DNA of 51,241 nucleotides. It comes from a virus (taxonomy: Duplodnaviria; Caudoviricetes). Below are positions 1 to 51,241 of this stretch, in pieces. The stretch spans positions 1 through 51,241 of IMG/VR virus record IMGVR_UViG_3300042363_001418. One strand, written 5' to 3'. The notes beneath the pieces were generated by a model. That model was given only the letters and a program-made list of their open reading frames with translations. It was not told the origin of the DNA and ran no database searches. The first letter of the stretch is position 1. Every line of letters begins with the position of its first letter. The position numbers and the translations under genes are program-made.

Positions 1-170
1 CTGGTATGGGAAAAAACTCATTTATGTTAGTTAACTGCAGCCTTATTGCCTCATCACGACACTCATTCCAAGTACCGGTAAATATAGTATATATAGTGCC
101 GGTAATGCCTGTATTCTCAATTAATGTTATAATTTTAGTTTCGGAATGTATAAGTTTGTATGTCATATTA

Positions 171-2072
171 TTAATTTGTAGTTACTGTTGCGCCTCTAGC
201 AGTAAGAGCGTCTCTAGCTGTAATACCAGCACCTGTAGGAGCTGCATTAGTACCCCCGTTAATAGTTAGCACCCTACCCGTTCCCCATGTTGTTGTATTA
301 TTAGTACCATCTAGTGTAGATAGAAGTAACATAAGGCTATTAACACTAGTTACATCTAATCTAAGATTCGTTAGTATAATGTTGCCATTAACCACCTTAA
401 GAGTACCAGGAATGCCTAGTACTACAGATGATAAATTAGGAGCAGTAGAAGATAAGAATTGAATATTACTACCATAACTAGACATCGCAGGAAAACTAAG
501 TGTTCTGAGAGCTGAGAGACCTATACCACTAACTGTAGTACCTATAGTATCTAGTGAAGGAAAACTCATTGCAGATAAGCTTGATAATCTTGTAGGAGTA
601 AAACTAGTACCTATAGATCTCAATACAGGGAAGTTTATATCTGTTAAACTGCGTAAATCTGTAGGAGTATACGCACTTCCAACTCTTGTTAATGAAGAAA
701 AACTCATACTGCTTAAAGCTGCCATAGTAGAAGGATTAAAGTCACTACCTACAGTTGATAAAGCAGGAAAGGTCATACTGTTTAAAGCGTTCATAATATT
801 AGGACTAAAGGCAGTACCTACAGTTGCTAAAGCAGGAAAGCTCATACTGTTTAAAGCGTTAATAAGATTAGGACTAAAGCTAGCACCTACAGTTGCTAAA
901 GCAGGAAAGGTCATACTGCTTAAAGAGTTCATAGTAGCAGGACTAAAGCTAGTACCTACAGTTGCTAAAGCAGGGAAGCTCATACTGCTTAAAGCGTTCA
1001 GAGTAGTAGGACTAAAGCTAGCACCTACAGTTGCTAAAGCAGGAAAGGTCATACTGCTTAAAGCGCTCATAAAACTAGGACTAAAGCTACCACCTACAGT
1101 TGCTAAAGCAGGGAAGCTCATGCTCCTTAAAACATTAAGACTATTAGGAAAACTACCAGGATTAAAGCTACCACCTACAGTTGCTAAAGCAGGAAAGGTC
1201 ATACTGCTTAAAGCGCTCATAAAACTAGGACTAAAGCTACCACCTACAGTTGCTAATGCAGGAAAGGTCATACTGCTTAAAGAGTTCATAGTAGCAGGAC
1301 TAAAGCTAGTACCTACAGTTGCTAGTGTAGGAGCTTCAAGATCTATAAGTCCAGCCATATTAATTGGACTAAAGCTACCTGCTACACCAAATAAGTCATT
1401 GAAGCGTATATAGGTAGTAAAATTACCAACAGTTGTATTAGAGCCTGTAAAGGTGAAAGAGTCTATCCACTTTCCTGTATTTGTAACTAAAGGTTGACCA
1501 TATACATACACATACCTGTTAGGTATTATTGTAAATACAGGTGGAGCTGACCATGCGCCGCCTAGTGTAATATCTAGAGGTGTTTGCGATATAACTGCTT
1601 GATTACCTCCTATAGAGTTAATAGTACTATAAGAGGTTCCGTTATAAAATATTTTTTTTACCTCGTTAGGATATACATAGATTTGAAGTCCATTGTCATA
1701 ATTACTTCCTGATAGTGTACCTGATCCAAAATTAGCAAACCAACGCGTCCATGATACACCGTCAGGACCAAATAGTGAGGTAAAGTCAGCATTTATATTA
1801 CCATAATATACATATTTTTCTAATTGATCATCAACGTTTTCAAAATATGTTCTTGCCCAGTTAGCGCTATTAGCATTAGTTGTAGTATATGTATTCTGCC
1901 AGTTACCTGAAAGTGTACTTAGCTCTGAATCAGCAAGTAACGAACCTGATAGAAAAGTTAAAAGAGTGTCTAATGTTCCAACTCTCGTTTCGCCACTCTG
2001 TACTAGCGGTATTTGCTCTTGGCCGCTATATGGCTGCGTACTTACAGGAAGTTCGGAAATCTTTATACCCAT
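171..2072 (-). CDS. Repeat-containing (LRR/L-domain-like) putative tail fibre or virion adhesin
   Basis: 633 aa; N-terminal KISELP motif typical of phage fibre proteins; 23-aa repeats SMTFPALATVGxSFSPxxMxALS; TAAATA just upstream of ATG. Confidence 0.65.
   Translation of the reverse strand: MGIKISELPVSTQPYSGQEQIPLVQSGETRVGTLDTLLTFLSGSLLADSELSTLSGNWQNTYTTTNANSANWARTYFENVDDQLEKYVYYGNINADFTSLFGPDGVSWTRWFANFGSGTLSGSNYDNGLQIYVYPNEVKKIFYNGTSYSTINSIGGNQAVISQTPLDITLGGAWSAPPVFTIIPNRYVYVYGQPLVTNTGKWIDSFTFTGSNTTVGNFTTYIRFNDLFGVAGSFSPINMAGLIDLEAPTLATVGTSFSPATMNSLSSMTFPALATVGGSFSPSFMSALSSMTFPALATVGGSFNPGSFPNSLNVLRSMSFPALATVGGSFSPSFMSALSSMTFPALATVGASFSPTTLNALSSMSFPALATVGTSFSPATMNSLSSMTFPALATVGASFSPNLINALNSMSFPALATVGTAFSPNIMNALNSMTFPALSTVGSDFNPSTMAALSSMSFSSLTRVGSAYTPTDLRSLTDINFPVLRSIGTSFTPTRLSSLSAMSFPSLDTIGTTVSGIGLSALRTLSFPAMSSYGSNIQFLSSTAPNLSSVVLGIPGTLKVVNGNIILTNLRLDVTSVNSLMLLLSTLDGTNNTTTWGTGRVLTINGGTNAAPTGAGITARDALTARGATVTTN
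748..1330 (-). repeat. Coding tandem repeat, 69-bp unit, about 9 near-identical copies
   Basis: cctacagttg recurs at 748, 817, 886, 955, 1024, 1093, 1174, 1243, 1312 (one 81-bp unit). Confidence 0.9.
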
Positions 2073-2117
2073 GCCTTTATTTATTGCAATTCTTGTTTTT
2101 TACTATACTTTAATAGA

Positions 2118-2819
2118 ATGATCGTCTTTAATGAAGAAAAGCACACATATACTAATTCTAAAACTGAAGAGCAGTATATCTCTGTAACTACACTACTTGG
2201 CAAGTACAAGACTCCCTTTGATAAAGATAAACATTCTCTAAGAGTAGCCGAGAGAGAAGGTGTATCGCAAGAAATGGTTTTAGAGATGTGGGATAAGGAA
2301 AATAAAAAAGCTACAGATAGAGGTACAAAAATTCACAAACTAATGGAAAACTATGTTAGTTTTGGCGAAAAAGCAGAAGACTATGACTGGCTTTATAAAT
2401 CGTACGATAAGGTTATTTCTTACTCTATAGATAAGTATAAAAAGATATATAGTGAGAACTTGCTTCATAATGATGATTATGGCGTAGCTGGTACAGCTGA
2501 CCTAATCTACGATCATGGAGATTATTTTACAATCGGAGATTTTAAAACTAACAAAAGGTTTAACTTTTCAAGTGACTTTAACGATCACTTCAAAGATCCT
2601 GTAAGTCATTTACCATATTGCGAGTTTAATAATTATGCACTTCAGATGTCTATGTACGCATATATGTATGAAAAGACCTCTGGTAAGAAGTGTAAAAAGA
2701 TTGTAGTGTTTTACTTAAAGGAAGATAAATGGCAGCCAATTCACTGCAATTACTTGAAGAGCGATATACAGAATATACTAACTCACTATAAGCATAATAA
2801 AATGGAAGTTTTTAGCTAA
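2118..2819 (+). CDS. PD-(D/E)XK (Cas4-like) exonuclease
   Basis: YISVTTLL, RGTKIH, GTADL, DFKT and YALQMSMY motifs; start moved to ATG 2118. Confidence 0.85.
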   Translation: MIVFNEEKHTYTNSKTEEQYISVTTLLGKYKTPFDKDKHSLRVAEREGVSQEMVLEMWDKENKKATDRGTKIHKLMENYVSFGEKAEDYDWLYKSYDKVISYSIDKYKKIYSENLLHNDDYGVAGTADLIYDHGDYFTIGDFKTNKRFNFSSDFNDHFKDPVSHLPYCEFNNYALQMSMYAYMYEKTSGKKCKKIVVFYLKEDKWQPIHCNYLKSDIQNILTHYKHNKMEVFS

Positions 2820-2838
2820 CAACCCCTAAATAAAAACA

Positions 2839-3054
2839 ATGAAAAAAGAGACTCTTATTAAAAAGCTCGAAACCCATTTTGACAAGATACAAGAATCACT
2901 AGATGAAATATCTACATTATTAGAAATAGACATGGATGATGATGAGCTATCAGAGATGTCTGTATGTTTTAGAGAACAAATAGAAACGTGTATAGCAGAA
3001 AACGAGGAATGTACTTATAATGATATTATAGAGTATATTCGTGAAAATCTATAA
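2839..3054 (+). CDS. Hypothetical acidic protein
   Basis: ORF with TAAATA motif upstream. Confidence 0.65.
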   Translation: MKKETLIKKLETHFDKIQESLDEISTLLEIDMDDDELSEMSVCFREQIETCIAENEECTYNDIIEYIRENL

Positions 3055-3062
3055 ATATATGA

Positions 3063-3530
3063 ATGAAGGCGTTTAAGTCATTCTTCAAAGAGGTAAATCC
3101 TGAAATCGATTACGACCCAGAAGAGTTAAAAAAAGGAATAGAAGTCGAATTAGAGCATACAAATTATAGAGCTATTGCTACTATAATAGCTAAGCATCAT
3201 CTAGCTGAAGATCCGCATTATTATACTAAACTTAAAAAGGTAGAATCTAAAGTTAAAGCAGAAGATGAAGAGCGTCGCTTAGATAAGAGCTGCTGGGAAG
3301 GATATCATAAGGTAGGTACTAAGATAAAGGGTGGTGTACGCGTTAATAATTGCGTTAAAAACTCAAGTGAGGATGCTGAGGATGTTCACAAGCCTGTTAG
3401 ACCAGGAATTGTTAAAAGTAGATTAGGTAAACTTTCTTGTACTAAAGTAAAAAGTGCTAAATCTAAACTAAAAGATAAAGGTACGAATTATGCTAAGGGT
3501 CTTCAGCGCTACATAAATTATCACTGTTGA
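3063..3530 (+). CDS. DUF5661-like protein, possibly virion-associated
   Basis: ELKKGIEVELEH...HLAEDPHYYTKL motif plus CWEGYHKVGTK..VNNCVK module. Confidence 0.6.
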   Translation: MKAFKSFFKEVNPEIDYDPEELKKGIEVELEHTNYRAIATIIAKHHLAEDPHYYTKLKKVESKVKAEDEERRLDKSCWEGYHKVGTKIKGGVRVNNCVKNSSEDAEDVHKPVRPGIVKSRLGKLSCTKVKSAKSKLKDKGTNYAKGLQRYINYHC

Positions 3531-3536
3531 TTTTAA

Positions 3537-3872
3537 ATGAGCGCATTTTATACTAAAGATAGTATGAGTGGTGAATTCCTTTCAATAAATGAATTGCATC
3601 CTATGGATGTGTTTGCTATAGGTGATGAGAAATTTCTAGTAGTAAAAAACACTTGCAGCACTGCAGCGAGTTATAAAGGTGAGTTTTACGATATAACAGG
3701 GTCTGGTATTCTGTCTTACTACAATAATGATGGGCAGCAATGCTCTATTGTTTGTTTGACTGATTTATCTATGGTGCCTCCAGCCTCTCTTAAAAAATAT
3801 AAGATTGTTTTAGCTGGAAAATTTACAGGTTTCAAATATAATAAGATTGAAACCGAACAAGTAGATGAGTAA
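3537..3872 (+). CDS. Hypothetical protein
   Basis: ORF in tightly packed operon. Confidence 0.6.
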   Translation: MSAFYTKDSMSGEFLSINELHPMDVFAIGDEKFLVVKNTCSTAASYKGEFYDITGSGILSYYNNDGQQCSIVCLTDLSMVPPASLKKYKIVLAGKFTGFKYNKIETEQVDE

Positions 3873-4713
3873 TGTTTTAATTTTAGGAGCCGGGTATGTT
3901 GGAACTGAATTGTTCTCGCATGTATTTAAAGATAAAAATAATTATTGGCTCTATGCTAGAAAAGATCTAGATTATTCTGATCAATCAACACTGAGTAAAT
4001 TCCTACTTAACAACAGTATTGACTATGTTGTTAACTGTTCTGGGTTTACTGGTAGACCAAATGTTGATGAAGGAGAGATTAAAAAGAAAGAGTGTTGGGA
4101 GCTTAATGTCTTACTACCTCTTATGATTAGCAAGATTTGTAAATCTTTAAATATCAATTATATTCATATTTCATCAGGATGCATCTATTCTGGTTATGAA
4201 AAAAAATTTACTGAAGAAGATGCTCCTAATTTTGGATTGTACGATCATTCGTCTTTCTATTCAAAATCAAAACATGCATTTGAAACACTGAATGATTATG
4301 GATGTACGATTCGTGTTAGAATGCCATTCGGTGATAGCCTTAATGAAAGAAGCTTTATCACAAAGATCTTGAAGTATGATAATTTAATTAACTTTAAAAA
4401 CTCTAAAACATACCTTTCAAGTCTTTGCGAGTTTATTGAGTATATCGTCGATAATAATATCAATGCTAACTCTATTGGTATTATTAATTTTGTAAATCCT
4501 GAAGCTAAAGATACGCAGTTTTTGGTTGATCGTATGAAAGTGTTTAACAGCTACCAAAATAAAAACTGGAAGTTTGTAGATATTAAAGATATTAATATTA
4601 CAGCTCCTAGATCAAATTGCGTTCTTTCTATTGAAAAGTTAAGAACTATGTTTCCGGACTTTTATATAGCAACAGAAGCTGAAGCTATTGAAATGGCTCT
4701 AACCAATATATAA
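3865..4713 (+). CDS. rmlD: NDP-4-keto-6-deoxyglucose reductase (RmlD/NRS-ER-like, possibly bifunctional 3,5-epimerase/4-reductase)
   Basis: GAGYVG Rossmann motif, GFTGRPNVD, SSGCIY and YSKSK catalytic motif. Confidence 0.8.
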   Translation: MSNVLILGAGYVGTELFSHVFKDKNNYWLYARKDLDYSDQSTLSKFLLNNSIDYVVNCSGFTGRPNVDEGEIKKKECWELNVLLPLMISKICKSLNINYIHISSGCIYSGYEKKFTEEDAPNFGLYDHSSFYSKSKHAFETLNDYGCTIRVRMPFGDSLNERSFITKILKYDNLINFKNSKTYLSSLCEFIEYIVDNNINANSIGIINFVNPEAKDTQFLVDRMKVFNSYQNKNWKFVDIKDINITAPRSNCVLSIEKLRTMFPDFYIATEAEAIEMALTNI

Positions 4714-4720
4714 TAATTTC

Positions 4721-5455
4721 ATGAAAGGTATCATTTTGGCGGGAGGTAAAGGTACGAGACTTTCACCTACAACGAGAGCAGTATCAAAACAGCTCCATTG
4801 TGTTTATAATAAACCAATGATTTACTACCCTCTTCAGACTCTGAAGGATATGGGCATTAGAGAGATCTTAATTATTACATCCGATGCACAGCAGTGTAGA
4901 TTGTTCCAAGATCAATTAAGAGATGGTGCACAATATGGGTTGAAACTTGAGTATGCTATTCAAGAAAAGCCTGGCGGATTGCCAGAAGCGTTTATTATAG
5001 GCGAGCATTTTATTGGAGTTAATGATGATGTAGCTCTCATTTTAGGTGACAATGTCTTTATTACTAATAAAGAGTTAAAAGCTGAACCTAATACTATTTT
5101 TACTTACAAAGTAAAAGACCCATCAGCTTATGGAGTTGCAGAATTAGATGATAAAAATAATTTGGTTAATATTATCGAAAAGCCTACAGAATTCGTAAGT
5201 GATAATGCAGTTGTTGGTCTGTATGTATTTACACACGCTGCGGTAGGGCTAGCTAAATCATTAAAGCCATCAAAAAGAGGAGAGCTTGAAATTGTTGACC
5301 TTATTAGTAAATTAAATGAGGAGGAAGGGCTATCAGTAGAAGAGCTACACGGTTTCTGGTTTGACTGCGGTAATCATGATGATCTTCTCGAATGTGCAAA
5401 TTTAGTAAAAGCTATTGAACATAGAACTAATAAGAAAGTTGGATTACATGAATAA
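4721..5455 (+). CDS. rmlA: Glucose-1-phosphate thymidylyltransferase
   Basis: MKGIILAGGKGTRL.P.T..SKQL, KPMIYYPL, LILGDN, EKP, RGELEI. Confidence 0.95.
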   Translation: MKGIILAGGKGTRLSPTTRAVSKQLHCVYNKPMIYYPLQTLKDMGIREILIITSDAQQCRLFQDQLRDGAQYGLKLEYAIQEKPGGLPEAFIIGEHFIGVNDDVALILGDNVFITNKELKAEPNTIFTYKVKDPSAYGVAELDDKNNLVNIIEKPTEFVSDNAVVGLYVFTHAAVGLAKSLKPSKRGELEIVDLISKLNEEEGLSVEELHGFWFDCGNHDDLLECANLVKAIEHRTNKKVGLHE

Positions 5456-6434
5456 TAAAATATACTTAGTTACTGGGGGTTGTGGATTTATCGGATCGCA
5501 TGTTATCGATGAGCTCTTAAAAGATAATAGTATTCAAAAAATTATTAATATCGACAAGCTAGGAGTAGGTTCTGATATAAATAATGTGGCGACTGACCCT
5601 CGGGTAATTAATTACTATATTGACATCTGCGATGAAGAACTACATAATATATTTAAGAAACATCTTCCAGGATACATTATCCACCTTGCTGCGGAATCTC
5701 ATGTCGATAGGTCTATCACAGACCCTCTATCGTTTGTCAATTCTAATGTAGTTGGTACTGGTAATGTTCTAGAATGCATGCGAAAGTATGTACCTGACGC
5801 TAGAATGGTACATGTTTCTACTGATGAGGTATACGGTCATTTGCATTACGATGATTACCCCTTTCTAGAGACAACACCTATTAATCCTAGATCACCTTAT
5901 TCTGCATCAAAAGCAGGTTCGGATATGTTAGCATTTTCTTATAGAACTACTTACGAGCTAGACATTACTGTTACGCGTTGCTGTAATAATTATGGTCCGC
6001 GTCAACACGACGAAAAATTAATACCTACAATTTTTCGCACACTACATAAGGGTAAGAAAATTCCTGTGTATGGCGATGGAAAGAATATGCGCGAATGGAT
6101 ATTTGTTTCTGACCATGCTAAAGCTCTATTAGAGATTTTGCATATTGAAAATGCTAGATCGTTATATAATATTTGGGGCGAGAAACGATACGAAAATATT
6201 GAGCTAATCCGTAAAATTATAAAGCATCTAGTTAATGTAAATGAGCGATATGATAGAGGTTATTTAATTACTAATTATATTGAGTTTGTAGCAGATAGAC
6301 CAGGTCACGATTTATGTTACAAAATGGAGTCTATTTATAATAACATTGATTCTCTCAAAACCCAAATTAATTTTGACGATGGAATAATAAAAACCTTATT
6401 ATACTATAAATCTAAATATGAGAAAAAAGATTAG
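5448..6434 (+). CDS. rmlB: dTDP-glucose 4,6-dehydratase
   Basis: VTGGCGFIGS, HLAAESHVDRSI, STDEVYG, PYSASKA, DRPGHD; start at ATG 5448. Confidence 0.95.
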   Translation: MNNKIYLVTGGCGFIGSHVIDELLKDNSIQKIINIDKLGVGSDINNVATDPRVINYYIDICDEELHNIFKKHLPGYIIHLAAESHVDRSITDPLSFVNSNVVGTGNVLECMRKYVPDARMVHVSTDEVYGHLHYDDYPFLETTPINPRSPYSASKAGSDMLAFSYRTTYELDITVTRCCNNYGPRQHDEKLIPTIFRTLHKGKKIPVYGDGKNMREWIFVSDHAKALLEILHIENARSLYNIWGEKRYENIELIRKIIKHLVNVNERYDRGYLITNYIEFVADRPGHDLCYKMESIYNNIDSLKTQINFDDGIIKTLLYYKSKYEKKD

Positions 6435-6600
6435 ACAGCCCTTTAAGTATGGTGCATACCTTATCGAATATCGAGAAGGTAAGGATGGTCTATTAAAAAT
6501 TCTTAAAGAAAAACTTGATACTTTTGATGAAGCGCAACTAGCTAGAGAGAGACTCTTGCAATCTGGTTGTGGCGATCCTATTATACGTAAAGTGGGATGA
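6418..6600 (+). CDS. Hypothetical protein
   Basis: Overlapping operon ORF. Confidence 0.55.
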   Translation: MRKKIRQPFKYGAYLIEYREGKDGLLKILKEKLDTFDEAQLARERLLQSGCGDPIIRKVG

Positions 6601-7094
6601 TTAAATTCAAGCCAACGAACGGTATAGTTAAGATTACTAATCTTGATTATGATCTTATTTCGTTTATATTGAGTAGGTTTGTAAGACTAAAGAGGAAAGT
6701 TACTCTACGCGTAGAAAGATCAAAACGTAGCTATTCATATTATTACGACAAGCGTAAAGTTATCTGCATAAACACTAACGAAGGAACTTCGTTAAAATTT
6801 ATTATTGCAACCCTTCTTCATGAAGTAAGGCATTGCATGCAATTAAGAGAAGAGTGTAACGAAATTGATTTCACATACACTAGTTATTGGAATTATTATA
6901 GCTCACCAGAAGAGAAAGATGCGCGTAAATTTGAAAAGCTTGCTACAGAAGTTTGTAAGATTTATAAGCAATATAAAATAATTGAGAATAAATTTAAAAA
7001 ATATGATCTTGATATCTTTAAGGAACTGTGCCATAATGAAAAGGTAGACAATAACGATCTGCAATTAGAAACAAACAACAAAACAACACAATAG
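6597..7094 (+). CDS. Zincin-like metallopeptidase
   Basis: LLHEVRH (HExxH) plus downstream YYSSPEEKDA. Confidence 0.7.
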   Translation: MIKFKPTNGIVKITNLDYDLISFILSRFVRLKRKVTLRVERSKRSYSYYYDKRKVICINTNEGTSLKFIIATLLHEVRHCMQLREECNEIDFTYTSYWNYYSSPEEKDARKFEKLATEVCKIYKQYKIIENKFKKYDLDIFKELCHNEKVDNNDLQLETNNKTTQ

Positions 7095-7103
7095 AATAAT
7101 AAT

Positions 7104-7940
7104 ATGGGATTCATTACTAACATTACTTCACTCGAGGACATCCCTCGTTTCAATGTTGTAAAAGAAGAAGTCTTTGACTCGCGTGGAGAGAGGGTCAAGG
7201 GATTGTATACACTGATGCGTGAAGATACGCGAGACCACCTCGGAGTGTGTCGTGATAAGTATCGACCAATCCAGCTAGATGAAATGCTCGATATTGTTGA
7301 TACCGCTACGCAGCGCGTTGGTGGCATTGAGCATGTAGGGTATACGTTTTCACGAAACGGTAAGCGAATTGTACTTCAATCAAAACTTAACGAACAATTT
7401 GATATCAACGGTGATAAAGTTGACGGTATGTTTTATACTGTGATTGACAACTCTGGTTCAAATTCGAATAAGATTATTCCATCAACGCGACGTATTGTGT
7501 GTGATAATATGCTTCACATTGTCAAGCAGGAAGCAGAACAACGTAGAGGAAAAGGCCTTCGTCACTCCTTCTCGTTCGATGAAAGCGTCAGTGGTTTGAT
7601 TTCAAAGATTGAGAGTAATATTAATATCGTTAAAACATTTAATAAAACGGTAGAGATGCTCCAAGGTAAGAAATTCAATGAAGATCAGATGAGACAGCTA
7701 GTTCAGCGTCTTATTCCATCTCGTAACAACAAAGAGGATTCTACCAAGCTGCTTGGTAAGCGCGAGTCAATTGTCGAGCGCTTTTCTAAAGGCATTGGTA
7801 ATGAAGGAAAGACGATGTGGGATGCCTTGAACGCAATTACAGAGTATGAATCTCATCGCAAATTTACGCCTGAGAAGCTCGTACGTACTCTTTCTACTGA
7901 GAACCTCTCTAACAAAGCTCTTGAGATTCTTACTGCGTAA
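7104..7940 (+). CDS. DUF932 family phage/plasmid protein
   Basis: LGV...Y.PIQ, RIVCDN, LRH, TMWDALNAITEY motifs. Confidence 0.8.
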   Translation: MGFITNITSLEDIPRFNVVKEEVFDSRGERVKGLYTLMREDTRDHLGVCRDKYRPIQLDEMLDIVDTATQRVGGIEHVGYTFSRNGKRIVLQSKLNEQFDINGDKVDGMFYTVIDNSGSNSNKIIPSTRRIVCDNMLHIVKQEAEQRRGKGLRHSFSFDESVSGLISKIESNINIVKTFNKTVEMLQGKKFNEDQMRQLVQRLIPSRNNKEDSTKLLGKRESIVERFSKGIGNEGKTMWDALNAITEYESHRKFTPEKLVRTLSTENLSNKALEILTA

Positions 7941-8164
7941 TGAATATATTTAGAATGATCGATATGCACGATACGAAAGATGGTGTTCTTATCGATATGA
8001 AATACGAAATTGTAGACGGTTTAGAGAAAGTTATTGATATTAATATCCGAAATATTATAAATAACATCGTCGGTGAGGTATTAGAGCTTACTAATCCAAT
8101 GTACAAATTGGCTTTTGCAGCTAACTTTCTCTCACTACTTGAACAAGAACGTAACAAACAATAA
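7940..8164 (+). CDS. Hypothetical protein
   Basis: Translationally coupled ORF. Confidence 0.6.
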   Translation: MNIFRMIDMHDTKDGVLIDMKYEIVDGLEKVIDINIRNIINNIVGEVLELTNPMYKLAFAANFLSLLEQERNKQ

Positions 8165-8340
8165 TGTATAAAGGTGTAATTGGTAAATATCGGTTTGAGC
8201 TTGACTCAGAAACAGATCGTGTGATGGTATATAAAGAAGGAGATGGTGTTGAGCCTATTGCTTATATAAATGTTAAGCCTGATATCTCTGAAAAAGGATT
8301 CCATTATGAGATTATGGATTGGGCTGCAAAGCAAAGTTAA
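8164..8340 (+). CDS. Small hypothetical protein (58 aa, not in ORF track)
   Basis: MYKGVIGKYRFELD...AAKQS*; TAATG coupling. Confidence 0.65.
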   Translation: MYKGVIGKYRFELDSETDRVMVYKEGDGVEPIAYINVKPDISEKGFHYEIMDWAAKQS

Positions 8341-8356
8341 GGAACTCTAATATAAT
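8339..8356 (+). promoter_or_regulatory. AAGGAAC-N5-TATAAT putative early promoter (representative of about 35 copies)
   Basis: aaggaac tctaa tataat aagtt ATG; same spacing recurs throughout the window. Confidence 0.85.
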
Positions 8357-8361
8357 AAGTT

Positions 8362-8607
8362 ATGTTCTGTGGATGTGGAAACCTAGTAGAAGAAGGTCGG
8401 CAGGAGCTCGGTCTTCGTAGTTGTAAGTCGTGTGCTTTTTCTGGTCCAGATATACCTAGACCTCGCGGCGTTATGATTTATGGTCATAAGACCGCTGGAG
8501 AAATCGAGATTCATTCAGCAGATAGCTGGAAAGAGAAGCGCAAATATTACGTGCCAAATTCGGCTAGAAGTTGCGTTAAGAATTTTAGTCGTAGCGTGTG
8601 TTCTTAG
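8362..8607 (+). CDS. Zinc-finger protein (DksA/TraR C4-like)
   Basis: CGCG...RQELGLRSCKSC. Confidence 0.55.
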   Translation: MFCGCGNLVEEGRQELGLRSCKSCAFSGPDIPRPRGVMIYGHKTAGEIEIHSADSWKEKRKYYVPNSARSCVKNFSRSVCS

Positions 8608-9235
8608 AATATCGACAAGCTTTGCTGCAATATTTCTTAGTAGCTAATAAATTTTTTTCAATATACAATACTTTATTACACTTTGAACATGACCATTTAA
8701 TCCTTTGTTCGGAATGTATATAGCGCCACTTAATAGCACACTCTGGAGAACAGTATTGTCTTTTATTAGCTGCGGTCGGAAGTACCTCGAAGTTTTTATT
8801 ACAACCTTTACAGCATAATATTACCTTATTCTCCTGACTTGCATTCTTACAAGCTTGACTACAAAACTTTCGCTTTTGACATTCAAGAGCCTCAAAAGAA
8901 TCCTCGCAATAATCACATACAATATTAACTCTCGGTACATGTAAACGTCTTCGGAGCCATCCATACATTTTATTTTTTCTCCAATACCTGTTTACCTTTG
9001 TATCTTTCGACATTACATCACAAGCTCTTACCAAACGAATGTTTTCAGGATATATCTTTACCAACAATTGATGAGCAACAAAGTGCTCCTCTGGCGTTAA
9101 ATCTACCATATTATCTACTTCATCACTCCCACCCATGCATCTAGGTATAATATGATGGCTTTCTTTATACCCGTCTATTATAGGTCGATGCTGACCACGC
9201 TTCACCAGATGCTCGTATATTAATTTGTAATTCAT
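8585..9235 (-). CDS. HNH homing endonuclease with C-terminal zinc-ribbon repeats
   Basis: ESHHIIPRCMGGSD..DNMVDLTPEEHFVAH; CxxC...YCS..C repeats. Confidence 0.85.
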   Translation of the reverse strand: MNYKLIYEHLVKRGQHRPIIDGYKESHHIIPRCMGGSDEVDNMVDLTPEEHFVAHQLLVKIYPENIRLVRACDVMSKDTKVNRYWRKNKMYGWLRRRLHVPRVNIVCDYCEDSFEALECQKRKFCSQACKNASQENKVILCCKGCNKNFEVLPTAANKRQYCSPECAIKWRYIHSEQRIKWSCSKCNKVLYIEKNLLATKKYCSKACRYSKNTRYD

Positions 9236-9295
9236 GACACATATATTTAATCAAACAGATATGGAGTTTATGCGTAAACTTCCTAAATAACAATT

Positions 9296-9356
9296 AGCCT
9301 AGCAGGTTTTGTCACTTTGTAATTCATGACAGATTTCGCTGTGACCCTGCTAGGCT
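9296..9356 (+). ncRNA. Putative hairpin antisense sRNA to the adjacent HNH start
   Basis: Stems agcctagcagg/cctgctaggct and gtcac/gtgac; loop 9316-9331 is identical to 9224-9239; TAAATA just upstream. Confidence 0.55.
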
Positions 9357-9394
9357 TTAATCTCTCTATAAAGGAACACTATTATAATACTTAT

Positions 9395-9559
9395 ATGCAG
9401 TTAACATTTGAAAATATAGTTGTATTTTTAGCATTTATACTATATACTTGTGTATGTATTGCTCATTGCTATAAACAAAACTACGCATGGGGCGTAGTCT
9501 GGGGAGGGTACGCTGTATCTAACTTAGGCTTGATTGTAGCGCAATCATTAACAAAATAA
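9395..9559 (+). CDS. Small membrane protein
   Basis: Two hydrophobic segments; starts 6 nt after GGAAC promoter at 9373. Confidence 0.65.
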   Translation: MQLTFENIVVFLAFILYTCVCIAHCYKQNYAWGVVWGGYAVSNLGLIVAQSLTK

Positions 9560-9597
9560 ACAACTAACAAATAGAGAGTGAGGATAACGTCATAGGA

Positions 9598-10314
9598 ATG
9601 TTCGATTATATAAGAGTAGGAACAACTCTACCAGAGTTGCCAGATGCAATCATCTCTCACTGGGGAGATAAAGTAAGTGATATTGCCTTTCAAACGAAAG
9701 ACACGCCAAATCAAGCAATGTCAACCTATAGGATTGATGGGAATGGTCAATTGTGGTTTAAGAAGGTTGAAGGTCATTGGGATGAGGGCAAAAAGGTTGC
9801 TGACGATGCCCCGTTTAGTGAAAAGATAGCCGCAATGGGTCGCTTTGTAGTCGATGCAGAGTGGTATGAGAAAGAATGTTTTAGCGGAAACATTTGCTTC
9901 TATGAAAGCTATAGTCATCCAGAATATCATGAACTCGATGATCATGCTGGAAATAGCGATGATTGGATGAGGTTCGTCCGTGGGTGGGTCGAATATTCTG
10001 CACTCTTTAAAGATGGTAAGTTAATTGGTGATATAGAGTTGGTTAAACATGAAGAACCTCAAAAGCTATCTGATGAAGAGCTTGCAGAAAGTAAAGCAAA
10101 GGTTGCAGCTCAACGCAAAAAAATGGAAGAGCAGTTTAAAGAAAATCGTAAAAAATACCCTACTGTTGAACAAAAGCTTATTGACAATATTGATCGTGAG
10201 TGTAAACTTGTAGAGGTGATTATGGATGAAGATGATCTTAGTTACGCTTTGAGTAATATTAGGATTCTAATAAAGGAATATAGAAAAAATATTGATAGAT
10301 GGTATGAAAGCTGA
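9598..10314 (+). CDS. Conserved-looking phage hypothetical protein
   Basis: MFDYI...FQTKD...WVEYSALFKDG pattern. Confidence 0.7.
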   Translation: MFDYIRVGTTLPELPDAIISHWGDKVSDIAFQTKDTPNQAMSTYRIDGNGQLWFKKVEGHWDEGKKVADDAPFSEKIAAMGRFVVDAEWYEKECFSGNICFYESYSHPEYHELDDHAGNSDDWMRFVRGWVEYSALFKDGKLIGDIELVKHEEPQKLSDEELAESKAKVAAQRKKMEEQFKENRKKYPTVEQKLIDNIDRECKLVEVIMDEDDLSYALSNIRILIKEYRKNIDRWYES

Positions 10315-10480
10315 AGAAGAAAAACTATACACTTTTCGCGGTAAGACGTTTCCATGTAATCCGAAAATAATACAACAATTGAACCTAGCACTTACCTATA
10401 ACAGAGCAAAAGAACGTTATGAAGAAGTTAAATCAAGAACAACAGACGAAAGTAGAGACAGCGAAAGAAGCGGTAATTAA
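10304..10480 (+). CDS. Hypothetical protein
   Basis: Short ORF overlapping neighbours. Confidence 0.4.
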   Translation: MKAEEEKLYTFRGKTFPCNPKIIQQLNLALTYNRAKERYEEVKSRTTDESRDSERSGN

Positions 10481-10622
10481 GCTTCAAGAAGCGCAAGAAA
10501 TTATCTATTCCGACTTAACTAAAGAAATTGGTTGGGATAACGATTGGCTTTATGATTACATCTTTAATTGCTCTGCAGAAGATGAGTATTCTATTAAAGT
10601 AAGAGGAGAAATTTTTGAATAA
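10419..10622 (+). CDS. Hypothetical protein
   Basis: ORF in operon. Confidence 0.6.
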   Translation: MKKLNQEQQTKVETAKEAVIKLQEAQEIIYSDLTKEIGWDNDWLYDYIFNCSAEDEYSIKVRGEIFE

Positions 10623-10624
10623 TT

Positions 10625-10846
10625 ATGGCAACAGGAAATATAGCTAGAAACGATATTACAGGTCGGTTTATTAAATCAGAACCACCTACAGCAAAATATA
10701 CAGCAAATTTTGACGATGCGTTTAAAAAGAAATCACTTCGTGTGTGGTATCTTGAAGAAGGTATTATAATTGACGCGGACGGTGATGAGTATGAAGCTCT
10801 TGTAGGTTATTCAGAATTTAGAACTCACTTTAAAAACAATCAATAA
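10625..10846 (+). CDS. Hypothetical protein
   Basis: ARNDITG..IKS motif; ORF in operon. Confidence 0.65.
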   Translation: MATGNIARNDITGRFIKSEPPTAKYTANFDDAFKKKSLRVWYLEEGIIIDADGDEYEALVGYSEFRTHFKNNQ

Positions 10847-10847
10847 T

Positions 10848-11087
10848 ATGAAATTAATTTTAGCGAGTGCAGGTTGGTGCGGTCCGTGTCAAGTAGTTAA
10901 GTCACGTCTTAAAGCTGACAACCTAACTGATAAGGTTGAAGTAAAAGATGCAGACGTTGATATTGCATTCTTTAAAGAAAATAACATTAAGTCTGTTCCG
11001 CGTCTTTTGGTTATGGAAAATGAAAAAGTCGTAGATATAATTCAAGGTACAGAAGATATTATTAAACGCATTAAGCAGGATCAATGA
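10848..11087 (+). CDS. Thioredoxin/glutaredoxin-like protein
   Basis: WCGPC active site and SVP cis-Pro motif. Confidence 0.85.
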   Translation: MKLILASAGWCGPCQVVKSRLKADNLTDKVEVKDADVDIAFFKENNIKSVPRLLVMENEKVVDIIQGTEDIIKRIKQDQ

Positions 11088-11518
11088 GCTATAACCTTTT
11101 TCTAGATGACTTGCGTAAGCCAGAGCATGCATATATCCATCCTAAACGTGATGGAAACAGTATCGTTATAACATCGCATAGTTTAAAAAATATGTCAGGT
11201 GTGTCTAACGATGCATGGGTCATCGTTCGCACCTATGAAGATTTTGTGAGAACAATCGAAGAGAGAGGAATTCCTAATGCAGTAAGTTTTGACCATGATT
11301 TGGATGAAGAACACATTCGCCACTATTACAAGGTCACAGAAGCTACCGGTGTTATTGAGTATGCAAATTTAAAGGTAAAGACAGGAAAACATTGCGCAGA
11401 ATATTTTGTACAAAAGTATAAAGAACTATGCCCTCCATACATTCCTCATGTGTATGTGCACAGCGCAAATCAATGGGGAGTACAAGAAATTAAAAACACA
11501 TTAAAAGAAATTTGTTAA
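11084..11518 (+). CDS. Cyclic-phosphate-processing receiver-domain protein
   Basis: LFLDDLR, SFDHDL, KTG, VHSAN motifs. Confidence 0.75.
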   Translation: MSYNLFLDDLRKPEHAYIHPKRDGNSIVITSHSLKNMSGVSNDAWVIVRTYEDFVRTIEERGIPNAVSFDHDLDEEHIRHYYKVTEATGVIEYANLKVKTGKHCAEYFVQKYKELCPPYIPHVYVHSANQWGVQEIKNTLKEIC

Positions 11519-11519
11519 A

Positions 11520-12038
11520 ATGATTAAAAGAATATTCCAAGACCTAGATGAGTGTATCTTGCATACATATGCAAACAGCATGCCGCCTAGCGAGTATGTT
11601 GAGTTTATACTCAGTGAAGACATGCATACCTATCGTACGATGATTCGTCCGTGCGCAAAGCGCCTCTTTGAATACTACAACAGTGTCGTAGGCAAAGAAA
11701 ATGTTTATATTCTTACAAGCGCAACTCGTGACTATGCTGAAAGCTTGAATCGACTCGGTGAATTTGGTTTAGATAGCGATCACATTTACACACGCGAAGA
11801 CATTCAGCAGTATAGCATTTCACATGGCTATGGTGGCGAAGGCACTCTTCCAATGCCTATCGCAGACAAAGACAATGTATTGATTGATAATCTTCCACCT
11901 CGCTATAATTACAACAAGATGGACATGATGGGCATTGTCACTAAAAACTATTATCAAACAAGAGAGTATTATGGCTTGAATGATGATGACGAATATTTCT
12001 TTGAAGATGTTGTAGAGTTTATCAAAGCAAGACTGTGA
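11520..12038 (+). CDS. HAD-superfamily (NIF/FCP1-like) phosphatase
   Basis: DLDECILH, IRP, LTSA..YA, LIDN. Confidence 0.75.
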   Translation: MIKRIFQDLDECILHTYANSMPPSEYVEFILSEDMHTYRTMIRPCAKRLFEYYNSVVGKENVYILTSATRDYAESLNRLGEFGLDSDHIYTREDIQQYSISHGYGGEGTLPMPIADKDNVLIDNLPPRYNYNKMDMMGIVTKNYYQTREYYGLNDDDEYFFEDVVEFIKARL

Positions 12039-12313
12039 AATATAAAATTACAATCAGTGAAGGTTGCACCGCTTTTTATACCGAAATCAACGAAAAGATT
12101 GTTGGTGGTGAGTATGAACCGACTTGTCTAACTGACGCAGAGACTGATGAGTTTGTAGATTATCTTTGTGAGCAGTTTAAAAAAGAATTAAAACAGCACA
12201 CTGTCTCACTCAATGATTTGATTCAATGCTTTCAACCAGATAATTGGGAAACTGAGGATGAGAGTTGTGATCAATGCGGTGATAGTGTGCATAGAAAACA
12301 TTGGGAGTTTTAA
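12035..12313 (+). CDS. Hypothetical protein
   Basis: ORF with C-terminal CDQCGD. Confidence 0.6.
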   Translation: MKYKITISEGCTAFYTEINEKIVGGEYEPTCLTDAETDEFVDYLCEQFKKELKQHTVSLNDLIQCFQPDNWETEDESCDQCGDSVHRKHWEF

Positions 12314-12356
12314 TTTTCTTATTTACTTTTTAAAGGAACTATGATATAATGTCCTT

Positions 12357-12554
12357 ATGAACGACCTGAGTCCACATGAAATTTACAATATTATCGAAGT
12401 AACAAAACTTCGTGAATTTGTCGAGCTTGTGTCAAATGGCAAACGACCAGACGGCACATACAACTATTGTCGTGAGGCATTAGAAAAGAAAGCGCAGCAA
12501 CTGTTGCAAGAATTAAAAGAAATTAAACAAGACGGATTGAGAAATCTTTGCTAA
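12357..12554 (+). CDS. Hypothetical protein
   Basis: Follows GGAAC promoter at 12335. Confidence 0.65.
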   Translation: MNDLSPHEIYNIIEVTKLREFVELVSNGKRPDGTYNYCREALEKKAQQLLQELKEIKQDGLRNLC

Positions 12555-12555
12555 C

Positions 12556-12750
12556 ATGATTATGACAACTGTACCCGATAAAAAAGATTTAAAAAGAATC
12601 GACAAATATAATTCTTTGACTCAACTTATGATTCTCAAAGATATTTGTAATCGCATGTATATTGCACGAAACATTACAATGTCACAAGATTCTATAGTTG
12701 ATAACTTAGAAAAGATTGATAGACTATTTAGAGATGAAAACTACAATTGA
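12556..12750 (+). CDS. Hypothetical protein
   Basis: ORF in operon. Confidence 0.6.
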   Translation: MIMTTVPDKKDLKRIDKYNSLTQLMILKDICNRMYIARNITMSQDSIVDNLEKIDRLFRDENYN

Positions 12751-13006
12751 CGTTGTTCGAGAATGTTCTGGAGCAATTATGTCAATTTGCTGTATGACTG
12801 CAGCTTTACCACAAATTTTTAAAGTGCTTAAAACAAAACATGCATCAGATCTTTCACCTCATAGTATTTGTATTGGATTGCTATGTGCTGTCTCTGGACT
12901 CATATACACACTAACTGGTCCATACGGAGTGTGGTTGTTAATTAATTGTATAAGCGGTATTATACTTCAGTCTATAGTATTAATTTGTTGGTCAAAATAT
13001 AAATGA
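12734..13006 (+). CDS. PQ-loop/SemiSWEET-like small transporter
   Basis: ALPQIFKVLKTKHASDLS motif and three hydrophobic helices. Confidence 0.75.
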   Translation: MKTTIDVVRECSGAIMSICCMTAALPQIFKVLKTKHASDLSPHSICIGLLCAVSGLIYTLTGPYGVWLLINCISGIILQSIVLICWSKYK

Positions 13007-13010
13007 TAAT

Positions 13011-13313
13011 ATGAAAGAGATTCAATTTGTATCTGAGTTGACTGAAGCAGAAGTACGACAATTGCTGTTTGATATCTACGAGCGCATTCCAATCGCGGGT
13101 GAAGATCTGTCTTACTCAGCACTGCCAGATAAAATTACACGTGTTGTCAATGAAGCGCATCGTCTCTTTAAGCTAGAAGAAGCGGTAACAAAATATATTG
13201 TTGACGAATGCAATAATGGAGATATTGGTGTTCAAGATCCAATTAATTTTTTACTTGCATCTCATCGTATGCTGAGATATAATCTACACGACACTTGGAA
13301 AGAAGAATATTAA
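13011..13313 (+). CDS. Hypothetical protein
   Basis: ORF in operon. Confidence 0.6.
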   Translation: MKEIQFVSELTEAEVRQLLFDIYERIPIAGEDLSYSALPDKITRVVNEAHRLFKLEEAVTKYIVDECNNGDIGVQDPINFLLASHRMLRYNLHDTWKEEY

Positions 13314-13314
13314 T

Positions 13315-13905
13315 ATGATAATAGATACATATACAACTAATTTTTGCAGAGTTTTCAAACATCCATCATTGCTGTTTAACAGCTTTTTTTGGTGGGATGT
13401 GAGATACAAGATTTCTGCATGGTTTAATCCACGCCAAAAGTGGCTAACTAAAACTATTCCTAACACATGGTGTGACAAGGTAACTCTTATTCCTCATTTG
13501 CTTTTTACTTGTCTCACACACTATGTAGAAGACGAAAAAGGTCTTCAAGATCATACTGATTGGACTGAAGATCTTGAAAAGGGATATATCTCGCAAGAGT
13601 ATGTTGATAGTGTTAAAAATACTGATAATGAACTTCGTGAAGTTTATAATTATATTAAAACTGAACGTCCCGAACTTGAAAAACAACATGAGAATTCTTA
13701 TCCAACACCAAGTTCAAAAGCAATCAATGATATTTTTATTAAAGAGGAAGATGGCAATTGTACAATGAAAAGCTGTGAGGAGCTTTATGGTATGCCGTAT
13801 AAAGAAGCATATGCTGAGGTTCATCGTCTTGAAGCGCTAATTGAAGAAAAAGATATGTGGGCTATGAAGACTATCGTTAAACACTATCAAAAAATGTGGA
13901 CATGA
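13315..13905 (+). CDS. Hypothetical protein
   Basis: 196-aa ORF in operon. Confidence 0.7.
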   Translation: MIIDTYTTNFCRVFKHPSLLFNSFFWWDVRYKISAWFNPRQKWLTKTIPNTWCDKVTLIPHLLFTCLTHYVEDEKGLQDHTDWTEDLEKGYISQEYVDSVKNTDNELREVYNYIKTERPELEKQHENSYPTPSSKAINDIFIKEEDGNCTMKSCEELYGMPYKEAYAEVHRLEALIEEKDMWAMKTIVKHYQKMWT

Positions 13906-14711
13906 ACATCCAAAGTTGTCTAGAGTGCGATGCTTTAGCAAGTCATGGCTATAATGACGGTCCATGTGATAAACATACAAATATGAAATATAAATCAGTA
14001 GAAGAATTAAAAGAACATATTCTAAGTGAAATAGAGGATGGTGATATATTTGAAGAGTATCTCTTTAAAAAATATCCTCGTTTGTTTCCAACTAATGAGA
14101 ATGGAGAGTTATTGCCACAAAGTCAACGTTGTTGGAATGATTGTCCAATTGGATGGATGAGCATTGTCGATTCATTGTTTGGTTGTATTGATGACTATGT
14201 GTCTAATCATAAGCATACTGAAATTAATCCTAAGCAAAGACTTCGTCTAAAGCTTCGTCAACTATATTGGAAGTATGTGAGAGATCCAATTTATAGAAAG
14301 TTCAATCCATATAGAGATTTTGAAAAGCGACTGCCCAAAGGCGCAAAGTTTGCTTCTCCAAGCAATGAAGAAAGAGAAAAAATTAACAAAACTTTTGCTG
14401 CATGTATTCGTAATATTGTAAGTACGATTGATAAAATTCTTTTTAATCGTCTAGATCTTTATATTGGAGTCTCTCCACCTGCTGTAACGATAGCTCAATA
14501 CAAAGAAAAGTTTGGCACTCTACGTGTCTATTATGATGGTGGCAATGATGTTGTAAAAGGTATGGTTCGTTATGCCGAACATCTTTCTTCACTTACTTGT
14601 CAAGATACTGGAAAGCGTGGACAACTATGCAAGCGTGGATCGTGGTATGCTACATTGTGTGATGAAGAAGCACAGAAAGAAGGTTATAAGCCTGTTGATG
14701 AGGAACTTTAA
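13896..14711 (+). CDS. Conserved phage protein
   Basis: C..GW..IV, QYKEKFGTLRVYY, TCQDTG, W..TLC motifs. Confidence 0.7.
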   Translation: MDMNIQSCLECDALASHGYNDGPCDKHTNMKYKSVEELKEHILSEIEDGDIFEEYLFKKYPRLFPTNENGELLPQSQRCWNDCPIGWMSIVDSLFGCIDDYVSNHKHTEINPKQRLRLKLRQLYWKYVRDPIYRKFNPYRDFEKRLPKGAKFASPSNEEREKINKTFAACIRNIVSTIDKILFNRLDLYIGVSPPAVTIAQYKEKFGTLRVYYDGGNDVVKGMVRYAEHLSSLTCQDTGKRGQLCKRGSWYATLCDEEAQKEGYKPVDEEL

Positions 14712-14723
14712 TATAATAAAGGT

Positions 14724-15395
14724 ATGAGCAAGCCAATTTACATAGTAGGAGACATCCATGGTAAATGGGATCATCTCTTTTTGAAAATTAAAGCGTCAGA
14801 AATTCGTAACTTTACTTTGATTGGAGTAGGAGATTTGGGCGTTGGATTCTTGGACGCTGATAAGCAAGCTCGTCAGTTTGACTATATCAATAGCTTTTTT
14901 GGTGGTAAGGGCATTGACTTTATTGGCATTCGTGGTAATCATGACGATCCATCCTATTTTAATGGCAGCATCGATCGCAGTAATTTTAAGTTGCTCCCAG
15001 ACTATACATCGCTTACTCTAAATGATAAAGAGTTTTTGTTTGTTGGAGGCGCTGTTAGTATTGATCGTAAGATTCGAAAAGAAGGAGTGTCGTATTGGAC
15101 TGATGAAAAGTTTGTCTTAGATCATTCTAAAATAAAACGTTGTGATGTACTAGTGACTCATAGCGCACCTACATGGAGCGGTCCATTTGACAAAGATGGA
15201 ATTTCTAGTTGGTGTGATCGTGATGAAACGCTTTGGGATGAGTGTTTACAAGAGCGCAAAGATCATGACGTGTTGATCAAACTTTGTGGAGCGTCTCGTC
15301 ACTATTGTGGTCATTTTCATACCTTTTCTTTAGTTGACTTTGATGGATGTGTGAGTACAATATTAGATGAATTAGAGATAAAAGAAATAAGATAA
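14724..15395 (+). CDS. Calcineurin-like metallophosphoesterase
   Basis: GDIHG, GDLG, RGNHD, THSAP, GHFH. Confidence 0.9.
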   Translation: MSKPIYIVGDIHGKWDHLFLKIKASEIRNFTLIGVGDLGVGFLDADKQARQFDYINSFFGGKGIDFIGIRGNHDDPSYFNGSIDRSNFKLLPDYTSLTLNDKEFLFVGGAVSIDRKIRKEGVSYWTDEKFVLDHSKIKRCDVLVTHSAPTWSGPFDKDGISSWCDRDETLWDECLQERKDHDVLIKLCGASRHYCGHFHTFSLVDFDGCVSTILDELEIKEIR

Positions 15396-15479
15396 TGACG
15401 AACGATATTATATTATATTTTTAGCTTTATGATTTTTGCAGTAACTGCTATCCTTATACTAGATAGAACTGACTGATTT

Positions 15480-15872
15480 ATGAAAAGTAAGTATTTTAAA
15501 TGCGAATGTGGGTGTGGTGTTCTTAATATAGAATACGACCCTGATTGGGGCTTAAATATTGCGATGTATGAACGCTGCGTTTCTAGATCGTGGTGGAATC
15601 GTATTCGTCTTGCGTGGAGTGCATTGCGTGGAAGACCATATACTGATATGGTTATTCTAAATAATCAGCAGGTAGCTGATCTTGTAGATTATCTATTTGT
15701 AGTTCAAAATCACGATCAGTACGAGTCACAAACTATACATTCTATTATTGAAAAGCTTCATGAATACGATAGTAAACAAGCTATTGATGCTATACTAGAA
15801 TATTTAAAACAGCTACCATCAAACTCTCATACACAACGTTTGATTTCTGAAATTAAACCATTACAATACTAA
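15480..15872 (+). CDS. Hypothetical protein
   Basis: ORF with N-terminal CECGC. Confidence 0.65.
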   Translation: MKSKYFKCECGCGVLNIEYDPDWGLNIAMYERCVSRSWWNRIRLAWSALRGRPYTDMVILNNQQVADLVDYLFVVQNHDQYESQTIHSIIEKLHEYDSKQAIDAILEYLKQLPSNSHTQRLISEIKPLQY

Positions 15873-15873
15873 T

Positions 15874-16149
15874 ATGAACTACGATAAAATGACACCGATT
15901 AAGGTTACAATCGAGGGTGGGCTTAATCCTGATAGGAAGCTCGAGCTTACAATGACACCATACGCTGATCTAAGTGATTGGATTGATACATTTAAAACTA
16001 TCTTAATTAATCAAACATTTACTGAAGATACTGTAAAGGAGTTGTTTGAAGAGCCTGAGTTTGTTAGTGATGATGATTTCGATGACGATAGCGAAGATAT
16101 CAACATTGACTGCAAATCGCCAAAAAGTAACTGGAAAGATGAATTTTAA
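15874..16149 (+). CDS. Hypothetical protein
   Basis: ORF in operon. Confidence 0.6.
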   Translation: MNYDKMTPIKVTIEGGLNPDRKLELTMTPYADLSDWIDTFKTILINQTFTEDTVKELFEEPEFVSDDDFDDDSEDINIDCKSPKSNWKDEF

Positions 16150-16309
16150 TGATGAATTGGAAGCTGTTAGCTTTCTCGAAAAACAAGGAATTACCGTATC
16201 AACCGAGCTATGTATCTTTTTACCTAAGAAGAATACATATGTGGACGAGGTGCATGAGACTATTGATTATCTGATTGATGTTTGGGATTATACTTTAAAT
16301 TACATTTAA
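16139..16309 (+). CDS. Hypothetical protein
   Basis: Start moved to ATG 16139 (MNFNDEL). Confidence 0.5.
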   Translation: MNFNDELEAVSFLEKQGITVSTELCIFLPKKNTYVDEVHETIDYLIDVWDYTLNYI

Positions 16310-16345
16310 AGTTGAACTCATTGATAATCAGTATATAATAAACAG

Positions 16346-16771
16346 ATGAAAATTATTAGCCTAATAATATCGTGTCTTATGTTATCGTGTACACCTATTG
16401 CATTAGCTAAAGATAATAACGTTACATCTAAGTATTCACAAGTATACACAGCTAGAATTACTTATTATAGCACAGATGGTAAATGGGGTAACAGAGTAGC
16501 ATGTCAGAGATCTAAACGCGCTAAAGAGGGAGTCTCAGTAGCAGCTCATCCAAATTTTAAGTTTGGTACTAAGCTTTACATACCTGAACTTAAAGGTAAG
16601 ATCGGCAATGGTAACTTTATTGTGCAGGATAGAGGCAGCGCAGTTACTAGTAAGAAAGCATCCAGAGGTAAAGCGTATGTATTCGATATATATGTAACTT
16701 CACACTCAAAAATCCATAGGTTTGCGCATTCGCAACCAGAATACATGAAAGTTTATGTACAAAAGCCATAA
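16346..16771 (+). CDS. 3D-domain (MltA-like) cell-wall protein with signal peptide
   Basis: RITYY, VAAHP, FGTKLYIP, VQDRGSAV, FDIY. Confidence 0.8.
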   Translation: MKIISLIISCLMLSCTPIALAKDNNVTSKYSQVYTARITYYSTDGKWGNRVACQRSKRAKEGVSVAAHPNFKFGTKLYIPELKGKIGNGNFIVQDRGSAVTSKKASRGKAYVFDIYVTSHSKIHRFAHSQPEYMKVYVQKP

Positions 16772-16782
16772 ATAATATGTAA

Positions 16783-17100
16783 ATGGATTCAGAAAAATCT
16801 CTATTTGAAGAGTTTATAAATGGTGGGTGGATTATACCGGTAATAGGTGCTGCTTCAATGTTAGCACGTTTATTATCAATGGGTGACAGCTCAGGTTTGG
16901 TGTGTCAACTTAAGAAAATCTTTGTTGCGTCATTAACCTCTACTATTATGTGGACTTTAATACACGACTTAGCTATTCTTGATTTACACAAGGCTGTTAT
17001 ATATGGTATAACAGGAGTTATCTCACCTGAGATAATACAGGGAATCGTTAACTTCGGTAAGAAGTTTTCTAAATCTCCAGATAAGTTTATAAAGAAGTAA
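16783..17100 (+). CDS. Holin-like membrane protein
   Basis: Three hydrophobic segments, basic C-terminus, lysis region, TAAATA upstream. Confidence 0.5.
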   Translation: MDSEKSLFEEFINGGWIIPVIGAASMLARLLSMGDSSGLVCQLKKIFVASLTSTIMWTLIHDLAILDLHKAVIYGITGVISPEIIQGIVNFGKKFSKSPDKFIKK

Positions 17101-17129
17101 AAAAAGAGAGCTTAATACAGCTCTCTTTC
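17101..17129. terminator. Bidirectional terminator between convergent genes
   Basis: aaaaagagagct taatac agctctcttt. Confidence 0.55.
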
Positions 17130-17345
17130 TAATTTTCTATAACGAGCATCTGAATGCCACACTTCATCAGTCTGAGGTGTATATACACCGTCTTTAGTTA
17201 TAACAGCTTTACCCTTTTCCAGAGAGAGAATAGACGGCTGATAGATGTTCAAGGGTTTTACGTTCGTTGATGAGCTCGGAGCGCAGGATGTCAGCGCGAT
17301 CATTGCTATCATTAGTCCCTTTAGCACGTAGTTCTTCGATTTCAT
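17112..17345 (-). CDS. Lipoprotein, putative o-spanin
   Basis: MIAMIALTSC lipobox (start may be 17312); overlaps upstream coiled-coil gene. Confidence 0.55.
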   Translation of the reverse strand: MKSKNYVLKGLMIAMIALTSCAPSSSTNVKPLNIYQPSILSLEKGKAVITKDGVYTPQTDEVWHSDARYRKLERELY

Positions 17346-17469
17346 TTGTTAGTTCTTTCTGTCTAGCTTTAGATTTTTGAATTATATCATAATAGAACGC
17401 CTTGTTCTTCAACTCCAGATAAGAAGTTAAAGCACCCAAGGCGTTCTTTATTAGACCTATAAAGTCCAT
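17209..17469 (-). CDS. Putative i-spanin-like coiled-coil protein
   Basis: Amphipathic N-terminus, coiled coil, overlapping lipoprotein gene. Confidence 0.5.
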   Translation of the reverse strand: MDFIGLIKNALGALTSYLELKNKAFYYDIIQKSKARQKELTNEIEELRAKGTNDSNDRADILRSELINERKTLEHLSAVYSLSGKG

Positions 17470-17477
17470 TTACGATA

Positions 17478-17672
17478 TTAGTTGTCGTCGCCTTTTTGCT
17501 TAGCCTTACCGATGTTTAATGCTAAGACATCGATAACCTTATAGAGCATTGCAAGCGGAGTACCAGGAGTTGGTGTTGGTGTTGAAGCAGCGATAGTTGA
17601 AGCTAAAGCAACAACTGCTGATAAAATACCGAACCATTCTTGGCCTTGGAGTAGTTGAATAATTTGTTCCAT
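17478..17672 (-). CDS. Small holin-like membrane protein
   Basis: ASTIAASTPTP...YKVIDVLALNIGKAK; start MEQII at 17672. Confidence 0.55.
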   Translation of the reverse strand: MEQIIQLLQGQEWFGILSAVVALASTIAASTPTPTPGTPLAMLYKVIDVLALNIGKAKQKGDDN

Positions 17673-17713
17673 AACATAAGTATTTATTCCTTTTTTCATA
17701 AATATTTACGATT

Positions 17714-18994
17714 ATGAAAATCGCATTAGACATATTAACATCAGTATTAAAGTACTTAACTACACCTACAGCTAAATCAGTAGCGCAGTCAAGTGCAAAA
17801 CCATCAGCTCCAGCACCAGTTGCTGCACCAGTACCAGCTCCAGTACAAGAGCCTGAACTACCAATATCCCAAAAAGCTTTAGATTTAATTATCAAGCATG
17901 AAGTAGGCGGCGGTGAAGCTTATTATAACAAGGCACTTAAGAAGCCATGCTACCCAGGCGGTGCTTCTGGTGTAACAATCGGCGTTGGTTATGACTTAGG
18001 TTATAACACCGATGATCAATTCACATCAGATTGGGGTAAAGTACTCACAGGCGATGTATTTAGCAGATTATCCAAATGTTTAGGTGCTAAAAGCTCATCA
18101 GCTAAGTCATTAATACCTTCTGTAAAGGATATTGAGATACCATGGGAGAGCGCTCTTAAGGTGTTTAAAGAGAGTACATTACCGAGATTTGTAAATGAAA
18201 CACTTAAAGCATTCCCAGGTGCTAATGAGCTTCATCCAGATGCATTTGGTGCTCTTGTATCTCTTGTATTCAATAGAGGTGCAGCTGTAACTGGTAAGAA
18301 TCGTGAAGAAATGAAAAACATTCGCGGTCTTATTGCTGGTAAAGACTATGCAGCAATTGCTAAAGAGATTACAAACATGAAGCGTATTTGGGTTGGAAAA
18401 GGTCTAGACGGTCTACTAAGACGTAGAGATGAAGAAGCAGCTCTTGTAAAGGGTTCAACAAAAGCTCCTATCGTAACATCATCAACTACAGCATCAGCTC
18501 CTGCAGCTGTACAAGCTCCTCTAGCAGTAAAGTTAGTTGAATTAGCTAGGAAAGAAATTGGTGTTCAAGAAGTAAATGGCACTAACTGCGGTCCAAGAGT
18601 TAACGAATATAAATCAGCAACCTCCTTAGATCCAGAACAAGGATGGCCATGGTGTGCAGCGTTCATCTGCTGGTTAATGCGCGAAGCTATGAAAGACAAT
18701 TCGTATACATTCAAGAGACCAACAACAGCAAGTGCTTGGGGATTTGAAGATTGGGCAGCAAAACAGAATAATAAAGTTCAACTTAAGAAGCCTCACAAAG
18801 ATGATATCAAAGCTGGCGACATTGTTATGTTTACCTTCTCACACATTGGTTTAGCTATAAGCGATCCTCAAGACGGTTACATCGATACAATCGAAGGTAA
18901 TACCGATGGCCAAGGATCACGCGAAGGTGGAGCAGTACTTCTCAAGAAGCGTAAGCTTTCAGCAATTCGTAGTAGAATCAGAATAACTGTATAA
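17714..18994 (+). CDS. Dual-domain endolysin: lysozyme (GH24/pesticin-like) plus CHAP amidase
   Basis: HE...PGGASGVTIGVGYDLG, ALVSLVFNRG, GLLRRRDEE; PWCAAF, SHIGL, TIEGNT. Confidence 0.85.
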   Translation: MKIALDILTSVLKYLTTPTAKSVAQSSAKPSAPAPVAAPVPAPVQEPELPISQKALDLIIKHEVGGGEAYYNKALKKPCYPGGASGVTIGVGYDLGYNTDDQFTSDWGKVLTGDVFSRLSKCLGAKSSSAKSLIPSVKDIEIPWESALKVFKESTLPRFVNETLKAFPGANELHPDAFGALVSLVFNRGAAVTGKNREEMKNIRGLIAGKDYAAIAKEITNMKRIWVGKGLDGLLRRRDEEAALVKGSTKAPIVTSSTTASAPAAVQAPLAVKLVELARKEIGVQEVNGTNCGPRVNEYKSATSLDPEQGWPWCAAFICWLMREAMKDNSYTFKRPTTASAWGFEDWAAKQNNKVQLKKPHKDDIKAGDIVMFTFSHIGLAISDPQDGYIDTIEGNTDGQGSREGGAVLLKKRKLSAIRSRIRITV

Positions 18995-19025
18995 AAAATC
19001 ATACAACTAGATTAAATAAACTTAC

Positions 19026-19094
19026 ATGCAAAGCGCTTATACAACAGTAACTGTACTACCTGGCAATAATTGCCCAGGATGGTACGTTATTTAA
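19026..19094 (+). CDS. Putative 22-aa leader peptide MQSAYTTVTVLPGNNCPGWYVI
   Basis: TAAATA at 19013, then ATG; overlaps alternative hairpins before a terminator. Confidence 0.4.
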   Translation: MQSAYTTVTVLPGNNCPGWYVI

Positions 19095-19118
19095 GCTCGC
19101 TTTTCATTCCTGGTACAT

Positions 19119-19152
19119 AAAAAAAGCGAGCCCTAAAAAGGCTCGCTTTTTT
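19119..19152 (+). terminator. Rho-independent terminator
   Basis: aaaaaagcgagcc...ggctcgctttttt. Confidence 0.8.
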
Positions 19153-19270
19153 ATTTGATTAAAGGAACTTAGATATTATATTAAGACAGAAGGCAGTGAG
19201 CGCCAGAAGCCATTAAGGTCCGAGAGGGAGATTGAGATGCAATAAGCTCACTAAATTTCAACTTTTTAAT

Positions 19271-19350
19271 CGCGGGGCAGTCAGTAGTGGTGCTGAACTA
19301 GTCTCATAAGCTAGGCTTCGGTGTGGGTTCGACTCTCACCCCCGCAACCA
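19271..19350 (+). tRNA. tRNA-fMet (CAT), initiator-like
   Basis: CGCGGGG...CCCCGCAACCA with C1:A72 mismatch; loop CTCATAA. Confidence 0.85.
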
Positions 19351-19361
19351 ATTTTTTTAAT

Positions 19362-19446
19362 GGGCGGTTCGCATAGCGGCAATTGCGGAAGACTGTAAAT
19401 CTTCTCCCTCCGGGGTTCGTTGGTTCGAGTCCAACCCCGCCCACCA
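19362..19446 (+). tRNA. tRNA-Tyr (GTA)
   Basis: gaaga CTGTAAA tcttc; long variable arm; CCA. Confidence 0.95.
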
Positions 19447-19451
19447 TTTTC

Positions 19452-19525
19452 GCGGGATTTGTATAATGGTAATACGCCATCCTTCCAAGTTGGAGTCATC
19501 AGTTCGATTCTGATATCCCGCACCA
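19452..19525 (+). tRNA. tRNA-Gly (TCC)
   Basis: GCGGGAT/ATCCCGC; loop CTTCCAA; CCA. Confidence 0.95.
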
Positions 19526-19526
19526 T

Positions 19527-19719
19527 TTTTCCCTGCCATTGTAGACGACGATTCTACAATGAGCGTAGGCTAAAAGCGGGTTAGCAACCCGATGACTGCT
19601 GATCGTAATCCGACGTAAATTAAAGTAGTGCTTGGAGTCGCTACCAAGAGGAAATAGTCACTACGTTTCTTAAAATTGTCCAAAGCTTCGCTTGGCCAAT
19701 TATTCGGTAGTGGGGAAAA
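19527..19719 (+). ncRNA. Unidentified structured RNA, about 190 nt
   Basis: Terminal pairing ttttccctgcc/ggtagtggggaaaa enclosing four or more hairpins; lies between tRNAs; no ORF. Confidence 0.55.
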
Positions 19720-19725
19720 TACTTT

Positions 19726-19794
19726 GCGAGAGGGATCATACGGAGATCGCTAGGCCCATAGTCTAGAGAGGAGGTTAAATTCCTCCCCCTCGTA
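19726..19794 (+). pseudogene. Degenerate tRNA-like element, CAT anticodon
   Basis: Cloverleaf gatc/gatc, ctagg CCCATAG tctag, ggagg TTAAATT cctcc; C33, acceptor mismatch, no CCA. Confidence 0.6.
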
Positions 19795-19983
19795 ATTCGT
19801 ATTCATACGCGATAAAGTATGACGCAGCTAGATGTGGTTTCTAGATAGCCCCAGCCCTGGGTGAGTGTAGCAGCAATCTGTTATGGGCAAATTTTTAACG
19901 TGTTGTTGGGTAGCACCCAACTGATTTGGAATAAGCAGGAGGATGTCCAAAGAGAATGACGATAAACCCTGCACAGATTTAAT

Positions 19984-20257
19984 TCCGACTTAGCTCAGCG
20001 GCAGAGCGGGTGACTGTTGTAATGGCAGCTTAAAGTAGAAATACTTTATGAAAAACTAACCAAATTCGGGGAACGCTTTAAAATGCCAATCCCGAGCGAA
20101 GCCTTGAAAGAGGAACGTGTAGAGACTTGACGGTTGGTATCTTAGCAAGTAATGTTGAAGATAATGAGAAAGTCCAGACTACAAACTGAGAAGGTAGCGA
20201 AAGCTATAGTAGTAGGTAATCACTAGGTCCATGGTTCGATCCCATGAGTCGGAGCCA
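19984..20257 (+). tRNA. tRNA-Asn (GTT), intron-containing; exons 19984-20017 and 20217-20257
   Basis: Spliced product is a canonical 75-nt tRNA with ggtga CTGTTAA tcact and CCA. Confidence 0.9.
20018..20216 (+). mobile_element. Group I intron (199 nt) at tRNA-Asn position 35/36
   Basis: P caaattcggggaa, Q aatcccgagc, R gtagagacttgacgg, S gaaagtcc; P1 ctgt/gcag with U.G at splice site; terminal G. Confidence 0.9.
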
Positions 20258-20270
20258 TTTTTAAAGTTGC

Positions 20271-20341
20271 GGCCTTTTAGTTTAATGGTAAAACGGGCGA
20301 TTTGTAATCGTCGGACGACAGTTCGATTCTGTCAAGGGCCT
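20271..20341 (+). tRNA. tRNA-Thr (TGT)
   Basis: GGCCTTT/AAGGGCC; loop TTTGTAA; no encoded CCA. Confidence 0.85.
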
Positions 20342-20367
20342 TTTTTATGTTCGAGTATGAACAAATA

Positions 20368-20376
20368 GACTAAATA
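20368..20376 (+). promoter_or_regulatory. GACTAAATA late-type promoter (representative copy)
   Basis: Also at 21915, 24152, 28270, 41335, 45936, 46732, 50296, 50623; resembles T4 late TATAAATA; 5-7 nt before start codons. Confidence 0.7.
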
Positions 20377-20381
20377 TCTAT

Positions 20382-21146
20382 ATGAGTAAAGTTAACGTTA
20401 ATTGCTGCGAATGCGATAAAAAATATCAGGTGTGGCAATATCAGTTAAAATACAAAAAGCATTTTTGTAGCAGGGCTTGTAGAAATAAAAATAAGCAGTA
20501 TACTTGTTGTGCATGTGAAGGTAAATTTTACTCTTCCCAGGAAAGGCTTTTTTGCAGCAGATCTTGTTCTGCAACTGTTAATAATAAAAAAAGAGTAAGA
20601 GCAAAATGGACGGAAGAGCAAAAAAATAATCTTTCTATTATAAAGAAAAATAGCCCGTTCAACAAACGCCATAAACGCGATTTTAGTATTTTACATTACA
20701 AGAAATGCACTATATGCGACTCTGTTTTTTTCGTTAAAAGTAAAAGCTCACCTAAAAAGACATGTTCAGCTAAATGCAGAACCTTAGCATGTAACGGTAT
20801 AAGAACTTACCAGAATGGTTCAAGAAAGCCGAGCTGGTATTTTTGTAAAGATCAAAACAAAAATGTTCTTTTAGAGTCATCTTGGGAAGTAGAGATAGCA
20901 AAGTATCTAGATAATAAAAATATTAAATGGATTAGGCCTGGTCCTATTCCTTATACATTAGATAAAGTTAGACACTATTACCCTGACTTTTATTTAACAG
21001 ATTATGGAGTATTTTTAGATCCAAAAAATCCTTATTGCATGGAAAGAGATAAGGATAAATTAAAAGAAGTTTGTAAAGAAATAAAATTAATTTATGGGCA
21101 TAAAACTGATATAATTAATTATATTAATAATTTAATCTATGCGTAG
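20382..21146 (+). CDS. Free-standing endonuclease (zinc-ribbon repeats plus PD-(D/E)XK/TnsA-like domain)
   Basis: FCSR.C repeats; ESSWE, YYPDFYL, LDPK. Confidence 0.8.
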   Translation: MSKVNVNCCECDKKYQVWQYQLKYKKHFCSRACRNKNKQYTCCACEGKFYSSQERLFCSRSCSATVNNKKRVRAKWTEEQKNNLSIIKKNSPFNKRHKRDFSILHYKKCTICDSVFFVKSKSSPKKTCSAKCRTLACNGIRTYQNGSRKPSWYFCKDQNKNVLLESSWEVEIAKYLDNKNIKWIRPGPIPYTLDKVRHYYPDFYLTDYGVFLDPKNPYCMERDKDKLKEVCKEIKLIYGHKTDIINYINNLIYA

Positions 21147-21223
21147 TTCAGCCTGGTAGAACGCCTGATTTGGGATCAGGAGGCCGTAAGGAATCGTAGG
21201 TTCGAATCCTACCGCATAGACCA
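21137..21223 (+). tRNA. tRNA-Pro (TGG) with enlarged variable region
   Basis: CTATGCG/CGCATAG ACCA; cctga TTTGGGA tcagg; 15-nt variable region. Confidence 0.85.
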
Positions 21224-21229
21224 TTTTCA

Positions 21230-21303
21230 GGGGATGTAGTTTAATGGTAAAACGGTAGCTTTGCAAGCTTCAGTCGAGGGTTCGACTCCCTCCTTCTCCA
21301 CCA
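21230..21303 (+). tRNA. tRNA-Ala (TGC)
   Basis: G3:U70; loop TTTGCAA; CCA. Confidence 0.9.
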
Positions 21304-21304
21304 T

Positions 21305-21378
21305 GCGTCGTTCGTTCAATGGTAGGACTGCAGATTCCAAATCTGCTAACGTGGGTTCGATTCCTACACGACGTGCCA
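21305..21378 (+). tRNA. tRNA-Trp (CCA) copy 1
   Basis: gcaga TTCCAAA tctgc; GCCA end. Confidence 0.9.
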
Positions 21379-21392
21379 GTCTTCCTTACTAA

Positions 21393-21662
21393 TCAATTCA
21401 TTGATTTTTGACCTATTTTCTGCTTAATAAGCATAGTCACTGAACTCGAAGAATTTCTCTTTTCATAGGCTTTAATTACCTGCTTCCATAAAGCACTCGG
21501 TACTTTATTATAGAAAAATTCTGAAGCTCTCGCTGGACCGAATTCGCCAGATTCTGCGATATTTTCCATTTTTTCAACGTATTTTAAAACTACTGGATTA
21601 GGCTTACCGAAGCTAAAAATACCTTCATTTAAAATTTCGTTTACTAATTGGTCAAATTTCAT
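21393..21662 (-). CDS. Hypothetical late protein, possible internal head protein
   Basis: MKFDQLVNEILNEG N-terminus; TAAATA upstream on minus strand. Confidence 0.6.
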   Translation of the reverse strand: MKFDQLVNEILNEGIFSFGKPNPVVLKYVEKMENIAESGEFGPARASEFFYNKVPSALWKQVIKAYEKRNSSSSVTMLIKQKIGQKSMN

Positions 21663-21759
21663 ATTTATATTATTTATGTAAATTATCTCTCGATTCTTGA
21701 TAATCGTATTAACTTTCCCCTGCCATGCTATCAGTTAAGAGATAGCATGCGTCTACTGA

Positions 21760-21834
21760 ATATAGGTAGCGTAATGGCAGCGCGCGGTTCTGGTAATGCC
21801 TAGGTCGCGGGTTCGAGCCCCGTCCGCTCCGCCA
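21760..21834 (+). pseudogene. tRNA remnant (GGT loop; 5' acceptor strand does not pair)
   Basis: Intact T-arm gcggg TTCGAGC cccgt and CCGCTCCGCCA end; 5' strand non-complementary. Confidence 0.6.
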
Positions 21835-21835
21835 T

Positions 21836-21909
21836 ACGTCATTGGTGTAATGGTAGCACAAAAGTTTCCAAAACTTTTTGTCACAGTTCGAATCTGTGGT
21901 GACGTGCCA
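21836..21909 (+). tRNA. tRNA-Trp (CCA) copy 2
   Basis: ACGTCAT/GTGACGT GCCA; aaagt TTCCAAA acttt. Confidence 0.9.
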
Positions 21910-21930
21910 TTTTTGACTAAATATAGCTAT

Positions 21931-22263
21931 ATGCGCGTTAAGCAAATATACGGTGATTTCTCTAGAACAGGCGCATACATCTATTTTGATGAAGTGGGTG
22001 GTTCCGGTTATATACATACTTTAGAGAGCGTAGCGCGTAATAGCAATAAAGAATATATTCTTAACGCTCTTAAAAACGGCATCGATTTAGTAGATATAGA
22101 TTTTACTAGACCTTTTGTAGGTTTCTTTTTTATTAGAGAAGATCACCCTGCATTTAATATAGATGTATTAGGAGATATAAGATACTTTGGTAATTCTGTT
22201 TTAGCTGACAGAATTGAGAGACCATTAGCAAAGTCAGTAATGCTATCAATAAAACAAGATTAA
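21931..22263 (+). CDS. PETHPLFN-family paralogue
   Basis: MRVK start after GACTAAATA; IREDHPAFN. Confidence 0.75.
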   Translation: MRVKQIYGDFSRTGAYIYFDEVGGSGYIHTLESVARNSNKEYILNALKNGIDLVDIDFTRPFVGFFFIREDHPAFNIDVLGDIRYFGNSVLADRIERPLAKSVMLSIKQD

Positions 22264-22267
22264 TATT

Positions 22268-22669
22268 ATGAGAATAAAAATGTATAGTTTTGGTCGCGGT
22301 ATTGTAGAGTCAGCATATCTATACAGTTCACTTGTACCGGATGATGCAACTCTCGAACAAGAACTCGATGGGAGTGTTGATATTGACTTAATCTCTTTAA
22401 TGGATACGGATGGCCTTTTAGAGAAAGTTTTAAAAGAATCCTATTTTACATACGTGCTATACGGCGTTGAAGATGTTTCCCCTCAATATGTTGTAATTAT
22501 GAGAGAGGATTTGCCATATTTTAACGTAGACTCGTTTACAGAGACGCGCGGTAGCGATGAAGATAGGCGAGCCAATTTAAGAAAAAAATATTTTGTACCT
22601 ATTTTAATAGATGCTTTTACCAGTGATCCTAAAAAAGTAGAAGTGATAAGAGAAGACGAGCAATACTAA
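22268..22669 (+). CDS. PETHPLFN-family paralogue
   Basis: MRIK; MREDLPYFN. Confidence 0.75.
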   Translation: MRIKMYSFGRGIVESAYLYSSLVPDDATLEQELDGSVDIDLISLMDTDGLLEKVLKESYFTYVLYGVEDVSPQYVVIMREDLPYFNVDSFTETRGSDEDRRANLRKKYFVPILIDAFTSDPKKVEVIREDEQY

Positions 22670-22678
22670 ATATAGTAA

Positions 22679-23020
22679 ATGAGAGTAAAAGGTATAACTG
22701 GTGAGTTTGAAAGAGGACATGTTTACGTGTCTGATACTACCGCGGGTCGAGAAGCAGGTACTATTTTCACATCAAAAGAATTAGAAACCATGGTAACAGA
22801 GCTTTCATTGGTTAAGCAGGCTCTTACATCAGTTATAACTGCAGATGTTAATCTCGTAAAAGATAAACTCACAGAAGGTGTGATATTTGTAAGAGAAGAT
22901 CATCCTTTATTTAATATAGACTTAATAGCAGATGAATTTGAAGCTGATAACTCCGATGAGACTACAATGAATGTTTTAGCAGCATCAGTCTGGCTATCTG
23001 TATGGAAGTACTTAAAATAG
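22679..23020 (+). CDS. PETHPLFN-family paralogue
   Basis: MRVK; VREDHPLFN; ACTAAATA upstream. Confidence 0.75.
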   Translation: MRVKGITGEFERGHVYVSDTTAGREAGTIFTSKELETMVTELSLVKQALTSVITADVNLVKDKLTEGVIFVREDHPLFNIDLIADEFEADNSDETTMNVLAASVWLSVWKYLK

Positions 23021-23025
23021 TATAT

Positions 23026-23099
23026 CGCACGTTGGCAGAGAAGTCATGCAGTGGTCTGCAAAACCGCGTAGTCCAGAGCGTTACTGGAACGTGCGTCCA
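23026..23099 (+). tRNA. tRNA-Cys (GCA)
   Basis: CGCACGT/ACGTGCG, U73, CCA; atypical T-loop AGCGTTA. Confidence 0.85.
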
Positions 23100-23109
23100 T
23101 ATTTTTAAT

Positions 23110-23185
23110 GCGCAAGTAGCACAGTGGTAGTTGCGTCTGCTTTACACGCAGAGTGTCGGGGGTTCGAATCCCTCCTTGCGTACCA
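23110..23185 (+). tRNA. tRNA-Val (TAC)
   Basis: tctgc TTTACAC gcaga; CCA. Confidence 0.95.
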
Positions 23186-23231
23186 TTTTAAATAGTTGAT
23201 TTTATATGCACACCACTTTAATATATGGTAT

Positions 23232-23951
23232 ATGAATAAACTAAAAACATTGTTTGTTGTTGCAGCTTTTGCTGCACTTACTAACGCATATGCTGGTACA
23301 ATCGAAGGCGCTCCTTCAGCAGTGACTCCTGTCACTCTTGAAACTGCTTATTCTTCTGATAGTGTCTGGCGTGGTGCTGACATGGGTGCAAATGAAGCAA
23401 GCGCAATCATCTCAACTACAGCTGAACTTCCTGCGGATGTTTCGTTGGCTTTGAGCGCTGATTATAGCAATGCTGAAACAACTGGAAAAGACGAAGCTAC
23501 TGAGCTCTCTGCAATCTTCTCGAAAGAGATTGCTGACTATCTCGTATCTTTGAGCTATACCTGGTATTCGCAAGACTATGCGGGTCAGGAAGGACAAGCG
23601 CAAGAAGCTGGCTTGACTGTATCACGTGCAGTTGGTCCAATCGATCTTTCGCTTACTCAGTATGTCGGACTTGTTGGTGACAATAACAGCTATAGTGAAC
23701 TTGCTGCAACATACAGTGATGATTTCGGATCTTCATTGACGTTGGACTTTCGCGCTGAGCTTGGCTATCTCGCTCAAGAAGGACAGTGCACTCACTTTGA
23801 GACCACGATATCAACTGACATTCCAGTTGTCGAAGGCGTGACTGCTGTTCCATTTGTCTCATACTCACTCGGTCTTGATGACTCGGTTGGTGTGCACTCA
23901 GACATGAAGAATCTTTTCTTCGGTGGAATTGAGTTTAAGAAGACATTCTAA
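23232..23951 (+). CDS. Outer-membrane beta-barrel protein (TIGR02001/Gcw_chp-like putative porin)
   Basis: Signal peptide MNKLKTLFVVAAFAALTNAYA; YSSDSVWRG; alternating beta strands; terminal Phe. Confidence 0.75.
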   Translation: MNKLKTLFVVAAFAALTNAYAGTIEGAPSAVTPVTLETAYSSDSVWRGADMGANEASAIISTTAELPADVSLALSADYSNAETTGKDEATELSAIFSKEIADYLVSLSYTWYSQDYAGQEGQAQEAGLTVSRAVGPIDLSLTQYVGLVGDNNSYSELAATYSDDFGSSLTLDFRAELGYLAQEGQCTHFETTISTDIPVVEGVTAVPFVSYSLGLDDSVGVHSDMKNLFFGGIEFKKTF

Positions 23952-23970
23952 TATTATAAGAATATAAAAC

Positions 23971-24006
23971 AAAAACGGAGCCTTCTCTATGTTGGCTCCG
24001 TTTTTT
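23971..24006 (+). terminator. Rho-independent terminator
   Basis: aaaaacggagcc...ggctccgtttttt. Confidence 0.75.
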
Positions 24007-24010
24007 ATTT

Positions 24011-24040
24011 GGGCAAGTGGTGTAATGGTAGCCACGCGAT
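24011..24040 (+). pseudogene. 5' tRNA fragment (acceptor strand plus D-arm only)
   Basis: GGGCAAGTGGTGTAATGGTAGCCAC, then loss of structure. Confidence 0.45.
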
Positions 24041-24051
24041 TGTTATTTTCA

Positions 24052-24124
24052 GCCAATGTATTCCAACGGTAGAGAAGTATGGCTTAGAACCATAAAAGTG
24101 TGGGTTCGAATCCCTCCATTGGCA
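24052..24124 (+). tRNA. tRNA-Leu (TAG), short variable loop
   Basis: GCCAATG/CATTGGC; tatgg CTTAGAA ccata; no CCA. Confidence 0.8.
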
Positions 24125-24165
24125 CTTTTTTTACCAATTCGAGTATCTCTAGACTAAATACTAAT

Positions 24166-24795
24166 ATGTCTAGTAGATGTTTATACTGCGATGAGATTAT
24201 ACCTAAGCAAGAAAATAGAGGTGAAAAATATAAAAAGATATATTGCAATAGTAGTTGTGCAGCGAGTGCTAATAACTTAAAAGGGAAACACGATACCCTC
24301 TTTAAAGAAAAGCATCATTTGATATTGCAAATGATGGAGGAAGGACTCCCCACCGCAATTATTTCGAAAAAGCTCGGTGTATGTAGAGATACTTTCTTAA
24401 AAAGATATCCTGAATATAAAGATATACTTAAAAAGAGCTCGTTCAAGAAATTATCTAAATCACGCGAAGAATATTATATTAATAAAGCGAAATCAAAAGA
24501 GGAGCGAAAAGAGCAAATATTTGAAGAAATAAAACTAACAGGTAGGTGTGAGTCTGATAAACAATGGAGTTTGCAGAAAAAATGGCTTAAATTGTTCTTA
24601 ATAGAGCGTGACGGTAATAAGTGTTCGCAGTGTAGTTGGTGTGAAAAAAATCCCGTAACTGGTAATATACCAGTTCATATTGATCATATCGACGGTAATA
24701 AGGAGAACAACCATCTCAGCAACGTCCGTATTCTGTGCCCTAATTGTCATTCTCTCACACCAACTTATGGATCAATAAAAAGAAATAGAGATTGA
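24166..24795 (+). CDS. HNH endonuclease
   Basis: CSQC...HIDHIDGNKENNHLSNVRILCPNCHS; start at 24166 after GACTAAATA. Confidence 0.9.
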   Translation: MSSRCLYCDEIIPKQENRGEKYKKIYCNSSCAASANNLKGKHDTLFKEKHHLILQMMEEGLPTAIISKKLGVCRDTFLKRYPEYKDILKKSSFKKLSKSREEYYINKAKSKEERKEQIFEEIKLTGRCESDKQWSLQKKWLKLFLIERDGNKCSQCSWCEKNPVTGNIPVHIDHIDGNKENNHLSNVRILCPNCHSLTPTYGSIKRNRD

Positions 24796-24843
24796 TTTAT
24801 TATAGGAACTAGCTTATAATAACGATGTAGAAAGAATAAAAAT

Positions 24844-25129
24844 GGCCGTGTGATGAAATTGGTAAACATTGCGGACTTAGAGAAATTTGAGTGCCCTGTT
24901 TGAAAAGATAGGAGTAGAACTCGTCAAATTCGGTGAAGGCTTTAAAATGCTAACCCCGAGCCAAGCCTAAGAAATTAGGAAGGTGTAGAGACTAGACGGC
25001 GAGGATCTAAGGTAGAGATACTATGATCAAGGTATAGTCCAGACCACAAACCGAAAGGGTAGTGAAAACTATAGTGGTATGAAAATCCGTTGCTTCGGCT
25101 TGTCGGTTCGAGTCCGACCACGGCTACCA
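24844..25129 (+). tRNA. tRNA-Leu (TAA), intron-containing; exons 24844-24878 and 25082-25129
   Basis: Spliced gcgga CTTAAAA tccgt; long variable arm; CCA. Confidence 0.92.
24879..25081 (+). mobile_element. Group I intron (203 nt), trnL(UAA)-type, position 34/35
   Basis: P caaattcggtgaa, Q aaccccgagc, R gtagagactagacgg, S aaggtatagtcc; P1 actt/gagt with U.G; terminal G. Confidence 0.92.
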
Positions 25130-25139
25130 TTTTAAGAGT

Positions 25140-25397
25140 ATGAAAATTAAAGGTAAAACTACAGTAGAGGTTGAGATTGATCAAAGCGAAGCTAGGCGAA
25201 TTACAGTTCGTACTCTTCGCGATACTTTTGGATGGCCAGATGGAGCGTACATTGATGTTAACGGTAATCTTATTGTAGTGCACGATGGTCATACCTCGCA
25301 TAGCTTTGTTAACAATATAGAGATTATTCGTAAAGCTAATGAAGATGATTTCACTCTACGAAACATTATACATAGCCTTTGCAAGAAAAGAGACTAG
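25140..25397 (+). CDS. Hypothetical protein
   Basis: 85-aa ORF between tRNAs. Confidence 0.65.
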   Translation: MKIKGKTTVEVEIDQSEARRITVRTLRDTFGWPDGAYIDVNGNLIVVHDGHTSHSFVNNIEIIRKANEDDFTLRNIIHSLCKKRD

Positions 25398-25406
25398 CAT
25401 AGTTAT

Positions 25407-25532
25407 ATGGCTAAGACAACAACAAGAACCAAAAGAGCCACTATTAAGAGTGGTAATGTAACGATTCGCAAGACTCTTACTGTTTCAAAAACTGTTAAGA
25501 CTCCTAAGGTCAAAAAGAGTAAAAAGAAATAA
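25407..25532 (+). CDS. Very basic 41-aa peptide (not in ORF track)
   Basis: MAKTTTRTKRATIKSGNVTIRKTLTVSKTVKTPKVKKSKKK. Confidence 0.55.
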   Translation: MAKTTTRTKRATIKSGNVTIRKTLTVSKTVKTPKVKKSKKK

Positions 25533-25542
25533 ATATATAAAC

Positions 25543-25633
25543 GGGTAGATGGCTGAGCTGGCCGAAGGCGCTCGACTTGAAATCGAGAGAGGTTTAATCG
25601 CCTCCGTGGGTTCGAATCCTACTCTACCCGCCA
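25543..25633 (+). tRNA. tRNA-Ser (TGA)
   Basis: ctcga CTTGAAA tcgag; long variable arm; GCCA. Confidence 0.95.
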
Positions 25634-25642
25634 TACAATTTA

Positions 25643-26036
25643 GGGTGCGTTCTGGTTTCGACTGTACGAGTGTCCTATTGATTAGCATGCAGAGGAATGA
25701 CAAGGTTGGCCTCTTAAAAAGCCTTTCAACAAAAACAAACGGCAAAGCTAAAAACGTCGTGAACGCAATCTTCGGTCGCGGTTCCCGTAACGAGTCATTC
25801 GTTGGTGGTGAACTTGCTCTCGCAGCTTAAGTTCTAAAACGCTCAGAGAAAAACCTGCTCTGCTCTGAGTACAAACCAGGTAACCCAAACAGTATGCATT
25901 CTGTCTAATGCATTGGTGGAGGACGAAGTCAATTCGTCCCTAGGAGTGGTTCACCTTAACGAACCAAATATAAGCATGTTTGAAGATCGATAGAAGCTAG
26001 TAGAGGACAGGGGTTCAATTCCCCTCGCATCCACCA
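25643..26036 (+). ncRNA. ssrA: tmRNA; tag (A)GKAKNVVNAIFGRGSRNESFVGGELALAA at 25741-25830
   Basis: GGGTGCG..GGTTTCGAC 5' end, G3:U70, gcatg/gcatg P2 ends, T-arm plus CCACCA, tag ending LAA*. Confidence 0.93.
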
Positions 26037-26037
26037 T

Positions 26038-27468
26038 TTATCTACTTACCTCTTCCCAATCCATGGAAGCATACATACCAGTTGTACCACTAGAGCTATT
26101 AGCAGCTGCAACTAATGTGAGTTCGTAAGGAGTGCTGGTAAAATAATTTCTCTCCAGTTGAAATTTAAAGAGAGCTTCTTTTAAAATATCAACAGAAGGA
26201 GAGCTTTGATTGTTAGAGCTCACGTATCCACTAGCCAATATTCTCCCACCTGCAAAACTTGTACCGTTAATATTATATTGCACTGCACTATCTGATCCAG
26301 CACTCAACCACTGCCCACCTGTTGTTGTTCCAGATGCTCTAACTTGCCAATTATAGCTTTTATTATCCCCAGCTCCTAAAATGGATAATGCTGTCATTAT
26401 AACAATAGCATCCAATCTATCTGTTCTCAATTTAATTGAAATGATTGGATAATATGTATTTGCATCCGCAAATGTTATTGGTGCATTAATTGGGATAGAT
26501 GCTGCTTGTTGTAATCCTCTTAATTCATAACCACCTTCGGATATAACCGTACTACATACTTGCTTCAATTTACTAGGGCCTGATGTAGCTGCTTTATTTT
26601 CTATTTCGTATCTTAGAGGTAAAGACGCGGTGGTAATATATGTAGAGTCAATTAAGTTAGCGTGATGAAAGTAATGACATGGTACAAACTGACCATTAAT
26701 AACAAACCCAGTTCTAACAGTACCTAACCCCAGCCATTCTATATCCATGAATAGGATTTGTGCTTTTGTAATATCAAGCGTAATTCCTGATGGTCCTGAA
26801 CCATCAAGCTTATCAACATTCCATCCTGATTGTGGTATTCTTGTTGAAGTAACAGTGCCAGTTACAAGGCTGCGTACAACCATAAACAAGGAACTATCAT
26901 CTAGTTCTAAATATATACCGTTTTCAGCACCATAATAACCAACACGCTGTCTTAGGTTGGTAGTAGAAGGACTAAAAGTAAAGGTACTCATTATCTGTAA
27001 CGATTTGCCTGGTTGATAAGCAAACACTTTTGTTGTCTCTCTATATATTTTAGAGCCACTTAATGCATCTACCTTTAACTCTACCAGTCCTTGATTTTGA
27101 TTAAACTGAGCAGATGCAGAGGTTGTAGTTGTACCACCTGTGAGAGTAGACCAAAGATTGTTGTCGGCATATCTATGTGATGAATCAAATAAAGTTAATG
27201 GAGAAGATGTTCGTGTACGTCCAAACGCATCTGATGCCATGTTAAGATTACCGGTATAATTTGCAGATGTGCTGTCAACGTTTTTAACTAGTACAGCGTA
27301 CTTAGGGTAAACATCAACCGAGCTCATAGGCTTCATTCCTGCCACGTTAGGCGAATTAAATCGCGTAACAGAAACTGGAGGAAACTGGGTATTATTGGTT
27401 ATCTGAACAAACTTATTGTATTCAACAGTTTGATAGTTAGCTACAACGTTTGATTCGAATGACGACAT
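26038..27468 (-). CDS. Putative virion structural protein (beta-rich, T4-like phage type)
   Basis: DAFGR.R.S.PLTLFDSSHRY, YQPGKS, DIEWLG.G.VR.GF; GACTAAATA upstream on minus strand. Confidence 0.7.
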   Translation of the reverse strand: MSSFESNVVANYQTVEYNKFVQITNNTQFPPVSVTRFNSPNVAGMKPMSSVDVYPKYAVLVKNVDSTSANYTGNLNMASDAFGRTRTSSPLTLFDSSHRYADNNLWSTLTGGTTTTSASAQFNQNQGLVELKVDALSGSKIYRETTKVFAYQPGKSLQIMSTFTFSPSTTNLRQRVGYYGAENGIYLELDDSSLFMVVRSLVTGTVTSTRIPQSGWNVDKLDGSGPSGITLDITKAQILFMDIEWLGLGTVRTGFVINGQFVPCHYFHHANLIDSTYITTASLPLRYEIENKAATSGPSKLKQVCSTVISEGGYELRGLQQAASIPINAPITFADANTYYPIISIKLRTDRLDAIVIMTALSILGAGDNKSYNWQVRASGTTTGGQWLSAGSDSAVQYNINGTSFAGGRILASGYVSSNNQSSPSVDILKEALFKFQLERNYFTSTPYELTLVAAANSSSGTTGMYASMDWEEVSR

Positions 27469-27505
27469 AACATTATTTAGTCTCTAGATAGATAAATAAT
27501 ATATC

Positions 27506-27634
27506 ATGAACATCTTTCTTACACTTTTTCGCCGCATTTTTAGAGGAAAGCTTTCAAAGAAAGAGCGCGAAGAAATAATTAAAAGGTTGAAATTAAAAAG
27601 GAACTCTTATAAAATAAAGAGAGACGGCTTATGA
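27506..27634 (+). CDS. Small basic hypothetical protein
   Basis: MNIFLTLFRRIF...; TAAATA upstream. Confidence 0.45.
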   Translation: MNIFLTLFRRIFRGKLSKKEREEIIKRLKLKRNSYKIKRDGL

Positions 27635-27798
27635 AGACATATCTTATAGAATATATCTATCCAAGAACACAATTAAAATTAACAACATATATTGACGCAG
27701 AAGATAAAACTGAAGCGCGAGATTTGTTTTTCGAGGGTTACCCTGAGGTTGAGGAGGTGGAAAGAATTACCTGGGTACCAACAGTCGACGAGCAATAA
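27631..27798 (+). CDS. Small hypothetical protein (55 aa)
   Basis: MKTYLIEYIY...; follows GGAAC promoter at 27600. Confidence 0.65.
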   Translation: MKTYLIEYIYPRTQLKLTTYIDAEDKTEARDLFFEGYPEVEEVERITWVPTVDEQ

Positions 27799-28265
27799 TG
27801 AGTTTACCAAACATAACCTTAGCGACATCTGTTCGTTACGGTAATTACAAGCAGCACTTAGATAGTGCTCTTTTTTTTATCGATGTATTGAAGGATAGTT
27901 TTAATGATATTAAGCAGTTTATAAAACTACCTAGAAATCTCAACATTGTCTTTAGACCGGTTAGAGATGCTTATGGTAGAGCTTACTACGTGAAACCTAA
28001 TGTATTTTCAGAGAGTAGGCAATATGTTGTAGAGGTTGATGTGCGTCAGGATCTAGCTACATTCAAAAACACAATGATTCATGAGCTAGTTCATATTGAG
28101 CAGTTTTATCAGGGTAGGTTAAAGGATGCCGGTAGTATGCATTTTAAGTGGAATGGTAAAAAGATGCTAATCGACATGTCATCTCTTGATATCTATAACG
28201 GTCTTCCATGGGAAGTTGAAGCAAATGTTAGGGCAGAGTTACTTTCTCACGTCGTTTTTAATTGA
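27798..28265 (+). CDS. Zincin-like metallopeptidase
   Basis: MIHELVH.EQ, Y..LPWEVEA. Confidence 0.8.
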   Translation: MSLPNITLATSVRYGNYKQHLDSALFFIDVLKDSFNDIKQFIKLPRNLNIVFRPVRDAYGRAYYVKPNVFSESRQYVVEVDVRQDLATFKNTMIHELVHIEQFYQGRLKDAGSMHFKWNGKKMLIDMSSLDIYNGLPWEVEANVRAELLSHVVFN

Positions 28266-28283
28266 TATAGACTAAATAACTGT

Positions 28284-29954
28284 ATGTCATACGCAGAAGG
28301 TTATTTAGATTTTTTAGTAGAGCAGGATAAAAAAAAGGGAAATATACCGCAGATGCCAAAGCGTCTAGGATCTTTAAAACCTCTTAAAAAGAAACAGGGC
28401 GGTAGAGGAGAATATGAAAAAATAGGTAAGCTTATATCTGCTTCAGATAAGGGAGAAGAAGTAGATTATACTGAGGATGGGTTGGTAAAGGTTAACTATA
28501 GTCAATTAGGTAGAGCTTTAGATACTTTAGATAGTTTACCTACGAAAAGAGGTATGGGGTACACCTCAATGATTTACGGTGAAGCGGGTATAGGTAAATC
28601 ATCTATAGTAGAATCAAGAGGAATAAAGATAGCGTCTGACTTAGGTAGACAATTCATAAGATTAGATGAATACTTATCAAAATTTCAAACGATAGGAGAA
28701 TTCATAGATAACCTTAAAGGCTTTTATATATTCATTGATGAACGAGCAGCGGGCTTTGATCCTTCAATGATGTCAGGTATACCTGATCCTACATCTCCTG
28801 AACGTAAAGGATATTTGACTGAGCTTCCCGTACCCTGGGTATCAGTAATGACAACTTCAAGCGATTCTGCTGGAATGTTATTTTTAGACGAGTTAAACCA
28901 AGCAAGTGAGCAAGTACAAAATATGCTTTTCTCTCTTACAAACTTTGAAGAGCGTAGAATAGCCGGTAAATATAAAATTTTAGGAGATTGGAGAATTCAC
29001 TGCGCGGGTAACTGGGGTGAAGGTTACAGTATTATACCTCTAGTACCTGCTCTTAAAGAGCGTCTTGCTCCTTATTACTTAGAGCTTGATTTTAAAGGCT
29101 GGCAGGACTGGGCAATTAATAGTAAGAACGTAAATGGTGAGTCTCTTATACACCCCTTGTTAATGGATTTTCTTGAAGACGAACCAGATAAGAATTTTTA
29201 TGATAGACCTTCTAGTGAAACTGACCCAACGAAGCGTCCTAACCCTCGTAACCTAGTTGCTTTATCTGGAGCTATTTACGGTCAAATTGGCTCAGGATCT
29301 AATTTAGAGTCTGTCGATAGTGATAGATGGAGAGAGATTATCGCTTCTGCAGGAGCTTTATGCGGTAAAGAATTTGGTAATAATTTCAAACAATTCTTAG
29401 TATCTAACGCTTTAGTAGATATTAACGAGCTTTTAGAAGATCCTTCAAAGCTAATTAACGTAAAAGGGGGAAGAGCAGGAGAGGGTATAGTAACCCAAAA
29501 CATTTCTGTGTTTAAGCGCAACTTAAAGCAGCACGTTGTTACTTTTGACAATAAACTTAATACTCTCAAATCAGATGAGGAAAAGGATGATATGATTAAT
29601 CTAGCTCTATATTACATGGATGTAATTAACTCTGTATTTAGAGTAGAGCCTAGCACTGCATCAAATATATTCACAGTAATAACTAATAGAGCTACTCTAC
29701 CAGATCTTAAAATTTATAGAAATCTCTTAGTAGGTAGCCTTAAGAGTAAAGGCGATAATGACTCTGCAAAATTCGTTATGGATCTAATTAATGACATAGT
29801 AAGTGAAGTAAGCGGAAATGTTAAGGCGTTTACTTCACCTGACGAGGGTGAAGAGAGCGAAGCAACCAACTCTCAAGCAGTAGGTAAAATAGATCAAATC
29901 CTCAGTAAGTTTAATAAAAATATTGCAGCAGGAAATATACCTCAATATGTATGA
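28284..29954 (+). CDS. MoxR-like AAA+ ATPase
   Basis: GEAGIGKS, LFLDELNQA, AGN, PALKER, PNPR. Confidence 0.85.
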   Translation: MSYAEGYLDFLVEQDKKKGNIPQMPKRLGSLKPLKKKQGGRGEYEKIGKLISASDKGEEVDYTEDGLVKVNYSQLGRALDTLDSLPTKRGMGYTSMIYGEAGIGKSSIVESRGIKIASDLGRQFIRLDEYLSKFQTIGEFIDNLKGFYIFIDERAAGFDPSMMSGIPDPTSPERKGYLTELPVPWVSVMTTSSDSAGMLFLDELNQASEQVQNMLFSLTNFEERRIAGKYKILGDWRIHCAGNWGEGYSIIPLVPALKERLAPYYLELDFKGWQDWAINSKNVNGESLIHPLLMDFLEDEPDKNFYDRPSSETDPTKRPNPRNLVALSGAIYGQIGSGSNLESVDSDRWREIIASAGALCGKEFGNNFKQFLVSNALVDINELLEDPSKLINVKGGRAGEGIVTQNISVFKRNLKQHVVTFDNKLNTLKSDEEKDDMINLALYYMDVINSVFRVEPSTASNIFTVITNRATLPDLKIYRNLLVGSLKSKGDNDSAKFVMDLINDIVSEVSGNVKAFTSPDEGEESEATNSQAVGKIDQILSKFNKNIAAGNIPQYV

Positions 29955-30829
29955 GAATATTTAACGAGCAATTTAAAGAACTCTTAAAATTATATCCTAA
30001 TGATGAGGGATGTAAGAAGGCTTTAATATTTTTAGAGCAGGATGTCTCGCCTGATAATTCTAAATGGACAGAAGAAAGAGTTAAAAAATTTATCGCTGGC
30101 TTACGCTTTACAGTAAAAAAAAGAAATCCTTATTTTGGACATCTACTTGACAAGGTTCCTATTATTGTAGTATCTCCTAACGATCCTCATATACAGACTA
30201 TGGCGGTAGATAAAGACCATAACCTTTATATTAATCCAGAATTCACTCAAAATATTATGTCTGGTGTCGTACCAGGTATATTTGACGATGAAGCTGTAAA
30301 CGCTAATAAAGAGGAAGAGCCTGAAGAGGGCACATATTACACTCTATCAGAAGGTGAAAAGGTCTTTCTCGGTATCATAGCTCATGAGCTTATGCATATC
30401 TTCAAAGATCATGTAGCTAGAATGACAGAAAGCTACAGACGAATGGTCAATTTAGGAGGCAATCCTATCTCATTGTGGAACATAGCTACAGACGCAGAGA
30501 TAAATGATGAACTTATATACAAGTGGGGATACTCCTTAATTAGAGATGGTATTATACCTAAACCTGACGGTAGTCTTGAAATAGGAGGTCAAGTGTTTAA
30601 AGTTAGAGGTAAGACACCAGAGAGAATATATAGAGAGATAGAAGCAACGTTACCTCCATCTGAATCCGAGTCAGGCGGGTCATCACCTCCGCAGGAGCCT
30701 CTCCAGCCAGGAGATATTATCTACGATGAAGCGTCTGGTAGATATGGTGAGATAGTTACAATAGATAAAAAAACTGGTAGAGCTAAGATAGCTGAAATAA
30801 CAAAAGAGGAAGCAAAATCTAGAGTTTAA
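29951..30829 (+). CDS. DUF2201-N-like metallopeptidase
   Basis: PYFGHLL, TMAVD..LYINPEF, IAHELMH, WNIATDAEIN. Confidence 0.85.
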   Translation: MRIFNEQFKELLKLYPNDEGCKKALIFLEQDVSPDNSKWTEERVKKFIAGLRFTVKKRNPYFGHLLDKVPIIVVSPNDPHIQTMAVDKDHNLYINPEFTQNIMSGVVPGIFDDEAVNANKEEEPEEGTYYTLSEGEKVFLGIIAHELMHIFKDHVARMTESYRRMVNLGGNPISLWNIATDAEINDELIYKWGYSLIRDGIIPKPDGSLEIGGQVFKVRGKTPERIYREIEATLPPSESESGGSSPPQEPLQPGDIIYDEASGRYGEIVTIDKKTGRAKIAEITKEEAKSRV

Positions 30830-30830
30830 T

Positions 30831-31925
30831 ATGAAATCATTTACTTCAAATTTAAGCGACTTGAAAAGAGTTGTAAAAGGTACAAAGAGTGATAGCGATG
30901 GCGGTGCAGAGCCTTCAAGTGATATGCATGTATTACCTGATGATGATGCAGATGAGGATAAAAAGCCCGGTAAGGGTGAAGGCGAGGGAGAGCCTAAGCC
31001 TGGTGAGCAGGGAGAAGGAGAAGGTAAGGGTAAGTCTAAAGATTCTCAGAGCGCTCCAAAAATAACCATAACAGGTAATCCACAACCTATTGTTGATATA
31101 ATTCCTAAAGATAAAGATACTAGCGGAATTAAGGGATTGGCTGGTTCTAATGAAAAAGGTACAACACCTCTTTCTCCAGGTGACATTAAAAAAGCACTAG
31201 AGGATGCGCAACAAGCTGAAGCTACAGAGCAGCGCGGTCAAGAAGGTATAGGTAAAGGTTTAGGTGGTAGGAGAATATCTGTACCTTCTGACTTTCCAAC
31301 TAAAACTGACTGGGCAAGGTTAATGATTAATCTGCTTCAAAAGACAAAAGTAGGTCCACCTTCTTGGGCTAAAGCTCATAAACGTACCTTTGGAATGAAA
31401 GTAGGAGGTTCACCTTTAATGATTCCTGGTAGGGATGTAGAGAAGGATGTAGGTAAAATAATAGTAGCTATAGATACGTCTGGGTCTATTAGTGATGCTA
31501 TTGTAGGTGGGTTCTTAAGCGAGTTGAGAAGAATATTCGAAACGTTTAAAACCAGTGCAGGATTTGCTTGTAAAATTATTTTATGGGCTGACGGTCCTTA
31601 TGCTGTATCTAATGACTTCAATATAAAGCAATTTGAAGATCTTAAAAGGTGGGTATTTTCTAATATGGTTTCAGGTGGCACTTCTATTGATCCTGTTGTA
31701 AAATTAATTAATAGTTTATCAAACTTAAAAGATTATGTCGGTACAGTATGGTTTACAGACGGTCAAATAGGTGATCTAGAAACCATGTTACCTAATAATT
31801 TTAACATTTTTGTAATTAACGGGTTTGAGGCAGAATATACTAGACAATTCTTTTCAGATCTTAAAAAATTCAAACCTGCTAAACAAATTACCGTAGTAAA
31901 AACCTCCTACGGGTATGGATCTTAG
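30831..31925 (+). CDS. DUF2201-like vWA-domain protein
   Basis: AIDTSGSI MIDAS, GGT, FTDG; G/E/K-rich linker. Confidence 0.85.
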   Translation: MKSFTSNLSDLKRVVKGTKSDSDGGAEPSSDMHVLPDDDADEDKKPGKGEGEGEPKPGEQGEGEGKGKSKDSQSAPKITITGNPQPIVDIIPKDKDTSGIKGLAGSNEKGTTPLSPGDIKKALEDAQQAEATEQRGQEGIGKGLGGRRISVPSDFPTKTDWARLMINLLQKTKVGPPSWAKAHKRTFGMKVGGSPLMIPGRDVEKDVGKIIVAIDTSGSISDAIVGGFLSELRRIFETFKTSAGFACKIILWADGPYAVSNDFNIKQFEDLKRWVFSNMVSGGTSIDPVVKLINSLSNLKDYVGTVWFTDGQIGDLETMLPNNFNIFVINGFEAEYTRQFFSDLKKFKPAKQITVVKTSYGYGS

Positions 31926-31958
31926 TGTAAAATAGACTATAATAGCATAAATAAGATT

Positions 31959-32453
31959 ATGAATAGAAAAGATATTAATTCAATCAACGATGTTTTTAAA
32001 CTAGTAATGGAGAAGGCAGGTCCTTCATACGTAAATACACTCGTTGAGTCTGCTGCAAACACATCATCTACAGGCGGTGACGCATCAGCTTTATATTCAT
32101 ATGGACCAGAGAAGCTAAGAGTTAATCACTTTACTAAACAAGGTGCGCTTAACTCATCCGCTACATATGCTATAGATCAAGTTGATCCTAGCTTATTAGG
32201 ACCTAACAACATTGTTGTTTTCTTCACCAAAAAGATTTCTGATACTGAAAATGACGTTCTACATAACGCATCTGGCCCTGCTGTAATCTTTGAAGGCGGT
32301 GGTGAAGGTAATGAGTTCTTCTTTATTGATGGTAAACCAGCTGATTTTAACTCAAGAGAATATAAAGCTGCAAGAGCTGATGTTGAGTATAAGTCCTCTG
32401 AAAAAGAAATGACTGGAAGAGAAACCGACGACGAGTTCGGAGCATTCCAGTAA
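31959..32453 (+). CDS. Hypothetical late protein
   Basis: LHNASGPAVI...FFIDGK module; TAAATA upstream. Confidence 0.65.
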   Translation: MNRKDINSINDVFKLVMEKAGPSYVNTLVESAANTSSTGGDASALYSYGPEKLRVNHFTKQGALNSSATYAIDQVDPSLLGPNNIVVFFTKKISDTENDVLHNASGPAVIFEGGGEGNEFFFIDGKPADFNSREYKAARADVEYKSSEKEMTGRETDDEFGAFQ

Positions 32454-32505
32454 TTTTCAAATAATTTTTGTGGATTTATTATTTCCCTGAGCGTATAATA
32501 TACGC

Positions 32506-32751
32506 ATGATTACAGCTAAAGAGGCTAAGGATATCTCAGATAACCTTAATTCACAAAAATCCAAAGAGTGTCTTGAGCAAATCGATTGTCGCATACGAAA
32601 AGCTGCAGCAGAAAGCTATACAGAAGTAGAAATTTCTGATTTAAAGCCGGTAAGCTCAGTGTTATTGTATCTAGAATCACTTGGGTATATTGTCAAAACA
32701 ATCGCCGAAGAGACATATAATACTCCACTCAGTATTAAGGTGCAGTGGTAA
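32506..32751 (+). CDS. Hypothetical protein
   Basis: MITAKEAK...LESLGY.V...IKVQW. Confidence 0.65.
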   Translation: MITAKEAKDISDNLNSQKSKECLEQIDCRIRKAAAESYTEVEISDLKPVSSVLLYLESLGYIVKTIAEETYNTPLSIKVQW

Positions 32752-32781
32752 ATAGGTAAGGAACTTCTTTAAAATAGAAGT

Positions 32782-32946
32782 ATGACTGATACATGGGTAT
32801 ATACCGACAAGGAGCATGGTTGGGTAAATGTCGATGATACTGAGTTTCTCGACATTGAAGAAAGTCCATATGGTGACGTGATGCATTTTGCATATAAAGG
32901 TGTGGATTATTCATCGAAGATCGTAATTGGATCTAAGCCTGGTTAA
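32782..32946 (+). CDS. Small hypothetical protein (54 aa)
   Basis: Follows GGAAC promoter at 32760. Confidence 0.65.
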   Translation: MTDTWVYTDKEHGWVNVDDTEFLDIEESPYGDVMHFAYKGVDYSSKIVIGSKPG

Positions 32947-32967
32947 GGAACTTTTATAGAATAGGGT

Positions 32968-33123
32968 ATGACTGCAATCCTAAGAACGTATATAAGTGAA
33001 TCTGTGTTTACAGAGGAAATGGTTGAAGTTGATGATAATCATATCTTTGCGTATGGTCCTTATCAAGATACGGTTCCTTTCTCGGTAGGTTCAAATCAGA
33101 GCATTCTACCGTTCGAAGATTAA
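32968..33123 (+). CDS. Small hypothetical protein (51 aa)
   Basis: Follows GGAAC promoter at 32947. Confidence 0.6.
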   Translation: MTAILRTYISESVFTEEMVEVDDNHIFAYGPYQDTVPFSVGSNQSILPFED

Positions 33124-33171
33124 GGAACTATCTTATAATTAGGAGTAATCAATAACCAAACAAACAAACAA

Positions 33172-34068
33172 ATGAAATTAGGAATCGAAAAGTCAGCGTT
33201 TACGAGAGTTTCAGATATTCAAATTCCAGACATTTTCTATCGTCGAATGAAGACTGGAGTTGCAGAGTTCGATGATATGTTCGGTGAAGGTATTCTTCCT
33301 GGCTCTGCCTTTACTATTACAGCTCAAGCTGGTTGCGGCAAGACGACTCTACTGCTTCAGCTTATGGAGGCTCTTGCTAATAACGGCTACGATGTAGGCT
33401 ATGCTTCAGGCGAAGAGAATCAATATCAGCTTGCGTTTACTTGTAAACGTTTGAATGTTAAGAGTGTTCAGATCGCTAACGAGACTGATGTTGATATCCT
33501 TGCTAAAGCTATGCAAGATCTCGATGTGCTTGTTATCGATTCGTTCCAAGCTCTTAGTACTCGCAACAAGCTTAATCATGCTGAGCTCGAGCGCTATGCT
33601 GTAACTACTCTCATTAACGCTGCTAAAGCTAACGAGTGCGCGCTGTTCTTTATTATGCATCTTACTAAAGACGGTAAGCTTAAGGGCTCTACGCTAGTAC
33701 CTCATGCTGTCGATGTTAATGTTCAGATCATGATGGACGATGAAGGTGATGAGCAAGATCGTGTCATTAGCTTCTATAAGAATCGCTTCGGCGCTACGCT
33801 TGACTATAGCGCTTCTATGACCTCTCATGGCTTTCAGCTCTCTGGTAAGCGTGAAGTTACTCATGCGCCTTCTAAGAAGGCTCGTAAGAAATCTATAGAG
33901 AATAAAATTATGGCGATGGATCCTCCAAACATTACCAAGAACGGTATCATGAAGTCGCTTAATCTTACTTCTTCGCAAGCTTACTTCGCGCTGAAAGAGT
34001 TGACTGATGCTGGTAAGCTTAAGAAGTACGGTCGCGGTGAGCAAGCAGTTTGGAAAAAGACAGCATGA
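33172..34068 (+). CDS. radA: RadA/Sms-like RecA-family ATPase with C-terminal wHTH
   Basis: AQAGCGKTT, YASGEE, LVIDSFQ, HLTKDG, HAVDV, KNRFG. Confidence 0.8.
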   Translation: MKLGIEKSAFTRVSDIQIPDIFYRRMKTGVAEFDDMFGEGILPGSAFTITAQAGCGKTTLLLQLMEALANNGYDVGYASGEENQYQLAFTCKRLNVKSVQIANETDVDILAKAMQDLDVLVIDSFQALSTRNKLNHAELERYAVTTLINAAKANECALFFIMHLTKDGKLKGSTLVPHAVDVNVQIMMDDEGDEQDRVISFYKNRFGATLDYSASMTSHGFQLSGKREVTHAPSKKARKKSIENKIMAMDPPNITKNGIMKSLNLTSSQAYFALKELTDAGKLKKYGRGEQAVWKKTA

Positions 34069-34208
34069 TTAGAATTGATTACTATAGACGAGATGGTGAA
34101 TGGACGGGAGCTCATTATCTAGATGAGCTCCCGAACGATCTGGATAAATTTGCATTAAGTATGCTAAATGATTACTTTGCTGACTATTATCGTGTGCGTT
34201 TAGAATAA
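34065..34208 (+). CDS. Small hypothetical protein
   Basis: ATGA-coupled 47-aa ORF. Confidence 0.5.
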   Translation: MIRIDYYRRDGEWTGAHYLDELPNDLDKFALSMLNDYFADYYRVRLE

Positions 34209-34216
34209 ATAAGAGT

Positions 34217-34579
34217 ATGGAATTTACAGCTCTCTTTGAAAAAGTCATAAGTGATTTAACAGAAGCGTTTTCAACGTTCGTAACTAAGAGAGCTGCTGGT
34301 GCAAAGAAGATAGAGAACGCAGCTAGAAAGAAAGGTAAGTACTCTATACTTACTGCTTATCACTTCTCAGGTAAAGTAAAGCCGTATGCTGATGCTTTAA
34401 AGTGGTCAAGCAAGGAAGACAAAGAATCACATTTCAAAGCGAAATACAAAGAGGTATACTCAAGGCTAAAGGATATCGACTCTCTTTCGCAGAGAGAGTT
34501 TCAAGTCATATCTGGAACGCTTGAAGCATACGGAGAGGTATACCTTCAAGCTAAAACACCGAAGGAGTACGATAAGTAA
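34217..34579 (+). CDS. Hypothetical late protein
   Basis: MEFTALFEKVISDLTE; TAAATA upstream. Confidence 0.65.
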   Translation: MEFTALFEKVISDLTEAFSTFVTKRAAGAKKIENAARKKGKYSILTAYHFSGKVKPYADALKWSSKEDKESHFKAKYKEVYSRLKDIDSLSQREFQVISGTLEAYGEVYLQAKTPKEYDK

Positions 34580-34696
34580 TGCTATGGACCTTCCTCCTGA
34601 TACACTTGTGTATGTTTTTATCTGGACGTTTATAGGAGTCGTGGCTTGTATAGTATCGGTAATAATCGAAGATAAGGAACTATAATATAATAGGGT

Positions 34697-34903
34697 ATGA
34701 ACGTAAGAGAGCTTATTGAAAGGCTTCAGAGATATGATCCTGAGACAATGGTTGTCGTACATGGATATGAAGGAGGAGTGGATGCGTGTTCTTTTTGCAA
34801 AGAAAAGCTTATAAAGCTCGGAGTAAATAGCGAATGGTATTATGGCAATCACGAGATTGTTGATAGCGAAGAGTATGACTGTAAAGCGATCTTGATCGGA
34901 TAA
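34697..34903 (+). CDS. Hypothetical phage protein
   Basis: MNVRELIERLQ.YDP...GYEGG; GGAAC promoter at 34676. Confidence 0.7.
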   Translation: MNVRELIERLQRYDPETMVVVHGYEGGVDACSFCKEKLIKLGVNSEWYYGNHEIVDSEEYDCKAILIG

Positions 34904-34909
34904 ACTACT

Positions 34910-35074
34910 ATGAATAAGAAACCTAAAATTACCTACGAATGCTCATGTTTAAAATACGGAGTTTTGAGAAGTGCTTGCAGAGGACCACAAGGTTGCCAAG
35001 CCGAGAGAGACTACGAAGCATATTTGGAATCTAAAAAGCCTAAAAGTAAACGTTGGGTCTGGAAAAAACAATAA
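34910..35074 (+). CDS. Small Cys-containing hypothetical protein
   Basis: 54-aa ORF. Confidence 0.5.
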   Translation: MNKKPKITYECSCLKYGVLRSACRGPQGCQAERDYEAYLESKKPKSKRWVWKKQ

Positions 35075-35097
35075 TAGGAACTAAGATATAATTAAGT

Positions 35098-35307
35098 ATG
35101 CACAACATCGATCACCTTAAGCGATTAATCGGAGCAGAGCTCGAAGCGCTTGTATCTGAGGTTAACGAACTTAAGAAGAGAGTAGCAGAGCTTGAGCAAG
35201 GACCATCAATGCGAGCTCTCTATAGTAAAGAGCATCTTGGTCAATGGATTGATAAAAAGATTGACGAGCGTTCAATGATTACTTGCAATACAAGTGAGAT
35301 AGTTTAG
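35098..35307 (+). CDS. Hypothetical coiled-coil protein
   Basis: GGAAC promoter at 35077. Confidence 0.6.
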   Translation: MHNIDHLKRLIGAELEALVSEVNELKKRVAELEQGPSMRALYSKEHLGQWIDKKIDERSMITCNTSEIV

Positions 35308-35358
35308 AATAGATTTAGGACCTGAGCATGTCTTGAAAAGGTTTTGAAAAATTTATAT

Positions 35359-35435
35359 ACCCTTGTAGCTCAATCGGTTAGAGCGTCCAACTCATAATTG
35401 GAGGGTTATCGGTTCAAGTCCGGTCGGGGGTACCA
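35359..35435 (+). tRNA. tRNA-Ile2/Met (CAT)
   Basis: tccaa CTCATAA ttgga; CCA; Ile2-like appearance. Confidence 0.85.
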
Positions 35436-35449
35436 TTTTATTATCAAAT

Positions 35450-35526
35450 ACTCCAGTAGCTCAGCAGGTGAGAGCACATGCCTTATAAGTGTGGGGTCGC
35501 GGGTTCAAGTCCCGCCTGGAGTACCA
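35450..35526 (+). tRNA. tRNA-Ile (TAT)
   Basis: ACTCCAG/CTGGAGT; catgc CTTATAA gtgtg; CCA. Confidence 0.9.
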
Positions 35527-35552
35527 AATTAGTATATATAAATAAAACAAAT

Positions 35553-35630
35553 GCCCCGGTATCGGAACGCACTTCTAATGCGTAGTACCGTAAAGGATCA
35601 ATGCAAGTTCGAGTCTTGCCCGGGGTACCA
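35553..35630 (+). tRNA. Non-canonical tRNA-Arg (TCT): no D-arm, 19-nt variable region
   Basis: GCCCCGG/CCGGGGT ACCA; acgca CTTCTAA tgcgt; gcaag TTCGAGT cttgc. Confidence 0.7.
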
Positions 35631-35631
35631 T

Positions 35632-36375
35632 TTATAATTTTATTGCATTTTTAATACTTGTATAATATCTTCCTTGTGCTCCAGCCCAGCCTAGCCTTTT
35701 ACAAATTGCATTTAAGCTGACTCCGTTTGAATGTAATTGTTTTATTAAACTTAAATTGTCTTTTATAGTATTATCTATTTTATTCATTTTTTCTTTATGA
35801 GCCGCTTTACATTCTTGTGAGCAATATCTATTAAAGATACGTCGAGATTTAGCTTCAAAGGAAATAGAATTAAAGAGCTTATCACAGTGCTTACACTTTA
35901 ATTTTGTTTTGTCGAAATTAATTACTCTACCTCTTTCCCAACCGCTACGCAAAAATGTATCTATTTGTTCATTTTTAATTTTTTTACTGACTTGTAGTTC
36001 TTTCGAAAATACCCATGTTGTACCGTATTGATTGTTAGAAGCTCCTTTTTGTTTCAAAGATATTTGCTTAGAGTATTTTGTTCTCAACCATCCGTATAAT
36101 CTATTTTTCGAATACTTCCTGCCTTTATTGCATTTACTTGAAACAGTCATCATCATTGCTGCATGAGTTAATTTTATATTGTTAGGATATACTTTTATTA
36201 ATAATTGATGCGCTATATAGTGCTCGCGTGGTGTCAAAAATACTAAATTTTCTTTTTCATCGCTTCCACCTACACATCTCGGTATAATATGATGTTTTTC
36301 GTAGTACTGGTCACTAATTAACTCCCTATTAATAGATCTATTAATTAAGTTATTATAAGCTGCGCCATAATTCAT
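35632..36375 (-). CDS. HNH homing endonuclease
   Basis: EKHHIIPRCVGGSD..NLV.LTPREHYIAH. Confidence 0.85.
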   Translation of the reverse strand: MNYGAAYNNLINRSINRELISDQYYEKHHIIPRCVGGSDEKENLVFLTPREHYIAHQLLIKVYPNNIKLTHAAMMMTVSSKCNKGRKYSKNRLYGWLRTKYSKQISLKQKGASNNQYGTTWVFSKELQVSKKIKNEQIDTFLRSGWERGRVINFDKTKLKCKHCDKLFNSISFEAKSRRIFNRYCSQECKAAHKEKMNKIDNTIKDNLSLIKQLHSNGVSLNAICKRLGWAGAQGRYYTSIKNAIKL

Positions 36376-36462
36376 ATTAATATTTATGCTACTTCTACTT
36401 TTTTATTAGAATTAGAAAGAGTTTTCTTTCTCTCTTTAACATCTGTTACATATATAAATAAT

Positions 36463-36885
36463 GTGACAGTTATGGCAGATAAAGATCCTTATATATACAG
36501 AATACGTACAGTTAATAAAATTGTAGATGGTGACACAATAGATGCAGATATTGATCTGGGATTTGATATCTCATTAGCAAAGAGAATAAGATTAGGAGGT
36601 ATTGATACTCCTGAGAGTAGAACAACTGATCTAAAAGAAAAAGCTCTCGGCTTAGAGTCAAAGGAGTGGTTAAAGAAGAAGCTTGAAGGTGCAAAGAATA
36701 TCCTTATTAAGACCGAGCTTCCCGACTCAACAGAGAAGTACGGTAGAATTATCGGTCACTTGTTCATTAACGAACAAACAACATCCCTCAATAATCAGAT
36801 GATCAATGAGGGATATGCTTGGAATTACGATGGTGGTACGAAAAAGAAAGACTATGCTGAGCTAGAAGCTAAGCGTAAAAAGTAG
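36463..36885 (+). CDS. Thermonuclease (SNase-like)
   Basis: IVDGDTID, RIRLGGIDTPE, KYGRI; start may be 36472. Confidence 0.9.
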   Translation: MTVMADKDPYIYRIRTVNKIVDGDTIDADIDLGFDISLAKRIRLGGIDTPESRTTDLKEKALGLESKEWLKKKLEGAKNILIKTELPDSTEKYGRIIGHLFINEQTTSLNNQMINEGYAWNYDGGTKKKDYAELEAKRKK

Positions 36886-36887
36886 TC

Positions 36888-37577
36888 TTAATTTCTGCGT
36901 CTTATAATTAACAGAGCAGCTAATCCTAGAGGTAAAAGCATTGAGGTGCTTATTTCTGGTATAGCAGGTTGTCCTATAATAACACCTTCAACGTTTGGAG
37001 CTGCCTCGTTAATATAGAATGCATCCATTCCAAAGCAGAATGCCCCTTCGCCGTAGATGCGGAACAGATCGATGTTATCAAACTCATTATTTAAAATGAT
37101 ATTTGATACCTCACCAATGCCCCAGTCTTCGCTAGGTAACATATACGGAGCTGTTACTGCTGCACCATTACGGTAACCTTGAACGTAAATATGCTCATGA
37201 CCTGAAGCTGTTGCTCCTCCGTGTTGTGTATTAGATGTAATAATGAAGTAGTTAAGATCAAAAGTTGAGCCATTGATACTATGAATGTCGATTGACTCTA
37301 ATCCAGATACCCAGTGACCGTGAATAACATCATTATCTGACCCATCATAATAACTACCTACAGTTTGTGGAGAGTAATCACCTGTAGAAGATACGTAATT
37401 CAATTGAAAGCCACTCTCAACATATGACACTATATTAAAATAGATTCCGTTTTGAGTAGTTACGTGTGTATTGTTGTTAGCATCTGTTGCAGTGCCTCCT
37501 GTAAAGGTTATAACTGCTGCTTCTGCACTGAACATCATCAATGCACCGATTAGTGTTGTTAGTATTGTTTTTTTCAT
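36888..37577 (-). CDS. PEP-CTERM sorting-domain surface protein
   Basis: Signal peptide; C-terminal AIPEISTSMLLPLGLAALLIIRRRN. Confidence 0.8.
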   Translation of the reverse strand: MKKTILTTLIGALMMFSAEAAVITFTGGTATDANNNTHVTTQNGIYFNIVSYVESGFQLNYVSSTGDYSPQTVGSYYDGSDNDVIHGHWVSGLESIDIHSINGSTFDLNYFIITSNTQHGGATASGHEHIYVQGYRNGAAVTAPYMLPSEDWGIGEVSNIILNNEFDNIDLFRIYGEGAFCFGMDAFYINEAAPNVEGVIIGQPAIPEISTSMLLPLGLAALLIIRRRN

Positions 37578-37753
37578 TTTTTGAATTTCTTTCCGAGATT
37601 TGTAAGGCCTTTAATTGCCGATTGTAAAAGTTTACCAAGCTTGCTATCCTTTGGAACAAAGCATGCTAGTGTTGAGAGTATACCAACAGCAGCAACAGAA
37701 AAGTCTATAGTTTGTTGCTGTACAGGTTTTAATGCTTCAATTATTGCGTCCAT
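37574..37753 (-). CDS. Small membrane protein (59 aa, not in ORF track)
   Basis: MDAIIEALKP...VAAVGILSTLACFVPKDSKLGK; ATGA-coupled. Confidence 0.6.
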   Translation of the reverse strand: MDAIIEALKPVQQQTIDFSVAAVGILSTLACFVPKDSKLGKLLQSAIKGLTNLGKKFKK

Positions 37754-37755
37754 GT

Positions 37756-38598
37756 TTATTCGGATTGTGGGTTAGTGTTGGTTGTTGTAGGAGGTACTAT
37801 AGGAGTACCGAACTGATTAGGCTTAGGATCAAGATTTGTTACCTCTTTCTTTTCTTCTTCTAATAATTCCTCTCCCTTTTTAATTTGTTCTTGTTCAGCA
37901 GGGGTGAGAGGAGGACCTACCTCGGTATTATTACCTTCTACACTTGCTGTATTAGTTTCTGATTTAGCATTTGTATTGCTAATTGTTGAACCTGGTGTAG
38001 ATGAAGAAGAGCTAACTGACGCGCCGCTATCATTACTACCGTTAGAGTTGCTCTGCGATTGACTAGGTGTTTCATCACTAATAACGAGCTTTTTAATAGT
38101 TGTGAGAATAGGAAACTCTTTCTCTAAGACAGCGTATATAATAATTCCGTTCTTATATATTACCTGACTCTGTGCATATACAGCTGTACTCATAGCTATG
38201 ATACCGGCTAAACCAATTACCTTTAGTTGATTGCGTAGATACTCTCTGTAAGACTTCTTACCTTGTCTAGTGTTCTGAAGCTTTTGAAACTTTTCCTCGC
38301 TTATGACTGGTTCTTCCTTCTCTTCTTGTGGTACTTCCTCTTTAGGAGCCTCTTCTTTTGTCTCTTCCTTAACCTCTTCTTCAGGTTTTTTTTCTTCCTT
38401 AGGCTCTTCCTGCTCTTTACAATCGCATGGTGGGTTTCTACACTCCTCAAGCTGCTTAAGTAACAACAAAGCAGCATCACGAGCTTTTGTTTCAAGCTCT
38501 GTTCTTGTGCAGTATTCTCTAATAAACTGCTCTGTTATCTCCAGATTTTGATCCGGTTCATTCCTTTTTTCCATTGTTTTAGCGTAGTGGTGGTACAT
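37756..38598 (-). CDS. Membrane protein with Glu/Lys-rich and Ser/Thr-rich low-complexity regions
   Basis: Central hydrophobic helix; TAAATA upstream on minus strand. Confidence 0.65.
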   Translation of the reverse strand: MYHHYAKTMEKRNEPDQNLEITEQFIREYCTRTELETKARDAALLLLKQLEECRNPPCDCKEQEEPKEEKKPEEEVKEETKEEAPKEEVPQEEKEEPVISEEKFQKLQNTRQGKKSYREYLRNQLKVIGLAGIIAMSTAVYAQSQVIYKNGIIIYAVLEKEFPILTTIKKLVISDETPSQSQSNSNGSNDSGASVSSSSSTPGSTISNTNAKSETNTASVEGNNTEVGPPLTPAEQEQIKKGEELLEEEKKEVTNLDPKPNQFGTPIVPPTTTNTNPQSE

Positions 38599-38687
38599 TA
38601 TTATTTATGAAAAAACAGTTGATTTTTCAAAGATAATGCCTATACAGGCTTTTGTTTGCTCTCAAAGGAACTCTAGTATAATTAGGT

Positions 38688-38897
38688 ATGCCAAGAAATA
38701 ACTCTTATATTCTGCTCGTTGATTGGAGCAATGGATCAACAGAATACATTGAAAGTCGAACGAAAGACATGCATACTAAACGTCTCAATGCATTGCGTCA
38801 AACTGCTGATGTTGAATACATTCGTGTCTTAGAGAATCCTAAGCAATCATACATCTGGAGTAATCCAAATTGCTCCCCTGAAGAGAGTTGGATTTAA
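38688..38897 (+). CDS. Hypothetical protein
   Basis: GGAAC promoter at 38667. Confidence 0.65.
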   Translation: MPRNNSYILLVDWSNGSTEYIESRTKDMHTKRLNALRQTADVEYIRVLENPKQSYIWSNPNCSPEESWI

Positions 38898-38921
38898 TGG
38901 GAACTACTTTATAATAAACAC

Positions 38922-39092
38922 ATGATAGAATACATCGTTAATGCCATTATTTACTTCGCTCTATGCTTCACACTGCCGCATGTTTGTATTTTTGCAGCAT
39001 TTGAATCTAAAAGCAAATATACTAAGGTAAACGCAATTATTGCATTTGCTGCATTTGTTTATCTCGGACTTTACTGCATGAACTTTCGATAA
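38922..39092 (+). CDS. Small two-TM membrane protein
   Basis: GGAAC promoter at 38900; 56 aa. Confidence 0.6.
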   Translation: MIEYIVNAIIYFALCFTLPHVCIFAAFESKSKYTKVNAIIAFAAFVYLGLYCMNFR

Positions 39093-39094
39093 TT

Positions 39095-39253
39095 ATGGAA
39101 CCAAAAGATACATCAAAAAGACATTTTTATATCTCGCTAGTTAAATCGCTTTTTAGGATCGCTGCAGGTACTGCACTAATCTTCGGATGCGTAATTGGTG
39201 CAGGAGCTCTTCTAGTAATTGCTGAAGTTCTCGGTATTGCAGAAGAACTATAA
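39095..39253 (+). CDS. Small phage membrane protein
   Basis: HFYISLVKS.FRIAAG...AEVLGIAEEL. Confidence 0.65.
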   Translation: MEPKDTSKRHFYISLVKSLFRIAAGTALIFGCVIGAGALLVIAEVLGIAEEL

Positions 39254-39269
39254 CAAGGTAAATAGATTT

Positions 39270-39527
39270 ATGAAAAAGACACTAACACTAATTGCTGCAG
39301 GGCTACTAGCTCTTTCAGCATCATGCACATATAACACTAACGGTAGCCATAACTCTAAAGGAGCTTGTGTTCCTATTGTACAGCCTGCGCCTGTAGTTGT
39401 TCAACCTGTGGTCAGACCTGTTTATGTAGAGCCTGTCGTAGAGACGGTACAGCTATCAGTTAGAACTTATTCTTATCGCCCAGCTGTAATTCCTCCTCGT
39501 TGTTACAGCTATCTCTACATCGAATAA
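39270..39527 (+). CDS. Pro/Val-rich lipoprotein
   Basis: MKKTLTLIAAGLLALSASC lipobox. Confidence 0.65.
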   Translation: MKKTLTLIAAGLLALSASCTYNTNGSHNSKGACVPIVQPAPVVVQPVVRPVYVEPVVETVQLSVRTYSYRPAVIPPRCYSYLYIE

Positions 39528-39611
39528 TTATAGGAACTAAGATATAATTAGGAGTAGAGAAAATAAAGAATCTCAGTTGAGAAAACAAAAACATAGAATA
39601 CAATAATACAT

Positions 39612-39833
39612 ATGAAGAAGAACTGTGAAACCTGGTCAGAATACCTCGCAAATCCAAATGTGCGTCCTAAAACCTTTAACCTTACCGTTCAGCGCAATCA
39701 GCGTGGTGAGTTTGAAGTTGTTGGTCGCGGCGCTTATATGAAGCACGATATGGGCGGTAAAGCGGAATGGGTGAGTGTTGATGCTCGTGATATTGCTCGT
39801 GCTATCCGCAACAGCGGCATTAGCGCTAAGTAA
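39612..39833 (+). CDS. Hypothetical protein, paralogue of 40592-40813
   Basis: W.EYL.N.NVRPK.FN...EWV.VD.RD.ARA.RN. Confidence 0.75.
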   Translation: MKKNCETWSEYLANPNVRPKTFNLTVQRNQRGEFEVVGRGAYMKHDMGGKAEWVSVDARDIARAIRNSGISAK

Positions 39834-40455
39834 TAATAAACAAACTAATAACCGCTCTCTCTGCTTGCGCGGAGAGAGCTTTTTTTGTTCTTTGTCTTTG
39901 TGAAATGCTCATTTTATTGCGTGTTTCAGTAGATACTCCGTTTTTATACTTACAAGCAGCACTGCAAAATTTTCTAATTCCTTTACTTTTATAGTCAGTA
40001 AACTCGCAAATGCATTCTACACATCTATGTGTAAGTTTTTGTGTACTATTTTTATGTGCTAGAGACCTACACCTATAGCTACAGAAAGTAAACATTTTTA
40101 TGTAGTAGGGTCGTACGTTCTGCTCTATACCGCATTGTTTACATTTAAACACTACCCGTTCTTTAGCCTTATGCTCACTCAACCTCTCTTTAATCCACCC
40201 ATATAATTTATTATTACAAAACCTATTACCGCTCATTTTCACTAAAGCATAAACCAACTTAGGATTGTTTGGATGTATTTTGACAAGTAGCTGATGAGCT
40301 AGATAATGCTCTTCTGGAGTCAAATCCACTAAATTAGATACATCGTCTTGTCCTCCTAAACATCTAGGTGTAATGTGATGTCTTTCTTTGTAGCAATTAA
40401 GGGTTCTTTCTTTAGCTCTGCCTATAATTCTCTCGTATATTTTTTGGTAGTTCAT
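39826..40455 (-). CDS. HNH homing endonuclease with zinc-ribbon repeats
   Basis: ERHHITPRCLGGQD..NLVDLTPEEHYLAH; start MNYQK at 40455 (alternative 40464). Confidence 0.85.
   Translation of the reverse strand: MNYQKIYERIIGRAKERTLNCYKERHHITPRCLGGQDDVSNLVDLTPEEHYLAHQLLVKIHPNNPKLVYALVKMSGNRFCNNKLYGWIKERLSEHKAKERVVFKCKQCGIEQNVRPYYIKMFTFCSYRCRSLAHKNSTQKLTHRCVECICEFTDYKSKGIRKFCSAACKYKNGVSTETRNKMSISQRQRTKKALSAQAERAVISLFIIT
39854..39886 (+). terminator. Rho-independent terminator
   Basis: gctctctctgc ttgc gcggagagagc ttttttt. Confidence 0.75.
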
Positions 40456-40491
40456 GTCTCGCATTATTATTTATAAAAGATAAATAACTTT

Positions 40492-40558
40492 ACGCTATTC
40501 TTGGTTTAGTAAATTCATGTCTCGCACACATTTTTTAGCTTAATTCCAAGAATAGCGT
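40492..40558 (+). ncRNA. Putative hairpin antisense sRNA to the adjacent HNH start
   Basis: Stem acgctattcttgg/ccaagaatagcgt; loop 40514-40526 is identical to 40451-40463; TAAATA at 40481; T-tract follows. Confidence 0.55.
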
Positions 40559-40591
40559 TGTTTTTAAATAGGAACTATCGTATAATTAGGT

Positions 40592-40813
40592 ATGAAGAAA
40601 CAAAATGAAAGTTGGGCAGAGTACCTCAATAACAAAAACGTGCGACCAAAACAATTCAACGTCACCTTCCGTCGTACCACGACTGGTGAGTTTGAGATCG
40701 TTGGTCATCAAGCATTCATGGAAGCCAATCAAGGCCGCACTTCCGAGTGGGTCCGCGTTGACTCCCGCGACCTTGCTCGTGCCCTCCGTAACAATGGTAT
40801 CATTGTTAAGTAA
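40592..40813 (+). CDS. Hypothetical protein, paralogue of 39612-39833
   Basis: Shared motifs; GGAAC promoter at 40571. Confidence 0.75.
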   Translation: MKKQNESWAEYLNNKNVRPKQFNVTFRRTTTGEFEIVGHQAFMEANQGRTSEWVRVDSRDLARALRNNGIIVK

Positions 40814-40833
40814 TACATAATAACCATAACTAA

Positions 40834-40863
40834 AACCTCCGAGGGCAACCTCGGAGGTTCTTT
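40834..40863 (+). terminator. Rho-independent terminator
   Basis: aacctccgagg gcaa cctcggaggtt cttt. Confidence 0.75.
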
Positions 40864-40893
40864 ATTCTAAAGGAACTACCTTATAATTTTAAT

Positions 40894-41109
40894 ATGAAAC
40901 CGAAATACGAAATTGCATTCAACTCTCTCATTAAAGAGTTAAACGATATTATCAAATACAACGAACAAACAATTCAAGAGGTTCTTCCTGATCAACGCTT
41001 TATCGAAGCACTTCATTATCAGATTGAGAACTCTGCTATTGAGAAGGTGATTGATCTTATTGAAGATACTCTCAAGGAGCTTGCTGAAGAACAACAATCC
41101 AAACAATAA
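40894..41109 (+). CDS. Hypothetical protein
   Basis: GGAAC promoter at 40872. Confidence 0.65.
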   Translation: MKPKYEIAFNSLIKELNDIIKYNEQTIQEVLPDQRFIEALHYQIENSAIEKVIDLIEDTLKELAEEQQSKQ

Positions 41110-41110
41110 T

Positions 41111-41329
41111 ATGCAAATTAAATTTCTAAACGACGAGGCATTTAAAACAGGCTACACTCTCCTACACGGTCATAACTTCGTCTTTGATACATACAAATCA
41201 GAACGCACAATGAAGTTCTTTTACCTAGAGATGTTAGAGAAGGCAGTGAGTATGCTCACATCACGCAATCTACAAGAGGGCTCTGATTATACTATTGAAG
41301 AGAGTGAGCGATTATGCGCTTTGGTTTAG
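41111..41329 (+). CDS. Hypothetical protein
   Basis: Start MQIKF at 41111. Confidence 0.6.
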   Translation: MQIKFLNDEAFKTGYTLLHGHNFVFDTYKSERTMKFFYLEMLEKAVSMLTSRNLQEGSDYTIEESERLCALV

Positions 41330-41349
41330 TCAGTGACTAAATATAGTAT

Positions 41350-41682
41350 ATGCGGTTAAGCGTCATAGAAATAGAGGAAGATTATAACGGCGGTGTAATC
41401 TTTACAGATATTACATATTCTAATGGAAGTACAATTGAGGACTACGAGGATTTTATTGACCCTACATCATATTATAAATGGAAAAAAAGTAAAGATAAGG
41501 GCGTAAAGTTTTATAGAGAGTCACAAGGTAACACGGTAATAATTCTTGAAACTAGCCCCTACTATAATCTGATAATGTTTGACTCAGTATGTTTAAATAG
41601 CTCTGTGTCTAGGCTTAAGGATTACGGAGTAAGTGATGCAATCATAAACTTGCTTGCGGTTATAAAGGTTCCTATAAATTAA
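41350..41682 (+). CDS. PETHPLFN-family paralogue (divergent)
   Basis: MRLS; GVKFY...ILETSPYYN; GACTAAATA upstream. Confidence 0.7.
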   Translation: MRLSVIEIEEDYNGGVIFTDITYSNGSTIEDYEDFIDPTSYYKWKKSKDKGVKFYRESQGNTVIILETSPYYNLIMFDSVCLNSSVSRLKDYGVSDAIINLLAVIKVPIN

Positions 41683-41708
41683 TAAAGGAACTCTGTTATA
41701 ATCAGAGT

Positions 41709-41882
41709 ATGAACAAAACGAAACAAGGCTGGGAAGCACCACAAGCTAAGACAATTAAATCTGTTGATGTCTCTAGGGTTGTATATAAACTAGAAGCAAA
41801 GAAGAATCCTTATCTTAGACCTCCTAGCTACCGCAAACAAAAGTCTATTTCGCTTTTCGGAACTAACTCAGAATGCTACTAA
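41709..41882 (+). CDS. Small basic hypothetical protein
   Basis: GGAAC promoter at 41687. Confidence 0.6.
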   Translation: MNKTKQGWEAPQAKTIKSVDVSRVVYKLEAKKNPYLRPPSYRKQKSISLFGTNSECY

Positions 41883-41883
41883 T

Positions 41884-42030
41884 ATGCCAACACTTCTTAC
41901 AAAATTATTTAATAACCGTAAAGCTAAAAAACCAATCTACGGATGGTCCATATTTGCAATGGATGATAAAATTCAATTAACTAGACGAGTGACAGAAGCA
42001 CAAAGAAAGCAAGCATTACAGTTGCACTAA
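41884..42030 (+). CDS. Small hypothetical protein
   Basis: 48-aa coupled ORF. Confidence 0.5.
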   Translation: MPTLLTKLFNNRKAKKPIYGWSIFAMDDKIQLTRRVTEAQRKQALQLH

Positions 42031-42055
42031 TACTAATACAAAATAATTATTAAAA

Positions 42056-42364
42056 ATGGATACAGCAATTACAACCTTCAAGGCTATCGCAATCATTTCA
42101 GTAATCTTCTCAGTGCTTTTCGTTGCGCTGAGAACATACGCTTGTTATTGGAGAAAACCGAAAGGGTGCTCAAAGGGATGTGAGTGTGGGGTTGATCGTA
42201 TCATCGACTATGATATCATCTACGGTGAAGATAAGAAAGAAGAGCCAGAGCGTAAGCAGGTGAAGAAGAGAGTATCGGCTATCAAGGATGGTAAGCTGGT
42301 GTTCGAGAAGGTTAGTGAGCTTCCTGCTAAGAAGAAGCCAGGTCGTAAGAAGAAGGAACTCTGA
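42056..42364 (+). CDS. Membrane-anchored hypothetical protein
   Basis: N-terminal TM segment, basic tail. Confidence 0.65.
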   Translation: MDTAITTFKAIAIISVIFSVLFVALRTYACYWRKPKGCSKGCECGVDRIIDYDIIYGEDKKEEPERKQVKKRVSAIKDGKLVFEKVSELPAKKKPGRKKKEL

Positions 42365-42376
42365 TATAATCAGAGT

Positions 42377-42694
42377 ATGAATAGAATAGACTCTCTTAGA
42401 GAGGTTATCGATCAACGCATGTCTGAACTCATGCAAGAGATCGAGATCCTGCAAAAAGAAAATCAACGACTGCGTGAAGGCTTTCAAGGGGCGTGCTATG
42501 CGTGTGAGCCTGTAGCAGAGCTTAATATAAAGCTCGTTGAAAGAGGACATGCACTCTATCGAGCACTTGCATACTTTACGGATAGTTTCTCTTCCTTTAT
42601 GGATGAAGACGGCTTTTCACAGGAGAAGAAAGCAGTAGAAGATTGGAAGGAACTCTTTGATAATAATATACCTGAACAGAACTATGAAGATTAG
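42377..42694 (+). CDS. Hypothetical coiled-coil protein
   Basis: GGAAC promoter at 42355; GACYACEPV. Confidence 0.65.
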   Translation: MNRIDSLREVIDQRMSELMQEIEILQKENQRLREGFQGACYACEPVAELNIKLVERGHALYRALAYFTDSFSSFMDEDGFSQEKKAVEDWKELFDNNIPEQNYED

Positions 42695-43073
42695 AATTGA
42701 CAACATTGGCGCAAGAAGCCCTGTTTATATCGGTAAGCCTCCTGCTAATGCGCATCATATACTCGATATAGTACAATACTATCCGTGTAGGTATTATGGT
42801 AAGCTAGAAGAGTATCTCAATGATGGCTGGGAAGATTGTGGTAACGGCGTCATAAGAAAAGATAACTGTACTATAGGCAAATCTTGTTTTTCTAATGAAG
42901 AGGTATGCAATTCAATTGCTCAAATAGAATGGAATCCTAAAGAGGATTGTACTGAGCTTTCAACTATTGGTGAGCGATTGCTTAATCTCTCCAAAGAAGA
43001 TCGCGACACGTTCTTTGAGGTGTATGAAATTGCAGCTTGGAAACTAGCTGAGACTTATAGCGACGAAGACTAA
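42684..43073 (+). CDS. Hypothetical protein
   Basis: Start MKIRID at 42684. Confidence 0.65.
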   Translation: MKIRIDNIGARSPVYIGKPPANAHHILDIVQYYPCRYYGKLEEYLNDGWEDCGNGVIRKDNCTIGKSCFSNEEVCNSIAQIEWNPKEDCTELSTIGERLLNLSKEDRDTFFEVYEIAAWKLAETYSDED

Positions 43074-43077
43074 AATT

Positions 43078-43338
43078 ATGGCAACGTATCGAATTATTAA
43101 AAGGAGGTTAAGATTTGATGATAAAGAGACCTATCATGTAGAGCGGAAGGTTCTATGCTTCTGGCTTGACATACTTAACAACTCCTTTATTTTAGGCGTC
43201 GATGGTGTTGCTAACTATAAGGGCTGGTTCAACTCTAAAGAAGAAGCTATGGCGGTCGTCGATAAATTGCTACAGCCTAAGCAAATGAGAGATGAAGTAG
43301 TGTGGACAAATGAACAACCTCCTCATATAGAAATTTAA
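43078..43338 (+). CDS. Hypothetical protein, related to 45579-45848
   Basis: YRIIK...YHVERK..FWLD...EEA...EVVW. Confidence 0.65.
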   Translation: MATYRIIKRRLRFDDKETYHVERKVLCFWLDILNNSFILGVDGVANYKGWFNSKEEAMAVVDKLLQPKQMRDEVVWTNEQPPHIEI

Positions 43339-43486
43339 TAAACTAAAATTATGAGTATGGCTATAATCATTATGTGGATAGCAATAATAGCTTTAGCATC
43401 TCTGGCAACATTTGCAGTATGCTATATCATTTATAGAGCTAGTGATGAGGATTTATGGTACTAAGGAACACTGATACAATAATGAT

Positions 43487-43702
43487 ATGATAAATCTAAA
43501 CGATTATGTTGAGTGGATTTGGCAATGCGAAACGGAAGAGGAAAAGCGCGTTGTGTTTGCTAAAATGATAAGTGCATCGCACGCTACAAGAGCTAAGAAG
43601 CTTCAAACACTGAGAGGTATTCAGACTCTCAACGCACAGAAGCTCGATAGCCTTGCCGTAAACTACGCAATGGCTGGTGAAGGTCTGAAAGTTATTAAGT
43701 AA
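43487..43702 (+). CDS. Hypothetical protein
   Basis: GGAAC promoter at 43465. Confidence 0.65.
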   Translation: MINLNDYVEWIWQCETEEEKRVVFAKMISASHATRAKKLQTLRGIQTLNAQKLDSLAVNYAMAGEGLKVIK

Positions 43703-43723
43703 GGAACTCTAATATAATAAGGT

Positions 43724-44203
43724 ATGGGACTTGACATGTATATATTCAAAGTTAAGAAGACTGCTCACTCTATTAAAGAGCTGAGCGATCTTGATCGCAA
43801 TCCAAAGCCTGGACAGCTAGAAGTTGCGGAGTTTGAGCCATTGCAGCAACCGTATGAGGACACGTGTCCTGATCATTACACAATCTTCCAAGAGGTTGCA
43901 TACTGGCGTAAGTTTAATGCACTGCATCAATGGTTCGTTACTAATGTTCAGCTAGGTATTGATAAATGCGATCTTTATGAACTAGATAAAGATGTACTTT
44001 TTGAACTGTTAGAGATTCTTGAGGATGTTTACCATCTTAAGAATCCTAGTAAGCTGCCTCCCGCACAAGGATTCTTTTGGGGATCAACTGAAGTAGACGA
44101 CTACTATTGGGATAAAGTAGAGAGCAGTATTCAAACTATTTCTAAACTCATCGACGAGACTGATTGGAATAAAGAACGTCTCTTCTATCAAGCCTCTTGG
44201 TAA
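43724..44203 (+). CDS. Conserved phage protein
   Basis: MGLDMY, YWRKFNALHQWF, GFFWGST, YQASW. Confidence 0.8.
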   Translation: MGLDMYIFKVKKTAHSIKELSDLDRNPKPGQLEVAEFEPLQQPYEDTCPDHYTIFQEVAYWRKFNALHQWFVTNVQLGIDKCDLYELDKDVLFELLEILEDVYHLKNPSKLPPAQGFFWGSTEVDDYYWDKVESSIQTISKLIDETDWNKERLFYQASW

Positions 44204-44204
44204 T

Positions 44205-44504
44205 ATGAAACTAACACTAGAACAACTAACAAAGCTCCTTGAAGAATATAAAGAGCTTAGCGATGCATGCGATGCAGCTAGAGCAGCTGGGTGTCTTGAA
44301 ATTGAAGGACGACTGCAAAATGCTATTTGGTCCTCAATAGAGACAGTCATTAGCTTCTTTGATCCAGAAGGATGGATCATGTGGCATATTTTAGAGAATG
44401 AATATGGTACTAAGGAGTATGAAGCTGGTTATGGTAGCAATATGAAGAATATCAAAACTCCTGAAGATCTTCTCTGGCTTATGAACACACGCTCTAACGA
44501 CTAA
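44205..44504 (+). CDS. Hypothetical protein
   Basis: WIMW..EN.YG...IKTPEDL. Confidence 0.65.
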   Translation: MKLTLEQLTKLLEEYKELSDACDAARAAGCLEIEGRLQNAIWSSIETVISFFDPEGWIMWHILENEYGTKEYEAGYGSNMKNIKTPEDLLWLMNTRSND

Positions 44505-44517
44505 ACAACACAAAAAT

Positions 44518-44763
44518 ATGGAAGTACAATACACTGGAACTGAGGATGGAATGGTGCAATACAAATGTATTGATAGAGATGGTAAGGTCTATGGTGTAGC
44601 TGATACCATTCAAGAGGGAATGATTATGGAGACACTAGTCATTGATATGGATACATATGATGAGGTAGAAGATAGCGAGCTATTCAAACGCATTGTGACA
44701 GCGCGAGCGCTTTATCTTGCTGATAGTTATGAGGTTCTCGAAGCTATGAAGGAACTCTATTAA
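44518..44763 (+). CDS. Hypothetical protein
   Basis: ORF in operon. Confidence 0.6.
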   Translation: MEVQYTGTEDGMVQYKCIDRDGKVYGVADTIQEGMIMETLVIDMDTYDEVEDSELFKRIVTARALYLADSYEVLEAMKELY

Positions 44764-44772
44764 AATAAAGCA

Positions 44773-44970
44773 ATGCTATATAACGTTATTGTTGTTATCT
44801 TACTAATCGTTCATACTGCTCTGTGTCTACTAGTTGGATTTTACAGCGGTGAAAAGCATACGCATCGCGAAGCATATGAGAATGGTCTTATGACTATTGA
44901 ACGCGTTGGAGATAAGCGCAACTATCGCTGGATTGAGACACATAAAATTGGCTATGACTATGAGGAATAA
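44773..44970 (+). CDS. Membrane-anchored hypothetical protein
   Basis: N-terminal TM segment; GGAAC promoter at 44751. Confidence 0.6.
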   Translation: MLYNVIVVILLIVHTALCLLVGFYSGEKHTHREAYENGLMTIERVGDKRNYRWIETHKIGYDYEE

Positions 44971-44971
44971 T

Positions 44972-45112
44972 ATGACACCATATCAAAAACGAGTACAAGA
45001 GCTTGAGGCTGAAGGTCTTACGACGTCTGATGCGCAAGCAATTGCTGACATGGAGTTTGAAGCTATGAATGTTCCTGATTACTATCTTGCTTCTAGCAAG
45101 AGTTTCGTTTAA
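44972..45112 (+). CDS. Small hypothetical protein
   Basis: MTPYQKRVQELEAEGLTTSDAQ. Confidence 0.6.
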   Translation: MTPYQKRVQELEAEGLTTSDAQAIADMEFEAMNVPDYYLASSKSFV

Positions 45113-45133
45113 GGAACTCTAATACAATAAGAT

Positions 45134-45556
45134 ATGTCAGCAATACTAGAAGAAGTCTTGGACGATATGCACGATATCGAATACAAGAAGCTCTGCAATC
45201 TCACAGATGAGCTCATTGAGAGCGATAAGAAGCTTGTTGAGTTCTCTATCTTCAGAGATGTCAGCAGTAATATCGATAACTGGATTATCTCTGCACCAGA
45301 TATTACCTCGACAAACCCAATCATTAACGGCGAGGTTGTGTTCTTTAGTGATTACTGGCGCCTGACCGACCATCTCAAACCACACAGTAGAGAGATTGTA
45401 TCGCGCGTCTATACTAATCCAACCTGGAAAGATATTATCAACGCAGCAAATGTGATGATTGAGAGTACTTGTCAGTATACGCTGTACCTAGAAGGTCTTT
45501 CACCTCGGGGTGTTGCTGATGGAATAAAGCGCATTGAGATTGAGTTCGGTTCATAA
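45134..45556 (+). CDS. Hypothetical protein
   Basis: GGAAC promoter at 45113; NPTWKD. Confidence 0.7.
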   Translation: MSAILEEVLDDMHDIEYKKLCNLTDELIESDKKLVEFSIFRDVSSNIDNWIISAPDITSTNPIINGEVVFFSDYWRLTDHLKPHSREIVSRVYTNPTWKDIINAANVMIESTCQYTLYLEGLSPRGVADGIKRIEIEFGS

Positions 45557-45578
45557 GGAACTCTCATACAATAACTAT

Positions 45579-45848
45579 ATGCCAAAATTCAGAATCGTAA
45601 AGGAATCTCGTCAAAGAAACTCTCGCCTAGCTAAAGCGAAGTATTACATTCAAAGAAAATGGTTATTCGGGTGGCAAGATATTGTACCGTATGATATCGA
45701 TTCTGAGTTTTATGCCAGGGGATTGAGTTGGGATACCTTTGAAGAAGCTCTAGAAGTTTATCAAGAGATTGAACAAGTTCTCAAAATTAATAGAAAAGGT
45801 CCAGAGGTAGTCTGGCCAAAACCAGAACCTGGTTCATACTATCCGTAA
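45579..45848 (+). CDS. Hypothetical protein, related to 43078-43338
   Basis: FRIVK...YYIQRKWLFGW...EVVW; GGAAC promoter at 45557. Confidence 0.65.
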   Translation: MPKFRIVKESRQRNSRLAKAKYYIQRKWLFGWQDIVPYDIDSEFYARGLSWDTFEEALEVYQEIEQVLKINRKGPEVVWPKPEPGSYYP

Positions 45849-45950
45849 ATTATGAGTGCTACACCAAAAACAGACAAGATGCTTGATTGGTAGAACAAGT
45901 ACTCAAAGTACGTTTAGAAAGGTTTCATATATAGAGACTAAATATATGTA

Positions 45951-46385
45951 GTGAGACGAAATAAAAAACATACTAAAATAAGATATACCGGCTTATTTTT
46001 AGGTAACGATCAAGAGGTTCAGAACATCTGGTCTCACGAGGAGCTAGATTATTATTCTAAAAACATCAACCCTCTAACTGAGGAAGATTTAGTAAGTGTT
46101 AATGATGAAGGTCTTAGAGCATATAAGAATGTAAACAATTATAGTATAATGTATGTAAATGGTAAGAGAGAGCTTGGTCCTATTATAACTATACCTGAAC
46201 CGCATCCATTGTTTAATTGTCATTACATTTACAGCGAGGAAGAATTTGACTTTGGAAGAATGCAGGGCGTTACCAAAGATCACCCAATAAATGATGCTAT
46301 TGAAGTAATTATGGATCAAGTTGGTCCGTTTTTTGATAGTATTGAATATGTAGATGTAACCAATAGATACACTGAAGAGCAATGA
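45951..46385 (+). CDS. PETHPLFN-family paralogue
   Basis: IRYT; IPEPHPLFN; GACTAAATA upstream. Confidence 0.75.
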   Translation: MRRNKKHTKIRYTGLFLGNDQEVQNIWSHEELDYYSKNINPLTEEDLVSVNDEGLRAYKNVNNYSIMYVNGKRELGPIITIPEPHPLFNCHYIYSEEEFDFGRMQGVTKDHPINDAIEVIMDQVGPFFDSIEYVDVTNRYTEEQ

Positions 46386-46699
46386 GATACGCACTATTAG
46401 ATTTAAGAGGTACATCTGTCGTTAGCTTTCACGATCACAACGATACAGTTGAGCATTTGACTAAGTGGGGAAGCAAAAAAATAACACTAGGTAGTCGAAC
46501 TGTAAGACCTATAAAACATGAGGACGGGGTAATAGAATATAAGTTCTCTGAAGCATCATACTCTTTCTTTTTGCCCGAAGCTCACCCACTATATAATAGC
46601 GCAGTACTTTTTAACTCTTTTAATTTTCCTTTAAACGTACAATCGCAACAAAAAGCTAGAAATGCTATTATAGATCATTTAAGACAACTAAGACACTAG
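46382..46699 (+). CDS. PETHPLFN-family paralogue
   Basis: MRYA; LPEAHPLYN. Confidence 0.75.
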   Translation: MRYALLDLRGTSVVSFHDHNDTVEHLTKWGSKKITLGSRTVRPIKHEDGVIEYKFSEASYSFFLPEAHPLYNSAVLFNSFNFPLNVQSQQKARNAIIDHLRQLRH

Positions 46700-46745
46700 T
46701 TAGCGCTGAAGCTATATTATTTAAGTCGCAAGACTAAATATGTAA

Positions 46746-47018
46746 GTGAGATACAGGTTGTTTGATAGGTTTAATGAGTCTACATTCGCTAACAACGATG
46801 TATACCCTGATGATTTTGTTGATGCTAATGCAGAAGTAAACAAATATAAAACATCTAGGGACTTGGTAAAGTTTATGAAGAGTGGTACCACCACCTTTTA
46901 TTTTATACCAGAAACTCATCCGCTGTTTAATTACGGTTTAGACTTTAATGTGAGTGATGAAGCACACGAACATCTTCAAATGGTTATAGGTAAACAACTA
47001 AAATTGATATCTAAATGA
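46746..47018 (+). CDS. PETHPLFN-family paralogue
   Basis: MRYR; IPETHPLFN. Confidence 0.75.
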   Translation: MRYRLFDRFNESTFANNDVYPDDFVDANAEVNKYKTSRDLVKFMKSGTTTFYFIPETHPLFNYGLDFNVSDEAHEHLQMVIGKQLKLISK

Positions 47019-47335
47019 GATACACAAGTATAGAAAGATATGGTGATACTACTGTTGCTAATAAGCAGCTGGTTACCTCTGAGTATTTCAAGAAAAAAGC
47101 CACAAAAGACAAGCACCCAACTCCAGCGGCTGATGGTATTATATACTATATGCCATATACTGACCTCGCTACTATTTTCGTACCTGAAACACATCCGATC
47201 TTTAACTATTCTATGCTGGTGTATTCAGATGGGTACGCAAAGATTCACAGAGACAGGGTATATAAGGGTGATACTACCCTAGGTAACGATATGGTGGTCA
47301 TGGTAAATAAATTTGGTGATAGTGTAATTATATGA
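47015..47335 (+). CDS. PETHPLFN-family paralogue
   Basis: MRYT; VPETHPIFN. Confidence 0.75.
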   Translation: MRYTSIERYGDTTVANKQLVTSEYFKKKATKDKHPTPAADGIIYYMPYTDLATIFVPETHPIFNYSMLVYSDGYAKIHRDRVYKGDTTLGNDMVVMVNKFGDSVII

Positions 47336-47655
47336 GATACTCAGTAGCAGCAATTAACTTTACAGTTAAACCTGATCCTAACTCTCATGTACACACATAC
47401 AACTATATGGATTATGTAAAGTACAAAGATTTTTGGATAGGTGAGAATGCTGAGTTTAAAGGAGAACTAAAGGGAGGAGTAAAGGTATACTTTCTTATGG
47501 GTGTAGGTATAAATCAACATATTTATATAATACCCGAAACACATCCGCTATTTAATTATAGCTTTGTACCTGATTACCTTTTACAATATAGAGAGGATAC
47601 TGTTTCTTTCTATAAAACAATTAAAAGGGTAGGGTGGAACATGCTAAATAAATAA
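47332..47655 (+). CDS. PETHPLFN-family paralogue
   Basis: MRYS; IPETHPLFN. Confidence 0.75.
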   Translation: MRYSVAAINFTVKPDPNSHVHTYNYMDYVKYKDFWIGENAEFKGELKGGVKVYFLMGVGINQHIYIIPETHPLFNYSFVPDYLLQYREDTVSFYKTIKRVGWNMLNK

Positions 47656-47659
47656 GTAA

Positions 47660-48019
47660 ATGAGATACTCTTATATACAAATAACTGGCACTTTTTATCA
47701 GCCGTACTTCTATGTAAACGATGCGAGTAATTCTGTTGTTGAATATATAAAAAGAGAATTTGATTTTGTGGGTGCGTTAGATGGTGGTATTGAAATGTAT
47801 CTTGAGAAAGAGTTTTCTAGAGCTGCTCTCGTTCCAGAGACACATCCGCTGTTTAATTGCGGAGTAATATATAGTGCAAGTAAGTCATCTGATTTCTCGA
47901 CAGAGGGTGTGGGCACAACAGAGCAATACAGCAATATGAATAGGATGATCGAGAATGAGTATATTGTAAAGCTTTTAGATTTAATAGAAACAGCCCGCTC
48001 AAAGAATAAAAAGCCATGA
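47660..48019 (+). CDS. PETHPLFN-family paralogue
   Basis: MRYS; VPETHPLFN. Confidence 0.75.
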   Translation: MRYSYIQITGTFYQPYFYVNDASNSVVEYIKREFDFVGALDGGIEMYLEKEFSRAALVPETHPLFNCGVIYSASKSSDFSTEGVGTTEQYSNMNRMIENEYIVKLLDLIETARSKNKKP

Positions 48020-48318
48020 GACAATCCGCAATACTAACATCATTTGCTACAAGCTCTGGCACTATAAGAGCTATGTCTAGTACAGAGTATAGAGAGAAAG
48101 ATATACGGCTAGATATGAATAAAAGTAACTACAAGGGTAAGTTTGAGGATGGTACAGAGCTATATGCAGGTATAAATAGCTATTATTATATAATACCTGA
48201 GTCGAGCCCTCTCTTTAATTTTTACTTAGTTCCTGAAAATTTGCAAAGTATTGAAAGAAAAGATTATCATAATTTCCTTAGAGACATTAGAAAAATGGTA
48301 GTTGACGTGACTACATAA
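48016..48318 (+). CDS. PETHPLFN-family paralogue
   Basis: MRQS; IPESSPLFN. Confidence 0.75.
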   Translation: MRQSAILTSFATSSGTIRAMSSTEYREKDIRLDMNKSNYKGKFEDGTELYAGINSYYYIIPESSPLFNFYLVPENLQSIERKDYHNFLRDIRKMVVDVTT

Positions 48319-48380
48319 TAGTTTGTTGATGAAATAGTTTTTGTATCGCTCTAGTAAGGGAACTCTCATACAATAAGCGT

Positions 48381-48647
48381 ATGAAAGAAAGAAAGCCTAC
48401 TAAGAGAGATATTGCTAAGATTCTAGGTCGTCGCGTTGGTGGGTGGAATGACAAACGCACCGATCATAATCGTATTAAGCTTACTGATCAACTCTCGCAC
48501 AATACTATGATGCGTCTAGATAGTGAACTACATTGCATGTTCGAAGACTATAACTTCTGTATAGGGGATGTTATCTGGAAGTCTCACTTTGGCGGTAAGC
48601 GAGTTGTTACCGCAGTCAGATATTGGAAGAGGGGAACTCCAGTATAA
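48381..48647 (+). CDS. Hypothetical protein
   Basis: GGAAC promoter at 48359. Confidence 0.65.
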   Translation: MKERKPTKRDIAKILGRRVGGWNDKRTDHNRIKLTDQLSHNTMMRLDSELHCMFEDYNFCIGDVIWKSHFGGKRVVTAVRYWKRGTPV

Positions 48648-48653
48648 TAAGGT

Positions 48654-48800
48654 ATGAAGAAGATCAAACAACGAACCTTCGATTACTCTCCGATTGCTCT
48701 TAGAGCTCTAACACGCCACAAGCTTGCTCCTCCTACTAAGTTCTTTACAGATAGGAAGAAGCAAGCTTCAAAGGCCGCATGCAGACATAAGGAACACTGA
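48654..48800 (+). CDS. Small basic hypothetical protein
   Basis: Promoter at 48633; ends KEH* inside the next promoter. Confidence 0.6.
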   Translation: MKKIKQRTFDYSPIALRALTRHKLAPPTKFFTDRKKQASKAACRHKEH

Positions 48801-48812
48801 TAGAATAAACAT

Positions 48813-48989
48813 ATGGAAATTGACACCGTTGAACAAACTATTGAGAAGCTGATGACCACCATCAACAAGCTTACTGCAGTGACACATACAGCTATCGATC
48901 ATATCGATTGCGATACAAAGAGCAAAGAGCGTATGGAACTCCGCGACCAGCTCCTCGGTATTCTCAAGTATCATCACGCGCAGTATTAA
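48813..48989 (+). CDS. Small hypothetical protein
   Basis: Promoter at 48791. Confidence 0.6.
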   Translation: MEIDTVEQTIEKLMTTINKLTAVTHTAIDHIDCDTKSKERMELRDQLLGILKYHHAQY

Positions 48990-49016
48990 ACTAAAGGAAC
49001 TCCAATACAATTAGGT

Positions 49017-49160
49017 ATGAAAGAGACGTTCATAGTAATCGTCGGAGAGGGAGATGAGAAATTCAGCGTGTATTACGATGACTATGGTAATGCCGCAGAG
49101 TGCGCTCTAAGTTATAGAGAGCAGGGACAAAAGGTAAGGGTTGAGACAAAGGAACACTGA
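49017..49160 (+). CDS. Small hypothetical protein
   Basis: Promoter at 48996. Confidence 0.6.
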   Translation: MKETFIVIVGEGDEKFSVYYDDYGNAAECALSYREQGQKVRVETKEH

Positions 49161-49172
49161 TATAATCTTTAC

Positions 49173-49313
49173 ATGGAAGAGGATAAAAAGAAACAATTCG
49201 AAGAGCGTTTCAAACTATTCGAAGAATGCTGTGATATTGTTGATAGAGTCTTAGAAGAGAGACGTGCAGGTGCTTATGATGAGCAAATGAAAATAGTTCG
49301 TAAGGAACACTAA
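49173..49313 (+). CDS. Small hypothetical protein
   Basis: Promoter at 49151. Confidence 0.6.
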   Translation: MEEDKKKQFEERFKLFEECCDIVDRVLEERRAGAYDEQMKIVRKEH

Positions 49314-49325
49314 TATAATAAGAGT

Positions 49326-49511
49326 ATGAAACAGGACATCGACACCACATTCACTGTTACCTGGAAGTCGGTAACGCAAAGAGACCGGAAGACAGTTATG
49401 TTCAGCAAGCAGAGTGATGCAGAGGAATTCTACAAATTGAAGAAAGATAAAGACAGATTTCCTGCTCTCTACATTACTGAAAAGATCACCTCTACACGCC
49501 TACTGAAATAA
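49326..49511 (+). CDS. Small hypothetical protein
   Basis: Promoter at 49304. Confidence 0.65.
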   Translation: MKQDIDTTFTVTWKSVTQRDRKTVMFSKQSDAEEFYKLKKDKDRFPALYITEKITSTRLLK

Positions 49512-49540
49512 AAGGAACACCAATATAATAACATAACAAC

Positions 49541-49738
49541 ATGACCAACGAATACAATAACCTGATTGATGGGCTTAAGAAAGTGCTTGAAGCTAATGGC
49601 TACCGCAAAGGAACTAAGGCAGCTCGTACTTGCGAGTATAGCTTCCTTCAAGGAGCAGCTGTAGCAAATCCTGAGCTGATTAAGAATCATCCGATGATCT
49701 ATATCAGCATTGTGTCAGGACGTTCGATTCTTGACTAG
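49541..49738 (+). CDS. Small hypothetical protein
   Basis: Promoter at 49514. Confidence 0.65.
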   Translation: MTNEYNNLIDGLKKVLEANGYRKGTKAARTCEYSFLQGAAVANPELIKNHPMIYISIVSGRSILD

Positions 49739-49739
49739 T

Positions 49740-49874
49740 ATGAGTAGTTCAGCAAAGAGCAAAGGCGGTGTCAAGACCGTTCAATGGTGGAAGCATCTAC
49801 GCAAGTACTGGGGACGCGTGCAGAATAAGCGTGTGCGTAAGGATGGTAAGAAGGAAATACAGAAGGAACTCTGA
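49740..49874 (+). CDS. Small basic hypothetical protein
   Basis: QWWKHLRKY..R..NKRVR. Confidence 0.6.
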   Translation: MSSSAKSKGGVKTVQWWKHLRKYWGRVQNKRVRKDGKKEIQKEL

Positions 49875-49886
49875 TAGAATAAGAGT

Positions 49887-50108
49887 ATGACCGAAGAATA
49901 CATTCGCACCACCCTGCAGGTTCATCTCGAGAATGGTGATTCATTTACCACAGGTTTCAACTTGACGCCTGAGATGTTCAAGGGCAAGACAGTTCAAGAG
50001 ATCGTTGATAACTACTATGTCAATAGGAACTATTACACTCACGACGAAATCGCACACCGCATCACTCATGTTGATATACTTGGTGTAGCGGATGTGATTA
50101 CTGCATAA
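49887..50108 (+). CDS. Hypothetical protein
   Basis: Promoter at 49865; ENGDSFTTGFN. Confidence 0.65.
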   Translation: MTEEYIRTTLQVHLENGDSFTTGFNLTPEMFKGKTVQEIVDNYYVNRNYYTHDEIAHRITHVDILGVADVITA

Positions 50109-50130
50109 GGAACTCCGATAGAATAAGAGT

Positions 50131-50301
50131 ATGAACACTACCAAGATCGAAACACTCCAAGAGGTCAAAGAGAGACAATCACTGTGGCTGCCATGGATGG
50201 AAGAGAGTACAAAAGGATTGACACCAACATCTATGGTAGAGACAACTACTAAGGTACTGCCGTTCGGTAGATATCTGCTATCGATTACACCGGTAGACTA
50301 A
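50131..50301 (+). CDS. Small hypothetical protein
   Basis: Promoter at 50109. Confidence 0.5.
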   Translation: MNTTKIETLQEVKERQSLWLPWMEESTKGLTPTSMVETTTKVLPFGRYLLSITPVD

Positions 50302-50644
50302 ATAAGTGAGTGAGATATTCGGTTATAGAAAGATGGAATGAAGATATGGCTGTACCTAGTGTACGATTAGTAGATCCTAACGATCTCAAAAACCATAACA
50401 TACTTTCAGGTTCAGAAGGTGTATTACACTACAAGCAGAGTCGTGCACGTTCAACTTACTCTATCCTTATACCCGAAACACACGCTCTTTTTAACTACTC
50501 ATTGCTTGCTGCAAAACTTTCTTACGAGCTTGTTGCACATTCTACTGCAAGTGATAATCTTCAAAGTCTGATAGTAAATTTCGCTAATACGGTCATTACA
50601 CCTCCTAGAGAGAACTCCGGTAGACTAAATAAGTGAGTGAGATA
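50290..50644 (+). repeat. 28-bp perfect direct repeat (50290-50317 and 50617-50644)
   Basis: ccggtagactaaataagtgagtgagata, comprising late promoter plus GTG start. Confidence 0.9.
50310..50636 (+). CDS. PETHPLFN-family paralogue
   Basis: MRYS; IPETHALFN. Confidence 0.75.
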   Translation: MRYSVIERWNEDMAVPSVRLVDPNDLKNHNILSGSEGVLHYKQSRARSTYSILIPETHALFNYSLLAAKLSYELVAHSTASDNLQSLIVNFANTVITPPRENSGRLNK

Positions 50645-50987
50645 CTCAGGCGTAACAGTATATGGAGAGCTAGGACCCCTTGGCGGGTTCAATATAGTCA
50701 TCGATACTAAAGATGGTACAGAGCAAGCGCTTGAGTATGAGAACTACGAAGAAGCTGATTTTTATAAGGAAACAGATGATGGTGTAAGGATATACACTAT
50801 GAGTAATCATTCAGATCAGTCATACGGAAATGTACCACCAAGAGTATTCTTCATACCAGAGACGCACCCGCTGTTCAATCTATATAGAATAGAATTAAGT
50901 AACGAGCGATTTGAGTTTCTTAAACCACCTCGCGGAAAAGTTATTGATGATAGTGTAACGAATGAACTATTGACTATGATTAAATAA
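50637..50987 (+). CDS. PETHPLFN-family paralogue
   Basis: MRYS; IPETHPLFN. Confidence 0.75.
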   Translation: MRYSGVTVYGELGPLGGFNIVIDTKDGTEQALEYENYEEADFYKETDDGVRIYTMSNHSDQSYGNVPPRVFFIPETHPLFNLYRIELSNERFEFLKPPRGKVIDDSVTNELLTMIK

Positions 50988-50992
50988 GAGAG

Positions 50993-51241
50993 ATGAGATA
51001 CTCTGCTTACTTATTGAATATGTTCTATGACTCTGATTTGAAAGTATCCTATATGGGTTTTGGTACTATCGAACAATATAAGAAGCGTGGGTTTAAGGTG
51101 GCATCAGAAAAGGATGGCATGATACTTATGAAAGGAAATGCTAATCTTGAGTATGGTAAAGCAGTTCTTGTACCAGAGACACACCCTCTATACAATGAAG
51201 GAATGTTTAATGACGTTGATGGTGTTAAGGCTGAAGTCAGA
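50993..51241 (+). CDS. PETHPLFN-family paralogue (runs off the window end)
   Basis: MRYSAYLL...VPETHPLYN; TAAATA upstream. Confidence 0.75.
   Translation, partial: MRYSAYLLNMFYDSDLKVSYMGFGTIEQYKKRGFKVASEKDGMILMKGNANLEYGKAVLVPETHPLYNEGMFNDVDGVKAEVR

Follow-up and report, generated by a model that had tools for sequence, protein, structure and literature searches.

A predicted late antisense hairpin RNA paired with HNH homing endonuclease genes in mobile cassettes of T4-like phages

The window, that is, the whole stretch of 51,241 nucleotides analysed here, comes from a 51-kb virus record and contains, at locus 1, an HNH homing endonuclease gene and, upstream of its start, a hairpin whose loop carries a copy of the start region of that same gene (Table 1). 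The HNH identity proposed in the preliminary description of this locus is borne out: the ORF, of 216 aa, falls into phrog_655 (E 8.6e-41) and is similar to T4 MobE (60% identity over 63 aa) and MobB (38% identity over 134 aa). Its N-terminal HNH domain is akin to those of the two T4 proteins, with H27, H28, N42, H51 and H55 invariant across 37 homologues; a Pfam search with the protein at E 0.001 gave no match.

Table 1. Features of locus 1 and of the second locus, in coordinates of the window
Feature	Position	Strand	Remarks
Host gene A, 81 aa	8362..8607	+	last codons, 8590-8607, come from the cassette
HNH homing endonuclease gene, MobE/MobB-like, 216 aa	8585..9235	-	Cys-rich C-terminal repeats; inverted relative to its neighbours
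Mobile cassette	8590..9391	.	802 bp in place of 5 nt of the empty allele; alignment to L354 and L371
Target: predicted mRNA 5' end and first four codons	9224..9239	-	start predicted at 9238, 3-nt leader; TAAATA spacing rule
TAAATA, predicted late promoter of nuclease gene	9244..9249	-	motif present at 15/15 loci
TAAATA, predicted late promoter of hairpin RNA	9284..9289	+	located in the sequence; stem starts downstream
Predicted small RNA	9296..9362	+	11-bp outer stem, inner 5-bp stem, 25-nt loop, short pyrimidine tail
Antisense element, 16 nt, in loop	9316..9331	+	exact copy of the nuclease start region
Early-type promoter of gene B, GGAAC-N5-TATAAT, cassette-borne	9371..9391	+	gene B ATG at 9395
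Second HNH gene, like design	39826..40455	-	7-nt predicted leader; target 40451-40463; TAAATA 40468-40473
Second predicted hairpin RNA	40492..40564	+	TAAATA 40481-40486; 13-bp stem; 13-nt antisense 40514-40526; z -5.39

Relatives of the window phage delimit a mobile cassette at locus 1. Among 19 relatives found via the downstream gene, 17 match on the right side only, and two (L354 and L371) have both flanks without the insert, aligning with the window up to 8589 and again from 9392. The nuclease and the hairpin are jointly absent from these empty alleles, in which gene B overlaps the stop of gene A and the C-terminus encoded by gene A reads NFSKSICS, as against NFSRSVCS in the window; besides the nuclease, the hairpin and both TAAATA motifs, the cassette brings a new end for gene A and, for gene B, an early-type promoter. 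Four metatranscriptome runs from one study contain relatives, two with the empty allele, and RNA contigs of relatives from two runs jump across 8549-9392; at low depth and with at most 8-13 short contigs per stretch, these runs showed no cover of either nuclease gene or hairpin, a result that bears on their expression in neither direction. In L371, which is 98% identical to the window upstream, another cassette of nuclease plus hairpin, different from that of locus 1, lies about 270 bp off, at a point where the window is empty. Given the occupied and empty alleles of the window and L371, the nuclease and the hairpin travel as a single insert at both sites, and the element is an optional insert with empty alleles in relatives, as is characteristic of free-standing homing genes of the MobE/MobB type.

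The L371 cassette (L371:1839-2535, on the same contig as the hairpin locus L041, compared with window 8323-8335), in an otherwise near-identical phage, is inserted at the 3' end of the gene before it and gives that gene a new end. A recoded target to the left of the insert in the occupied allele was considered and dropped, the empty allele L354 being identical to the window there. The early-type motif, GGAAC-N5/6-TA[CTG]AAT, occurs at 29 sites in the window, with an ATG 5-6 nt downstream in 24 of them; there are 29 copies in contig G004 and 1-5 in the other contigs.

The hairpin of locus 1 is formed by outer arms at 9296-9306 and 9346-9356 and by an inner stem of 5 bp (9311-9315 with 9341-9345), with a predicted folding energy of -27.2 kcal/mol (z -5.99) that none of 200 shuffled sequences equalled or surpassed. 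The preliminary description had placed one copy of a 16-mer across the minus-strand ATG and an exact repeat in the loop of a strong hairpin, and both copies and the arms were located where it had put them, with the ATG at 9235. The same applies to the plus-strand TAAATA, and the minus-strand TAAATA lies at 9244-9249, one base off the reported position (about 9243-9248). Of 20,000 sequences sampled from a Markov model of the 170 nt upstream, none had an ATG-containing copy of 16 nt, the longest such copy being 14 nt. The opposite strand of the hairpin also folds (z -5.72), so that fold energy cannot assign the hairpin to a strand. The hairpin RNA matches no family of Rfam 15 at the gathering score, and the hairpin DNA had no match in cultured phages.

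Besides the second locus of like design, the window contains a third MobE-like paralogue (35632-36375, minus strand), also inverted and fully leaderless (TAAATA-N5-ATG). No hairpin copy of its start was found, which makes this gene an internal negative control and indicates that such a hairpin RNA is not required by an inverted gene of this kind. The second cassette sits between two paralogous short genes (39613-39831 and 40594-40812), each with its own early-type promoter; a joint in an RNA contig that runs from 39621 to 40655 across this locus was set aside, as the paralogous flanking genes may produce it. Elsewhere in the window, two group I intron matches (20008-20197 and 24869-25063) lie in a tRNA cluster by leaderless nuclease-like ORFs (20382-21146 and 24166-24795), followed by a tmRNA gene (25643-26036). 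An ATPase gene and, after it, further ORFs occupy 28284-31925, the latter resembling, as we take it by eye, a metallopeptidase and a VWA protein. A PEP-CTERM-like protein is encoded at 36888-37577 on the minus strand (NF038120, below the cut-off), and a row of short paralogous ORFs with MRY starts and a common PETHPLFN-like motif spans 46382-50987.

The design of locus 1 recurs at 15 loci, two in the window and 13 elsewhere, and comprises back-to-back TAAATA motifs, a hairpin of 65-80 nt about 6 nt past its TAAATA, and a loop that tracks the start of its own gene. For this survey, the upstream sequence of 196 distinct HNH starts, 130 nt or more in each case, was scanned for a loop copy; a strict filter (copy of at least 9 and perfect stem of at least 8) gave 13 loci, and L006 and L091, with copies of 14 and 16 nt and imperfect stems, were added by inspection. 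The loci were chosen by similarity and by the TAAATA pattern, so that 15 of 196 is not to be read as a frequency. When the scan was repeated blind to the stem, a copy of 13-14 of 14 nt was found at the 15 loci, and only one of the 181 other starts reached 13 or more, without a stable fold. There are 13 distinct target strings among the 15 loci, whose proteins are 41-82% identical over 96 aa; at L005, where the gene starts with Met-Gln, not Met-Asn, the loop matches this start. The preliminary description had pointed to co-variation of loop and gene start in homologues as a check of its proposal, and at all 15 loci the loop does follow the start of its own gene. The outer stems diverge in sequence and keep their pairing. 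In six related RNAs, to which counts of compensatory pairs were restricted (a MAFFT alignment of all 15 was not useful), 5 of the 11 outer pairs have changed on both sides, and all cells pair, compared with at most 61.5% when the arms are slid.

Back-to-back TAAATA motifs accompany 15/15 hairpin loci vs 24/181 of the others, and the gene is inverted relative to both flanks at 10 of 12 scorable hairpin loci vs 13 of 152 others, by crude ORF calls. A quick tree search (194 rows, 107 columns) gave 12 changes vs a shuffled mean of 14.6 and placed the RNA-bearing genes in no supported clade; they may have a single origin. A loose DNA pattern revealed no further case among the 120 stretches listed, a second HNH pattern (13 stretches) returned known cases only, and L041 was the one case among the 38 stretches of a gene-agnostic pattern, with no other gene family showing the design. 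None of 26 GTDB loci examined has it, and eight genes of named phages, including T4 mobB and mobE, contain no copy, the best agreement being 10 of 14. In the cultured coliphage RB32 (L504, 801-1517), an inverted mobB-like gene with a longer leader has a TATAAATA of its own and no antisense copy. At eight further loci (L014, L017, L019, L022, L025, L039, L042 and L100), leaders are 12-13 nt long and, by eye, an inverted repeat around the TAAATA could mask a GGAG-type site. One protein family seems to use both the T4-like cis strategy and that of a separate hairpin.

The late promoter of T4 has TAAATA as its core. In seven of the eight sequences compared, TAAATA-N5-ATG is the commonest TAAATA-to-ATG spacing, and a pyrimidine precedes the ATG in 109 of 116 such cases (overlapping regions may double-count a few). 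Contigs G001 and G002, with a median of 70% identity over 15 and 17 of the 44 window proteins, encode homologues of T4 gp55 and gp47, and gp55 homologues were found in four of the seven related contigs; the gp55 search of the window itself gave no match. We infer that the TAAATA motifs serve as late promoters of the gp55 type and that transcripts start at about TAAATA+6, which would yield near-leaderless or leaderless late mRNAs. The near-leaderless nuclease mRNA envisaged in the preliminary description gains support from the spacing peak in these phages, its start being a predicted one.

The position of the match relative to the promoter is informative about its target. Match registers were anchored on the ATG, so that the match to the AUG is partly built in; the edge of the match is not. 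Between TAAATA+5 and TAAATA+15, 11 positions in all, each of the 15 loops can pair throughout; at the next three positions 14, 14 and 12 of the 15 can, in contrast to 7 of 15 at TAAATA+4. This edge is the same with leaders of 3-7 nt, and leader length correlates with the 5' extent of the match (Spearman 0.85, the loci not being independent). As the edge is constant from TAAATA whatever the length of the leader, the target appears to be the predicted 5' end of the mRNA, not the AUG. The four mismatches within the core are all T-to-C and all compatible with G-U pairing, an argument that is weakened by the general frequency of T-to-C changes. On the side of the hairpin, the stem begins at TAAATA+6 at nine of the 15 loci and at +4 to +7 at 14, which is where the transcript would be expected to start. 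The base at TAAATA+5, one ahead of the predicted mRNA start, is pairable at 15/15 loci and needs an additional explanation, for instance that transcription begins a base earlier, that this base stacks or that it pairs with DNA; at L041, just 10 pairable nucleotides are counted from the predicted start.

Pairing energies and scans at larger scale agree largely with a cognate relation. For 13 of the 15 RNAs, the best-ranking duplex is the cognate one. Net binding energies, opening costs included, are -9.9 to -16.6 kcal/mol over the matched stretch, with non-cognate medians of +0.9 to -7.5; for three of the 15, a non-cognate mRNA scores equally well or better. These values are limited to the matched stretch: when the duplex was allowed into the stems, they ranged from +3.4 to -18.3, and co-folding, a method that cannot represent pairing within a closed loop, gave 0 to -6.1 kcal/mol. 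Of 10,841 candidate starts, drawn from seven contigs and the window, only six had a copy together with a stem and a reverse TAAATA, all of them HNH genes (the strict stem rule passed over L006); six other matches had no reverse TAAATA. An unbiased scan of 1,153 TAAATA sites in eight phage sequences yielded eight large hairpins, for seven of which the 5' end of the adjacent HNH gene is the best target; the eighth lies inside a coding region.

We consider it likely, on the evidence of sequence comparison, that the hairpin encodes an antisense RNA, late and trans-encoded, which takes hold of the nuclease mRNA by its 5' end and blocks translation of this mRNA. Under this mechanism, both TAAATA motifs would act as late promoters, with transcripts beginning about 6 nt downstream, and the nuclease mRNA would have a leader of 3-7 nt, too short for a T4-style cis hairpin. 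The free 5' end of the mRNA would thread into the closed loop, as in the RNA-IN/RNA-OUT pair of IS10, and the resulting duplex of 10-17 bp would cover the AUG. Nuclease synthesis would thereby be subject to a threshold, and the RNA, through its action in trans, could also damp sister copies within one cell. With the same promoter class predicted for both RNAs, timing alone gives no off-to-on switch.

The preliminary description had set this design apart from the cis hairpins of T4, and this distinction holds, given that on the nuclease strand the copy has the same sense as the start and lies outside the predicted mRNA, upstream of the nuclease promoter. With an inverted gene, its own late promoter and a leader of 3-7 nt, a cis hairpin masking the ribosome-binding site would be unavailable. 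The hairpin RNA does not overlap its target on the opposite strand either: the promoters are back to back and the predicted transcripts lie apart. With the predicted start sites, the loop is complementary to its target's 5' end, as in systems of the RNA-OUT type, and the putative RNA is complementary to the initiation region of its partner mRNA, as in type I systems. The likeness to a type I antitoxin drawn in the preliminary description is thus sound for the wiring and goes no further.

Several other readings were weighed against this antisense mechanism. The RNA might act on transcription: alone or with a protein, it would pair at the nuclease promoter, within the initial bubble, with either the non-template DNA or the nascent RNA. 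Short-match CRISPR-like RNAs act on transcription in comparable fashion; here, the match keeps its place relative to the promoter, is of guide-like length at 13-14 nt and at every locus takes in the base that precedes the predicted start. We nevertheless regard this as unlikely: the hairpin RNAs share no conserved scaffold sequence that a protein might bind (one invariant column, 43% column identity), the C-terminal domains of the hairpin-bearing nucleases differ (NUMOD3 in L059, Cys-rich repeats in most), and the mRNA 5' end accounts for the anchor more simply. It is similarly improbable that the RNA is a reprogrammable, promoter-anchored repressor whose loop is rewritten for each nuclease gene and which acts at the start site, with the nuclease as its carrier or not; if true, this would be RNA-directed silencing by a homing cassette without a CRISPR or OMEGA protein.

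We give equally little credence to the view that the hairpin serves only as a terminator or insulator, against transcription running on from gene A, or that the repeat consists of two DNA operators, the copy being left over from a local duplication. Most stems have a pyrimidine tail after them and the cassette supplies a new promoter for gene B, but T4 terminators, as presented in PMC2988022, have 4-nt loops, compared with about 20-25 nt here; the hairpin may have an additional role as a terminator. I-TevI of T4 is described as autorepressing at an operator (PMC2988022), whereas here no operator resembling the homing site was found: with the stretch around the insertion point standing in for the cleavage site, the promoter region agrees with two empty sites at 12-13 of 20 positions, the null being about 13. 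A relic would not track 13 different starts as the stems diverge, nor would it end at the predicted start site. A true toxin-antitoxin role, for which the wiring of zorO-orzO (divergent, 18 nt; PMC3919570) and RalR-RalA (DNase, 16 nt; PMC4041452), so far as described there, provides parallels, appears very improbable, as the elements are inserts with empty alleles in T4-like phage genomes, which is the pattern of homing genes. Least credible is the guide-like alternative of the preliminary description, an OMEGA-like RNA bound by the nuclease as guide or cofactor, which draws on weak, HNH-only matches to IscB (23.9 bits vs a cut-off of 175; E 0.07-0.4 in the PDB) but found no support, as the 216-aa protein covers only positions 186-243 of 314 of the IscB profile and lacks the full IscB architecture, the RNA-bearing genes form no supported clade, the sole match of the RNA is the element itself, and its agreement with the two empty sites, 10-11 of 16, is at the level of shuffled sequences (about 11), which argues against a homing guide.

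In the literature searched, mostly outside subscription journals, we found no small-RNA regulators of homing endonucleases. We propose that the principle at work, antisense control of a mobility enzyme by a hairpin loop, is a known one, and that the new aspect is a non-overlapping, co-evolving unit suited to near-leaderless mRNAs. The antisense mechanism would add a likely trans-encoded RNA to the cis hairpins, operators and terminators that control phage homing endonucleases, in a setting where near-leaderless messages have no space for a cis hairpin. The natural pairs of loop and target, with their 13 variants, offer a ready set for the study of antisense shutdown of near-leaderless mRNA and of how a selfish gene, as it diverges, retains a brake of its own that still fits. 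The pairs could also serve as small orthogonal repressors, and the loops predict mRNA start sites in uncultured phages.

The RNA-OUT of IS10 is transcribed from the strand opposite its target, so that complementarity is automatic. In the system described here, by contrast, the promoters face apart and the match is a separate copy of 10-17 nt that must co-evolve with its target. The likeness lies in the loop: that of RNA-OUT, as described in PMC4737173, takes the unstructured 5' end of the transposition mRNA and blocks translation, and the loop predicted here would capture the mRNA 5' end of the element's own mobility enzyme. The C4 RNA of phage P1 is a phage antisense RNA that represses an adjoining gene, as is predicted here, but it is reported to control lysogeny (PMC8198154), and the present hairpin is without any Rfam match. 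With the control of T4 homing endonucleases, as set out in PMC2988022, the present loci share the MobE/MobB family, late promoters, a cassette promoter for the downstream gene and the limitation of the nuclease. In the T4 system, according to the same source, control hairpins lie in the mRNA itself, over the ribosome-binding site, the genes are co-oriented except for segD, and the account, so far as its available text goes, includes no small RNA; the nucleases considered here are, in contrast, inverted and near-leaderless, with a separate predicted antisense unit. Compared with zorO-orzO, in which OrzO pairs through its own 5' end and not a closed loop (PMC3919570), and with RalR-RalA, in which RalA requires Hfq and RalR is non-specific (PMC4041452), the mode of pairing and the partners differ; the predicted unit resembles both, as portrayed in these sources, in a non-overlapping small RNA with cognate-specific complementarity of 15-18 nt, and RalR, too, is a DNase.

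Follow-up and report, generated by a model that had tools for sequence, protein, structure and literature searches.

A Conserved HNH Endonuclease and Hairpin Cassette in a Phage Group, with a Predicted Antisense RNA Directed at the Endonuclease Start Codon

A phage HNH endonuclease gene and a hairpin encoded beside it probably form a single mobile cassette, in which the hairpin is the likely source of a ~70-nt antisense RNA predicted to act in trans by pairing with the start of the cassette's own endonuclease mRNA (5' end and AUG) and to block its translation. The element is real and conserved, and it is apparently undescribed. It is present in a 51-kb virus record (IMG/VR IMGVR_UViG_3300042363_001418; the whole stretch of 51,241 nt is called the window below) that carries tRNAs, a tmRNA, and group I introns. 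The tmRNA is phage-encoded (window 25643-26036), the tRNA cluster holds group I intron matches at 20008-20197 and 24869-25063, and further nuclease-like ORFs lie near these introns (20382, 23196, and 24100-24795). Elsewhere in the window, a 633-aa minus-strand ORF has 69-nt tandem coding repeats at 524-1432. A 229-aa ORF (36888-37577) has a signal-like N-terminus and a C-terminus that resembles a PEP-CTERM sorting signal, a possible hint of the host phylum.

The HNH2 locus, its hairpin, and its counterparts in the window

Two promoter-like motifs recur in the window, the early-type GGAAC-N5-TAxAAT and TAAATA, the latter named a T4-type late promoter according to the T4 consensus (PMC2677866). 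The early-type motif occurs in 34 copies, on the plus strand only, and precedes an ATG by 5-6 nt in 27 of 29 cases; TAAATA has the same spacing in 16 of 29 cases, with exactly 5 nt (TAAATA-N5-ATG, the modal spacing) in 12 of the 29. From this 5-6 nt spacing, which is also the basis for placing the start sites, we infer that most messages in the window are leaderless, with +1 at the sixth base after the hexamer. Predicted leaderless transcription is near-universal across the window and extends to both promoter classes.

HNH2 is a free-standing HNH endonuclease gene of 209 aa on the minus strand (39826-40455), with an N-terminal HNH domain and CxxC zinc-ribbon repeats, and its orientation opposes that of its neighbor genes. 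On either side of it lie two copies, 58% identical, of a 73-aa gene on the plus strand: copy A (39612-39833; early-type promoter motif 39533-39548, terminator hairpin 39854-39879) and copy B (40592-40813; early-type promoter motif 40571-40586). One late-promoter-like TAAATA faces HNH2 on the minus strand (40468-40473), and a second faces the hairpin on the plus strand (40481-40486), the stem beginning 5 nt past it. By the +1 rule, the HNH2 mRNA would start at G40462, giving a predicted leader of 7 nt (40456-40462, minus strand) ahead of the AUG at 40455, and the hairpin RNA would start at A40492, the first base of the stem. The start chosen by the ORF finder, ATG 40464, lies upstream of the predicted +1, and the likely start of HNH2 is therefore ATG 40455. 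A TTGACA-16-GATAAT sequence at 40280-40307 was rejected as a promoter because it falls in conserved codons and such matches occur at chance level (6 found, 4.6 expected).

The predicted anti-leader RNA (40492-40565, plus strand) comprises a 13-bp closing stem (40492-40504 / 40546-40558), a 41-nt loop, and a U-tract; a segment of the loop (40514-40526, plus strand) is the complement of the HNH2 leader, the AUG, and two further bases. These features had been pointed out in an initial annotation of the same DNA, and all are present as described: the 13-mer at 40451-40463 is repeated at 40514-40526, the inverted repeat that encloses the copy is perfect over 13 bp, a T-tract (TGTTTTT) follows the stem, and the two TAAATA motifs are divergent. 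The fold of 40490-40566 has an energy of -21.5 kcal/mol (z = -5.4), and none of 200 shuffled sequences was as stable. A 13-nt match within 170 nt has a chance of about 2e-5 (estimated from base composition), and 10-mers from the HNH2 start have only two sites in the window, the gene and the loop. Of the 270 in-frame ATGs in the window that are followed by at least 60 aa, only two (40455 and 9235) are copied over 10 nt or more within a stem of 11 bp or longer, and the remaining hits have stems of at most 6 bp. An Rfam covariance-model search gave no hit above threshold at locus 2 or at the hairpins of 20 related loci.

The ATG at 9235 belongs to locus 1, where HNH1 (8585-9235, minus strand; 216 aa; TAAATA at 9244-9249) has a predicted 3-nt leader and is accompanied on the plus strand by a promoter motif (9284-9289) and hairpin RNA that together span 9284-9360 (stem 9296-9306 / 9346-9356, anti-leader 9316-9331). 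A third gene, HNH3 (35632-36375, minus strand), is predicted to be leaderless (TAAATA-N5-ATG) and serves as an internal control; in agreement with the initial annotation, which had seen no hairpin there, no anti-leader copy of its start was found within the 3.5 kb examined. The same annotation had assigned the HNH proteins of loci 1 and 2 to one subfamily, and HNH1, HNH2, and HNH3 do all match phrog_655 (HNH2 E 1e-48). In alignments of the HNH protein, the residues ExHH..P..GG, N, and H-x3-H are invariant and the N-terminal HNH motif is intact. A Pfam search gave no match, a PDB search gave weak matches (best E 0.002) with HNH-motif matches to McrA and a group II intron maturase, and a fold search with the HNH model (pLDDT 81, pTM 0.53) gave nothing at E <= 0.001. 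Judged by intact motif and family match, HNH2 fits a putative free-standing phage HNH homing endonuclease (Mob type, phrog_655).

Mobility and distribution of the cassette

Comparison of a related contig, L451, with the window shows that an HNH gene is gained or lost as a unit with its hairpin. Over window 4363-11175 the two sequences are 87-95% identical; in L451, 36 nt replace window 8559-9391, a segment that comprises HNH1 with its hairpin and the promoter motif that follows, and a 704-nt locus-2-type HNH-plus-hairpin cassette that is absent from the window lies between window positions 8316 and 8337. Optional insertion outside introns is thus seen both for locus 1 and for a locus-2-type cassette. 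The locus-2 cassette of another contig, L313, adjoins the same 73-aa gene as in the window. One RNA contig (depth 5.7) joins 39621 to 40655 via 59 other letters, which suggests an allele of locus 2 that lacks the HNH gene, and RNA contigs of three runs part from the window before 40655; these few low-depth contigs hint that relatives have just one copy of the gene in which locus 2 lies, with the target in the 5' part of that gene. The single 73-aa gene that these contigs suggest for the relatives differs from both copies at codons ~4-21, a candidate homing site, and a search with the 73-aa gene gave no useful viral loci. In all, RNA contigs from five runs cover a small share of the window and include neither hairpin nor HNH gene, so that they have no bearing on expression; the five runs appear to contain cassette-less relatives.

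Related loci were collected by protein searches of viral and metagenome contigs together with one promoter-plus-HNH pattern, and represent a sample (the best 80 of up to 597 hits, with two scans covering 33/64 and 17/64 parts). This sample comprises 253 distinct HNH starts, each preceded by 130 nt or more of sequence, and five come from cultured phages. A short leader, defined as TAARTA 7-14 nt before the ATG, is present in 29 of the 253. Twenty of these 29 have a divergent stem-enclosed anti-leader, 2 have one on the same strand, and 7 have neither, so that an upstream stem-enclosed anti-leader accompanies 22/29 short-leader starts versus 0/39 leaderless and 1/185 other HNH starts. For an earlier set of 205 starts, Fisher p values were 1e-16 (match versus short leader) and 8e-13 (stem versus match), calculated over related rows that are not independent. 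The sole flagged HNH gene that lacks a TAAATA leader (L386, near 2988) has an upstream near-copy of its start, which may be chance or a separate variant, and a broken HNH gene (L422, minus strand, start near 3063) is preceded on the same strand by a short antisense copy of its start. One of the 7 starts that lack an upstream copy, the second HNH gene of L430, has an anti-leader at its own 3' end (-21.1 kcal/mol), and the 3' end of this mRNA could fold back on its own 5' end or act in trans. The L430 anti-leader (3078-3089) straddles the stop codon of its HNH gene (3083-3613).

Where orientation could be decided, 14 of 15 HNH genes of the divergent type oppose their upstream neighbor; among other HNH genes, 33 of 158 do. 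At many divergent-type loci the neighbors are homologous to window genes, and the feature therefore belongs to one phage group and not to the whole protein family. Distant HNH homologues showed no cassette in an exact-match screen, so that the feature is not general to the HNH subfamily, and the five cultured-phage homologues (from 1052 records matched) have none. Further pattern scans gave no new cassette: a generic repeat-plus-promoter pattern yielded 0 HNH genes in 121 matches from viral contigs (10/64 parts scanned), and none was gained from the 56 loci of a GTDB scan or from the 3 loci of a tighter viral pattern, one of which was known before. Candidate cassettes with genes other than HNH were flagged at 6 of 329 late-promoter starts; these lie in AT-rich DNA, have stems of 7-9 bp, and were considered noise; four non-HNH divergent-promoter sites (five records) had no partner. 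In a phylogenetic analysis of 46 of the 205 rows, picked after the first tree was seen, hairpin-bearing HNH proteins were grouped in 0/200 bootstrap trees, and an AU test did not reject one clade of them (p = 0.085).

Covariation, predicted pairing, and alternative explanations

The geometry of the element was compared among the divergent loci. The match ends 3-5 nt past the HNH TAAATA in 18 of 19, and the stem starts 4-8 nt past the opposite TAAATA in 16 of 19 (exactly 5 nt in 11), counts that include two loci (L424 and L430) obtained with a pattern demanding both promoter motifs. Stems covary, with two-sided changes in 9/13 stem pairs among four locus-2-type copies and in 11/20 predicted pairs among six locus-1-type copies, and the leader substitutions of L261 and L451 are mirrored in their loops. 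The initial annotation had argued for selection over chance duplication, naming homologous loci devoid of loop-to-start complementarity as counterevidence; the homologous loci instead keep the complementarity, with different sequences and compensatory changes. Its description of locus 2 as a sequence-independent second instance holds insofar as the sequences differ, and does not extend to separate origins, since the AU test does not reject a single clade.

Computed pairing is specific to the cognate partner. With correction for accessibility, the mean interaction energy is -15.8 kcal/mol for cognate versus -4.3 kcal/mol for non-cognate pairs, and the cognate pair ranks first in 16 of 21 loci and otherwise second only to near-identical leaders. 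The cross-specificity proposed earlier for the two loci of the window is reproduced in these calculations, both for RNA2 (-18.8 kcal/mol on HNH2 versus -4.9 on HNH1) and for RNA1 (-17.4 on HNH1 versus -8.2 on HNH2). Plain cofolding, a method that cannot model pairing inside a loop, gives only -2.7 versus -1.6 kcal/mol. Four single mismatches are embedded in the match (three of them independent), and all are G-U in the direction of an antisense RNA pairing with the mRNA; the first mismatch after the ATG shows no G-U bias (5 wobble, 5 A-C, 9 transversions). Folding energy favors neither strand, the antisense strand being more stable in 12 of 21 loci. At 19 of 19 loci a purine stands opposite position -1, as expected if it either pairs with a U at the 5' end or stacks on the end of the helix.

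Pairing of this kind could also serve to stabilize or activate the mRNA (e.g., by shielding its 5' end from nucleases), as with Asr9 of ISPpu9, an antisense RNA that raises transposase translation (PMC8450116). Activation is improbable here, given that the duplex would cover the AUG itself and only 3-9 nt before it, where there is no long leader structure to open. It is very unlikely that the hairpin is only a terminator or insulator, shielding the next early gene from the late promoter or from read-through, with the loop copy a leftover of local duplication. A U-tract does follow the stem on the strand of the flanking genes, at least 5 T within 8 nt being found on the antisense strand at 15/21 loci versus 2/21 on the other strand (U-tracts are weak at 6/21 loci, including locus 1), and the L294 hairpin comes directly after the stop codon of the upstream gene. 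A leftover would decay, yet the loop tracks changes in the leader and stops at the predicted +1, it remains antisense where the hairpin has been flipped to the HNH strand (L268 and L294) or moved, and the ordinary terminators of the window have loops of 4 nt, not the 41 nt of the locus-2 hairpin. In the two same-strand variants (L268 161-245; L294 2898-2975), the loop that carries the anti-leader belongs to a terminator-like hairpin located ahead of the HNH promoter, and the gene upstream of the L294 hairpin, whose stop codon it directly follows, is glycosyltransferase-like.

That both copies are DNA operators for autorepression by the HNH protein, with the stem a separate matter, is most unlikely. 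I-TevI binds an operator overlapping its own late promoter (PMC2988022), and a DNA site would tolerate flipping, but the second copy is found 20-35 nt beyond the outward promoter and always within a covarying stem, its edge coincides with the predicted mRNA 5' end, embedded mismatches keep G-U, and L313 has the same leader as the window despite a different protein (76% identity over 76 aa). Scarcely credible is an RNA that acts as a partner of the HNH protein and directs it to the start site of the HNH gene on DNA, so that the protein represses its own transcription. The non-template DNA strand at +1 would be an equally good pairing partner for the loop, and gene and RNA move together, but no RNA accompanies HNH3 or most relatives, the protein consists of a small HNH with zinc ribbons and has no fold match at E <= 0.001, and a MAFFT alignment of 20 hairpins revealed no shared sequence handle beyond the promoter motif (the all-against-all alignment is too poor for a covariance model). 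A target-site duplication was rejected because the copy tracks the leader, flips, and moves.

Proposed mechanism and relation to known systems

The preferred reading is translational repression by a trans-acting antisense RNA. The copies at loci 1 and 2 stand in direct orientation to each other, so that no single transcript pairs both, and any RNA pairing must be in trans. Both TAAATA motifs would act as late promoters with +1 six bases on, and the hairpin RNA would begin with the first base of the stem and end with the U-tract. The near-leaderless HNH mRNA would then thread its free 5' end into the loop, a mode of pairing known from IS10 RNA-IN/RNA-OUT, and a duplex of 12-16 bp would hide the AUG. 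If the stable RNA accumulates, the nuclease would be held low or limited to a brief late pulse, and the leader of 3-9 nt may be an address that restricts each RNA to the gene it accompanies. Simultaneous firing of two promoters of the same class does not in itself account for the timing of nuclease production. The purpose is likely to be the limiting of off-target nicking, the usual rationale for endonuclease control (PMC2988022). More tentatively, the combination of an address leader and a matching trans RNA could amount to an RNA-based incompatibility, in which each homing endonuclease senses its own copy number and leaders diversify so that new cassettes escape silencing. If that possibility is correct, the nuclease would be quiet when all genomes in the cell carry the cassette and more active in mixed infection.

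Separate small RNAs with short, cognate-specific complementarity to the leader of an adjacent mRNA are represented by divergently encoded type I antitoxins (TisB/IstR, ShoB/OhsC, ZorO/OrzO) and by the C4 RNA of P1/P7; unlike in those systems, the RNA predicted here would be directed at a mobile HNH nuclease of a phage of lytic type, and it has no Rfam match. The closest parallel in function would be IS10 RNA-OUT/RNA-IN, in which a ~69-nt antisense RNA of a mobile element acts on the translation start of the element's own nuclease mRNA and repression rises with copy number (PMC5006887). A stem-loop of ~70 nt complementary to a translation start is likewise computed here. RNA-OUT is encoded on the opposite strand of the same DNA and has 35 nt of automatic complementarity, whereas here the promoters are back to back, the predicted +1 sites (40462, minus; 40492, plus) point apart, the complement is a separate copy of 10-16 nt dependent on co-evolution, with a near-leaderless phage late mRNA as its predicted target.

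RNA structure also limits translation of T4-like homing endonucleases with TAAATA-type late promoters, as is predicted here. Cis-acting hairpins with a nested late promoter are described for T-even I-TevI, I-TevII, I-TevIII, and segB and for Aeh1 mobE (PMC2988022), and hairpins are described on fractured-gene endonucleases (PMC2677866). Those hairpins fold in a single transcript, and transcription from the late promoter bypasses them, whereas here a divergent partner on the other strand would target the late transcript; pairing within one strand at loci 1 and 2 yields a duplex of only -6.9 and -9.0 kcal/mol, and the same-strand variants (L268 and L294) could act in cis as well. Another parallel is CfrI, an antisense RNA of the lytic T4-like cyanophage S-PM2 whose gene is linked to that of a free-standing homing endonuclease (PMC2984593 and PMC12197685). 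CfrI is ~225 nt long and overlaps psbA and the endonuclease gene, whereas the RNA predicted here is ~70 nt, non-overlapping, and matched through a short loop segment.

A non-overlapping anti-leader RNA on a homing endonuclease is not described in the literature searched, which included few subscription papers. Brakes on phage homing endonucleases are known, and one review (PMC2988022) leaves open why control is so tight. These known brakes act in cis or at the DNA level, and a separately encoded, co-evolving antisense RNA would add a layer in trans. If the proposed repression is true, the cassettes would be among the few defined pairs of small RNA and target in lytic-type phages and would extend antisense control to near-leaderless messages, while about twenty natural and, by computation, largely non-cross-reacting RNA/leader pairs would be candidate compact translational switches. 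Relative to the systems compared above, what appears to be new is the back-to-back layout that excludes cis action, the occurrence of three interchangeable geometries, and the joint mobility of the gene and its hairpin.
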